Source: Sporopachydermia quercuum (lineage: Eukaryota). Taken from it: a DNA stretch of 64,000 nucleotides. The position numbers and the translations under genes are program-made. The stretch lies in assembly GCA_001599295.1 (NCBI GenBank), contig BCGN01000003.1:558001-622000 (forward strand), given 5' to 3'. A model generated the notes under the pieces. The model did no database searches. It worked only from the letters and a program-made list of their open reading frames with translations, and had not been told where the DNA came from. Shown one piece after another: positions 1 to 64,000 of the stretch (position 1 is the stretch's first letter; every line of letters begins with the position of its first letter).

Positions 1-1017
1 TAAACTCGTACTTGTCAGGGTTTTGATCCAGTAATTTGATTGAAAAGGAAAGTAATAAATATGTGCTCGATCAGAGATGTCCCTTTGTTTGTCGAATAGT
101 CGAGACAAATACTAAATATTTCACGACATCTTCAATTGTCAGAGTGAGAATACTCCAGTCTTCTGTACTCCCCGAAATTGATATATCTNNAGATATATCA
201 ATTTCACTGCCTATATCCAATCCTCACTGTGTTCAAACAACCTGGAAAAAGTTCTCAGTGACAGTCATTTAAACATTATCTATAATGGTAGTGACAAAAA
301 AAATATTAGTTTGGTCCGTAACCGAGCACTTTAGTTGCACCNGAACCAATAGCCTTCATCCTCCATGTCACATTCTCTATTCAAACCATATTAAGTAGGA
401 CATTCTTTTGTCACATATTCCCACCTACTTTTGGTAGTGAAATTAGCCTACATAAAGCAAAAGTATTTCGTGTTCGTATATTAACTGTATGCATATAATT
501 GATAATTACCCATTTCTTATTATGAAAGGAAGGAGTCCAAAGTTTAGTGCTGTAATCCTCAAACATTATTATGATATTTTCCCTTGGTCGATAAAGGAGA
601 ATTTACTATTGGAAAATGCTGCTTTGGTCGTTCATGGTTTTGGTTCCAGAATAGACATTGTGCAACTTGCATGTAACGTAATGTTGATGAAATATTGAAG
701 GAAAAACATAATATGTACTATAGAGATTATAGAGATTACTTGATAGTGAAATCAGGTAAAGATATGATCTACAAAGGCAATATATGAATAAATCGATGAA
801 TAGTGAATAAAGTGTTATAAAACAGAGTTGCTAGGTATTGCTTTCTTTGATAACATATTACGTTGCCATCATAGTTTGTTTTGATAATTGGCTGATCAAA
901 CGAAAGTCGATTGAGATCCCTTTTGATCATTTTATGTTGTTCATGATATAAGACTATTGATTACTTAAGAAACCAAGATTTTTGAAACTATTCGAAATCC
1001 TTTTTTTTTTCTCTAAA

Positions 1018-3444
1018 ATGACCGACCCATCCGATGTGGTGCATCGGGCAGGGTCAGTTTACAAGCTTGATAGAGAAAGAGATTCAACTAAGAAGTGCTT
1101 AGAAATTCTTGCAACCGTTCCCAGACCCCTATTTGCTGAAGGTTTAGCAAGAATAACGGCAGCAGTTAGTTCACAGTATGGCGAGCTTGGTACTCCTGAT
1201 AAACCTGGAGGAGGTGATTTCCTTCACATATCAGATGAATTGGGTGCGCATCTGAATCTAAATATTGTAGAGATTATGACTGAGTTCGTTGGGGATATTA
1301 AGAGCTTTATTGAAAATCAAGTGCTCTGTTTGACATTTTGTGATGAAATAAGCGAAATAAACGTACAATGGCTTTACGAAGCAAAACAAGAAATTGGTAG
1401 GATATCTCGTGATGTGGATTCAATCGGTGTTATCATGTCTAAATTGGTGCGGATACTAGAATCAGAGAATCGAGGTGAAATAGCAGGAACATCCGAACAA
1501 AAAATATTAGAAGCAAAGGTGCTAAACATACTAGTGATACTTGCAGACCTGTCAGATCAATGGTTGTCTCTTAGAAAACTTATACTTACAATACAGAAGA
1601 GATTAGATGTAGCTACTGAATGGAATGATTTGAAAGAAGAAGTCCTAAAGGGAATTGAAAGTGAGATAAGCATTTGTATTCAAGATTGCTACAATTTCAA
1701 AACAGATTTAGAAGGAAGTAACAACGAATTCGAGGAAATAATTAATGATCCCAGTATAACACTCAGCGCTCTATTAGATAAAATAGCATTCAGTTTTGCA
1801 TCAAACCATCGCTCAAACCTCAGTTTGGTCTCATTTTCTCCATTTCAAACATCTGTCAATAACACATTTATTGGTATCTTTTCAAGAGTAGAAGCTATTG
1901 ATGTAAGTTTGGAATTTGTTCCTGATAGAATAGAGCATTATCTATCAGTAGCAGAGATTGTCTCACCGGAATCTGTCACAAACATGAATAAATCTCTAGA
2001 TGAGATAGAAGTCAAACTGAAGCTGCTGAGAGAGAATATGAAAGGCATTAAAAATGAGCTGCAAATTGAAAGATGGGAATCTACGTTCAAATTGTTTATA
2101 CTACTGTGTGGTGAAGAGCTTAAGAATTACGAGCAGGATCGTTTGAAATATCCTCACAAAGAAATGCGTTTAGCNGATTCCTATGATATTTTCAATGATT
2201 TTGATACAGATCGCAGGTTGATTCTTATACAAGCGGTAGAGAAGATTGATCTGTGTTTTAAGTATAATCTACTGGACAGGGATACTGAGAATTGGTCCAA
2301 ATTGGAACAATTAAGATCGGAGATTCAATCTAAGACTGAAAACAGCGAAATACCGAACAGATATGGAAGTCCTAACGGCAGGGGCAGATCTAGAGGTTCG
2401 AGTATGAATGAAGTTGGAAGCATGTTGAGATTGCATTCCAGAAGTGCTAGCAGACAATCATCTACAACAAGTAAAGGCCATGGAGTTGGGAACGGTACTG
2501 GTACCGGTACACATTCTAGAAATGTGAGCAGTACATCGTCATCAGAGATTATTTATGATTTCAAAGAATTAGGAATGGTATCACCAATTATGGCTAAACG
2601 AACAAAAGGTAAATTTCATTACGAAAAACTAGTTTCGCGTATTACGCCTGATGCACCTGAATCTGAATCTTACGAACAATCAATATTCGAGACTCCACCA
2701 AAATCTAGAAGGTACAAGAGATACTCAAGTGCATCGGGCAGCAGTTCAAGTTCAAATGAATTAAAGATATTCCAACCAGTGAACGAAATAGATTTCACCA
2801 CACCTGTCAAACAAACACCTCGAAGAAATGAAAACCTATCAGGGAAAAAATCAGAGAATTCATTATCAACTATAAAAACAAATAAACGAAGAACATCAAT
2901 GATTCCTGTGCCAATACATCCAGCTACTCCTGTTCCCAAGGTTCCTTCCACACCAGCTACTATCACAAAACCCTTAGATAAAACACCAACAAGACGACAG
3001 TCAGATAGATTTATATCAGCAACTACAGTCAGAGGAATAAAATCTACAGCGCATCAGCTTAACAATCAGAATCAGATTTTTGGTTCCACGAGGCTATCAT
3101 TTTCTGCAACGCGTTCAAATATTCCTGTATCAACACGCAAATTTCTTCCCACAAAACTCGGTACTAATTCACCTAATATCAACTTCGACAACTATCCTAT
3201 TCCTACTATTCCACAGACACCCATTAGACGTGAAGCTCGGTCCAACTCATTGCTTAGTACGAGTAGTGGAACCAGCAGTAATTCCAATTCATCATTTCGC
3301 TTAGGCCGGGTACCAACAAGAAACAAATCATTTATACCTGTTCCGACCCCTGAGAAAAAGAAAGGAACTACTCCTTCAATTGTGCACATTAAAAACTTCA
3401 ATAAACCAAAAATGGGCACATTATCAACTCCCTTTCTTCAGTGA
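1018..3444 (+). CDS. KAR9: Karyogamy / spindle-orientation protein Kar9
   Basis: ORF 982..3444, first ATG at 1018. Helical N-domain with Kar9-like RLDVATEWNDLKEEVLKGIESEI; basic S/T/P-rich tail with SxIP EB1/Bim1-binding motifs (SMIP, SNIP, SFIP); next to DIM1/KEL3 as in S. cerevisiae. Confidence 0.8.
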   Translation: MTDPSDVVHRAGSVYKLDRERDSTKKCLEILATVPRPLFAEGLARITAAVSSQYGELGTPDKPGGGDFLHISDELGAHLNLNIVEIMTEFVGDIKSFIENQVLCLTFCDEISEINVQWLYEAKQEIGRISRDVDSIGVIMSKLVRILESENRGEIAGTSEQKILEAKVLNILVILADLSDQWLSLRKLILTIQKRLDVATEWNDLKEEVLKGIESEISICIQDCYNFKTDLEGSNNEFEEIINDPSITLSALLDKIAFSFASNHRSNLSLVSFSPFQTSVNNTFIGIFSRVEAIDVSLEFVPDRIEHYLSVAEIVSPESVTNMNKSLDEIEVKLKLLRENMKGIKNELQIERWESTFKLFILLCGEELKNYEQDRLKYPHKEMRLXDSYDIFNDFDTDRRLILIQAVEKIDLCFKYNLLDRDTENWSKLEQLRSEIQSKTENSEIPNRYGSPNGRGRSRGSSMNEVGSMLRLHSRSASRQSSTTSKGHGVGNGTGTGTHSRNVSSTSSSEIIYDFKELGMVSPIMAKRTKGKFHYEKLVSRITPDAPESESYEQSIFETPPKSRRYKRYSSASGSSSSSNELKIFQPVNEIDFTTPVKQTPRRNENLSGKKSENSLSTIKTNKRRTSMIPVPIHPATPVPKVPSTPATITKPLDKTPTRRQSDRFISATTVRGIKSTAHQLNNQNQIFGSTRLSFSATRSNIPVSTRKFLPTKLGTNSPNINFDNYPIPTIPQTPIRREARSNSLLSTSSGTSSNSNSSFRLGRVPTRNKSFIPVPTPEKKKGTTPSIVHIKNFNKPKMGTLSTPFLQ

Positions 3445-3757
3445 CTCGATTTCCTTTCACTTCTGTTGCAAAAGTGTTGATTAACAATATATATATATAG
3501 TCGATTTCAGCTTTCTTTCCTGTCATTTGTTTTCTCTCTTAATATTCTACTTTTATAACATATGATTCTTTCTCAACTATCTTTTCTCTTAATTCCTTAT
3601 AGCTTTTCTTATTCTGTTTTTTTTTTCTTATGAATTAATGACATAGTTATATAGTTATATACATGTAGGGTTGCAGCATTGATTGGTAATTATTTCTTTG
3701 GGATGCTCATTGTTCAAATGAAATAAAACATATTTTCAAATATGTGCAATATACTGA

Positions 3758-4256
3758 TTAGTTCTTCTTAATTATGGAGGAGACCTTCTGCTCCGTTCCA
3801 AAAATAGTAGTAAACCATGATGTTTCTTCCCTTCGTTTGATCTCATGAGGATCAAGTTCTATAATTGATCCATCAGGTAACAGTTCACCAGTTTGAACTT
3901 TTTTCTCTTTACCCAAAACAACTAGTATTTTGTTAATGAATGTTGATAATTGTTTCTTCAGCTTAATAATTAACTATTTCATATATTTAAAAAAGAACGT
4001 ACGTCGTTGGTAGAGCATATACGAAGAGATAGCCAGTATAGGCAAGGATAAAACGATAAGACGAAAGCTGTCAATGTTAGATGTTGAATAACCAGCATTT
4101 CAAAAGTAGAGTAACATAGTCCAGTGATTTCCTATGACATCGCTACCAATAGAAAATGGTAGACTTTGATCTCATTCTTCAGTAGTTTATCAATACATAC
4201 GCTTTCACCTTGTTTTCAATTCTGTTAGGAATTTTCCCTCCTTTCGCTGCTGCCAT
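3758..4256 (-). CDS. Unannotated 3-exon, 94-aa single-pass membrane microprotein
   Basis: Exons 4256-4201, 4067-4003, 3921-3758. Introns GTATGT..TCTAAC..CAG and GTACGT..ATTAAC..TAG keep frame (285 nt): MAAAKGGKIPNRIENKVKAFRLIVLSLPILAISSYMLYQRLVLGKEKKVQTGELLPDGSIIELDPHEIKRREETSWFTTIFGTEQKVSSIIKKN. Confidence 0.85.
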
Positions 4257-4717
4257 GATGTTGAACTTGTATTCCAACTACAGTCTTGAAACCTACAATA
4301 CGATTCTTTAAGAATATACGACCTTTTAGTAAAAAGTATCATATATATCAGAAGCAAAATATATATACAATCAATATAAAAGAACAACTATTTCCTTTAA
4401 TGGTTAATTGTATGAGAATAAGCCAGTAAATGACTTTTGGGTCGTCAATATTGACGATATGATTGATGGGCTTCCTTTAGTTCTGAGGCATGTCACGTAT
4501 TGCATGACAAGTAAGAATTAAATTAAATCTTAAGTACGACATTTTCTTATATGACTCTACCTGAAGGTAAGGTTAAATCGATTAAAAGAAGTACCTACAT
4601 TACTAGCTATGCTGATAAAATACCTCATTAACAATTATTGGTATGAGAAAATACAGTTTAATTGTTCTCAACAAAATATAGTATTTTATTCAGCGTTCTT
4701 TCCATCTTTCTACCACT

Positions 4718-4747
4718 CTTATGTCTCTTATGTCTTATGTCTTATGT
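4718..4747. repeat. (CTTATGT)x4 short tandem repeat
   Basis: Read directly; one 2-nt spacer; lies in the divergent promoter between the microprotein gene and DIM1. Confidence 0.8.
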
Positions 4748-4843
4748 CTCACCTTCAACTTCCACTTCTTGTCATATCTGCTAATTATCTGCTGAAAGAC
4801 ATAACTTCACTTCTCCTCTCAAATTACGTATCTCTCCATAAAG

Positions 4844-4855
4844 AAAAAAATTTCA
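4844..4855. promoter_or_regulatory. RRPE-like element upstream of DIM1
   Basis: AAAAAAATTTCA (reverse complement TGAAATTTTTTT) about 250 bp upstream of a ribosome-biogenesis gene. Confidence 0.5.
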
Positions 4856-5084
4856 CTTTGTGAGGAAAATCAAAATAATAAATCAAACTGCAGAATGTGA
4901 TTTTTAAAGATAGTCAGCCTAAGAATCCCTATCATTGTTATTATATCATTTATTCAAAGAACATTTTATTTATAACTGGGATATCAGAAACTATTGGATA
5001 TAAGTTCACAACATATTTTGTATGACAGGACTTTTATAAAAGTTGCATATATGTTGATGACTGCATAATACAAAGAAACAGTGA

Positions 5085-6140
<1,056 letters not shown>

Positions 6141-6462
6141 GTTCTAGGATAATACATAGTTATAAATGGAACTGCATAATTGTAACGATCATTGTCATTG
6201 ATGACTATTTCAAAAACTCATATAGGATGCTCCTATTTCCTAACATTCTTTTCACGAAATGAATCATAAATCTAATTCGCTCGTTTTCTATACAAATAAT
6301 TCAAATCCTTAATATACAAAGGACATTGCAACCAATAAATGCGATCTTGGTGTGTCTATAGAAGTATATTAGCATGAATTATATCAATATACTATATACT
6401 AGTATATTGTCACTCTTATTTACCGTCAACCTAAAAGTCCCTACATCTTATATTAGTATTCA

Positions 6463-8427
6463 TCATCTTCTCTTAGTAACCTTAGAAGTATCCTTCTCGA
6501 TAACTTCTCCAATACCTCCCATATCTTCAAACTCATCTTCTGTTTGTCGAACAATTTCTCTTCTCTCCCAAAATCTATCTTCTGACATTTCAAATGCTAT
6601 CTTCTTTAAATCTTTACCTCTAGAGTCACGATTACTCGATAATGCCCATTCAACAAAAGTAGGTCCAGTACGCTCGTAAAATTGTTTCAAGGACTCGAAT
6701 GGTTTTGGCTGAGGCAGCCAAGGTCTAGGATCAGTATCATCAACTGTTTCATCAATCTCTTCTTCTTCTTCCTCTTCTTCCTGATCTACAATCAATGCTT
6801 CATCGTTTTCTTCATCGTCATCGTCATCCTCGTCATCATCTTCTTCCTCTTCATCGTCAGACAACGTGGCGTTTTCTAGGTCACTCAGATCTTCCCAGTA
6901 CACTTTCACACCATCTAGTTTACCTAGATCAATAGCATAAAAAGAGTCTAGGTTGAATTCCTTGTCACCATTTTCCCAAATTCCTCCAAATACGAATAAT
7001 GTATCATCACATACAGTGCAAGCTGAATTGAACCTAGGATGTGGTAACGTTGATACGTACGGGTATTCTTTCTTAGATGGTTCATCCTCATCTAAATCAT
7101 TAGCAGTAGTAATGAGCTTAACTTCTTCATCTAAAGCATTTTGGGAAGCACCATTGTAGTTGGTATTATTTCTATTGGCTGTATCAACAATCACATCAGC
7201 ACCCTCAATCTTAGCTTGCTTTTCCATTAAACTGTTGAGAATATTCGCCAGATCAGCATCTCTCTCCGATTTATTATTATTCAATTTCTTCTTCTTCTTC
7301 TGCTGTCGAAGGCTTAATGAGTACCATCTATTATTCTCAACATGATACGCAAACAACGTGTTGTAAAAAGAACTTGACAATGATTCCTCGGTTTCCTCTG
7401 TATCATAAACACCTCCAAACAGGATTCCTCTACCTTTATGGTGAACCATCGAACATCCTACTCTGGGACTAGGAGCGAATCCTTGTTTCTTTCTTCTCTC
7501 CCAAGTAATTCCTCCCGTGCCCGTTAATTTCAAGTCTGGTTTCATTTTCAAACTCCAAATATCAGTATGAGTTTTACCTTTCTGGTAATTGGTCTTAGCT
7601 CCTCCGTGAGACCTTTTGTGAGCTTTCACTTTACTGTAGCCACCCCAGAGAACAGCACCTTCTTGCGTAGGAATAAAAGAGTGGCCAGAACGTACATCTG
7701 GAACAGGGTGATTCTGAGGAAATTCTATTTGGGTCCATTTATACGTAGTAATGTCAAATACCCATAAATCGTTCAAATATGATGTTGAAGTACCTAAGTC
7801 CCTGAATCCTCCATGCAACAAAACATAGTTTTTCCAGTAGGTCATTCGGTGACCAGATCTTGGTGAGGGACCTTTTCTAGCTTCTATTTTCTCCCATTCC
7901 ATTGCTTGAGCATCTAAAACCCAAGTGTCCCCATAATGATAGAATGTGTTTTGTTTCGGCGAGGAAAAATCACCTCCAAACATAACTATAGAACCGGTGG
8001 GATGCACACACATTGCATGGCCTGACCTTGGCATAGGAGCATTCTTTGATTGATATTTCCTCCAAATGTCAGAATCTACAGAGTATGTATAAAGATCGTT
8101 ATAAAACACACTNCTGCCTCCAATATTTGCTTCCCCTCCAAATAAAATAAGTTCATTCTTTTGATGCCAAGGTGATGTTACTAATGTTGGATTTAATCTC
8201 CTTGATGGTCTACCAGTAACTGTTACACTGATAGCAGTTAATTCTTCTTGCTCTTTTGCATATTGGGCTAATAGTGTATCAATATCAACATCGTCCTCTT
8301 CGTCAGCAAATAGCTTCTTTGCCTTCTTTTTATCCTTATTTTCAGCTTTTGACGTAGCTTTTTTGCTTTTTTCTAAAGCTCGAGCTTTCTTAGCTTCTTT
8401 ATCTTTCTTATCCTTCTTTTTAGCCAT
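6463..8427 (-). CDS. KEL3: Kelch-repeat protein Kel3 / KLHDC4 with acidic C-terminal domain
   Basis: MAKKKDKK start, repeated PRSGH..GG kelch units, C-terminal PKPFESLKQFYERT..W motif. Confidence 0.9.
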   Translation of the reverse strand: MAKKKDKKDKEAKKARALEKSKKATSKAENKDKKKAKKLFADEEDDVDIDTLLAQYAKEQEELTAISVTVTGRPSRRLNPTLVTSPWHQKNELILFGGEANIGGXSVFYNDLYTYSVDSDIWRKYQSKNAPMPRSGHAMCVHPTGSIVMFGGDFSSPKQNTFYHYGDTWVLDAQAMEWEKIEARKGPSPRSGHRMTYWKNYVLLHGGFRDLGTSTSYLNDLWVFDITTYKWTQIEFPQNHPVPDVRSGHSFIPTQEGAVLWGGYSKVKAHKRSHGGAKTNYQKGKTHTDIWSLKMKPDLKLTGTGGITWERRKKQGFAPSPRVGCSMVHHKGRGILFGGVYDTEETEESLSSSFYNTLFAYHVENNRWYSLSLRQQKKKKKLNNNKSERDADLANILNSLMEKQAKIEGADVIVDTANRNNTNYNGASQNALDEEVKLITTANDLDEDEPSKKEYPYVSTLPHPRFNSACTVCDDTLFVFGGIWENGDKEFNLDSFYAIDLGKLDGVKVYWEDLSDLENATLSDDEEEEDDDEDDDDDEENDEALIVDQEEEEEEEEIDETVDDTDPRPWLPQPKPFESLKQFYERTGPTFVEWALSSNRDSRGKDLKKIAFEMSEDRFWERREIVRQTEDEFEDMGGIGEVIEKDTSKVTKRR

Positions 8428-8706
8428 TGTGGATATATGCTATTATGTGCTATATGAAATGAGATGAAACGTATGAGAAGAAATTACTGAGACAAGTAAT
8501 AGTAAGCACTGCTACTGGTTTAGAGAACAAATATAATATCACCACCAATTATCATATCAGCGATATATATCATTTCATCCTCATCAATATTTAAATAAAT
8601 CAATAATTAGTATTAGTCCTGTCAGTGATCAATGACATAAATGAAGGAATCAAGAAAACTTTTGGCGGAATTTAAAATTATTAGGCTGCTACCATATATG
8701 GGAAGT

Positions 8707-8723
8707 ATGACTCAATGAGTCAT
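8707..8723. promoter_or_regulatory. Palindromic double Gcn4/AP-1 site ATGACTCA-A-TGAGTCAT
   Basis: Two consensus TGA(C/G)TCA sites, inverted, 280 bp upstream of KEL3. Confidence 0.55.
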
Positions 8724-9064
8724 GTTAGAACTTCATTCAATGTGCAAGAAAAATACGATAATTAGATGAATTTGGATGGTAATTGAGCTGGACAACGATA
8801 AAAGCTCAAGCAATAAATAAAAATTATAAGGATTGAGCTATATAATCTTGATAATACTGCAAAATGGATATTGATTGTAGTTGTTTGGCCAAAATGGTAC
8901 ATTAGCGATGGGTTCCACCAAAATACTTAAGGGAGTCCTGGGAATTGATTATTGTGTAATCATAAATTAGATCAAAGGCATGTGATAAATTGGTTGCAAC
9001 AGTATGGTTCAAGACAATTATGAGTTTTAGAAAACCCAGTGTTTTATCTACTTCATATTCATAT

Positions 9065-10642
9065 TCATAACGATTCAACTAGGGACACAACAGCGGCTGA
9101 TAAGCTCTCGACTTCTTCTTTAGTTCTAGCTTCAGCATAGACCCTAACAGCATCTTCAGTACCACTTGCTCGAACAAAAGATCTGCCTTGGGCCACTTTT
9201 CCAACCTCAGAATCAATTTTGGCTTGTAAGCCTTCTGGTGATACCAATATTCTTTCAGCATCAGTTGTTTTGAAAACCGATCTGTCTGGCACTATTACCT
9301 TAGCTAGTTTATTAGGTAAATCTGTGTATTCAGCATCCCATTCACTGGGAGCTTCATTGATGATATTCAAAACTGCCAATACTGCCAGTAAATCTGAAAT
9401 AGCATCACCAACAGCTTGATTGATAACCTCAGTAAACCCTTTCAATAGAACTGCTGCTTCAGAATCACTTCCATTCAATACTTCATAAACCTTGGGTGAA
9501 AATAGTACTGTGCCGTGACCATTAGCTTCGAAATACACACCAATGTCATACTCATGAGCAGCGTGATGCAAGTGTTTCACACCAGTAGGTGTGCATGTAA
9601 CAGGAAGATTCAATTTCTTAGTTAAGTATTCAGTACTAGAACCGTTGGCATATGCCGTTTGAACAACGCCAACTGACAGCTTACCTTTCAACTTTTCAGA
9701 TGTATTTATCAACTTCTGGAAGTAAGAAGCAAGTAAGCCAGAAATTTTATCTCCATCAAGCAGTTTAAACGACCCTGAATCGTCAATATAATAAAATACT
9801 ACTCTATCTGCATCTCCATCAAATGAAGCATATATTTCACCTTTCTTCGGATCAACACCTTGTGGTAGTCTCTGATTAGTTTTTACATAATCTGCACCAC
9901 AGTTCACGTTCAATTTGTCCGCAGATAAGTAATTGTCATTTACAATTGCAATATCTAGCTGTTTCTCTAAATATTTAACCAGTTGGTGTAGTTTAGGTCC
10001 ACCAACTCCATTGGCACAGTCAATAGTTACCTTAGGAGGAAACTTCTTCCCAGAAACAAGAGTTACATAGGCAGAACTAAGCTTCTTGTAATAACCTAAC
10101 TCTGTGGGTTCTCCATAAGCAGGATCATTAATACATCTTGTGACGTAATGCAACTGTGGTGTTGTGAATAATCCGTAATCCGTAAATTTAGAATCTCCTG
10201 CTTCTAATGCATCTTTCAAAGAAGATACAAGAAATGGTCCAGAATCTCTAGAGTCTCTCGCATAAACAACATTAGAAGGAACATTCACATCAATTGAATA
10301 TTTGCTTATAATATTGTCAATTACAATACTCAGATCTGCTGAGAGTTCAGCATTCGCAAGTTCTGTGGCCCAATGTTCCCATGATTCTTCAAGCATATCA
10401 CCTAATGGATCAACAAGCTTGACACCATTATCTTGTGGAGGATTATGAGATGCAGTAATCATAACTCCAATGGTCTTACCATTAAGATACTTTGATCGCA
10501 ATACAGCTAATAATCCAACTCTGAAAACGACTGAGTCCAGTAAGCTATGATGCATCCGAAATCCAGCTGTTCCGTACGTATAGGTTTTCCCTTCAGGCTT
10601 CAGATGTACTTCTGATGCTCTTTCTATCTTGTGCGAATCCAT
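9065..10642 (-). CDS. PCM1: Phosphoacetylglucosamine mutase (Pcm1/Agm1)
   Basis: YGTAGFR, catalytic TASHNP, metal loop DGDADR, FEANGHG and RASGTEDAVRVYAE. Confidence 0.97.
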   Translation of the reverse strand: MDSHKIERASEVHLKPEGKTYTYGTAGFRMHHSLLDSVVFRVGLLAVLRSKYLNGKTIGVMITASHNPPQDNGVKLVDPLGDMLEESWEHWATELANAELSADLSIVIDNIISKYSIDVNVPSNVVYARDSRDSGPFLVSSLKDALEAGDSKFTDYGLFTTPQLHYVTRCINDPAYGEPTELGYYKKLSSAYVTLVSGKKFPPKVTIDCANGVGGPKLHQLVKYLEKQLDIAIVNDNYLSADKLNVNCGADYVKTNQRLPQGVDPKKGEIYASFDGDADRVVFYYIDDSGSFKLLDGDKISGLLASYFQKLINTSEKLKGKLSVGVVQTAYANGSSTEYLTKKLNLPVTCTPTGVKHLHHAAHEYDIGVYFEANGHGTVLFSPKVYEVLNGSDSEAAVLLKGFTEVINQAVGDAISDLLAVLAVLNIINEAPSEWDAEYTDLPNKLAKVIVPDRSVFKTTDAERILVSPEGLQAKIDSEVGKVAQGRSFVRASGTEDAVRVYAEARTKEEVESLSAAVVSLVESL

Positions 10643-10717
10643 TGTATGCCGAAATCTTTTCAGTTCCTGTTAATATTTGCAATAGAATAAATTATTACTA
10701 TTTCTGCTCCTAAGTGA

Positions 10718-10846
10718 CTTAAAACTCGAAAACAGACTGTTAGTAAAGGAAGGACATCATCATTTACGTAAAACAGAGATGAAGAAACTGTTTGCAGATC
10801 AATTGTTTCCTACACAACAGGAGATCATTCTATTTCTGTCACTTAC
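10718..10846 (-). other. Probable 5'UTR intron of PCM1
   Basis: GTAAGT at 10846 and perfect TACTAAC at 10745-10739; AG acceptor uncertain (about 10718); an in-frame stop just upstream of the ATG argues against a coding exon. Confidence 0.6.
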
Positions 10847-11381
10847 AAATATTCTTAATCATACAATCAGTATATTCATGGCTACCTAAATCAGCTATTC
10901 TAGTTTCCTATAGTCTTTTCAATACATATTGATTGCATCTGTTTAAGAACTGTTCTATAAGAAAGAACTATGATCAATCAAATGCTATCACATCCACTGA
11001 TGGAATAAGCTTGCACATTATCAGTAAGGTGTGAGATCGTTCATATGCATGGATTGTGCATCTACTGAACCTTAACATAATTCTAGACAGGGAGTTCAAA
11101 TTCAACATGAAGCTAACCAACAACTTGCATACTGCATTGTTGGGAGGTGGTTGAGTAGATATTTGATGTTCTAATTGCTCTCTTCCATCAAATAATAGTA
11201 TTGATAGGAAATGAATTATCGTTGTAAGTAAAAAACGATTAACAGAATCATACGATTCAAATCATTCACCATCTTTGGTTCCGTCAATTAGTATACTGTA
11301 TTATTAGTCTGAAGTTGTTGTTGTAGTTTGAGCTTTACATCAGAGTGCTTGATATTACAATAGTAATGTACATAATTTATT

Positions 11382-11750
11382 ATGGCACCTCTGACTCCAA
11401 TATTTAATCATCAACAAGTTCTTGCAAAGGCTAATGCAGCATTTTCAGTTAAAGAGAACGGAGAACTAGATTGTCCTATCAAAGAGCTAACACAATATAA
11501 TTGTGATATAAAGAAAACGTACAATAGAGATAGTAATGTTTGGGAATCTGAAATACATTGTGTACCTTTTAAACGACTATTCTATGCATGTCCTAATTCT
11601 AAGATCAAACAGGAATATTTGATGAAGAGAAACAAGTTGATTGGAGAAGATATCGGCCCAGGAAATCAATCTACGGAACGTGAATATACATTGATAGAAA
11701 TCACAAAAAAGGATACAAACTTAAGGAGCAAACTGAAGGAGAAAACTTAA
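11382..11750 (+). CDS. SOM1: Mitochondrial inner-membrane peptidase subunit Som1
   Basis: MAPLTP start, C-x-x-K-x-LTQYxC and CVPFKRLFxxC motifs; divergent from PCM1 as in S. cerevisiae. Confidence 0.85.
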   Translation: MAPLTPIFNHQQVLAKANAAFSVKENGELDCPIKELTQYNCDIKKTYNRDSNVWESEIHCVPFKRLFYACPNSKIKQEYLMKRNKLIGEDIGPGNQSTEREYTLIEITKKDTNLRSKLKEKT

Positions 11751-11965
11751 GGATAAAAAAAGCGGACCAACGACTGATGAAAGTTCTACTTCTAGTTCCA
11801 GTTCTCGAATCACTATTACGAAAACAAAAGCTTTGCTGTCATAATGATTTTGTAAGAGGACATTAGAATTATCTCCTTCCGATTCAACAAATGAAATTAA
11901 TGATATAAACGCTGTTAACAAGAGTGTATATTCGGCAATTTATAAAAGTATGAATGGTTATGCAT

Positions 11966-12652
11966 TTAAAAGGTTGAGCCTTCAGCCGGCTGTGGTAGCT
12001 TTCTGTTAGAACCACTGGCCATTTCCCTGCAGAAGTTAGTATTGAACTTAGTCGTGAAAATTTTGGAATCTTGGCTATACATATCAAAGCCACATAATAC
12101 TGGAAAACTTACTTTCGCAACTCTAACAATACAGTTTCCATTGTATAGTTTCGTTTCCATTGAGCTAGGCATGGAACAACCGTTGGATTAACAAAACCAT
12201 TATTTTGGTTTACGCAAGGAATATTGATTTTGGAAACGAACTTCACCACAGGTGGCTCATCAGGATATTTAGTACCGCACTCTAACGTAAGACTATAAAT
12301 TCTGTTTTCATGAGCACTCTTCAATCATATTGTTAGTAGTCAATGTAGATACTCCTATTATAGACCATAAGGCATACATATTTTCACACCGTAAGCTGTT
12401 TCACCAAATAAACTTACATGTGGAGGACCAATTATAGTACCATTCCAGTATGTCATTGTCATATCATCAGGATCTGCTAGACCATATGAACATGATTCAG
12501 GACCCAACCCTTTTTCTCCCTTCTCCAACTCTTCTAAAAGTCTGAAACTTCTTGGTCTATAAACAAATCATTTGTTAGCTCGATTCTAACTCAAATCAGT
12601 CAGATTCAGAATCTATTACTCGATTATACACTACTTACACTTTTGCCGACAT
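11966..12652 (-). CDS. MMS2: Ubiquitin-conjugating enzyme variant Mms2 (4 exons, 139 aa)
   Basis: Exons 12652-12639, 12556-12418, 12318-12113, 12026-11966; all three introns start GTAAGT with (G/TA)CTAAC branch points. Protein MSAKVPRSFRLLEELEKGEKG...WNGTIIGPPH|SAHENRIYSL...KLPQPAEGSTF. Confidence 0.95.
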
Positions 12653-13583
12653 TTTGCTTTATTATAGAGGTCCCAGCTGTTCTTGACCGCGTGTAAATCA
12701 CCTAGAATACTTGTACTTGATCCCTGACAATCTAATCCTATCAGATATGATTTCTAATTCATGTTATGCTATCTCCGAATCATGAATCACCTTCATCCAA
12801 AGTTCAAATTTAATTCCTATTTTAATCAACAACTAATCAAATTATATTGCGTTCTCTTCTAACTGTATCATAGTCGAGAGAACATTGACACCATCTGTAA
12901 GTACTCATTATCATATCCTCATTTATCATCACAGTTCCTCTAATGTCTTGTGTGCAAAGTCTCGTTCCATTTGGTCTTCATTCTTCTAATGATTATCTAA
13001 TCAGAAAAAACAACTTTCAAAGCCCATGGTTTGTTTCTTGTTGGGGTCAATTTCGTGCACAATCGTACATAGTTTACACTACCTTTTGACCCAGTTTCTA
13101 GAACACCCAATCTTTTTCCAATATATTGCATGTAACTGTATAATCATGTACATTATACATATCTTGCAGAAACATCCAAAGGTACTTCCATTTTAGTACA
13201 AACTATAAACAGTTTACCTTTTTAAGACCATCTAAAAAGGTAGAAGGATTTGTAGATGTTTCAAAGGGTTTTAATTTTCTTTCGAAGATAAACGTTAGGA
13301 TGATGAGAGAGGTAAGCACAGTTATGAATGGGAAGTAAGTCAGTCTTTTCTCACGTTTGTTGCACAGTTAATGTTGTTAATCTTATCCTAATAGATTATA
13401 TTTTATAAAAAGTAGTATAGGTAGCTGTTTAATATTGCAAATGTTGCTTGAATTGCAACTGAGTATAAAGATAATTACTAAAGAGGGGCGGGCCTACATT
13501 ATTAACGACAAAGGATCAATTGGAATAAGCTCTTATATTATAAAAATCAGTGAGGAACCTAGGGGGATACAAATAAAACTATT

Positions 13584-15860
13584 ATGAGTGAAGGCACAAA
13601 AATGGCAAATCTAGCTTCCCCAAAGCCAACGGTTAGAAATAAGAACAGAAAATCATTATCGTCAGTTCTTAAGCCAATTGACAATTACCTATCACCAAGA
13701 AGATCTCCATCAGTGATGAACATACTGAAATCTGATTCTGAAAAAGAAAGTGAAGTTTTTGAATTGAGGAGACAAATCTCTACTCTTCAATATGAGTTGT
13801 CAAGTTTAAAAGATGAAAAGGACTTGGAGAAGTTGTCATTTGAAAAGGTAGTGCAAGAGCTACGGCAACAATTAAATACTGAAGGTGAAAAAATAGACTC
13901 TTTGGAATCTGATCAGGAATTCTTATACAAGAAAAATCAAGAATATGAGAAAGAAGTTGAATCGCTGAAAGATGAGTTGTCTACTCAGAAGCGTGAAAAC
14001 GAGAAAATAATTGCGACGCTGCGAACTAAGTATAACACTAATAATGATGAATTATTTGACGTGAAGGATGAATTAAGGTCAATTACTATGACCAAAGACA
14101 GAGAGGTCAATATCTTGAAAATGAAGCTAGATTCAACGGAAGGCATCAAAAACGAGTTGACTAATCGTCTGGAAATGCTGTCTCGAGATTTAGAAGAGAA
14201 GAGGACGGAACTACTGCAGAAAGATACCTCTATTGAGAAGCTTAGACAAGAGAATATTTCACTCAAATCGGATCGCTCTTCAACTGACGATAAGTCAAAT
14301 CTGGAACTGATTTCGAGGGAGTTAAAAGAACAGTTAAAGTATATTGAAGAACTGGAAGCTAAAGATAGAAAACAAACTTCAATGATAGAAGATTATAAAG
14401 CTAAGAACGAATCTATGGAGGTTTTAAAAGAAGAAAAAAGACAGCTGGAAACACAACTAGCAGCTCTTGAGTCGCTGAGAAATAAGGTAGCAGAGTACGA
14501 AATTATGTTATCACGATTCACTGAAGAAAAGGAACAGTGGAATAAACTCATTAAGTCTTCTGGTATGGAATCTAAAGATGATTTAACATCAATATCACCA
14601 CAGCAAGTTTTTAAATCGTTATCACAGGAAAGATTAGAAAAGGCCTTACTAATAGAGAAGTTAGGTAGAATCGAGGCCGATAGTGCATCAAGTTTACATG
14701 GTCTTGAAGAAATAGAAAAAGAGTATAAAAAGGTAGTGACTGAACGAGATGAGATAGAGAATAAATATATCAAGGAAGCTAATCTACGGAACAAAATTGA
14801 AAGGCAGAAAGCTTTGGCTTTAAAAGAAACCCAATTTTTGCGTGAACAATTAAAACGTTTTGATTTAGAGGATGAGGAAGTATCAAAACTGACAGGAGCC
14901 ATTAATAACAGTAAAAAAGGTGANTCAGGAACATATAAACAAAGAGTCCTAGAATTGGAGAAGATAATTGATGAATATAAGAGTGAAATTCAAGTCTTAG
15001 TGAATCAACTAAAGGAAAAAGATGGTATTGATAATAGTAATATTGGAGCTGATAGCCGGAAGAGAAGAAAAAGGATCTCGGATACTTTTGATACCGAATA
15101 TAATAAGATCGGCGAACTGAAGAAGCAGTTGAAGGATACGGAGAATGAGAGAGATAATTTGACTATCGAAGTAACATCATTGAAAAATGATTTGTCAATC
15201 CTAGAGGAAAAGTTCAAAAAACTCAAAACGTCGGCAGCAAATGTCCAGAGCTCAGCTGAGTCNCCTGTTAGAATCTTACAGTTGAAGGACAATCCAGCAA
15301 GCAGGGACCAAGCTGTGAAAAAGGAATATTTAGATCAACTTCAAAAGGAGAATAATGAGTTATTAGCGCAACTTAAAAACAAGTTAGATAACGAAGCTTC
15401 AACGGAAAACAAAATGATACCGAAATCCGTTCTTGATAGGTTTAGATTGGAAATGAAGCAAACAGAAGAAAAATTATATGAGAAAGAAAAGCGTATAGTG
15501 AGATTGAGAGAGATCTTTTCTGCAAAATCGTTAGAATTCCGTGAAGCGGTTTACTCTCTCCTGGGTTATCAATTGGATTTCCTCCAAAACAATAAGGTCA
15601 GAGTGAAATCTAAATATTCTATATCTGATTCCCAATCATTTATATTTGATCCTGATGCAAAGACAATGAAAATGGCTGGAAGAAATGTCAGTTCTGATAG
15701 TAATTGTAAAGGTGTTGATTTTACTATGAGTGAAGAAAATGAAACAGGATTTATCAAAGAATGCGAGAACCTTATAGCATTTTGGGTGAAAGAAAGAAGG
15801 GAAATACCAGGGTTTCTGTCAGCCCTCAATCTTGAGTTGTTCGAACGAAACAATCGGTAA
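13584..15860 (+). CDS. MAD1: Spindle assembly checkpoint protein Mad1
   Basis: Long coiled coil, Mad2-interaction motif RILQLKDNP, RLREIF..FREAVYSLLGY and IPGFLSALNLELF. Confidence 0.92.
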   Translation: MSEGTKMANLASPKPTVRNKNRKSLSSVLKPIDNYLSPRRSPSVMNILKSDSEKESEVFELRRQISTLQYELSSLKDEKDLEKLSFEKVVQELRQQLNTEGEKIDSLESDQEFLYKKNQEYEKEVESLKDELSTQKRENEKIIATLRTKYNTNNDELFDVKDELRSITMTKDREVNILKMKLDSTEGIKNELTNRLEMLSRDLEEKRTELLQKDTSIEKLRQENISLKSDRSSTDDKSNLELISRELKEQLKYIEELEAKDRKQTSMIEDYKAKNESMEVLKEEKRQLETQLAALESLRNKVAEYEIMLSRFTEEKEQWNKLIKSSGMESKDDLTSISPQQVFKSLSQERLEKALLIEKLGRIEADSASSLHGLEEIEKEYKKVVTERDEIENKYIKEANLRNKIERQKALALKETQFLREQLKRFDLEDEEVSKLTGAINNSKKGXSGTYKQRVLELEKIIDEYKSEIQVLVNQLKEKDGIDNSNIGADSRKRRKRISDTFDTEYNKIGELKKQLKDTENERDNLTIEVTSLKNDLSILEEKFKKLKTSAANVQSSAEXPVRILQLKDNPASRDQAVKKEYLDQLQKENNELLAQLKNKLDNEASTENKMIPKSVLDRFRLEMKQTEEKLYEKEKRIVRLREIFSAKSLEFREAVYSLLGYQLDFLQNNKVRVKSKYSISDSQSFIFDPDAKTMKMAGRNVSSDSNCKGVDFTMSEENETGFIKECENLIAFWVKERREIPGFLSALNLELFERNNR

Positions 15861-17228
15861 AAGTTGAGTTTCATTCGAATGCAGATGAAAATGAAGAAGT
15901 ACTCAATTGTTAATGATGGATTTTATTTATTTTTCTGGTTGCCAAGTAATTGGTTAATACATCTATGTATGCTAATTGATATTTTTATGATTTAATGCCC
16001 TGTACGTACTTTCTAAAGCGTAAGTAAGTATGAAACGACATTACTTGGAAAGAAAGAGGAAAAGACTTTGTATAGATATTATATTAGGTATAAATTGATT
16101 ATACCTAACAAGATTAGTGCCTAGTTGAATTCCCGAAATTGACGACTTTATTGCATATGTCTGTGAAAATCATCAACTATTATTGGGTTAGACAATCAAT
16201 GGTATCTTGTTTATTCTTATGATAAATCTCTATAGTAAAAGAGCTTCTAATAAGTAGGAAAACAGCAATAGCTAACAATAAATATCTTACCGGATATCAA
16301 TAAATTTGTTAAAATATTGAAATTGTGCTTGCTGATCAACTGCTAAAGAAAGGTTCATTCGGCTCGTTAGGTTCGCTTTAGTTCTGTCATGCATAGAAAT
16401 CCGTCCTAGAACTCTAAACAATGCTTTTGAGATGATGTGTTCTTAAAACCATTTCTCTTTAAGAACCCATAAGGGGTTTTAAGAATTGTATTTATGTGAA
16501 GAAAATTCNGTTCATATGAAGCTCTGAGAAACAACAAAGTGGTAGATTTGTCACTTAATAATATCATTTCAGGAGTAAAGAGGGTGCTCCTTACTATGCT
16601 ATTTCTTTGTTACTANCAATTCAAATATGCATAAATATGCAGTGATTAATTAAGATTTGTCTACTCTACCTTACGTCAAGAAGTAGAGCAAAAAAACAGA
16701 TTAGAGTTCCATAGTCTACTTTAAACTTTATTACTCCCAGCTAAAGTGACAAAGTTGTTTTATCATCCGTTTGAACTTCCAGCAATTATAATATTGATGT
16801 TTACAATAAGATTGAAAGACACAGTTACACAATTACTTATCAAACACTTATCCTTAAGTTGCAGCTTATTTTAATAGTATGTCAAGAATATTCTTCGTAA
16901 AAAGCAGAACCCAATTGCATTATATACAACAAAGAATGAATTTGTTAGGAACCATTTTAACGGTCAGATTAAAGTTCCTATGAAACCTTAAAACAAACTT
17001 AAATAATATTCCACCCTCGAAAAAATGAATGCGTGAATATTATTTCAATTGTTTTATAATGAACATACTATCGAGAACTACAAAAGCAAATATNCTAATA
17101 CTATATTTATGAGATGCCTATTATGCTAATAGGAGTTTCGCACTTATTAACATCTAATTGTATACATTACCTACAGTCATATCATTTAGTTATATGGTAT
17201 CAGATTGGATCAAACGATCGTCCCAACA

Positions 17229-18035
17229 ATGACAAAGAACAGTTTGATATCACAGTCAACTAATGCCAATGAAAATAACTGTTCAGTTACAAAAACTGAA
17301 AAGGAAGAAAAATCTGAAAGGGTAACCACTAGGTATTTCATCAACAGCCCGCAAGAACCATCACAGCAAGTAACCATTGCAGATCCGGCAGTACTTCTGG
17401 CAACTGCTGAGCTATTGGCTATACTCTTCGGTTGCTATGCAATTTACAATCGTTTCATCAAAAGAATACCAAATGTCGAGAAATTACCACGAACTGCTTT
17501 AAGGAAAAGAACCTTTTACGGTAAGGTGACGTCTGTTGGTGATGGTGACAACTTTCATTTTTATCATACACCAGGAGGAGTTCTACTAGGATGGGGTTGG
17601 CTTAGAAAAGTACCAGAGGTCAATCAAAGAGGTCTCAAAGATCAAACTTTTCATGTAAGGCTTTGTGGGATTGATGCACCAGAAAGAAGTCATTTTGGAA
17701 AACCAGGACAGAAATGGGGGGATGAAGCAATGGAATTTTTAAGGTCTTACATATTAGGAACTCATGTTAGAGTGAAACCACTGAGTTTAGACCAATATGG
17801 TAGAATTGTGGGTAAAAGTTGGAAGACTACCTGGCTGGGACGACGAGATATTAGCGCTGAAATGTTACGGAAAGGATGGGCCGTTATTTATGACGCGAAA
17901 ACTGGAGCAGAGTTTGATGGTAGCGAAGTAAAATATNCGCGATTGGCATCAATGGCAAGATCATATAGATTGGGCATGTGGCAACATGGGGTGAAGAAAG
18001 TAGTATTACCAGGTGAGTTTAAGAGAACAAGCTAA
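17229..18035 (+). CDS. LCL3: Staphylococcal-nuclease-like protein Lcl3
   Basis: First ATG 17229; N-terminal TM segment; GKVTSVGDGDNFHFYHTPGG, RLCGIDAPE and DQYGRIV. Confidence 0.92.
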   Translation: MTKNSLISQSTNANENNCSVTKTEKEEKSERVTTRYFINSPQEPSQQVTIADPAVLLATAELLAILFGCYAIYNRFIKRIPNVEKLPRTALRKRTFYGKVTSVGDGDNFHFYHTPGGVLLGWGWLRKVPEVNQRGLKDQTFHVRLCGIDAPERSHFGKPGQKWGDEAMEFLRSYILGTHVRVKPLSLDQYGRIVGKSWKTTWLGRRDISAEMLRKGWAVIYDAKTGAEFDGSEVKYXRLASMARSYRLGMWQHGVKKVVLPGEFKRTS

Positions 18036-18242
18036 ACGAGCTGAATGACCTATGACGAATTTAGCTACGTTTTTTATACATTTTAATTTTTTTTGATGAT
18101 TGTCATCTTGACACTACCTAGTATTTCTAGCTGTAATACTACTCATATTACACATCTATTCACAAACAACAACAAACAATTTTATTGAACAGGGGGGAAG
18201 AAAAACAAATTCTAGAATAATCATCTCTTTCATAAATCAAAC

Positions 18243-20039
18243 TTAGCATCTGATATTGATACCATGTCTCTTCTCACTCTCACGTAATTCAAACATAACA
18301 TGAGCTGCAACGAATAGACACAGTGAACTAAGGAAAGCAAANTGCAAACCACCAGAAGTCGTAAACATGCGTACTAATAACTCCTTTACACCAGCGAGGC
18401 CCAAACAAAATCCAACTAAATTCGCTAACATCATCATCCAAATATTACAAACGGCACCAACAGCACATAAATGTCTATACAGCTCTTCCCTACCAATATA
18501 ATTCTTTGCTGGAAAAATATAACCAGCTAAAATCTCAGGAATAATGAATAAAACCACTAGCCATCCCCATAACAATAACTTCAACTCTATATCGTGCCAT
18601 ATTGCAACAAAAGTAAAGACGGCCAAAGTATTAATGATTGGTCTTTTGCCTCCACCAATAGGAATATAAATGTATCTCACAATCCAGCGATTGAAACTTC
18701 TATGCCAAGCTCTCCAGAAAGATTTAGCAGAATAGTTATTATCCATACATCTAACCATATTTTCAGGGGAGTCGATATGATCAATTAGTGCCCATAGTCT
18801 GAACGTTCTCCATGGAATAAGCAATTTCAACCAAATAATGTTCAAGTTGAAGAAACCTATCATAGAGATTTCAAATGGTGTATCACCGGTCCAAGCTTTC
18901 GTTTTAGAGATAGCAACAACATAAATATGATGGAGAATGAATTCCATAAGGAAAATACACCACAAAAGTCTCAGTGCATATAATTTCGTAAATTTTGTAG
19001 TAATTGTGGGCAATGGGTTTCTTGATTGATAGATAAAATCATTGAATGTAACAATTGGACCAGCAAGGTATAATGGGGCATATCCAATATAAGCAATCAA
19101 ATGAACAAAATTATAATCAGATATAGAAATAGGTGCTACTAGNCTTTCTCTATCTTCAAGATACTCAATCATACCTATAGTTCTTATATCGCTTTCACTA
19201 CTTAGTTTAGCTTTTGTCTCCAATGAAGGGACTTCTGCATTCTTTCTCAGTTTTTCGAAATAATCAAGATTGAAGCTCAACATTCTCAGCATTGTGAAAT
19301 TGAAGAAAACATCCCATCTGTGAATAATACCAGTATTGTAGTCCATAAATAGAAGCTTCATGTTCAATTGGTAGAAAAAGATCTTTCGAGTGTAATTATT
19401 GATAAACAATGTAGCAATACCGAATATCCATGTCACAGCAATACCAACTCTAATACTTCGAATACTCCATCTACTTTCAGTTTTGTTAAAAATGAAAGTA
19501 AACAAATAGCAAATAAGAATCTGAACGTATATTCGAATACAGTTATAGCCATGCGCTGCAAAGAAGAATATCAGGGCAAAAACAAAATCAAAAGTCAGTC
19601 TTCTCAGATTGAGCAACCGGATTTGAGGTTTATAAGGACGAACAAAAGAATTGATATCGCAGAAGACCCTTCGTAATAATGAATGGACAGCAATGAGAGC
19701 TGATATTGAAAAGATATTATCACGAAAGAATTTGTATTGACCATCTGAGTTATCAACTTTCCTATTCCACATCCATCCGGGAGTAAGCAATGGTAGGTAG
19801 AAATTGTAATTAGGATTTGAAGTCGAACTTGCATCCATACCGCCTTTAAACAAAAGTGGAATCACAATGAGGAATACCAAATAATATAGTTTGAATTCTG
19901 TGGTATTCCATCTTGATTTACCTGCTTGGCTTATAATCCTTTCACGTTTCTTGATATCTGTACTAGGTTTCAACCTGGAGTCTAACAACTCCAAGGAGAA
20001 GTAGGGCCACCATTTATCAAAATGTTCTCCCAAACCCAT
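18243..20039 (-). CDS. GUP1: MBOAT O-acyltransferase Gup1
   Basis: First ATG 20039; [21 protein letters not shown], catalytic FVAIWHD, C-terminal GINIRC. Confidence 0.95.
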
Positions 20040-20948
20040 TTCAGATGATAGTAATGATTTCGCGCGGATTGAATGGAATGTTAGCCTTATATTATAAGGA
20101 TCCACATCGTTCAGTAGATCTTTATCAATGACTGATACGGATAAGTTGTTGATAGTAGTGAATCATCCATTGAATTGGCATTACATCTATCACGCAAAAA
20201 ATAAGATAACTGAGGGGTCTTCTCAAGCTGTCTCTTTTAAGTTTGTTGTCCTTCATCTGGGGAAACAAACCTTGTTTGTGGAGATTAGATTTCTTCATTA
20301 ACTTAGTTGTTCAAATTTATTAAGATATCTTTTTTAATAACGATTTTTAACCTGTGGAGTCTATATGAAATGGACGTCTGTTATAGAAGGATACCTTGAA
20401 GAGTCGTTAAGTATTTGTACCCTATTTTATATTGCTTTCTGATGCTGACCAAAGACTGCTTTTGAAATAAACTCATATATAAACTTTGTACATGTGAAGC
20501 ATGTCTTTAAACAGGATCGATTGTAGAAAAGGAAGAGAGAAGAACTATTAACTGGGAAGAGGTAATTTGAAATTCACCCAATTTACCAACTACCAACTAA
20601 TACTAAACTAAGCAACGGTTTTCTTAACTTCTGTTCTTAACAGTTGATTATTACCACCCACTTGTTTTCACTAGAAACCTTCCTCATCTCTCCCATTTTT
20701 GCATCATATATAGAACATCTCATATCAGGTTCTTCGATTAAATACCACAATTAAATGTTTACATAATCGCTGAAATACCAATCAAAATTTGAACCTTTCC
20801 TTCCCATGTTGAAAAATCTCATACATTTTGACTCACAGAAAAACACACCTTTCATACTTATCTTCTTCGCATGTATTATCAAATTAGTCTCATAGTATCA
20901 GCTATTCCACAGGCAGGCTAGATAATTACTAGCTTTAGATCTCTGACC

Positions 20949-21659
20949 ATGAAACGTACACTCAGCAGCTTTAAAGAGTTGGAAAGACGTCCTAACCCTC
21001 CGGGGTGGACTCCTCCAAAAGGTCCTTATAATCCATACGATGCTAGTGATGAAAGACCCCCCCAGGGTTATCCATCGGAGAATATGACGACTGGTGTTGC
21101 GAGATCCTGGACCTCTATTCCAAAAGATGCATCAACATATAAAGTTGTTCAAGAAAAAATGAAAAAGCTATCATACACACCAAGACCAATGTCTCAAATA
21201 TACCCAGGACAATTTCTAGTACTGAAAAGAGACCATACACACAAACAATACAATAAAGGTTCAAAAATAACGTCATATGTTATAGTTGTTACTTTATCGG
21301 CATATCTTGCATTTTTCTACAGATGGAATGAAGGATCTGAGAATGTTTTCTCAAGCTTTTACAGATTTAGATTGAGAGTTAAATCGTTGTTTACACCTTT
21401 ATCAGTAGANGAGAAAGGAGATTTGATATCGAAGATGCCCGAGAGTCTTGAGAAAGTGACCAATGTTAGTGCTGTACCAATCAAAGAGATTGAGCATGCA
21501 GAAAAGAACCAGATCTTTGAAAGACCTCAGAGAAGACATCTTGCATTAGCACAGTATATCAGCCAAGAACGGCAAGATGCTTATATGAATGCAGTGAAGA
21601 TAGCAGAGGAGACTTTAGAGAAGAAGAAGAATAAAAGGAAATGGTTTTATTGGTTTTAG
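20949..21659 (+). CDS. Hypothetical 236-aa single-TM protein
   Basis: Long ATG ORF, Pro-rich N-terminus (PPGWTPPKGPYNPYD), one hydrophobic helix, KRKWFYWF end; family not recognised. Confidence 0.75.
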   Translation: MKRTLSSFKELERRPNPPGWTPPKGPYNPYDASDERPPQGYPSENMTTGVARSWTSIPKDASTYKVVQEKMKKLSYTPRPMSQIYPGQFLVLKRDHTHKQYNKGSKITSYVIVVTLSAYLAFFYRWNEGSENVFSSFYRFRLRVKSLFTPLSVXEKGDLISKMPESLEKVTNVSAVPIKEIEHAEKNQIFERPQRRHLALAQYISQERQDAYMNAVKIAEETLEKKKNKRKWFYWF

Positions 21660-22401
21660 AAATACTTGTAAATAGATTAGAGAAAGGTATATATATGTCA
21701 GGTGCAAAGGCGTATGATACGGGGAAATAAAGTGATTTCATATAACAGTTTCCGTATGGCAGTGTATGAATATATAGGTGCTAACTCACAAGTGCGTTCA
21801 ATACTCCTTCATGGAGTAATGAATTGTAAAGCACCAAGTTAATGAAATAATTCAGCTCTTTTCCCTATTCAACTATAGAACAAACGCTTTTTTTCCCTTT
21901 TTATTTTCCTTGGATTTGTTCTGTGTGGTATTGGTAACTCTATTGCTAAGGAAATGCAGCTAACAATCCTACGATGAGAAAAAGAAGAGATAGAAGCAAA
22001 CCACTATATAATTTCCCAAATGTAGAAGCCCCAGCAGATATGTGGGCTTGCATATGNAAAGAAAAACATAGAGACGATCAAATTAAGATGAATGCATGTN
22101 CATCATTATTTGGAAAAGCGAGAAAAAAGATATGTTAGGTGGTAGTGAATGAATGAATGGTTTATTTATATTGGGAAAAAGATCATTAAAATGAGACCAC
22201 TTTGATGATAAAATTATGAAGAACCAAATTATTCCATGCTGTAGAGTAATCATTGTAACTGAGTGAATTCACAACCAAGTCCAAAAATGTTCATATGAAG
22301 ATTACATGGAATGAAAGTTTGAATGGAAACAATGCATTTCATGATTATGAACTAATACATAATACAAAAATAACTAATATAAAATTGCTCCAAACTTAAT
22401 A

Positions 22402-24561
22402 TCAGTGCTGTATAACAAATTTGATAGGATCATCAATTGAAGTACTAACACCTTCATNGGAAAATCGGTACATATTTACTTCAGGAGAAGAAACACCATC
22501 AGAAAGATTTCCTTGATCAATGTCATCACTTAAAGAATCACTAACATCAAAATCATCAAAATCTTCCGAATCGTTGAGGAAACTTAGCGCATCTGCGTAA
22601 GCTTTACCTCTGGCAATTTCACTAGTATATTCACCAACTTCTTCAGATAGTCCATCCAATTCCCCATGTTTCTTTCGCAAATCATTTCTTGCTTTTTCAT
22701 ATACTGTTTCAATTGTACGCTCTATTTTCATTCTATTGGATATAAATAAAATCTTTGGAAAGGCAGTCAATTGCCCATTGCAAAGCATATCAGCCATTCT
22801 TTCTGGAGTTGGATCGGATAATATATACCAGAAGTCCCATAATCGAATCTTGGGCCATAAAGTGATGGTTCCAGAGAATCTTTGCAACCAGATTGATGAC
22901 CAATCAGAATCCTTGATTCTTGGTAATAAATCTAACGATCTCATCAAACTCAACCATTTCTTAATTTCCAACTTGAGAAAATGTTCTATAGCTGTTCCAA
23001 GGAAGCCCCCTCTCCAGCCTTTACCATTTCTGTGGGTGACAGGTCGTCCAACAGCACCTCTGGGTGCATAGAAAAATAACGAAATATGTGGATTGACTTG
23101 GGACACAACTGAAAAGCGAACATTAAAATAAGTATTAAGAGCCTCTACAGGAATATCTGTACGTAAGCTCCCATCCTTCCATTTACTACCAAAACTAAAA
23201 GGTGCTACCATTTCCTTTCCATCGGCAGTCCTTACTTTCATCATTAAAACAACTGGATTTAAAATACCTGGCACAGCTGCTGATGCCAATAGAGCACTCC
23301 AAATAATGCAATTGGGAGATGTAATATGGTTGCATAAAATAACTGGTGAATGAGGATCTGCAGGAACAGTAGATATGTTCAGAATTTTGCCAGTCTTTTC
23401 ATAAGCCTCTTTGAAAGTTAAGGACCCACAAGTCCACCAAATACTTCTTCTGGCCCAGTCAACGGAATCGAATCTTGCACCTGTGCGCCAAAATCGTATA
23501 AACCACCAAGGAAATTTCTCCCAGGTTGCAGTAATTTTATTAGCTAGTTCAGGCACTAATAATTTTCTCACGTCTTCGTTGGAACGAGTACCAACAAGAG
23601 CAGAGACTAACCCACCTCCTGATGTTCCTGTGATTATGGTAGGTAGAACATCATTATCCAAGAGAGCCTTCACTATGCCAAAATGAATATATGCAAAACA
23701 AGCACCACCAGAAAGACATAACGCCGTCTTACCGTAATTCTTACTGATCAGCCTAAATATTTTGTATTTCTCAAATGGAGTCAGTGAGGGCGAATCCGAA
23801 AGATACTTCAAACTGGTAACTATTTCATCATGGTATTCCATGATCAAATCTTTAGTCCCGTAGTAGCAGTAGGAGTACATCTTAGCAGATTCAATACCAG
23901 CAAAATTCTCTTTTACACATGATTGCAGTATAATCGATAACTCAATTATATTATCAGTTTTCCGTGAATGTCTTAGTTTTTTGATGATTTTGTTGATGGT
24001 GTGATAGTCATAATAGAAAAATCGCGGATCACTTCTCCATTTATCTAGACCTAGTAATATGTCTAGCTTTTTCGCACTTGCTACCCATTCTTTATAGTTT
24101 TTGGCATTTTGAAGTTTCCTCCGTAATTTTTGCCGCTCACCTCTCCAGGTTATTGTATTTTCAAATAATGAAACATAGATCCTTACTAAAAAGTATAGTA
24201 TAACTAGAACCAGTAGGTAGAGTAGAACGAATATTAACAAAGGCCACCGCAGGATTTTATAGGTTAAACCCTCACGAGTATAGCTTTGTGTTGTGAGATT
24301 TCGTTTTCTACCAAATTTCCGCGGTTTACGCGTAGGTGGATTTACTTGAGATCCCTTAACTGGTTCAAAAACTGGGATCCAGTCATTCTTAGATGAAATG
24401 TATTCTACTTCTGGGGCTTCATTTACAGAATTGATTGTCATGTCATCATCTTCTCTTGAATTCAAAGCTTTCGCAAATTCTGCAAGATGATCTTCATTCA
24501 CAAAATCCGTATTGAAATCAGGAAGTTTTGATGTATCTGTTGGGGTATAATCTGATGTCAT
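22402..24561 (-). CDS. Patatin-like phospholipase / triacylglycerol lipase (Tgl3/4/5-like)
   Basis: LSGGACF oxyanion loop, GTSGG nucleophile elbow, WKDGSLRTD catalytic Asp, N-terminal TM segment. Confidence 0.9.
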   Translation of the reverse strand: MTSDYTPTDTSKLPDFNTDFVNEDHLAEFAKALNSREDDDMTINSVNEAPEVEYISSKNDWIPVFEPVKGSQVNPPTRKPRKFGRKRNLTTQSYTREGLTYKILRWPLLIFVLLYLLVLVILYFLVRIYVSLFENTITWRGERQKLRRKLQNAKNYKEWVASAKKLDILLGLDKWRSDPRFFYYDYHTINKIIKKLRHSRKTDNIIELSIILQSCVKENFAGIESAKMYSYCYYGTKDLIMEYHDEIVTSLKYLSDSPSLTPFEKYKIFRLISKNYGKTALCLSGGACFAYIHFGIVKALLDNDVLPTIITGTSGGGLVSALVGTRSNEDVRKLLVPELANKITATWEKFPWWFIRFWRTGARFDSVDWARRSIWWTCGSLTFKEAYEKTGKILNISTVPADPHSPVILCNHITSPNCIIWSALLASAAVPGILNPVVLMMKVRTADGKEMVAPFSFGSKWKDGSLRTDIPVEALNTYFNVRFSVVSQVNPHISLFFYAPRGAVGRPVTHRNGKGWRGGFLGTAIEHFLKLEIKKWLSLMRSLDLLPRIKDSDWSSIWLQRFSGTITLWPKIRLWDFWYILSDPTPERMADMLCNGQLTAFPKILFISNRMKIERTIETVYEKARNDLRKKHGELDGLSEEVGEYTSEIARGKAYADALSFLNDSEDFDDFDVSDSLSDDIDQGNLSDGVSSPEVNMYRFSXEGVSTSIDDPIKFVIQH

Positions 24562-26497
24562 TATTGCTAACGCCTCTGAGCAGGGCGAATATGGAGAACG
24601 CTCACTGATTAATCAATACAAATGATGAACTCTAGATAAAATGATTCNATCAAGTATTCAGAACTCCACAACTAATTCTTCCTTTTCAGTACTAGCAAAA
24701 GCACATCCAAATAACCACAACTATAGTCTCTTCCAACGTGTATCTGGGACCTATTGCCGGCATGCAGTCTTTATCATATATATACTCCACACACACTAGA
24801 TTATGTTCACTGAACTAACATCCATTCAGCTAAACTGCTTGCTTATGCATTACGACGAGTCTGGTTACCAACTAGTATCCTTATTAGTTTATGTATATCG
24901 ACTCATTTCCTTGATAACTGGAAGGCCACTCAACATCAAAAATAATCTTACGTCTCAACCCTTCGATTAGAATGCAAATCACTTGATTGTGTGGAGATGA
25001 GATGTGGATGAGGACTAGAAGACTGAAGAGGACCACTTTACAGACACATACATGGGTTTTCGGACGAGTGAACGATAAGNGAGAAAATAAAGGATTACAT
25101 AAACATACGAACACTCTCGTGAGAAATTAAAGTTATGATCTTGAAAGCATGGAAATAAAATATGATAAAGTCTATTTCAAATCTAAGTCAATCAAATGAG
25201 CATGTAACAACTTTACAATCAGAGAGCTTCTGTTGATAGCTTAATATCAATTAAAATAGAGATTTATGATATGATAAAAATGGAATCTTTTCATTGTATG
25301 AGTTTTGATTGTCTTATGGTTAATTTTTTGATGTAGAGATACAGCTTCATGTCAAGTAGTTATTTTCAATTCAATATGGTATCTCCACTATTGATCTCAA
25401 ATGCAATATCCTATCACATCACTGGATTTGTCTTGATCAATTAAATTGGCTGCTACTTAATATAATGGCAAAGTACTTCCGTGCTACCAACACACATTTC
25501 TTCATAATATGTCAGAATTACGTCTTGTAACAATAGTTGATGGAAAACCTAGCAAGTGCTAATATATTCTCCCCTAATAATTAGAATGATNGCACATATC
25601 AATCGAATACAATTCAATTCACAGCTGAACATTCAACAACATTCTTATGAAAGACTAAACCGTTTGATTCAATCGTCTGATTTTCTTTTCAAGCGACCGA
25701 ACTATCAGAAAAATATAGATAATTGTCTCTGTGGATGAACAATTTCCTTACAAATTGTTGAATTAGTCTTTGACAAGTATGCGTAATTATGCAGGAAATT
25801 TTATGTTGCATAAAGCATTAACACCCCATATGAAGACAATGCATCATTTTTTGACAAACATGCTGCTCATATAATATAAGACGATTAAAAGTGTAAAACT
25901 AGAATGTTCAGTAAAATATTTACTTTTACAAATGTTAACCTGAAGGCAATGAATCACATAATAACAACTACTTCTATATTCCCTCCCATAACACTTCCCA
26001 GATCTTATCTCATGTGCAACTTACATCAGGCGACATGAAACCGCTGGCAATAAACCAAACCTTATTCTCAACACAATTGCATGAAATCTCCTATCAAGGA
26101 AAATATCCAGTGCCAATAGAAGTCTTTAAGCAGTAAATCAGTAACAATGCCATAGAAATGAGATCAAAATTGACTTTTCATAGATACAATAATAAACATA
26201 GTGTACGCCGGAAGAGTTTTAGAAAATTTTTGTAGTTGATTGATGTATATCAATAGTAGTTGGAATAGCTTGCATGTTTTTTTAGTCTGAGCTCAAAACT
26301 GGAAACACCGGCAGAAATATCGTTAAGTGAAGTACTTATTGTTGTGAAAGAAAGAGCGACATACAAGGTGATAAACATCAGTGAATAGGATAGAAAATTA
26401 ACAGAAAGCGAGATTTAGCCATATAAAGACCATCAAAAGCCCAAGTTACGTTTTGAGCTTGGAAACAGCTAATTGAACGGAAGGTCTAATAATTGGC

Positions 26498-27601
26498 ATG
26501 CAGGGACAAGAAAGGATATGGCAAGAGTCAGATATAGACTATCACATAAAGATTGTGGTAGTAGGAGATGGAGGATGCGGTAAAACTTGTCTTCTTGTTT
26601 CTTATAGTAAAGGAGAGTTTCCAGAGGAATATATTCCCACAGTATTCGAAAATTATGTAACTATAGTGGAAAATAAGAAAAGTGGGAGTATTATAGAATT
26701 GGCCTTATGGGATACAGCAGGACAGGAAGAATATGATAGATTGAGACCACTAAGCTATCCCGACGTGAATGTTTTATTACCGTGCTTCTCTGTTGACAGT
26801 AGAGCCTCATTGGAAAACATTGCTGATAAATGGATGCCCGAATTACAACATTTCTGTCCTGGTGTGCCAATAATATTGATAGGATTGAAATCAGATCTAA
26901 GACAAACTATGCCAAATAGAGAATGTGTTGATATAGAGGAAGGTTTAGCAATGGCCAAAAGGATAGATGCAGTTTCCTATATAGAGTGTTCTGCAAAATA
27001 TATGGATGGTGTCAATGAAGTTTTTAACGAGGCTATTAACATTGGTATAACAGAGATTGATGAAAGCTATGAGCCAGATAGTATGATATATCCAAGTGCG
27101 AAGGCGGAAGAATCTGCCAAAGCTCGAAAAGTATCAGGTGTACTGCGAACGAGCATGGGAAATGGTTTAAATAAGATAATCAACCTTAAGATAAGGAAAC
27201 GAGGCGAAAAGGTCAAAAACAATCCTTATGGTGATAATTCTGGATTTTCAGAAAGGCGTGATGTCAATTCATTCTCTACAGTGAGACGAAGTTCAAATTA
27301 TAGAGTACTCAATCGGGATGATCCTGATACAAGTATGCAATCATCGGTTGGAATCTCTGAGTCGAAGGGTGAAAATTATACAGTTTTCAGACAGGGACAA
27401 GAGAATAGAAGGAAAACTGGTAATTATTATTATGACTCTGAGAAGTTTCAGAAGGCGAGAAATGCTTCAAAAATGAATATTGAGTTGCTTGACCCCGTTG
27501 AAGACTCACCTGTCACGCAAGTTGATAATGTTGTTACTTCAAGTAAGAGTGAGCCCAAGAAATCCAAAAGGAAATCATACAAGAAATGCATAATCCTGTG
27601 A
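26498..27601 (+). CDS. RHO4: Rho-family GTPase Rho4
   Basis: [35 protein letters not shown], CaaX CIIL; adjacent to TRM2. Confidence 0.88.
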
Positions 27602-28760
27602 AAACTTCATAATCCAATTCGCATGTGCATTATTTATCCTGTTTCACAATTCATCGGCGCCAAGCAAAATGTCAAATCAAATACCTTTCGGCAACTGTGT
27701 ATTAAATAGATCAATGTATTATTATTTTCATTATTATCGGCCTTATTATAAACTGACTTTTCACAACTAATTTAACTGCCGGGTTCAAAGCTACACTTAA
27801 GATCTATCATTGTGTGCTTCTGCTGATACATCAGGATCTGTCTACCTTTATATGCACATTCTCAGCACTAAATATAACATAATGGTTTCCACTATAGTGA
27901 CACGGCACCTAATAATAGATTACTGACTATCGAACAATAATGATGATAAAAGTATCATTTTTTGAATCAAATCTACCATGCCTAGGGTTGAGTTCATTAT
28001 CCTGACTGAAAGTATGGTTGGAGTGCACACTCTCTCTATTCATTGTTCCACCGTTAGAAGTATAATATATTTCCTGCCTCCCACAATTCCATTTGCCTGC
28101 CTCTATTTCTCAAGTATGGACAGTTTCTATATCTTATTGATCTGATATTCCCTTCTCTTTTATCTTATGCTTTTTTCTTATCATGCTTAGGTCATTGTGC
28201 TCACCTTGAGGATATCCGGTTTCAGTTTCTCCGGTTCCGTTCATTTGTGATCCGCTGGACAATTAGATGATCCGGATCCCTAAAGCTCGGCTCACATAAT
28301 TCGTTCAATCAATCTCACTCTCTTAATAATGAATAACGAAATATCATTAAATATTTATTCTAGTCTGTTTTACTATTATAGTTATCGTAACATCTCATAT
28401 GTATTCATTATCACTTTTCTATATAGTTAAATTCAATCTTTTTACATATTGCAATTCAAATCATTGCTTTCTCCATCCAATCGTTTACCATAAAACTTTG
28501 CTTATCTAATTTTCTTTTACCACTAAAATTTTTTATTACTATGAGAAAGTAGTAGGCGACCGCTCTATGGGCAGATTTTAATGAGACAAAATATAAATGT
28601 TGTATAGATTGATTTTATATATAATATATAATAATAAAAAGTAGTGGAGCTCCATTTAACCTACTTTTTTACTATAGGATTGTATTGCTTAGTGAAGTTT
28701 CTGGGATAATTGTCATGGTGAGAGGGTAGAATTATCAGGTGAACAGTTTGATGTAAATTG

Positions 28761-30767
28761 ATGTATAGGTTGACAGGTAGAGGCAATAGTTTAGTTTCGA
28801 GAGGTCTAAGTAGAGTATTTATGAGAATGGCTTCAGAACAAATATTGAAACGAAAGGGTAGCAATGGCTACGTTGCAGTTGCTAGACCTCAGAAGAAGAA
28901 AGCATTCCGACGAAGGAAGTATAGTGAGAAACCGTTTGAGAGTACTGGTCATTATGGAGTGCTGTTGAAGGATATTGAAGACTATTTACATTCAATCAAC
29001 GAAGGGAAAGAAGATGATGAAAAGATAAAATGGGATGATATCACCAATGATGTTGAATCAGTATTAAATAGAGATCTTGATGTTGAAAAGTTTCATGGAG
29101 TTGTTGAGAATGTTAGAATTGATAGAGTCAATGGTAATGGTGATGGTATGGCAATTATTTTTCGTAAAGCAGAGGTCTTCGAAAGATCCGAAGAATCTCG
29201 CTGTTTTCAACCAGAATATGAAGCTAAAGTATTAGAAAAGTTCGATGGATCAAAACCAATATTAGTAGTGGTCCCATGTGCAGTTGAAGGTGATATTGTG
29301 GATATCAAATTATTAAGCACTTACACAAAGCATATCACAGCGAAGATCATAAGATTAGTGAAACCATCAGCACATTATAGGCAGTATGCTGTTCCTGGTT
29401 TGAAAGTAGATAATACTAAATTTGAAGATGCTCCTAGGCAGTTGTGTCAATATTTTGGCCAATGTGGTGGATGTCAATTTCAAATGATGAGTTATGAGCA
29501 TCAATTAGCTCTTAAACGTCAGACAATTGTCAATGCTTATAAGTACTTCGCCAATCTAAACAATGACTTTTTCACATTGTTAAGAGAAAAAATACTTTCA
29601 ACTATTGGATCACCAAAAATTTATGAATATAGAACAAAGTTGACTCCACATTTTGACGTACAGAGAAGATATCAAATCAAAGGATCCACTGGTGATGACA
29701 AGAACTCTTTACCAGAGGCACCACCTGTTGGTTTCATGAAGAAAGATTCCGGTCAGGTAATGGATATAGAAGATTGCATCATTGGAACTGCTGTATTACG
29801 AAGACAAAATACGATTGAACGTGAAAAAGTTAAGAAAAACTTTAGATCGTATAAGCGAGGTGCGACCATTCTTTTACGAGAAGATACAAAATTAGCAACT
29901 GATGAATTTGAAGTTCAAAAAGAAGATAATATAATAGAGGAAGAAATTCATGGTGCTAAATTCAACAAAAGATGTGTCACAGATCAAAAACAATTGGTTT
30001 CTGAATTTATTAATGGCTATAGATTTACTTTCCCTGCTGGAGCTTTCTTTCAAAACAACAACTCCATTCTACCTCTTGTCAGTCAATATGTTAGCGATAA
30101 CTTGGTGCCTGTGGATGGTATTGCTGTTGCTAGAAGTTTAAGAAATATTGATAATTCTTTGAGGAATAAAATAATCAGCGGCGATTACAATTTGAGCGTT
30201 CCTACCTATGTAATTGATACATACTGTGGCTCTGGTTTCTTTGGCATTATGAGTAGTTCTAAGGTATACAGGACGATTGGTATTGAAATTAGTATTGATT
30301 CTGTTAGATTTGCAGAAGGAAACGCTCGTCAAAATAACGTAACCAATGTGAAATATCAAGTCGGTGAATCAGAGAAGATTTTTGACAATATCAAGAAGTT
30401 CGATCTACTTGATCAAGAAGTCATACAGCCTGATGATGAAAGCAAAACTTTCAAATTTGATCTATCCAAGTTTGACAAACAAACAGAATCTCAAGAAGAA
30501 TATATTGATAACAATTTCACTACAGTCATTATTGATCCACCTAGAAAAGGATGCGATGAACAATTTTTGAAACAGCTTTCTGATTTTCAGGCCAAGCGTA
30601 TTGTCTATATCTCTTGCAACGTTAACTCTCAAGCAAGGGATCTAGGCTTTTTCTTCAACGAGCTCAAAAATATCGATCATTATTCAATTGAATCTGTCCG
30701 TGGATTTGACTTTTTCCCCCAGACGTATCACGTTGAAAGTGTTTTGGTTCTTAATAGATTGGAATAA
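28761..30767 (+). CDS. TRM2: tRNA (uracil-54) C5-methyltransferase Trm2
   Basis: TRAM-like region, CxxxxxCGGC, YRTKLTPHF, AFFQNN, DTYCGSG, DPPRKG, YISCN and DFFPQTYHVE; Arg-rich presequence-like N-terminus. Confidence 0.95.
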   Translation: MYRLTGRGNSLVSRGLSRVFMRMASEQILKRKGSNGYVAVARPQKKKAFRRRKYSEKPFESTGHYGVLLKDIEDYLHSINEGKEDDEKIKWDDITNDVESVLNRDLDVEKFHGVVENVRIDRVNGNGDGMAIIFRKAEVFERSEESRCFQPEYEAKVLEKFDGSKPILVVVPCAVEGDIVDIKLLSTYTKHITAKIIRLVKPSAHYRQYAVPGLKVDNTKFEDAPRQLCQYFGQCGGCQFQMMSYEHQLALKRQTIVNAYKYFANLNNDFFTLLREKILSTIGSPKIYEYRTKLTPHFDVQRRYQIKGSTGDDKNSLPEAPPVGFMKKDSGQVMDIEDCIIGTAVLRRQNTIEREKVKKNFRSYKRGATILLREDTKLATDEFEVQKEDNIIEEEIHGAKFNKRCVTDQKQLVSEFINGYRFTFPAGAFFQNNNSILPLVSQYVSDNLVPVDGIAVARSLRNIDNSLRNKIISGDYNLSVPTYVIDTYCGSGFFGIMSSSKVYRTIGIEISIDSVRFAEGNARQNNVTNVKYQVGESEKIFDNIKKFDLLDQEVIQPDDESKTFKFDLSKFDKQTESQEEYIDNNFTTVIIDPPRKGCDEQFLKQLSDFQAKRIVYISCNVNSQARDLGFFFNELKNIDHYSIESVRGFDFFPQTYHVESVLVLNRLE

Positions 30768-32013
30768 AGTAGAACCGTCGACATCTTTCTACTCAAGGAC
30801 AGAAGGGGAATTATCGTTTGGCGAAGCTCCTATGCTCTTCCCTTTATTTTTACTGTACCATATTGCATCATGTTTTAATTTATATTAGACTTAAAAATAA
30901 GATCAATCTACTTATTTACTGCATAATTTTTGTTCCTCTTCTGAATCTTTGCCTCATATCGTTTTTTTTTGCTTTCTGGTAATCTGTAGTTCTGTACCAA
31001 CAGTCTGTGTTATCGTATGAACAATAACCAAGGGATATATATACCTGCCTTATTGTCAGGCAAAAGATAAATTATGGATGCTTATCAGTTTATTTCAATT
31101 CATAAGCTGTTCAAAACGCAGTGAATTTAGATATAGCTATACATGGCACATCGCATAGAAGAACTACTTTCAGTTCATAAACCTAGAGATTTGATCCTGA
31201 ACTCGTTAGAAATTCCAGGAATTCCGAAAGAGATAAACATCTCCTAGTATTTGTGCGGAAAATAGGATATAGAATTTAACCTTTCATGAGATATTGCATT
31301 TCACCACCAACCTCAACGCTACTTTCTTATGAATTACATAACCAATAGAATAATCTTGGTTAAGCAAGCCACTCTCACCTTGTGTATCTGATGATAAACC
31401 ACTCTAACTCTTTTTTAATTCTTTGGGCACCAATTTATCAAGCATTTATCTGGATATTTTCCTGATAATCTATCTGCTCGTCGGAATCATACTGTTCCAT
31501 TCCAAAACACTTTGTTAAACCTCGCAATATATTCCTCCAAAGTTTCTATACATACACAGTGCAAGAANACAGTATGTATTCTCAATCCTAAATTGAGATC
31601 TAACTTTAATATCTACTATGATATCTTTAGTAACTTCGTCTTCTTAAACAAATAATGCCTAGCGTCTTCTTTTTTCTATTGGAAAAGAATATTTTAGTTA
31701 CACATTGGTCATCAAGTGAGCTTCGTCAAGCTCTTGATATTGATTTCTGATTAATCTTTTCTTCAAATATTGGTACAATAGCTACAATACAATACAAACC
31801 CCATGTTCATTTGACGTATCAACTTTGAATAGGTTCTTCTATATTTCCTCTCAACATACTGCATATATGAAAATCAACCATGAACTCTCTCCGCTGTAGA
31901 TTCTGGACAAAGTCAAGCCTTCTCATTACCATCTCATTATACTTTCTCATCTTATATTTATATCTGCTCAACAATTTTTAGACTTCGCTCTTTATCTCTG
32001 TCCCTCGTGCTCT

Positions 32014-32021
32014 CTCATCGC
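32014..32021 (-). promoter_or_regulatory. PAC element GCGATGAG with no adjacent ORF
   Basis: CTCATCGC on the + strand; RRPE-like AAATTTCTCA about 45 nt further along. Confidence 0.45.
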
Positions 32022-33665
32022 GCTGAGGTTTTCTTCTGACTTCATAGTTTAACGATTTTCTACAAATTTCTCATTTCATGTCACCTCGGTTCAATTTTAT
32101 TCTCTTTTCCAAACAGAGTCCTTTTCCTATTGAAGCATATGATGATATGACAATCGCCCTTTAATAGGACAAAGCGGTAGGATTACATAGATAGCTATAT
32201 ATGCAAGATAAATATAAATATATGATTACCAGCAAGCAATAAAGAGAGTTTCGGCACTCAAATTAATTGAGTTATAATAGTAATTCACCTCCATATCATG
32301 ATGATCTTGGGTGATCTACTATCTCTCAATACCAACTTAAAATAAATGATTACGTAACGTTAAAAGTAAAACATAAATGAGCATTCATCAGAATACCATC
32401 AAAATATCATTAAAAGAAAGACCCTCTCTATTGAAAAACTATACTCTAGATACAACGATATGTAATGGAAAAATAACTGATACTTAGTTATATGTTTATT
32501 CGCGTTATGCTTATCGTCAGCTTGTTGTTACGGTGTAGATACCATTGTCAACCCCTTTTTCATTTCCTTTAATATTTTGTTTGCAACAGATGCTAGATGG
32601 AGGGACTTGGCTTTAAGGTTTAATTCTTAGAAATTAAGTTATGTTAGGAGAAACCTTAACCACAGGGCTACTTAAAAGCTTTCAACGATCTTAATTTTCC
32701 AATCCGTTGAAATTGTTTCTTTACTTTATGCACGATTCCTTTGCTTATACTTACTAAATATAGAATGATTTTAAATACCTCATATTAATAGTTTTATTTC
32801 GTTCTCTCTTCTTTTTGTTGAGATTTTTTGCGGAGCCTGTTCATGTTGTTCAAAGTTTGCTCCAGCTTAAGGTTTCTACTAAATAATGTATGAGTTTCTG
32901 ACTTTATTTCAGAATCTTTTAACTCAAACTAAGACTCGGTTGTTTCTTTTGGGTTTTCGCTTCATGCAGAAAAAATAAAGAAAAGTAATTTAATTTTATC
33001 ATAGCCACAACCAAACCCATAAATTACGAGACATTCCTGTTTTGTCCTATGAGTAAGTCGCGCCGCGTCCTAATGAGAATCGACCAGAGATCTTCCTGTG
33101 CTTATCGTAGAAAAAAATCAATAGTACGATAGTTTGAGTGTTTTCCAGGATACAAAACAGAAGTAGTGTGATATTAGCAACTACATAGACCTACAGAAAA
33201 CTATGCATTCTGTTCTTTTGTCGTGGTGAAGATATGATAAGAAAATAAGAACGGTACTTGCCTTGTTACTGAAAATTAGATTCCTCTAGCTTTTAACTTC
33301 AACGTACTTTGCCTCTGAAGTGTGCTAGGTGATTGATTAGTTGTTGTGTGTATCAAGTATCAATACTTTCTTTTTTAGTGAACTTCAAGTTTATTTCCAT
33401 TGAGCGAGCTAACAACAACGGCGTACAACGTTAGGAGAAGTACTTGTAACGTGTGGAGTTTATCTTCATTTTGGCACATGTATTTTGAAAGGTCCAAATT
33501 GAAGTATAAGAGATACAGGCCTAGCATTTACTTGTATATTCTGAATGTACTCTAGATGAATTCTTGTTCCCAAGAAAGATCGACTTATTAGCACTTGACC
33601 AAGGATACAAGGATAAAAGGACACAAGGACAACCTTTGATTATCAGTCTACTAACTTCATTCAAG

Positions 33666-35327
33666 ATGACTTCGGCTATATCGTCGTCGTCTGGACAATA
33701 CACAATGAGACCTCAGTCTCGAAGGATCAATCCTGAAATAATAGACGAACGTACGCTTACAGAAAAAGCAATGGAGGATGACATATCTGATGTAGGCAAT
33801 GAAGCAAGTGATCATTATAAATCTCAAATGTCTCCTCTTTGCTTCAAGCTACGAGAAATGTTGTTACCTGAGGTCAGAAAGGAAACTCATTATGTACATA
33901 TAATTCAAAAGAAATCACGGTCTCATATTCTGGATCAATATTTTGCTTGGACAGCCAACCTTGGATCACACACTTTCTATGTTATCATGTTACCATTTCC
34001 CAGATTCTTTGGTAATACTGAAGCCTCAAGAGACTTCGTGTTTGTTCTTGGTATGGGAATAGTCTTATCTGGTTGCCTGAAGGATGCTCTATGCTTACCA
34101 AGACCATTGTCACCGCCATTAACAAGAATCACTATGTCCGGCTACACGGCGAAAGAGTATGGTTTTCCTTCCAGTCATTCGGGCAATGCTGTTGCTGCTA
34201 GTATGGTGTTCCTTTCTTACATTTTTCTTTACTCTGACAGTATGTCAACTATAACGTTTGGTCTCTACTTATTACTGGCCTTTGTTTACCTATTCACAAT
34301 TCTGTTTGGTAGAATATACTGTGGTATGCATGGTTTTCTTGATGTCATTGGGGGTGGATTGATTGGAGTGTTTGTCACGATAGTCAGATGGGTCTTTGGT
34401 CACGCTTACGACAGATATCTGTTTTCTGGATCATATACTGTTCCATTCATTGTAACAGCTGTTGGAATGTTGATAATCGGTAGTCAGCCGGAGCCAGCGG
34501 ATCCTTGTCCTTGTTTTGAAGATTCTGTTTCGTTTATGGGAGTCATGATTGGATTAGATATATCTGATTGGTTGAGCGTCAAATTTTTAACTCCTAAATA
34601 TTTTGTATCAACTCCATATCCTGCATCTGTCCCCTTTGACTACGCAAAAAATGGTATAATAGGTTCACTTTTTAGAGTTGTGATAGGTGTTGGATTAGTT
34701 TCTATGTGGAAAGAATTCTCTAAACCTTTTTTAATTAAAANTTTACGGAGACTTGTTGATTTTTTACGCGAATACCTAAATATTGATTTTGGCTCTGCCT
34801 TTATTGGAACGAAGGGATTTCACAGGAATACAGAGCCTAATCAGGAAAGCAACCTAGAAGCACCGAAAACTAGAGCTCGATCTAGGTCTTTAATAGAAAG
34901 GGTTCAAGAGATACCCCTCGCTGTGGATGAATTGATCGCTTCTTCTATGGCCAAGACAGATGTTGGACCTTCAACTGAATCAGATATAAGGGAAGTTCTA
35001 GCTTATAGAGAATACCAGGAGAAACGGATACAGCAACAATCAAATTCTACCAAGAATGGCAGCAACCTGACTGTTGAAGAGGACAGAGCAAAAGATTTCC
35101 CTAAAACGATTCCACAGCTTGATCAACTCAATGCAAGGTTCTCGTCTGCCGCTGAAGAGAAAGAATATTTACATAACATCATAAAGACAAATGATCATAG
35201 CCCCAAAGGTAAGAAAATGGTTCAATTTGATGTTGAAGTTACCGCCAGATTGATAGTATATGCAGGAATTGCATTCATGTGCTGTGTGCTTTGTCCTATC
35301 ATATATTCATTCCTCGGACTTGTATAG
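33666..35327 (+). CDS. LCB3: Sphingoid-base-1-phosphate phosphatase (Lcb3/Ysr3, PAP2 family)
   Basis: First ATG 33666; KDALCLPRP, EYGFPSSH and GRIYCGMHGFLD catalytic motifs; PCPCFEDSV. Confidence 0.92.
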   Translation: MTSAISSSSGQYTMRPQSRRINPEIIDERTLTEKAMEDDISDVGNEASDHYKSQMSPLCFKLREMLLPEVRKETHYVHIIQKKSRSHILDQYFAWTANLGSHTFYVIMLPFPRFFGNTEASRDFVFVLGMGIVLSGCLKDALCLPRPLSPPLTRITMSGYTAKEYGFPSSHSGNAVAASMVFLSYIFLYSDSMSTITFGLYLLLAFVYLFTILFGRIYCGMHGFLDVIGGGLIGVFVTIVRWVFGHAYDRYLFSGSYTVPFIVTAVGMLIIGSQPEPADPCPCFEDSVSFMGVMIGLDISDWLSVKFLTPKYFVSTPYPASVPFDYAKNGIIGSLFRVVIGVGLVSMWKEFSKPFLIKXLRRLVDFLREYLNIDFGSAFIGTKGFHRNTEPNQESNLEAPKTRARSRSLIERVQEIPLAVDELIASSMAKTDVGPSTESDIREVLAYREYQEKRIQQQSNSTKNGSNLTVEEDRAKDFPKTIPQLDQLNARFSSAAEEKEYLHNIIKTNDHSPKGKKMVQFDVEVTARLIVYAGIAFMCCVLCPIIYSFLGLV

Positions 35328-35566
35328 AAATCTAATTTCAATATTACAACGATCATATCAAGATATAAATATGAATGCTTAATATCACCGTCATCGTCTA
35401 CTTCAAATAACCAGCTTTCTACGAATTGACCGGATGTCACAAAATTTCAACAATTACTTCAGCTATTTCAGTTAATAAGAACTTCTAGTCAAACTCCTCT
35501 CCACCATTTATCCTAGTTGACTCATTGGTTTAACTCATTGATTTATTGATCTATCAAGCAACTATC

Positions 35567-36481
35567 CTACTTCACATTTTCAATTGTCCAAGAAACCTCA
35601 GTTATTGAAACCTCAGTGCCTGCTTTATCATCATAATCAAACCATTCACCTTCACTCAAATCAACCTCATCGAATCGTGTAGCCGGAGAACTTTCGGTAC
35701 CAACGCAGGTGAAATATCCTTCGGGTATAAATTCAATGAATTCTAATCCACGACAATCGATTGCTAATATTTGGCTTTTCTTTTCTTCTAGGTTTTCTTT
35801 TGTTCTTGTTATCGCTTATGATGTGTTAGGAACATGTTCTCATTCTCCTTCCTTCATATTCTCGTCTAGACATATTAAAGGAATAGGCAGGAGTAATCTA
35901 AGATATTATAGATATCATATAGTTATACGTACTTGCTGAGGATTCCCGTTTACACATTTTGCATTTGAAAACAAAAGATGCTTCGCCTCGACTTCCACTT
36001 AATGCCTAATTATTGTTAGACTAAACCTTACGAAGTGTCTGATGATTTAAGATTTTTAATACCAACATACATGACTTTCCTATTGATTTGTTAGTTTTCT
36101 AGGGTTACTCCAATTTCCAATTATGATTATATTCATATTATCGCCCTGTAGTATCAACTTTTACATACAAATCGATTCACCGTGATTGGTTTCTCATGAA
36201 CAGTTCGACACGAGGTACATCTATTTTCCGAATATTAGTCATCACTGTATCAAAAATAATTGGAACATATGATTCAGATCGAACAACTGTGGAAACTGTT
36301 TATTCAAATAGGAAGATCTTTTACACTTCAGTTAAGCTTTCAGTTGCATTTCACTCCCTTCTTATCGATTTCTCTTCACTTACTCCACTTTGAATGTATA
36401 ATCAAAGGCACTTTCTTCCGTATCAATAGGTTCCAAGCCGGTGACATTCTCAAGTTGGGCATCGACAAATAATCCCAACAT
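35567..36481 (-). CDS. DUF866 / CXXC zinc-binding protein (YCR090C/CZIB-like), 5 exons, 159 aa
   Basis: Exons 36481-36384, 36220-36169, 36079-36071, 36005-35933, 35814-35567 (480 nt). Protein MLGLFVDAQLENVT..FKVECTSCR..ESH..GSRGEASFVFKCKMCKRE..DCRGLEF..EWFDYDDKAG. Confidence 0.93.
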
Positions 36482-37288
36482 TTTAGATTATTTCTATTTT
36501 CTTTATATCGATAATAATTACAGTTCTTTCTAATGTTTGTCGTATCAGTCTATTTATGTACTAGAATCAAGATATCAATCAATGGAATATTGCGAAAAAG
36601 TAATTTCCAATATTGGGCTAGTTTTTACATTATATTCACAACACCTCAAGTTGTCGAGTATTCAATTAGCTTGTGGTTTCGCCGGCTAATTATGTGTCTG
36701 AGNACCAAATAGTGAAAAGAAATATACAACTGAAGTACGAATAAGGCCATTGCTGATATTCAAATTCAAAGTCTTACAAATAATTCACATCTTTCCGAGA
36801 ATCAGTTAACCCAGATCAAATTGCAACCGGGCATCATTTTGAACCATATTCGGGTCAAACTATACCTATGGTGTAGACAAATTTGAAACGAAAAATTTTC
36901 TTTCCCGTTGGAATTGAGTTAATAATTATTAAGTCTTATTGTATACCGTATATTAACGTTTCATAATTTTGAAGCAATAATATGTAACTAAATCAGTAGT
37001 CTATTCCATTTGGAAGGATCCCTCCCACATAGTACTTACCCAATCCCCGGAAATATCAGTCAAATCCTGTACCATTTTGTCTCATATCAGGTAATTCTAT
37101 CTAGGAATCGAAGATCCGCATGATGATATCTCATAATCGATGAACAATCAATCTATGTGAAATCAATCAACAGATTGATATTTCATTTCTAGTATTATTT
37201 ACTATACGCTAGGCTTTATTGGGTCAAATTGTTATATTTTACGTATACAACAGGCAAATGACTATGGCGTGAACAATCTCAAAGAAGA

Positions 37289-39172
37289 ATGAGCAGAAAA
37301 TGGCCAAGTCTTCCGTTAGGAATATCACGAACCCTGAATGGACATTGTCAACGAAGGCTCTATTCAACCAGAATGGTTCACAATCGAAAATCAGAAATAT
37401 CATTGAATTTATTATGTGACGAACTTCGTTTGCTTGATGTTATGATAGCAAGATTAGATAATTTGATGAAGGAGAGGAACGACTTTGATTCAGATATAGA
37501 AAAAGGTAGCGAGTTCTCTGGAATGAAATACTTTAGAGACCTTAGATCATCGCAGGTCATGTCAACTGATGCTCTAAAGACAATAAAAGACCATATTCTA
37601 CAGTATGGCTTTAGTGACTATATTGCAAGCAATTTTCCTTATGAAAAGTATTTGAATGCGCCATTTCAGAAAAAATTTCCAACAAGTGAACCTCCTGTCA
37701 ATACAGATGATGACTCCACCCAATACACAGAATCACAGTTCATTGACAGGATATCCAGCATGAGAACAAGCAATTTGATTGATTTCGACATTATCGTAGC
37801 CGTTATCTCGAAAACGCGAGTTCCTTTTACAACTCCAATGTTGAATGAACTTATAGGATTATTTCTGAAGAAGAATATAGGATCCTGTGCTCAACTGGCT
37901 TTCGACTGTATGTTTCGAATGGGATTGAAACCTGATTTTCAGACATTAAAACATCTTGTGGAATACTCGTTGATAACAAAAAACGCGGACCTGTTCTATG
38001 AACTTCTGCAAATAATGGAACTACCATTAGGGGAAAACTTGCACACGGCTTCAGTTAGGTATGTTAGAAGTATTTTGAAGGAATTATTTTTCTATGATGA
38101 GGAACACTACCAGGCAGTTCAACCGGGAAGCTATGGAGAGAAAAATCTAAGGATGAGTTTTGCTCTTCACAAGCTGAGGAGTACTTTTGCTAACTTGGTT
38201 CAAAAGAACAAAACTCAAGAGCAATCTAATGCATTTTTTCAAGACCCTAAAACTAAAGGATCATTCAAAATGAATAGTCAGCAGTTATTTTATTGTCTTT
38301 TCCCCGAAGGTCCTACGCTTTTCAAACACACTACTGTAGAAGACTTTCCTATTTTCAAATTCAAAGTCATGGATCTGTTAAACGATCCTGGATACACATC
38401 CCAATTACTGTCAATATACTGCGATTTAATGAAAGGAGTTTCTCAATTTCATAGCATTAACAGTCCGATTTCAGTTTTAACGTGGATTGGATGCATGTGT
38501 GAACTAAAGCTGGATTTGTATGATGAAATGGTTAAGGCTTTCTTAGATTTACAATTTGTCTCTGCCTGCGATAAGGAAATAGTTTCTGAAGTTTGGCAAG
38601 AAGTATATAAATTGATATTCCTCAGATTTAAAACATACATTGAAGATAATCGACTGCAGCTTGAGTCATTGAAGTCCTCTCTGGAACCACTAGCTAAAGA
38701 GAGCTCAAAATCTAGTTTTGATAAAAAACTATCTATTTTGTCTAAATGGCCTGATATAAAAGCACAGTTGAGACTGATTGATGCATCTCTGATCCAAAGA
38801 TTTGTTGTAGGAGTTAAGAACTGTCCTGTGCAAATTGAATTACCTTTCAATTCTGTGAAAGCAATCCGAGAGCTATTCATGAAGAATAATCGTACTGTCA
38901 GGTACTTTGATGATCTATATTCACATTATTTCAATACCACACCGGATATAATTGACATGGATTTTTCAACTGTATGTGAAGAAACTGAAACTGAAGAGTT
39001 AGACTTACCAATAACATTCTTTGATGAGGAAGAACTTGAGCCTCTTTCTTCACCATTTCTACCTAAGATTGTTGCAGTGAATAAGAAGTTCATACCTCCA
39101 CCATTGCCAACAGCTCAAGAGTCGAAGTTGTTTCAATACGTGTATGATCCTCGATTGGGAACAAGGAGTTGA
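37289..39172 (+). CDS. Probable mitochondrial PPR-motif protein
   Basis: Basic N-terminus ending RRLYS; PPR-like unit MLNELIGLFLKKNIGSCAQLAFDCMFRMGLKPDFQTLKHLV. Confidence 0.65.
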   Translation: MSRKWPSLPLGISRTLNGHCQRRLYSTRMVHNRKSEISLNLLCDELRLLDVMIARLDNLMKERNDFDSDIEKGSEFSGMKYFRDLRSSQVMSTDALKTIKDHILQYGFSDYIASNFPYEKYLNAPFQKKFPTSEPPVNTDDDSTQYTESQFIDRISSMRTSNLIDFDIIVAVISKTRVPFTTPMLNELIGLFLKKNIGSCAQLAFDCMFRMGLKPDFQTLKHLVEYSLITKNADLFYELLQIMELPLGENLHTASVRYVRSILKELFFYDEEHYQAVQPGSYGEKNLRMSFALHKLRSTFANLVQKNKTQEQSNAFFQDPKTKGSFKMNSQQLFYCLFPEGPTLFKHTTVEDFPIFKFKVMDLLNDPGYTSQLLSIYCDLMKGVSQFHSINSPISVLTWIGCMCELKLDLYDEMVKAFLDLQFVSACDKEIVSEVWQEVYKLIFLRFKTYIEDNRLQLESLKSSLEPLAKESSKSSFDKKLSILSKWPDIKAQLRLIDASLIQRFVVGVKNCPVQIELPFNSVKAIRELFMKNNRTVRYFDDLYSHYFNTTPDIIDMDFSTVCEETETEELDLPITFFDEEELEPLSSPFLPKIVAVNKKFIPPPLPTAQESKLFQYVYDPRLGTRS

Positions 39173-40137
39173 ATCGTTGTTTTGCTCGTGAATTGATATA
39201 GTTCTCTGCGGTTGCTCTAAAGATCATGAGCAGTACAGTGATGACAATAATGTCTCTGTAGGATATCACGATACATCCCATGACAATTGGATCAATGATG
39301 AATAAGGAAGTGTTTCTGGGAGCTCCATGACAAACAGTGAATTGTATTTAATGGATTCAAAGTTATTTATTTATTCATCAGACAGTGAATTAATAGTCAC
39401 ATAAATTGGATATTAAGTCCCATCGTGTTTCCGATACTCATTCGTGAATTCAAGCTTGGTAAATCATAGTTCTCCTACTTACCTAATTCAATCTTTTGAA
39501 TATCTCATATAAGAAAATATGGCCATTTGTTTTTGAATTCACATAACTCCAGCTTACGCTGTATTATTAAAGGCATGGTTGACCTTGCATTTCCGTCACT
39601 GCTATTCTGCTAAAGCTCTTCTTTCGCTATCTGTACCATTGATCATACTACAAGTTCAAGTGAGCATCCTGACGATGATGATGATAGTCTTTGATACACA
39701 ATCTAGTAGAACCAACTACATTTCTGCCTATGCTTCACCTATATAGTACATACTACACTTCATATCTATTGTAAATTATAATCTATGCATTTATTCAATA
39801 GCCAATATTTCAATCTATTGCACTCCTCCCACAGACTATGCCTTACACCTATGAGAAACCTTCTTTCAATTTAGATTTCTTGTTACCATTTATCATTCTA
39901 ATCTGAATACCTCGATATCTTTTTTTTTTCCCGTCTATTTTTCTGCTTCTATTTATTACCTTTATTTCACATTCACTGGATCTATATATTCTCCTCTTCT
40001 TTCCATGCATTCACTTACAACTTTAATTTCTTCATACATAATTATGCATATATGTTGCACACATTTGTTACTAACGTTCTTCCGCGTCCAGCTCATTATA
40101 TCACGTCTCATTCCATAGTATATTACGCGACTTAGGT

Positions 40138-40138
<1 letters not shown>

Positions 40139-40171
<33 letters not shown>
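40139..40171. repeat. G33 homopolymer
   Basis: Counted directly; about 320 bp upstream of MSH3. Confidence 0.85.
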
Positions 40172-40172
<1 letters not shown>

Positions 40173-40494
40173 GGGTTTACTCCCAATACGGCAATTTAGA
40201 TTACTGAAAATCTCCTCTTTGAGGCTATTATCCTTTCTTAAAATTAACTGTTGATCATAGAGTTTGAGAAATGTCAGTGGTCCACAGTTATATTACTAAA
40301 GAGTAGACCGAAATAATTGGCTATGTTAAGCGTATCTCTATCATCATTAGCTTTCTGATGAGACAATTGATGTTCTGTGATTTGTTCCTTTAGTTATTTC
40401 CTGTTGCTTAATGGACTGGTCAACTGTACGTCTTCATCTTAAATGGATCAACATTCCATCATCTTCCGATCAGTAGAGATAGAGATAAGTCAGT

Positions 40495-43400
40495 ATGGAT
40501 AAAAAACGCAGTCAAGCAACTATCAATTCGTTTTTTAAACCGGTCGCTAAGAAGAAAAAGGAATCAATTGCAAAAGAGCCAGATAATCTATTGAACCTCC
40601 TAGAGAACAACGAAGTGTCAAATTCAACCAACAGTCATGCCTCCAATAGTGAAAGTACAGCCAATACTCATTCTAGAGGGCAGCCAATAGCTCAAGACAG
40701 AATGAGCGGGTATAAATACAACAACAAGAAGGATAATAATGAATCAAATGGCAACAATTCCTCTCCTAGAAATAATGAACGGCATAAAAAGTTTGTAGAT
40801 AGACTGTTGTCTTCGGGTGGTGTAGAAGGCTTCAAAAGACGGAAAATGGAGAAAAAAGTATTAAGATCAACAGAAGATGATAACGGTGATGAAAATGATA
40901 TTTCTCTATCAGATCAAGACATTAATGACAATGGGGACGAAAGGGGCGTGAGATCCAAATCAAAGAAAGACTTAAAGAATAAAAATCTCAAATTGACTCC
41001 ATTGGAGCAACAAATCAAAGAGTTAAAACTAAAACATAGAGATAAGTTACTAGCAGTACAGGTCGGATATAAGTTCAAATTCTTTGCAGAGGATGCTGTA
41101 AAGGCTGCCAAAGTATTGTCAATNATGCTAATACCTGGGAGACTGACAATCGATGAAGATGATGCCAAATATTCGCGATTTGCTTATTGTAGTGTTCCCG
41201 ATGTAACTATCAACATTCATGTGAAGAGACTGCTAGAACATGGATTTAAAGTAGGAATCGCGCGCCAAACAGAAACCGCTGCCATAAAATCAGCTGAGGG
41301 CTCGAAAAGCAGTTTATTCACTAGAAAAGTCACTGAAGTTTTCACCAAAGGAACATATATTGGTCAAAATGATGCTAATAGTTTATCACCAACCTATGGT
41401 GGTAGCAGCACCAACGGATTTTTATTATGTATTCAAGAGGATCCATTATCGGCTGTATCAGCTAATGGTCCTTCTAACAATCATGAGGATAAAGTAGTCA
41501 TCAGCATTGTTGCTGTTGATCCTGCCACTGGTCAAATCATTTTTGATTCATTCAAAGATAACTATCTAAGACAAGAGTTTGATACAAGAATCAATCATAT
41601 AGAACCTTGCGAAGTTATAATTCTGGGAGATATTTCCAAAAATACTAAAAGGCTAATTAACAACTTTTCCCATCCTATAAACGGTACTCCAAGAGTTGTA
41701 GAAGATGATAGAGTCAAAGAAATAGCTATCAAGGAGCAAATATCTGAATTATACGCTGGGAATCAAGCATACCATAAACTGGAACTACCAGTTTCTGTTG
41801 AAGGATGTTTAATAGGAATACGAAATTACTTGAAAGAGTTCAAACTTGATAGTGTATTTGAATTTGTTGAGAATTTCAGCCACTTTCAAGACAGAGCCTT
41901 CATTCTTCTTAATTCTAATACTTTACGAGGACTAGAAATATTTTATAATACCTCGGATATGAAAGAAAGAGGAAGTCTCTTCTGGCTATTGAACCATACT
42001 AGTACTGCATTTGGCGCTCGTTTATTACGTAATTGGCTTGCTAGACCTTGTACTGATATATCCACCATAGAAGAGCGTTTGAACAGTGTTGATGAAATCA
42101 GGTCTTCATTTACTGGCTCATTATTGGAATCAATCAATTCGTTATCGAAAAAAGCGCCAGATATTGAAAAAGGTCTGTTGAAAATTCATTATCTCCAGTG
42201 TACTAGAAAAGAGCTTAGAGATGTGCTTGAGTTCATTCAACTTATTGGTGTGACTATACTTCAGAGTAGAAAGCGATCAGGCGATACAAAGTCTCTATTC
42301 AAATCTAAACTTCTGTCTAAATCTCTTAATGACGTAGCAGGGAACTCACAAGAAATCTTACCTATAATCCAAATGATAAAACCAGGAGGAAGCATAGAAA
42401 ACAATTCAGAACATAGCAATGAGTATTTCACTGAAGAGGGCTTAGAGAAGTTTCCTGAGATCAATGAAGCCAAACAAAAGATTCAAGCAAATGAACAGGA
42501 ACTCAGAGACGAACTGGAAGTTATCAGATCAACTCTCAGAAGACCTTACTTGGAGTTCAAAACAAGCAGTAAAGAGTCATATTTGATAGAAGTAAAAACG
42601 TCTGAGATTGGGAAAATACCGAAGAGCTGGATAAAAATTAATGGTAGTAAACAGGTGTCGAGATTTCGTTCTCCTAACGTATCTCAGTTGGTCAAACAAT
42701 TAGAATATGCTAAAGAAATACTGATCCTTGCTAGGGACAAAGCTTTTAGAGAGTTTCTTACATTAATATCCACTCAGTACCATCATCAAATACGAGTTAT
42801 AGTTAGTGGTTTGGCTGTATTAGATTCTCTTATGTCTCTAGCTTCTGTCTCTCTGTTTCCCGGCTATACAAGACCTAAACTGATCCCTAGTACTGATGGT
42901 AATACATTACCTGTCGTACGTTTGAAAGATTCTCGAAATCCTTTGCTGGAACAACTATTGCCTCCTACTTCACTCTACGTTGGCAATGACATTACTCTTG
43001 ATGAAAAAAGATCTTTGGTAATCACAGGACCTAATATGGGAGGGAAATCATCGTTCGCGAAGCAGATAGCTTTATCGGTCGTCTTAGCACAACTTGGCTG
43101 TTATATACCTGCAAAAGAAGCAGAAATAGGTATTTTCGATGCAATATTTGTTCGTATGGGAGCTGAGGACGATTTGCTTCGTGGTAGAAGTACTTTTTTT
43201 GTTGAGTTAAGTGAATGCTCTGAAATCATGCAAAACGCTACAGATAAATCATTGGTAGTTTTAGATGAGATAGGAAGAGGAACAGACACCATAAGCGGAG
43301 TGGCTATCGCTGAGGCAGTGTTACGTTATTTCACTGAGAAACAGTGCTTAGTCTTATTCACTACTCATTACCCATTATTGAATGAACTACAGAGAATATA

Positions 43401-43728
43401 TAAATCGATTAATGCAGTCCATATGGCTTATATTGTTGAAAATGAAGGAACCGACAATGAAAGGGTGACATTTCTCTATAGAGTCGCACAAGGACCTGGG
43501 GGAAAATCGTATGGTATTAATGTTGGACGTGTTGCTGGGTTACCAATGGACGTTTTAAAACAAGCACAGAACAAAGCAAATGAACGAGAGATGAAGTTAG
43601 CTTTGATCGGTGGAAAAGGGAAAGGAGATTTTGTTGATCAAGGATTCAGTGATGTTTCTATGGTTAGAAATATTTTGAAAGGGAAGAAAGATTTGATAGA
43701 AGTTTTGTATTATCAGTATTTGGAGTAG
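40495..43728 (+). CDS. MSH3: Mismatch repair protein Msh3
   Basis: N-terminal PIP box QATINSFF, Msh3-type [16 protein letters not shown] Walker [16 protein letters not shown] and FTTHY. Confidence 0.95.
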
Positions 43729-44285
43729 GAGTTTGGTTGGTAATGATATGATTGGATATACTAGTTCTAAGATTAGTATTAGTGTGAAAAGCTTTTGCAA
43801 ACTTTTTAGAGAAAGAGTTAATTATCAACGAAACGTTCACTTGTATATATAATTTGTTACTACTACATAAACAGGTCCTTAATTTCATATATTGCTATTA
43901 TAATACAAGTATAATAAGAATCTTTAGTGTATGATTCAGAATTCTATCTTTCGCTATTTAAAATATCCGCTACTTATACTACATTGTTCGGCAGGAATTT
44001 CGTAGATTTGAAAAAAAAATAGTCCTTTAACTACTATCTATTCCTTCCAGGTACTTTGGCTCACTACACCGCTTTTACATGCTTGTCAAGAACGATATCA
44101 GCTTTCTTCTTCTTTGCATGATAACCATATAATATACGGAATGGGAATCATCACCACCATCATACATTGGACGCTACTACTAACAATCTCCCACCTACCG
44201 GGCAAGTATTCATTACACCAACTTGCTACCATCGTTCAGCCATGAACAATCAAATAGTAATAATTTGGTTTGATATTTATTCAAT

Positions 44286-46898
44286 CTACCGAAAAGCCTT
44301 AGACGAAAATCCTAAATGTGACGATCCACTTTTACTTCTTATTCTTGTTTTATCCTTAGGATTGACAGTGTAAGCAACTGAACCATAGGACTCATTGCTT
44401 GAATAGTACTCTTCCTCATCTCTAGAGATACCATCATGATGTAAAGTCATTGAACTAAACTGCTCAAAAGGATCAGGGTCGTCAGTTGAAGGTCTAGAGC
44501 TGGAATTCGTATCAGTAGTTCCATCTTGCTCTTTTAGCTTGATAGATATGCTTTCGGCATCAACAGAAGCAGAATCCTTTAACTGTGGTGGTGCATGTCC
44601 TGATGACGATAAAACAGGTACCATTGGTGCCGGTTGATTTCTTAATAATGCCCATTGTGTATTTTTGAAGAAAGGATGAGCTTTCACGTCAGAAGCACCA
44701 GCTCGAGAACCAAGCCTTTTGTTTTCATCTTTGATCAATAACTTTCGTATCAATGACTTGCAATTTGAAGAAACCGTTGGATGGTCAGGAAATGTAACAT
44801 CATGTTTCAATATGTTTGAAAATGTTTGATTACGCGTTTTGCCTTTAAAAGGTGTAGTACTAAATAGCATCTCATATATAAGAATACCTAATGTCCACCA
44901 ATCAACCGCTGAAGTATGACCTTTACCTCTAATGACTTCAGGAGCAATATATTCTTCAGTACCAACAAAGGAATTAGTACGGAAATCTCCAATGCAACCT
45001 TTGGTATCAATAGCCGGAATTTGATGGGAACTTGACGATGAGCTTTTAGAGTTAGCGGGTAGAACAATCGATGGCACGCCATTAGTAGTTGACTGCTTAG
45101 ATAAATCAAAATCACTTAACATAATATGACCCGATTGATGTAACAAGATATTCTCTGGTTTCAAATCTCTGTAAATATAACCCATGAGATGTAAATATTC
45201 TAGTGCGAGAATCACCTCTGCAGCATAAAACCTGGCATGTTCCTCTGGTATGCATTTACTAGCTCTAGTTTGTAAGGCACGGAAGAATTCACCTCCCATG
45301 CAATACTCCATACAGAAATAGAGATAATGCTCCGACTGAAAAGAATGGTAAAGGGTGACAATGAAGGGATGATTTGACGTTGCTAAGATCTCTTGTTCAG
45401 CTAGTGCTCTTTTTATTTTATTTCTCTCAATCATTTCCTTCTTTGAAAGAATCTTCATTGCATACAGTCTGTTAGTTTTTTTTTCTCTTACTAGGTATAC
45501 TTTACCTACATCTCCTCTGCCAAGTAGTTTGATTTTTTCAAAAGAGGAAGGTCCAACTTCAACATCTGATACCTTGATACTATTGGAGGAGTAAGTCCTA
45601 TTGAATGATTTCTGTCTGGGACGTGAGGGAGATTTGGCATTTGCTGATAGACCTGTGATTATTTGATTCGCAGGTCGGCGAGAAGCATGGACTGATAATG
45701 ATGTTTCTATACCTCTAGATGGGTCTGTAGTTACTTGCGGAATTGATAGAGGTAGGTTTTTACCCGATGTATTGTTGCTTATGATGTTAAATGAGTTGGA
45801 TGACGACGAAGAATACTTATTCTCGATTGGCGACTGTTCTAGTTCTTTCGCAGCTTCTGTTATAGTTTCTGAAATGTTGAGTTTATTGACTTGATCAGTA
45901 GTAGTTTCATGATATTGTTGTTGTTGCTGCGATAGGTTTTTCAAGTCCAGAGGCGCTGAGGCTATTCGCCTTAGGTTTTTTTCTGACTTACTACTAGGTT
46001 TATTCAGATATGTTGAAGAAACGTTATCACCATTCCTATTAGCAAGTTCATTTCCACTGTCCTTTCCAGAACTACTGGACTCAGCTGATAGTGCTGGTTC
46101 AGCTAGATTTTCCAAAATGATAGAACTATTAAGATTGCTACTAGATAATGTGAATTGGTCACTGTTAATATTGGGTGATCTTGAACTGTTTGATGCTGGC
46201 GATGGTGATGCTTTTAATCCTTGAGGTGTAGCCTTTTGGTTTTGGCAGGAAGAATTTCCTAAAGACAATGATGCGTCAGCAGTTGTACTATCGACAAGGG
46301 ATGTCTTAGAAGGATGGTTTGATCTCAATGATAACAAGTTGAACGAATTTCCACCATGAACTTGTTGCGGTGCAGCTATAGATGATGGATCAGAAGCATG
46401 AGGAGGTAAACCCTGATGAGCAAAATAGGGATTTGATTCAGCGACTGTTGAACCTTCTGATGAGCCAGCAGATCCTGTTTTCCCAGTTCTTGAGATATGG
46501 CGGGTATTGCTAGGATGTACTGGACTTGATGGTGATCTAAGTCTGAATATTGACTTCTTTAACGTATTCCCCATGGTGGGTTCTGATGTTTGTTGAGATA
46601 ATTCATCAGTAGCTGAAAGCGCTAGTGGATCATTTGCTTGTTGAGACAAAATATTGGGTGATGAGGATATTGTATTTGAATTTGATTCCATTGGTGATGA
46701 ATGGTTTGACCCATCAGCTCCAGTTAATGACTCTAGATTTGAAGGGTCCAGACCAGGGTTCATAGTTGGATTGTTGTACTGGGCTGGTTCATTGCCGTTT
46801 GATTCTGACGAGCCAGTTGATGAGAATTTGAACATATGCTTTAGTTTAGAGAGCCCTTTTGAAGGCGTTGGTGTCACAGGTGCACTAGACATAGCCAT
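44286..46898 (-). CDS. FPK1: AGC flippase kinase Fpk1/Kin82 (nrc-2-like)
   Basis: First ATG 46898; [26 protein letters not shown] and [15 protein letters not shown]; long S-rich N-terminus. Confidence 0.92.
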
Positions 46899-48437
46899 AC
46901 TGCTGTCTTCAGCGATATCAATTCTAATACAAGTCCAATTTAAGTCAATGTGTTTGTTTGCCTTGTTATAGAATATCAAATCGGCAGGCCAGTCCCGATT
47001 AATCAAACCAAACTAACGAATGAATCACTCACAACAAATATTATATAGAGCTAATGAATATTTATCAAACCTTTCTTTGCTAAATACCCAATCATCAATT
47101 TTTCCTACCAGTTCTCTTCCAGAGATATATTAAAATATTAATAATGCATTCCTTGATTCATTCACCATACAATTATCTCTAGAGCCTTCTAGGAAAAGAT
47201 ATTCAAACGCTCTCTCTCGCTAATTGTGGAAACAACAAGTACGGCAATGAATGTTCGATCTGTTCTATAGATAGTTTACAGGCTATAAACTGATCTTTTG
47301 ACCTAGAACAACGCACGTTTGGTCTTTTAACTAATAATAATCTTGACGATCTTGTACTATACTAAACTATTATCCACAATGTAAACAGTCAAGCAGAAAG
47401 AATAAAGTGTTAATCAAAATGTACGCTGATTGCTTTAATTGATAGTGGGACACAGCCCTTCCTGGTTTCAGNAACACAAACTGAATGATTGTACTGTATG
47501 GAAATGGTGTAAAAAGGTTTAATTAGTGCCATTCATTGGTTTTGGAATTGTGGGCATAAGAAGGTTAGAGTTGAATGGACATGACATGCAGTAGCTTGCG
47601 TCAAGAAGCGTTTGTAGGGTTGCTTAGTAAGGTGGGGGCAGACGGAAAATCGTTATTGTTTGGTGTTGGTGTACAGCATTATAGTAGAAAATGCAATGTT
47701 CCTTGGAGAATATGATGTAGTTTTGTAGTTACGGATTTGTTGTAGTTGAGGCAGTTTGGTGGTAGGAATGTTGGGATAGCATGAGCTTAATGGAAAGTAT
47801 GCCAGCTAATGAAAGAGCAATTATCAATCTGGTGAGTGATTATTGATAACGTAATCAAAAGCTTAGAACTAAAGATCACAGAGTAAATGAATAATAAATG
47901 GCCGATTATCAGGAAAATAAGGAAAAACATAAGCATTATACGCATAATTAATGATTCTGTTAAGATATTTGTTTGTATTGATTGGTTACACAACTACACA
48001 TGTTTTGAGTAGATAAAACTAATGGAGGGTCAAACGGAGATTGTTCGTAAATGACACGGTTTATTGGTATGATCAAACAATNCAGACAATTTAGGCACCA
48101 AGACAGTTACGTTATATACAAGAATCAAGGAAAATGAGGTCTTGTTGCAAATATCTTTGGCAAATTTTGAACGGAGTACCAATTAGTGAAGCCAGAAAAT
48201 CAAAGGTAGAGTGTTCCATCATCAAAGACACAATATGCTTTATCGTCACTTATTAAATATCAGGGGATTGACAGATAACAAATGGTTTTAATCATTTGGA
48301 AACACATTATCTATAACCTCAGAAATCGCGGTTTTCAACTATTGCGAAAGCCATTTAAAAAAGTTATCACCCAAACAAACTACCAGATAAACGAGTTGTC
48401 GATTGACATAGTATATCGGGAAGTGCATTGAAGTGTA

Positions 48438-48642
48438 CTGTAATGACATGTTAGTACTTTGTTATGGTTAACTGCTGGATGAGATAACAGGTGTACAAAA
48501 AATATTCAACGTGATTCTTNTCAGGGCTTCTTAGAGGATTAGGGTATGAATCATTTGTTTGACATCAACCCGAAATATTTATTCATCATAAAGACAGTGG
48601 TCGTTGAGTACTTTTGATATAGTGACAATCAAACTCACTTAC
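48438..48642 (-). other. Spliceosomal intron of an apparently non-coding snoRNA host transcript
   Basis: GTAAGT at 48642, TACTAAC at 48456-48450, CAG at 48440-48438; spliced flanks give only a 33-codon ORF; RRPE-like GAAAATTTTTC at about 48858-48868. Confidence 0.8.
48516..48594 (-). ncRNA. Intronic box C/D snoRNA, U61/SNORD61-like
   Basis: C box ATGATGA 48589-48583, D box CTGA 48524-48521, terminal stem TCTTT/nAAGA. Guide CCTCTAAGAAGCC abuts the D box and is complementary to fungal 18S (GG)CUUCUUAGAGG; about 65 nt upstream of the branch point. Confidence 0.85.
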
Positions 48643-49391
48643 CATAAGGTAACTAACTACAAGCTAAGTTAGCAGGAGACAGAAAGTTCTGCATTAAAGC
48701 AGACATTTACAACAGATTAAAATTAAAACAGAAAAACATGCTTAATCAAGCAAGTAAGCCAGAACTGTAACAATATTCATATCATTGCTGATCATTAGGA
48801 AGAAAACAACGATAGAGAAAGAAGAAAAATGTGTAAAACTGAGGAGTTGAGAAAATCGAAAAATTTTCGTAACACAGGACAATCTGACATTAATGTCAGA
48901 AATCATATTCTAGGTAGGACATAGGTTGAGATAATTAATAGAATGAATATCTGTTGAAGAAGTCCATATAAGTTAAGCCATGTACCACTTTTTACTATCC
49001 CATTTACATTTCTGTAATCCTGTAATGAATTACTGACAAATTTTCCCATTTTTCCAGTAAATCTTCATTTTCAATTCATAATACCTTACCAGTATGATGA
49101 TAGTTCATTCTTTTCTGCTATCTTACCATGTCGTATCTAGAGTATCATCATATATGTCCCTTTCTCTTTGCTGTCATGACATACATGCATGAATCTGCAT
49201 AATTAATGCTTTAATTACATGTCAGGTCGCGCCATAGCAGAAATAAATTTTCATTTCTTATATCAGTAACATCCTCTATTCTATATATTATCTACATTTA
49301 TTACCAATTATTTATTTTTTCTATACTATCTTACCAAAGATTCAAACAAGCACTTTGTGCATTCATCATCAATGCTTCTTTTTTCTCGAAA

Positions 49392-50018
49392 ATGAAGTTT
49401 CTTACTACAAATTTCGTTCAATGCGCTGTTAAATCCTGCGCTGCCTCAGGAAAGGCATTCCCTCTTCATTATGANATAACTGACTTGGCTCAAACAGAAT
49501 TCGAGTATAATGAAGAATTCCTACTGAATATTTTGCCACGTCTGGACTGGAACGGTGTTCTTTCTGTTGCTAAAGATTTGGGAAATACTTCTTTACCANC
49601 TGTGAAACCTGAGTCTATTGAAGTGGAGACTGAGGATGGGCAGAAGCTCCTACATGATTTGCATACATTACTAATAGAGGTAAGTTGGAATAGTCAATTT
49701 GATAGTTGATTAAAGAAAAAGAAGCAGTATTATAGTTTTCTACATATTATAATTTGTTGCTTTGAAAATATCGCTATTGAACCGATTATCGTGAAGATGG
49801 TGTTAAAGATGAGCGTCTCATCACATTCTCTATCTCATAGAGACCTAACCGATTCACTAAACAGCAGAAGCTAATTATGTTCTTGAGCACGGAATACTAA
49901 CCTAATACTTCTATAGACGCAACTCATCGATGGAACAATGACATGTAGCAACTGCAATCATATTTATCACATTAAGAACTCAATTCCCAATTTCCTATTA
50001 CCACCTCATCTTGCTTGA
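49392..50018 (+). CDS. TRM112: Methyltransferase activator Trm112 (2 exons, 129 aa)
   Basis: Exons 49392-49679 and 49917-50018; intron GTAAGT..TACTAAC..TAG; MKFLTTNFVQC..C / CSNCNHIYHIKNSIPNFLLPPHLA. Confidence 0.96.
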
Positions 50019-50255
50019 AGCAAAGATTCATCAAAATCAATTCAACTCATCTCAACAGATCACCATGCAAACTAAAATACAGTTCAACATTTTTAGACCT
50101 TCAACTCGCCTTATACACTTGTGAATCCTATTTTCATAAGACTATGTTCTTACATCGTAGCTACTTTTAATTATGTATATTTTATTGTCCCTTAAGATCG
50201 TCATACTATTTCACAGTAACTTTCCAAATGCCCTATCACCTCGCTGTTTTATATT

Positions 50256-52919
50256 CTATATCATTGTCCTGTTCTCTCCAGAATATGTAGAATCCTGCAA
50301 TAATCCTATAGTGCTAGAATCATCTTCCTCGTATTCCTCACCGCTAGTACTGCCAAGTCTTTCCCTGACACGATCAAACATACCTTCGCCGCCTCTTATT
50401 CCAGTGTTTAAAGCTCTTCCATTGAAACCGTCTTTAATAATTCGCCATACGTCGTTCCTCGAAAGAATTCCTACAAAATTCCCTTTATCACACATCACAA
50501 CGAATCTCAATCCAAGTTTTTCAAACATACTCAATACTACTAATAAATCCATCTCAGGGGAGACGGTTAGAACGTCTATTTCCACCCAAGATCTCATATC
50601 AAATCTTTGATTTACAGGTGAAACTGTTTCAAATGCAAAAGGATCTACTTCTCCATCTGATAATAGAACACTAGCTGTTGGTACCAAATCAACAATTGTA
50701 TCGTCCCTGTGATTGTAGAGCTCTTGAGCCAATTTCAAAGCTGCCTGCAACTGGTTTCGTGATATTAAACCAATGAATTTAGTGGCCTTAACCGATGATA
50801 CTATAGGAAATGCTTCAAAATTGTTTCCTTCTAAAAGCTGCTTTAGACTTCCTATGGTGTTTTCTCCTAAAGGATTCTGTCTGTCTATAATCTCATTAGC
50901 ATTATAATTGTATATGACTACTGTTTCAGGAGCATCGGTCATTATATCACGAGCTTTCACTTCTGGTACAATCTCTGAGGACTCAACTAAATCGTTCTTC
51001 AAGAAAGGATAATCGTTAAGCTTGATCCACGCATCATAGATACTGCCGCCGCCATCAATACTATCAGCAACCCATTTCGCTATTAGAACTGCCATCATAA
51101 TAGGAAGAATGTACGTCAGTGCCCCAGTTAGTTCAAACATTATAACTACTATGGAGGCAATCATTCTTGCAGTACCACCCAGAGTAGATGCGGCCCCTAC
51201 CACAGCATAAATGCCTGGTGTTATACACGTATCGCTCTCGGCACCAGCAGGGCAGCTCCGGAATATTATAGCTCCAGGGAATGTGGCTCTCCATGATTGC
51301 ATGATAGATCCAACAGCACGGCCAAAGGTAGCTCCTACAACCATAGTTGGCATTAGAACACCCGCAGGGATGTAAGTTCCAAATGAATAAGCAGTAAGAA
51401 CAATACCTATGATCGTCACTTCTAGCAAAAGAACCACTAGTAATATCACAGGTACTTTCTGACTACATAATAAATCATACGAAGCAAAGGTTGACGGTAG
51501 ATAAGATGAAGTAGTAGTCGAACTGGGACCTGCCTGTTTACACTCTTGAAATAATGTAGTGACTAGAAATGAAGGTTCAAGTCTTGTGAGTAAGTTGGGA
51601 TAGTTAACGAATGCTGTAATAACGGCTAGTGCTAGTAATTCAAGCATCTGAAGTTTAGGATTCTTCCCGATGAACTGTTGTCTTTTCTTTTCGAAGAAAG
51701 TGTTAAGGCGAATAAATACTGCCCCGTAGATACCCCCGAAAACACCCAGTAGAATAAATGGAATAATCTCAACCGCATTCCAAGTCTCTTTGTAGCTGAC
51801 TTCAAACAAAACTGCTTTACCAGTCCTGAAAGGATCCATTGTCTGAAGAGTGAATACAGATACCATGGCACATACAAAACTATGCCACATTGTTCTGTCG
51901 ATGTAAAAGTAACAGATCTGTTCTAAAGAGAATAATACTCCACCTATAGGAGCATTGAAAGCTACAGCTATACCTGACGCGGCCACAGCTGTTAGCAGTT
52001 GACGTTTCAATGCTTCGCTTTGCCTTATAGAAGAACAGAAAGTAGAAACAAGATGGGCACAGCATCCAGCAACGTGGACTAATGGTCCTTCTTTTCCTAC
52101 CCAGATACCAGAGCCAACTACCAATGCTAAACCTAGAGATTTCACTACCAATGTCTTCAGACCCAGGAAGTCCTTTATAACCAATCCACCAACAATGGTT
52201 TTGATTTCTGAGATTCCAGAATGTCTAGCATACGGTGCCAATCTCATTGACAATAAACCAGCTGTTAATACAAACAAACTAGAAAAAATTATGTATACAA
52301 AGTAGCTGGCGATAAAACTACCTACCGTGGAATCACCAGCCATAGAGTGGCCCCAAGATTGCCAATTGGAACAAGTGTCGGAGCTCTGTTCTCCCCAGCA
52401 GCAGAAATTCTTGTTAAGGTAGAATCCATTTTTGCAGTATCCTTCACGAATATCTCCTAGCCAATGCGTAAAAATATCAATACCTGCTGCAATGATACCA
52501 ATGCCTATACCTGAGCCAATTAGTACAAACCATTGTTGANCTGAATCTAGAAGCATATCTACTCTTCCCCTTAAGCCTGGTATAGCCTCCAGTCTTCTCA
52601 TGCGAGCTCGTTCTTTGGCAAACTCCTGCAGCCAATCAATTGACGATAGGTCATTGTAGTCTGTAGTGCGCGTGGTGAACTCTGGTAGTATGGAATTCCT
52701 ATACCGTATAGATGAGGAAGTAGGGGTGTTAGTGTCAGACCCGATGTGCGTTTGACTCAGATCAGTTTGTGACTGTGAGTTTACTGCTGGCGGAGATATA
52801 ATTGGAATTTTCTTCTGCCTTAGTTGCCAGATAACCTCTCGAGAATCTATATCAGTATTTGGTTCAATTGTCCTATTGGAAGTGAAGGCCTCGTTAACAT
52901 TAGTACTGTTGCGAGACAT
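50256..52919 (-). CDS. CLC-family chloride channel/transporter with CBS domains (Gef1-related paralog)
   Basis: HSGISE, GKEGP, FNAPIGGVLFSLEQ, PAGVLMP and SIYD; C-terminal CBS pair. Confidence 0.93.
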   Translation of the reverse strand: MSRNSTNVNEAFTSNRTIEPNTDIDSREVIWQLRQKKIPIISPPAVNSQSQTDLSQTHIGSDTNTPTSSSIRYRNSILPEFTTRTTDYNDLSSIDWLQEFAKERARMRRLEAIPGLRGRVDMLLDSXQQWFVLIGSGIGIGIIAAGIDIFTHWLGDIREGYCKNGFYLNKNFCCWGEQSSDTCSNWQSWGHSMAGDSTVGSFIASYFVYIIFSSLFVLTAGLLSMRLAPYARHSGISEIKTIVGGLVIKDFLGLKTLVVKSLGLALVVGSGIWVGKEGPLVHVAGCCAHLVSTFCSSIRQSEALKRQLLTAVAASGIAVAFNAPIGGVLFSLEQICYFYIDRTMWHSFVCAMVSVFTLQTMDPFRTGKAVLFEVSYKETWNAVEIIPFILLGVFGGIYGAVFIRLNTFFEKKRQQFIGKNPKLQMLELLALAVITAFVNYPNLLTRLEPSFLVTTLFQECKQAGPSSTTTSSYLPSTFASYDLLCSQKVPVILLVVLLLEVTIIGIVLTAYSFGTYIPAGVLMPTMVVGATFGRAVGSIMQSWRATFPGAIIFRSCPAGAESDTCITPGIYAVVGAASTLGGTARMIASIVVIMFELTGALTYILPIMMAVLIAKWVADSIDGGGSIYDAWIKLNDYPFLKNDLVESSEIVPEVKARDIMTDAPETVVIYNYNANEIIDRQNPLGENTIGSLKQLLEGNNFEAFPIVSSVKATKFIGLISRNQLQAALKLAQELYNHRDDTIVDLVPTASVLLSDGEVDPFAFETVSPVNQRFDMRSWVEIDVLTVSPEMDLLVVLSMFEKLGLRFVVMCDKGNFVGILSRNDVWRIIKDGFNGRALNTGIRGGEGMFDRVRERLGSTSGEEYEEDDSSTIGLLQDSTYSGENRTMI

Positions 52920-53315
52920 CTCAGGCTCAACTAGACTGATGCGTAAGTTTGATGGTGACTAAATGCATCTAAGCTTTGTCTAACTGATCAATTATCTCAG
53001 TGAGTGCAAATAAATTTGTGACGATACTGCTAGGCTTATGCAATGTTCTTCTCATGAAATCGTATAGTATTTAGAATATATCATGTTGTATTTGTCAGAT
53101 ACCCTTTTCAGTTACTAATACCTGGCAAGAACAAATTAATGTTTGAGATGAAGTGTTGATAAATTGCGGATATTATGATTTAGTCTATCGGAAACTATGT
53201 GATGGCTAATGTTGCATAATCTCCGAACCTAATTTTGGAAACTATATTTTTCTGTATGATTTGTGTCAGTGCATTGATTCGTTTGTACATAAATTTTCCC
53301 TTCTATTTCAAATGG

Positions 53316-53343
53316 AAAAAAAAAAAAAAAAAAAAAAAAAAAA
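53316..53343. repeat. A28 tract in the divergent CLC/GLE2 promoter
   Basis: Counted directly; poly(dA:dT) is a known nucleosome-disfavouring element. Confidence 0.85.
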
Positions 53344-53604
53344 GAAAACCAGCATTCGCGGGAGTAGCATAGTATTTTATGTTGATCATCATCGTTCAGC
53401 TCACCAATAGAAAGACGCTGAATTGTTCAGAAAGAGTGGTGTGTTTTACAGTGGTAGAATTGAATTTGGTGTGAAGAATTGATTGGAGGAAGTTGTGCAC
53501 AGTTTTGGCAATTGTATATAAACAAAGTCAACAGCACCCCATTAATCAGATCAACAAGTTACTTTTGGATCTACCTTTGTTAAATCAAACAGGTTTTTAT
53601 AGTG

Positions 53605-54642
53605 ATGTCAACGGAAGGAGATATAAGTGGAGATATCACGCTGGTGAATCCTCCTAGCTATGGAATCTCATCTATTGCTTTCTCCAAGGCCCAATATGAT
53701 CACATTGCAGTTGCTTCGTGGGATAAAACTAATCGAATATATGAGATAACACCACAAGGAACATCTAATGAATTGATGAAATATGAACACAGCGCTCCAG
53801 TTCTTACTACGCATTGGAAATCTGATGGTCAACAAGTTGTCACGGGATGTGCTGATGGTACAGGCCGTGTTCTTGATCTGGCGTCAAATCAATTTTCAGA
53901 TATACTAAGACATGATGGAGGAATCAAATGTGCTCGTTATTTAAGTCATGGTAACTTTCAACATGTGGTAGTAACTGCTGGTTGGGATAAAAAAATGAAA
54001 TATTGGGATATGCGTCAAGGATCAAGCATTGCTACAATTGATCTCCCTGACAGAGCCTATTCTCTGGACTCAGTAAACGGATTATTGGTAGTAGCCACAG
54101 CAGAGAAGCATATTTGCGTGGTTAAACTTGATAATGATCCAAGCAAGTTTTTCAAGAAAACGACATCACCTCTAAAATGGCAAACCAGAGTTGTGACATG
54201 TTATCCTAGTGCTGATGGGTATGCTATTGGAAGTATCGAAGGTAGATGTGCAATTCAATATGTTGAAGATGATCAGCAAAGTCGATTTGGATTCAGTTTC
54301 AAGTGCCATCGTCAACCAAACAGCTCTAACAGGAGTGAAGTGTTTGTTTACTCTGTGAATGCCATTTCTTTCCATCCTACATATCACACATTCTCAACTG
54401 CTGGAAGTGATGGTCATTTTCAGTTTTGGGATAAGAATTATCGACATCGTCTACGTGGATTTCCCAACGTTGGTAATACAATCTCGGCCACTGATTTTAA
54501 TCATAATGGTAATTTATTTGCATATGCCGTCTCTTATGATTGGAGTAAAGGATATCAATATAATACCAGAGACTTACCGAACATTGTCAAGGTTCATGCT
54601 TTGAAAGAAGATGATGCTAAACCAAGGCCAAAGAAACGATAA
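53605..54642 (+). CDS. GLE2: mRNA export factor Gle2/Rae1 (WD40)
   Basis: SPLKWQTR, GSIEGRCAIQY, FSFKCHR, TFSTAGSDG and FAYAVSYDWSKG; an extra upstream exon cannot be excluded. Confidence 0.93.
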   Translation: MSTEGDISGDITLVNPPSYGISSIAFSKAQYDHIAVASWDKTNRIYEITPQGTSNELMKYEHSAPVLTTHWKSDGQQVVTGCADGTGRVLDLASNQFSDILRHDGGIKCARYLSHGNFQHVVVTAGWDKKMKYWDMRQGSSIATIDLPDRAYSLDSVNGLLVVATAEKHICVVKLDNDPSKFFKKTTSPLKWQTRVVTCYPSADGYAIGSIEGRCAIQYVEDDQQSRFGFSFKCHRQPNSSNRSEVFVYSVNAISFHPTYHTFSTAGSDGHFQFWDKNYRHRLRGFPNVGNTISATDFNHNGNLFAYAVSYDWSKGYQYNTRDLPNIVKVHALKEDDAKPRPKKR

Positions 54643-54780
54643 GTTACTAAAACACTCATATTGGTTACTCACCATCATTTGTAATTGTATACTACAAGAA
54701 GTAAAATATACATTATGTGATTAACGTATCTGTATTATGTGAGTTAAGGTAAATCATAATTAAAAAAAAGTTGTTAAAAA

Positions 54781-55552
54781 CTAGAATTTATCATGTTTGG
54801 CCAATCTCTTCTCAGTAGCCTTCTTCATTTCGTATTTAGTACTCTCAACAGTATCCCTAGAAGCATTATAAGCAACATTTACCTGGTTGAAAGGGTTTTC
54901 TGGTGACTTTTCGAACTCTTTTCGAAGAAGCTCCTTCATTTGATGTAAACGTAGGCCAGGGTGTTCTTCCTTGACTTCAGGTAATCTACGTTCTTCATAG
55001 GCAGCATAAGCAGCTTTGAATCTTCTTTCTGGATGTCTATCCAAATCCTTGTTGCTCTTGCTTGCACCAACAAGATCCAATGCATCTAAGGCATCATCAA
55101 TACCAGTAACATCAAGATCACTATCGCGAGAGAAACCACTCAGAGCCGAATCTAGCTTATTAGCTCTTTTAGCAGCTTGTTTCTCGGCACCTCTCTTAGG
55201 CTTCAATTGTTTCAATTCTTCTTCTTCCTGTTTCAAAAGAGCCTCTTTTTCTGCTTTCTTACGGGCTTGTTCGGCTCTCTTTTCTTCCTCTACTTGTTTC
55301 TTCTTATTGGCCTTGGCACCCTGTGACCATTCTGCTTCTTCGGCTGCTTCTAATTGAGCATTTGCTTCCTGAGCCTTCTTGTTCGCACTTTCAGCTTTTC
55401 TGGCTCTTCCTGCTTCCTATGTGAAAAGTTAGTTGGGATGTCAAGACTATTTGCTGACATATTTATCCATCTAGTATACTCTTAATGATACATTAGATAG
55501 GTCACCTTATACATACCTTCTTGGAGTTCTCACCCTTGTTCGTTTTACCCAT
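54781..55552 (-). CDS. CCDC124/Oxs1/Lso2-family protein (DUF1014), 2 exons, 223 aa
   Basis: Exons 55552-55517 and 55416-54781; intron GTATGT..ACTAAC..TAG; GENSKKEAGRARKA..EWSQGAK, DRHPERRFKAAY and FEKSPENPFNQ. Confidence 0.92.
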
Positions 55553-55884
55553 TATTATGTTTTTTCCAATTCAATGTTTTGTTGCGTCTGTTGTTATAAT
55601 ACTATATAATTATAACGTTTATGGCTAGATTTATCATAGAGTACAATATTCAATATTGAATCATTCAAAGTAAAGACATCTCACAAGGTTAATGATGGCA
55701 ATTGACAGTACTGTGTTCAATATAAACCACTGATAGGGGTACAAAGGTCTTCTGTGTATGACTCGAAGTGGGATCCAGTTCAATGTCACGAGGAGATGAA
55801 CTTTGTCGGGACAAGAAATGGAGTGATGATATCAAAATTTTCCAGTTAGCAAATGTAGAGTTTTATGAGTTGATACATATATAT

Positions 55885-55908
55885 ATTATTATTATTATTA
55901 TTATTATT
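55885..55908. repeat. (TAT/ATT)n microsatellite
   Basis: About 8 tandem units read directly. Confidence 0.8.
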
Positions 55909-56884
55909 TAGAAAGGAGAAATCAATTATTATATATTGCGAATGAGTCGATAGTTAACTTCAAATATGATCTAGCATCCAATATGTCTCTCTTATAAGAG
56001 TGAAAAGGATAACAAAAATTCAACAGTGCATATGAATCGGTAGTTGCAGGGATCATGATCGATACATTTGCGGATATTCAGGAATATAATATGTAATAAC
56101 ATATCATACCTATTCAATGTACTAGTTTCTTTCAAATCAAATAATTTATTTCTACTTTCTATCAGTTTGGAAATGGTAATTTTTGATGGCATACAGTTTC
56201 GCAACCTCCAAATTGCTACGATCGATGTCCATTCTTGTTTCTCCATCACCGGCATATGCAACTCAAAATCAATACCTTAATATGCTTTGTTTTACTTCCT
56301 CTATAGCTATCAGGATTTTATTGTAATAAAACATTCCCATCATCACCATTCTATATAATAATAATTTTTAGTCCTCTTTGTTGTTATCTCATAGCTAATA
56401 ATGTCTAAACAACTTCTCAAGCCTATCTCGTTAGGTTTCGACGGACTAGGGAGCAATACATTTCAATACCAAAATCCTCTCCGCTATTGTCAAATCGGAG
56501 ACCCGATGTCGGAAATATTAATGCAGCCTAACATACCTCTCATTGCTAACGAACCTCATTGATAAATAACATAAACGTAAGAACAAAGGTTATAATTATA
56601 TATCCAAGAGATATTCTTTATTATATGCTTCTTTATGAGAGGTATTAGATCAATTAATAAATATAATGCCTTCAGTACTTTTACTGTTGGAAACAGGGGA
56701 TTGAGTTTATTTAAAAAGCAGCTTAAGACAGAAAAAAAAAGAACTGAACTTAGATACCCACGCATTAGCTAGAACTACCATCATTGCATTATTATCAATT
56801 CTAGGTGCTACAACCAACATATACAACACTTAAGTAATAACTGACTATTTTTTGTTACTACAAATTGTTTTTTGTACCTCTAAT

Positions 56885-57784
56885 ATGTTTTCACAGGCTC
56901 AACAACGGCAAAATATATCATCAGAAGCTGACTTCGCTGCCTTAGCAGATGAAGTCTCAGAATCGTTATACGACCTAGGCCACGATATTTCTCATACAAA
57001 TAAATTACAGTCTTTACTAGGTACCAAGAGAGATAATGCTCAACTAAGAAAGTCCTTGAGAACAAAAATTAAGGATATAGAAGGAAATTTCACCACAGTC
57101 TCTCAGCAAGTATCAGAGCTCACCAACTGGGTCAGGACATTAGGGCGAAGTAGCTTTTCATCACATGGTTCATCAGATTCACCAGGTTCAGCGAATAATT
57201 ACACACAATTCAGATTTACTGAGCAGAAACTAAAGAAGGAACTTGAAAGTCTTACTAATCAATTTCATTCTTTACAAAGACTTTGCACTGAAAAGACAGC
57301 TTCAATATTAATAGCATCTCAAAACTCGGCACCAGTTTCTAATCCTGTAGATGGATCATTGCCGACAGAAGAACTGGACAATTCAGGAAATGTTCATTAC
57401 AACGATGCAGCCGAAACAACACCTTTGATTGATGGAAAGAAACAAGAACAGCAATTATATACGGAACCTCATCTAGAGCAGTCAGAGGTAGATTTCCATC
57501 AAGCCATTGCTGAAGAAAGAGAGACTGAAATCCAGGATTTACATCAAGGAGTACAGGAAATCAATGCAATTTTTAAAGATCTTGGGGTGTTTGTTCATCA
57601 ACAAGGTAATTTATTAGATACAGTGGAAGATAATATAGGTAATATAGCTGCATCTACACAGAATGCTTCAGCAGAGCTGGTGAAAGCTGACAATACTCTA
57701 AAGAAGAAAAGGAAATGTGCTCTTATCGCATTGGTTGTTTTGGTGGTGATTGTTTTAATTATNTTACTGATTCTTCTCAGTTGA
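56885..57784 (+). CDS. VAM3: Vacuolar/endosomal Qa-SNARE syntaxin (Vam3/Pep12-like)
   Basis: Habc region (LGTKRDN), acidic-dileucine-like ETTPLI (AP-3 type, favours Vam3), SNARE motif EINAIFKDLG..QQG..DTVEDNI, C-terminal TM. Confidence 0.7.
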   Translation: MFSQAQQRQNISSEADFAALADEVSESLYDLGHDISHTNKLQSLLGTKRDNAQLRKSLRTKIKDIEGNFTTVSQQVSELTNWVRTLGRSSFSSHGSSDSPGSANNYTQFRFTEQKLKKELESLTNQFHSLQRLCTEKTASILIASQNSAPVSNPVDGSLPTEELDNSGNVHYNDAAETTPLIDGKKQEQQLYTEPHLEQSEVDFHQAIAEERETEIQDLHQGVQEINAIFKDLGVFVHQQGNLLDTVEDNIGNIAASTQNASAELVKADNTLKKKRKCALIALVVLVVIVLIXLLILLS

Positions 57785-58065
57785 TGGTAATTAACTGGCT
57801 TCCAACCGAACTAACTGTATAATAATGAGATGCCATGTATCGCCAACAGAAGAAATAGATTTCCATTTACNCAGCATTTATTCACAATAGACTTTACAGC
57901 AATGTCTTACGAGTACATACAAAACAAGCCTTTGATTGATGAAATATGGATATAAACAGTTAATTGTTTCTTCAGAAAATTAGGTCTAATATCATATGCT
58001 GATATGTATAACTAATAATAACAAGAATAATTAAATACGAAGATCTATTAAACAATCTGAGAAAT

Positions 58066-59790
58066 CTAATTCTTATCTTCAACAACATCAACATGAGCTT
58101 CATGAGCCTTCACGAACCGTCCAGAAGGATCAGAATGACAACCCCAATCAGCTTTGGGAATCCATCTCATGACAGTAGAAGCAGCAGCTTTTTGAGGGAA
58201 TAGTTCATCGAACTTCAATCTGTAGAAATAAGCTTCCTTCGTAGGTGGAATATCATCTCCCCATTCATGCTTGGGGTTCGCCATTTGTTCATCTGTAATA
58301 ACTTTTTCGGCAGTATCTTTCAAACAGTCAATCCATGAATAACCAACACCATCAGAGAACTGTTCCTTTTGTCTCCATAAGATATCATCAGGTAAGTAAG
58401 GCTTTTCATTAGGTTCATCCTTAGTATCAAAAGCCTTACGAAGGATGTACTTCTCGATTCTTTCCTTAGTGATCATCTTTTCTTTAGGATCAATGTTCAT
58501 TGTCACCTCCAGAAAGTTCTTATCCAAGAATGGGACACGAGCTTCTAATCCCCAGGCCATAGTTGATTTGTTGGCTCTTAAACAATCAGATAAGTGTAAG
58601 TTCTTTACTCTCTTAACAGATTCTTCATGGAACTCTTCCTTAGAGGGAGCAGCACCAAAGTACAAATAACCACCAAATATTTCATCAGAACCTTCTCCTG
58701 ACAACACCATCTTAACACCTTGAGCTTTAATCTTTCTGGATAAAAGATACATAGGAGTAGAAGCCCTGATAGTAGTAACATCAAATGTCTCTAAGTGATA
58801 AATAACATCACTGAGAGCATCTAAACCTTCTTGTAAAGTGAATGTATGCTCGTGATGAATAGTACCAATAAACTTGGCAACCTTTCTGGCAGCGATTAAA
58901 TCAGGAGCACCTGGAAGACCAACTGCAAAAGAGTGTAATTTGTTCCAACCTCCAGAGTTTAATTTACCGCTTTCATCAATACCTGTAAGATGATGAGTCA
59001 TATCTAATTCACTGTCAGCTGAAAGAACAGCCTTAGAAGTTTCTCTGGCAGCTATTGATGCAATCAAAGATGAATCTAAACCGCCTGATAGCAGAACACC
59101 ATATGGAACTTCAGTCATAAGTCTCTTTCTAACAGCAGTTTCTAGAGTGCTTCTAATGAGCCTATAGTCACAAGGATTGGTTGGGATTTTTTCACCATCC
59201 CACCAAGAAGGCTTGAAATATCGTTCAATCTTATCGGTCTCAGAATCGTAAACATGTCCTGGAGGAAAAGCAATTATTTCATCACAATCATCAACCAAAC
59301 ATTTGAGTTCAGAAGCAAACCAAACACTTCCTGGCTTGGTAGAGGATCTACCCATATATAGAGTGGTGATACCGATAGGATCTCTGGCTGCGATGATTCT
59401 GTTCTTCTTAACGTCAAAAAGAACAAAAGCAAACATACCATCAAGCTTGTTGGGAGTATCTAATCCATACTTTTCGTATAGAGGAATAATAGGTTCACAA
59501 TCAGATAATGATTTGAACTTGTAATCCTTCAATTCGTGTCTTAACAGGACATGGTTATAAATTTCACCATTGACTGCGAGAATGATGCTTTCATCCTCGT
59601 TAGTAATGGGTTGAGCACCAGAGTCTAAACCAACAATGGCAAGTCTTTCGTGGCAAAAAATAGAATCATTCTTGATAATATTTCCACTCCAATCAGGACC
59701 ACGATGTCTGATTCTCTTCGATAGCTTTAAGGCATGGTTTTTGTATGCCTTCACATCAGGAATGTTGTAAGCAGTGAAAATTCCACACAT
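58066..59790 (-). CDS. ASN1: Asparagine synthetase (glutamine-hydrolysing)
   Basis: MCGI N-terminus, [23 protein letters not shown] and [10 protein letters not shown]. Confidence 0.97.
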
Positions 59791-59824
59791 CTTGATAACG
59801 GTCTGCTATATATATGTATTCAAA

Positions 59825-60162
59825 CTAAAAATTGGTTAGTAATCTGATCCATTAACTTTCTGAATTCTTTGTTCTCCTTTGGAACTAAACTATCCAATGA
59901 GAGAGACCATCATAATCTGATGGCAAATTCCACCATTTTCTTTATAGTGTGTAGGTTGCGGTGCTGTACCCTGTTCCACTGGCCTTCGCTGTTATGGCTT
60001 TTCTATCTTCAGCAAATATTATAATACTCGAAATAAACTAGCATTTTGATTCTCGTGAATCTGCTTATATCAACTAATCTTCTCCACTCAATACTACGGG
60101 AATGCACAAATAATGAAATGAACTTCTCTCTCAATATACATCAACAAACTAAGTGAGCATAC
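59825..60162 (-). other. Probable 5'UTR intron of ASN1/2
   Basis: Perfect TACTAAC at 59841-59835 and TTTTTAG acceptor ending 59825, 35 nt before the ATG; best donor GTATGC at 60162 (less certain). Confidence 0.65.
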
Positions 60163-60346
60163 CAAATACACCGGATACAATAGTCCTATTTTGCAGTAAA
60201 TTGTTATTTAAATGCAATTAGCAAACAGCAAGCAAACAACTGATCTGAAAATAACAAATCAAGCTACGTTCATTCGTTATTCAGATCAAATCTCTTTCAA
60301 ATCAGTGAAATCACTTTATTGTTTATATTGGTTCGATAAAGAAAAA

Positions 60347-60999
60347 TGAGTAATCCTTTCTCCGAGCCTAATAATTTTCACTTGAAAAATTCAAATGGAA
60401 GCGAAGCGGTGACAAATCTATTGTTGCGTGAAAAAAGCATGGAAAACCAAGTTTAGTATATACATGTAAACCATATGCATGATCTTAAAATTAAACATAA
60501 AACTGCATTAAAGGGCACCACAACTATGTCAGAAGCTTTGTCAATCACTTGAGTAGATAAGGGAATTGGAACTAAGCTACCTAGTTTAGTGCGGCTATTG
60601 TATGAAAGTTGGTAAAGGTATAACAAGAATTGTATGGGTAGTGCGACAGTAAATCACTGCTACTGTTTGTACATTGAAGCTGATAGGTGAAAGGTGGTGA
60701 TAGGACTTGTCAACAAAATGGTCTCTCAAAGAAAGACTATTGCTAAGAATTTACCTACGAATTAGAGCTCGAATAAGGTGTTCAATATGTCAAAACTATA
60801 GTGGATTGGTAATTAAAAAAATAACAATAAAAATAAAAAAAAAAATTAGTTACTCATTATTAAAAAAATATTGAAGTAGGCGACTGCTAACAGAAAATAA
60901 TATTTTCAATCGAAGNAGATCTCGGAGAATGAAGAATAACGGGTTTAAAGACATTTAAAAAGTTCAGATTGTGTACAGTTCAAAACTAAACATGAGTCA
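60347..60999. promoter_or_regulatory. Gcn4-type sites upstream of ASN
   Basis: TGAGTAA 60347-60353, TTACTCA 60850-60856, TGAGTCA 60993-60999; ASN genes are established Gcn4 targets. Confidence 0.6.
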
Positions 61000-62742
61000 C
61001 AGCAGTCCTACCTTTTGATTGTGGAATCAAGTATTTACTTGGGTAATAGTATTCTGAAGCCCTCTGATTAGATACGATAGTCAACTGGCGGCTCGCTATG
61101 TATCCGAAATGATCAAGTCCCAAGTGTACCCCGACGTCATGTGATGAAATTTAGAACTAGTATAAAATTACATAATCAGTCAGTAATATTATCACGTGAA
61201 AATATCACATGATCAAACATGTGACTATACATAACATGTAAACATTCTGTTTTATCCTCTACTGAAGTTAGATGATCATCCCGGGGTCCTAACATCTGAT
61301 ATTTCATAATAATATGATCATTCTTGGCGGTGAAGAAGTTCTCGAGGCTGGAATAGCTGGAAAATACTCATACGTTCGACAAAAGTAATGTTTTCAAGGT
61401 CTGTCTGTCAGGTCTCAGTCACATTTTCGATCAGTCAGTACTTGTATAGTCAATCACCATGACCATACATATTATGATGGTTTTGACAGACAGAAAATTA
61501 ATTGTTTTTCAGCTGAAGCATGAACTCTTTCCAGTCTCCCTACAGGTGAACATTTTATGAAATGTATTTGATTAACTTTCAGTAAGAGAGTTTAACCTAG
61601 AAAAGTCAAACATGGGAGTTATGAATTGGCAATTATATGAAAACTGAGTATAAACTTGTTCATCAGACTCAGGCCCAGACTTAAACTAGCCATTGGTTTG
61701 GTGAATGAAATCTTTGAGCTGCAATTAAAGTAAAACCATTAAGAATCATTTTGACTTGCTAGTGATTTTATCTCATTCATCAAAAACTATAACTGTGAAA
61801 CAATCTCCAAAATTTAGAACTCGTTAAGTTCTTTCACACCCACATTGAAATATAAAGTAAATATTTCTTTCTATTGTTTCTTTAAAGTTTCTTCAGAGAG
61901 GGTCTGATCTAATTAAAGTTTGTATTACATTGAGGTAAATTCCTAAATAAGCAAGTTTTCCATTGAAGTTGGATACTAAACCTTACTTTCTAAAGCTACC
62001 ACCCCTGAATTATATTATCAAATCAATCAAAGACATCAATCAATCAGTCAAACCGGTTTTCATTGAATATGAAAGAATCATAACAAAAGGAGAACGCAAA
62101 TATTGGATAATGACTTGATTTGCTTATATAATTAAACAATTGTACAGAAGATTCAGCCCAATCCACAAACAAGGTAAAATCAGTATTGAATACATCTACT
62201 GAAAGTCTGAACTTAACTTGANTGACTCGGTAACGAATGTAAGAGTTTCATTGTTATTCAGCTGTTTCAATGAAAAATAATTGAAATACCACCGATTGCA
62301 ACTATTCAGAATTTAAAATAAACTAATTTCTCTCCACTCATCTTCAGTTCCCATCTTTACATCTCCATTTGATCTTAGCTTGAGTTGAAAGTGATTCAGA
62401 TCTTGAAGCATGGTAGATCGACTAGATCGATCATGGAAACTTTATATTGGAAAGTGAACTCGTTACTCTTTGTTAAGGGGAAAAAGTGAACCAACAGCCA
62501 AGTCTAGGGAGTCAAAAAATTGGAAACCCCTTATTCTCAGTTCATCAATTATTCTTAACCTTGGCGCTATATTTAAATAACATATATATACATGAAAATT
62601 TCTGGGAATTTAATGTCCCTTTTTTTTTCTCTTCTTTTTCTTTCCATTTTTTGTCTTCTAAGAATATAATATTTAGTTTTTATTCTTGTTTGACTATCTA
62701 TACTAGATTCACCACTGGAAAGATCTATATAATAGAACCAAG

Positions 62743-63453
62743 ATGCAATTTCTTACTGCTGTATCATTATCATCACTTTTAGCTTTGAAAGCTTTGGCTC
62801 AAGCCCATGGTGAGGAGTACGCCCAAACTATGGGTCCTGTTGCCCTGATGTACCCTGATGACCGTGCTTGGGATGCTGCTATTGATAACACTGCTCCTTG
62901 TGGATCATATGCTTCAGTCGGTAACAGATCTGAGTTCCCATTGACCAATGGTTTTGTCGCCTTAGTTGCTCAAGCTGATGCCTGGGATGTTGCTGTTAGA
63001 ATCTCTTACAGTCAAAATCCTACTTCCAATAATGATTTCGACGAAATCATCCATGGGAATTTGACCGCAGAAGTTGATGTTGGTCACACTTGTTTCTACC
63101 TTCCTGACCAGCCTTCCAACATTGATGTTGGTGATGTTGCTACCATTCAATTGGAATACATGGCTTTGGACGGATCTGAGAACATTTCACACTTTGCCTG
63201 TGCTGATATCCAGTTTGTTGAAGAGAGTGTTTTCAAGAGGACTACCGGAGCTTTGAGTTGTTTCAATGCTACTGTTCAAGATGATGATGAAGAAGATGAA
63301 GATGAAGAAGAAAGTTCTGCTTACAGTGCTGATACTGAACCAGTTGCTGCTGCTACCACCTCCACTGAAACTTCAGAGGACAGTGCTGTCGTTAACAGTT
63401 TATCAGGACCTGTTTTGGCTCTTGCTGGTTTGGCTGCCGCTTTCTTGATGTAA
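62743..63453 (+). CDS. Secreted GPI-anchored protein with BIM1/X325 (LPMO-like) type domain
   Basis: Signal peptide ending AQA/H; YP..R..DNTAPCG, NRSEFPL, GHTC, ATIQLEY and FACAD; acidic S/T linker; hydrophobic GPI tail. Confidence 0.7.
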   Translation: MQFLTAVSLSSLLALKALAQAHGEEYAQTMGPVALMYPDDRAWDAAIDNTAPCGSYASVGNRSEFPLTNGFVALVAQADAWDVAVRISYSQNPTSNNDFDEIIHGNLTAEVDVGHTCFYLPDQPSNIDVGDVATIQLEYMALDGSENISHFACADIQFVEESVFKRTTGALSCFNATVQDDDEEDEDEEESSAYSADTEPVAAATTSTETSEDSAVVNSLSGPVLALAGLAAAFLM

Positions 63454-64000
63454 ATTATTTTCAAAAACAACTTTTATCTTAGATTCTATTAATGTGAATT
63501 TGTAATAACATTATACATTTATTGATCCTATCGTCTTTTAATCTAACTATTGGTTTCAGTAGAAAGTTTTCATTTTAAAATGATCAATACGCAACAGAGA
63601 GCGTTCATGGAAAAGTGGCGAACACCAAATTACAACAACTATGTGAACGTCTTAGAGAGGTTTCTACCTAAATACTAAGAATTAGCCGATGAATACTTCT
63701 ACTAATGAATAGAATATAACAATTGGCGATCAAAAAATCACCAGCAGACTTTTCATATAAATACTTTATTTCTGATGGTATTTGCTTTTTAGTTTATTTC
63801 TTTGTCGATTCATTTTCTCCATACTTTTTATGCTATAGAGATAAAAAAGATAAGCAGATCTTATAGATAAAGCCTGCGAGAGACCCTGCGAAATACGAGA
63901 GACAACTCCAATTAAGGTTGCCACTTTAATGCCTTAAAGAAGCGGTATACTTAACTTTAAAACACTTACATTGCATTTGCGGACTCCGGTTGACAAATCC

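Follow-up and report, generated by a model that had tools for sequence, protein, structure and literature searches.

Vertebrate U61 is an intronic snoRNA, as is, by prediction, the guide RNA of the yeast Sporopachydermia quercuum that we describe here as snoRNA 1. SNORD61/U61 (RF00270) and plant snoU61 (RF01170), both of clan CL00067, share with this RNA the box C/D architecture, a length of about 75-85 nt, and a single D guide, whose core CCUCUAAGAAG lies two bases from CUGA and leads to the same target U. Host genes of intronic snoRNAs, such as vertebrate UHG and GAS5 and the UHG-like hosts of N. crassa, likewise give rise to a spliced transcript that has no conserved open reading frame (ORF) and in which the intron is the product. 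Non-coding hosts with one snoRNA per intron have reportedly been found in yeast as well.

The rRNA sites of the two guide types treated here are known from humans and plants. In the available part of the tables of Hoeppner and Poole (2012, PMC3511168), AtU61/U61 are assigned to Um1381/Um1442 and AtsnoR14/HBII-55 to Um1232/Um1288 (Arabidopsis/human), with no yeast entry in either case. The accessible portions of the tables in PMC8817022 and PMC11542601 agree in that the human and plant sites are listed and the yeast field is blank, and one of the two 18S ribose methylations is also listed for Dictyostelium in these tables (PMC3511168, PMC8817022, PMC11542601, as far as available). With the listing of U1384 with U61.1 (PMC8053127) included, the U61 site is designated Um1442 in humans and Um1381-1384 in Arabidopsis (available parts of PMC3511168 and PMC8053127). 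The initial annotation of this locus had stated that vertebrate U61 guides 18S Um1442 and that no such site is known from the S. cerevisiae 18S map, and the published tables agree.

With respect to fungi, the available part of Table 1 of the Neurospora survey lists CD44 as the guide for 18S-Um1227 with S. pombe snR82 as its homologue, and the S. cerevisiae field shows a dash (PMC2780460). A U61-type entry is absent from that part of the table (PMC2780460) and from the accessible part of an Aspergillus fumigatus snoRNA list (PMC2377427), and the main text of a fungal snoRNA inventory with 68 C/D families, whose stated coverage is restricted by the seeds used, does not mention U61/SNORD61 in its available sections (PMC5824354). 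In the literature that we searched, no U61-type snoRNA was reported for a budding yeast, although one may be annotated elsewhere. In plants, a U61-snoR14 cluster has been described as 'cluster 49' in the available part of PMC5122169.

The locus analyzed here lies in a stretch of 64,000 nt, which we refer to as the window and which is AT-rich, with a G+C content of 35.7% and 34 single N positions. It is located inside a 2.5-kb spacer flanked by the divergent genes for Trm112 and an AGC kinase. The Trm112 gene starts at position 49392 of the plus strand, and a comparison of its first exon with solved structures gave Trm112 (5cm2_M, E 2.4e-29; 4qtt_A, E 1.4e-25). The kinase ORF (44286-46898, minus strand, 870 codons) contains a Pfam Pkinase domain (E 3.5e-72) and has Ascomycota kinase clusters as its nearest neighbors in the protein atlas. 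The initial annotation named this gene FPK1, which is a putative assignment. Between these two genes, there is quite likely a short, independent, non-coding RNA polymerase II gene on the minus strand, with a single clear intron (48642-48438) that carries a U61/SNORD61-type snoRNA. A second snoRNA of the snoR14/SNORD110 type is predicted further downstream. Two 18S methylation guides without a counterpart in baker's yeast seem to survive at this locus, which adds to known snoRNA families and is no new kind of system.

The U61-type element and its 18S target

snoRNA 1 is a box C/D element of about 79 nt that spans about 48516-48594 on the minus strand. The C box ATGATGA is a sequence match at 48583-48589, and the D box CTGA at 48521-48524 is followed by an N at 48520. 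The D guide (48525-48538, guide length 11-13 nt) adjoins the D box and includes the 13-nt sequence CCTCTAAGAAGCC at 48537-48525. The size of the element, its two boxes, and the 13-nt guide had all been claimed in the initial annotation, and all of them were found in place. With the terminal stem, which had been claimed as well, the outcome was mixed: the flanks TCTTT and NAAGA are pairable, but they form just five base pairs, one of which involves the N, and the stem is missing from the minimum free energy (MFE) fold.

The anatomy of snoRNA 1 and of the intron around it is not explained by chance. The core of the guide, the 11-mer CCTCTAAGAAG, occurs once in the window, where 100 dinucleotide-preserving shuffles give an expectation of 0.02, and the composite of TGATGA, 30-60 nt, the guide, two further bases, and CTGA also occurs once, the expectation from the shuffles being 0.00.

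At gathering thresholds, an Rfam search of the whole window gave no matches. A search of 601 bases at permissive thresholds returned SNORD61 (RF00270) as the top family, as the initial annotation had proposed, but with 29.9 bits (E 0.021) the score stayed below the cut-off of 43. The alignment spans the full model (1-72 of 72) and places the guide and the D box column for column. As the guide and the D box are in the SNORD61 register, the D+5 rule leads to the U that human U61 addresses. For a control, we scanned 20 metagenome loci that contain a pattern-defined U61-type element. Eight of the 20 reached the SNORD61 or snoU61 cut-off, six matched below the cut-off, and six had no match at E <= 0.1. 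Since 12 of the 20 control loci failed the cut-off, a sub-threshold score is weak evidence against membership, and snoRNA 1 is classed here as U61-type by its predicted function and by register, not by an Rfam cut-off. Differences from the SNORD61/snoU61 families are evident: snoRNA 1 scores below both Rfam cut-offs, its internal part has no sequence relationship to theirs, the two bases adjacent to the D box are CC in contrast to UU in the SNORD61 consensus, and its host is a short, probably non-coding yeast gene.

The guide core is complementary to the 18S segment CUUCUUAGAGG, with A 48529, which is base five when counted from the D box, opposite the second U. This target core is found within the Rfam eukaryotic SSU consensus and also in an 18S example (L164). 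Both the presence of the target in this yeast and its pairing with the CC that adjoins the D box are assumed here from the eukaryotic 18S consensus. The guide adjacent to the D box would then pair with this 18S segment, and Nop1 would methylate the 2'-OH of the second U, which corresponds to human Um1442 and Arabidopsis Um1381-1384.

Metagenome contigs were scanned with the pattern TGATGA-N30-60-CCTCTAAGAAG-NN-CTGA, which yielded at least 130 loci. Among the matches listed, L112 (669 nt) is the sole orthologous locus, and it has six collinear blocks in common with the window. We based this comparison on blocks seeded by shared 9-mers, as a global alignment misplaced the snoRNA; 47 9-mers were common to the window and L112 on the same strand, compared with 11 on the opposite strand as a control. 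One of the six blocks is formed by guide 1 and its D box (window 48537-48521, L112 353-369). The terminal stem of snoRNA 1 has a different sequence in L112, yet it closes the MFE fold there.

The snoR14/SNORD110-type element downstream of the intron

A second box C/D element of about 95 nt, which is absent from the initial annotation, was detected at 48211-48305 of the minus strand, 132 nt past the 3' splice site of the intron. The top Rfam family for this snoRNA 2 is plant snoR14 (RF01280, 25.6 bits, E 0.0089), the cut-off of 40 not being reached. snoR14 belongs to clan CL00076 together with SNORD110/HBII-55. The boxes of snoRNA 2 are C (ATGATTA, 48295-48289), C' (GTGACGA, 48249-48243), and D (ATGA, 48222-48219), and the D' guide TTATCTGTCAATCCC with the D' box CTGA (48260-48278) is in register with RF01280. 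This guide is complementary to the 18S sequence GGAUUGACAGAU, with its fifth base opposite the first U, and the target motif is contained in the same 18S example that contains the target of snoRNA 1. The 10-mer core of the guide occurs twice in the window, compared with 0.16 expected occurrences, the other copy being inside the kinase ORF. An assignment of snoRNA 2 as an snR55/U33-type guide was also considered and was ruled out by the Rfam match and the published tables, which lead to snoR14/HBII-55.

The C and D boxes of snoRNA 2 are both off consensus, but the changed positions can pair with each other, a U:A pair replacing G:C, and they are identical in L112. In the kink-turn of box C/D RNAs, base six of box C pairs with base one of box D. 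The block with the odd C box, AAATGATTAA, corresponds to 48297-48288 in the window and 537-546 in L112, and guide 2 with its D' box constitutes an identical 19-mer, TTATCTGTCAATCCCCTGA, in both (window 48278-48260, L112 554-572). The terminal stem GTGTTTCCA / TGGAACAC is present in the MFE fold, which has a z of -3.68, and snoRNA 2 of L112 is likewise closed by a stem of different sequence. We regard snoRNA 2 as a genuine snoRNA gene.

The D' guide of snoRNA 2 would direct methylation of the U that is designated Um1288 in humans, Um1232-1235 in Arabidopsis, and Um1227 in Neurospora (available parts of PMC3511168 and PMC2780460). The same 18S U is addressed by the D' guide of Neurospora crassa CD44, which is grouped with S. 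pombe snR82, Arabidopsis snoR14, and human HBII-55/SNORD110 in the available part of PMC2780460. CD44 carries an additional D guide to 26S, whereas snoRNA 2 is without a D guide that is conserved between the window and L112. If both snoRNAs act as described, the 18S rRNA of this yeast would contain the motifs CUUCUUAGAGG and GGAUUGACAG, and a G-G ahead of the former would lengthen the pairing of guide 1 to 13 pairs.

Neither GTAAGT nor GTATGT occurs between 48437 and 48306, which argues against a second intron around snoRNA 2. Hairpins capped by AGNN, a possible mark of Rnt1 cleavage, with at least five pairs were not found between 48900 and 48000.

Host transcript and candidate intron

Upstream of the host, the initial annotation had pointed to an RRPE-like motif. 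This A/T motif, AAAAATTTT in plus-strand letters, is indeed present at 48859-48867, but it is not enriched by itself, with four copies of the 9-mer in the window versus 5.3 expected from 100 dinucleotide-preserving shuffles. It gains weight only because the related A/T block AAAATTTTT stands at the collinear position of L112 (window 48867-48859, L112 113-121). The next block is a pyrimidine-rich 16-mer, ACATTTTTCTTCTTTC, at 48832-48817 of the minus strand, which is identical in L112 (127-142) and is the probable start region of the host. Putative exon 1 would extend from there to 48643 and ends with ATG|GTAAGTG, within the block ATGGTAAGTG that is common to the window (48645-48636) and L112 (217-226). 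The putative downstream exon or 3' part (48437-48040, minus strand) contains snoRNA 2, and consensus matches for possible 3'-end signals are TATATAA at 48118-48112 and AATAAA at 48065-48060, its end being a predicted one.

When the spliced host was modelled from the 16-mer (48832) to 48040, with both ends predicted, no ORF longer than 36 codons was present in it. The ORF that crosses the splice junction is 33 codons long in the window, whose L112 counterpart was modelled likewise; in that model, no ORF of at least 10 codons begins at the junction ATG. A protein-coding host that starts at the ATG ahead of the 5' splice site was ruled out, as the junction ORF is unmatched in L112. In comparison with hosts of the UHG/GAS5 type, just one of the two snoRNAs has a clear intronic position here, and the host is a predicted one.

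The initial annotation had left the choice between a non-coding host and a very long FPK1 leader. In the latter case, the transcript would run on for about 1.5 kb as the spliced leader of the kinase (FPK1-like) mRNA, with the snoRNA still being intronic. The two genes are on the same strand, there are no intervening ORFs of at least 60 codons, and another part of the window holds a candidate for a 5'-UTR intron (10846-10710; GTAAGT 10846, TACTAAC 10745) ahead of an ORF that starts at 10642, all of which would be compatible with such a leader. However, a leader of about 1.5 kb with many short ORFs would be unusual. In addition, the TATATAA and AATAAA at 48118 and 48065, together with another TATATAA at 47047-47041, about 145 nt ahead of the kinase ATG, suggest two units, albeit as consensus matches. 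The positions of these motifs favor a separate non-coding host, as do the short ORFs, and we regard the long leader as improbable.

A further variation concerns the 5' part of the separate non-coding host. GCTAAC at 48673-48668 and TAG at 48659-48657 of the minus strand had been taken as a hint of another intron upstream, which would leave a micro-exon of 14 nt ahead of the snoRNA-bearing intron. Both motifs are present, the TAG is located 12 nt past the branch A, and GCTAAC probably serves as branch point in one of the intron candidates of a gene at 12650-11966, whose three introns all start with GTAAGT and in which the other two have TACTAAC. A matching donor is the problem. The only exact GTAAGT or GTATGT within 1 kb upstream is GTATGT at 49184, beyond the promoter blocks that are common with L112, and the nearer donors GTAAAT at 48710, GTAAGG at 49089, and GTAAGA at 49124 are off-consensus as judged by eye. 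In L112, moreover, the stretch from TACTAAA to the 5' splice site contains no acceptor and offers no room for one. An additional upstream intron is therefore unlikely, although the motifs that led to its proposal are real.

The snoRNA-bearing intron itself is well defined. On the minus strand, GTAAGT (48642-48637), TACTAAC (48456-48450), and CAG (48440-48438) delimit an intron of 205 nt, and the claimed motifs were without exception found at these positions. The spacing between guide and branch point, which had been given as about 65 nt, was measured as exactly 65 nt from the D box to TACTAAC. Efficient release of intronic box C/D snoRNAs reportedly depends on a set distance to the branch point. 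The composite pattern GTAAGT-N150-180-TACTAAC-N5-30-YAG occurs once in the window, as compared to 0.02 expected occurrences (100 dinucleotide-preserving shuffles). GTAAGT also opens all five other intron candidates that we inspected in the window, and their branch points are either TACTAAC or GCTAAC. Apart from the four candidates already described, this includes an intron of the Trm112 gene on the plus strand (GTAAGT 49680, TACTAAC 49895, TAG 49916), after which the frame resumes, as judged by eye.

In L112, the splice signals are GTAAGT at 220, TTCTAAC at 433, and CAG at 453-455. The distance from the D box to the branch point is 64 nt there and 65 nt in the window, and the distance from the 5' splice site to the C box is 80 nt compared with 53 nt. 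Around a single snoRNA, all three splice signals are canonical in the window, and this organization is kept in L112. Splice signals, boxes, guide, and spacing that are kept amid diverged sequence are the best evidence for a functional intron and a functional snoRNA, and the segment 48642-48438 is probably a spliced intron. As a side aspect, a GTATGT begins one base past the CAG of L112.

These data also bear on the view that the snoRNA is real but derives from its own unspliced unit, with fortuitous splice-like signals around it. Most budding-yeast snoRNAs are independently transcribed, according to the available part of PMC2780460, and snoRNA 2, which lies outside the intron, needs another release route anyway. 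Nevertheless, the snoRNA lies between a GTAAGT on one side and a branch point with CAG on the other in the window as well as in L112, the spacing from D box to branch point is held despite the diverged intron, and the composite intron pattern is hardly expected in a window of this size, so that we consider an unspliced origin to be quite improbable. It is even harder to regard the locus as a decaying relic that has lost expression or methylation guiding, which is very improbable: the sub-threshold Rfam scores, the odd boxes of snoRNA 2, and the loss of both sites in the S. cerevisiae lineage (available parts of PMC3511168, PMC8817022, and PMC11542601) could be seen that way, but boxes, guides, and terminal pairing appear to be intact and are kept in L112 while the surroundings diverged, and the box change in snoRNA 2 is compensated on both sides.

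The core of the initial annotation, an 18S U guide of the U61 type in a spliced host, has gained support from the SNORD61 register, the eukaryotic 18S target, the gaps for yeast in the published tables, and L112. In a separate non-coding host, the intron would be spliced out and then debranched, and exonucleases would trim it to the ends that are shielded by the snoRNP proteins Snu13, Nop56, Nop58, and Nop1. The steps from transcription through splicing and snoRNP assembly to the two methylations are predicted from the sequence features described above.

If this holds, an intron-poor yeast would provide one more example of a spliced, non-coding gene that hosts snoRNAs. With both guides retained in a budding yeast, the time of their loss would fall within the evolution of this group, and a tractable organism would be available in which deletion of each guide could reveal the role of the conserved methyl groups. 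In practical terms, annotation by Rfam cut-offs overlooks both snoRNA genes.

Linkage of the two guide types

The metagenome scan also permitted a wider view on U61-type elements and their surroundings. Among the matches listed, there are 140 elements, 112 of which are distinct, and these form 80 clusters at 80% identity. Most of the elements listed show pairable flanks, as judged by eye. The bases before the D box are most commonly TA or TT among the matches listed, and the CC that is present in snoRNA 1 was found in three of the 112 distinct elements.

Guides of the U61 type and the snoR14 type are linked in 21 of the 80 clusters among the matches listed. In nine of the 80, the second-guide core TGTCAATCC forms a D' guide within the U61-type snoRNA itself. 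In another 12 of these 80 listed clusters, it is found elsewhere on the same strand of the flank, and in 10 of the 12 it lies downstream by 80-191 nt, which is also the order of the two guides in the window. The two upstream cases among the matches listed include L104, in which no CTGA follows and which may be due to chance. On the opposite strand, TGTCAATCC was found in none of the 80 clusters among the matches listed. Two loci, L002 and L017, exceed the cut-offs for snoU61, snoR14, and snoZ101, in that order.

As a U61-snoR14 cluster has been described in plants, the pair in this yeast repeats an arrangement that is known there. The families are the same, U61 comes first in both, both guides are on the same strand, and the distance is a few hundred bases or less. 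The plant-type cluster of L002 and L017 additionally holds snoZ101. In contrast to the plant cluster, snoRNA 1 of the yeast sits in a putative spliceosomal intron, and snoRNA 2 has the variant C/D pair.

It is conceivable, and we suggest this tentatively, that the U61-type and snoR14/SNORD110-type guides are an ancient physical unit, which was at first either one double-guide snoRNA or a tandem pair. The double-guide form would have the D' guide for the equivalent of Um1288 and the D guide for the equivalent of Um1442. Today, the unit would exist either as a tandem, as in plants, this yeast, and several other eukaryote lineages, or as one double-guide RNA, and the S. cerevisiae lineage might have lost both methylations with one locus. 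The recurrent U61-snoR14 linkage across distant eukaryotes is likely to be the aspect of most interest to specialists, as it makes the ancestry of snoRNA clusters testable.

Intronic positions of U61-type elements were also encountered in another context. Among the matches listed, L060 contains two copies, which are located in successive introns of a gene of the ribosomal protein S11 family.

The snoR14-type snoRNA downstream of the putative host intron

Downstream of the putative 205-nt host intron of the U61/SNORD61-type snoRNA (snoRNA 1), and beyond the stretch covered by the initial annotation (48438..48870), a further box C/D snoRNA (snoRNA 2), which is of snoR14/SNORD110 type, was located at 48211-48305 on the minus strand. 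Its D' guide is predicted to address the U of 18S rRNA that corresponds to Um1288 in human. The C and D boxes of snoRNA 2 (ATGATTA and ATGA, respectively) are both altered, and the altered positions are pairing partners; identical changes of both boxes are present in its counterpart in L112, the orthologous metagenome locus.

In L112, the intron with the snoRNA ends in a CAG acceptor, and one base past it starts a perfect GTATGT (L112:214-216 in plus coordinates; minus orientation, position 456 onwards), which lies about 70 nt upstream of the second snoRNA. A one-base exon between CAG and GTATGT is implausible, and the sequence of L112 stops before any downstream acceptor would be visible.

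Linkage of U61-type and snoR14-type guides

Among the matches listed (metagenome loci L001-L130, grouped at 80% identity), the U61-type and snoR14-type guides were physically linked in 21 of the 80 sequence clusters. Nine of these 80 clusters carried both guides within one snoRNA, and in 12 the guides were separate on the same strand, with the snoR14-type guide mostly 80-191 nt downstream of the U61-type guide; an opposite-strand arrangement of the second guide was found in none of the 80 clusters listed. Two of the metagenome loci, L002 and L017, contain snoU61-snoR14-snoZ101 clusters of the plant type.

Within snoRNA 1 itself, the hexamer TGTCAA (48558-48563, minus strand), which is the central part of the core of the second guide, is found at the approximate place of a D' guide. 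It could be a relic of a double-guide ancestor, or it could have arisen by chance alone.

Another metagenome locus, L060, contains two U61-type snoRNA copies, at about 590-680 and 880-975 in minus orientation. They are hosted by successive introns of a gene of the ribosomal protein S11 family, an exon of which, between positions 280 and 417, matches Pfam PF00411 (E 1.4e-12).

Ambiguous bases and further candidate introns in the window

The window contains 34 single N bases, including one at 48520, directly past the D box of snoRNA 1 and within its terminal stem; further ones are located in three ORFs (Trm112, MutS-like and chloride-channel). The candidate intron of the Trm112 gene (49680-49916, plus strand; GTAAGT, TACTAAC at 49895, TAG), in which no snoRNA-like element was seen, separates the 105-codon entry of the ORF track from the last exon. 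A small minus-strand gene at 11966-12650, which by eye looks like a ubiquitin-conjugating-enzyme variant, has three candidate introns that begin with GTAAGT, at 12638, 12417 and 12112; the first has GCTAAC as its likely branch point. An intron-like stretch at 10710-10846 (minus strand; GTAAGT, TACTAAC at 10745, TAG) lies shortly before the start codon (ATG) of an ORF of 525 codons (9065-10642) and is possibly a 5'-UTR intron.
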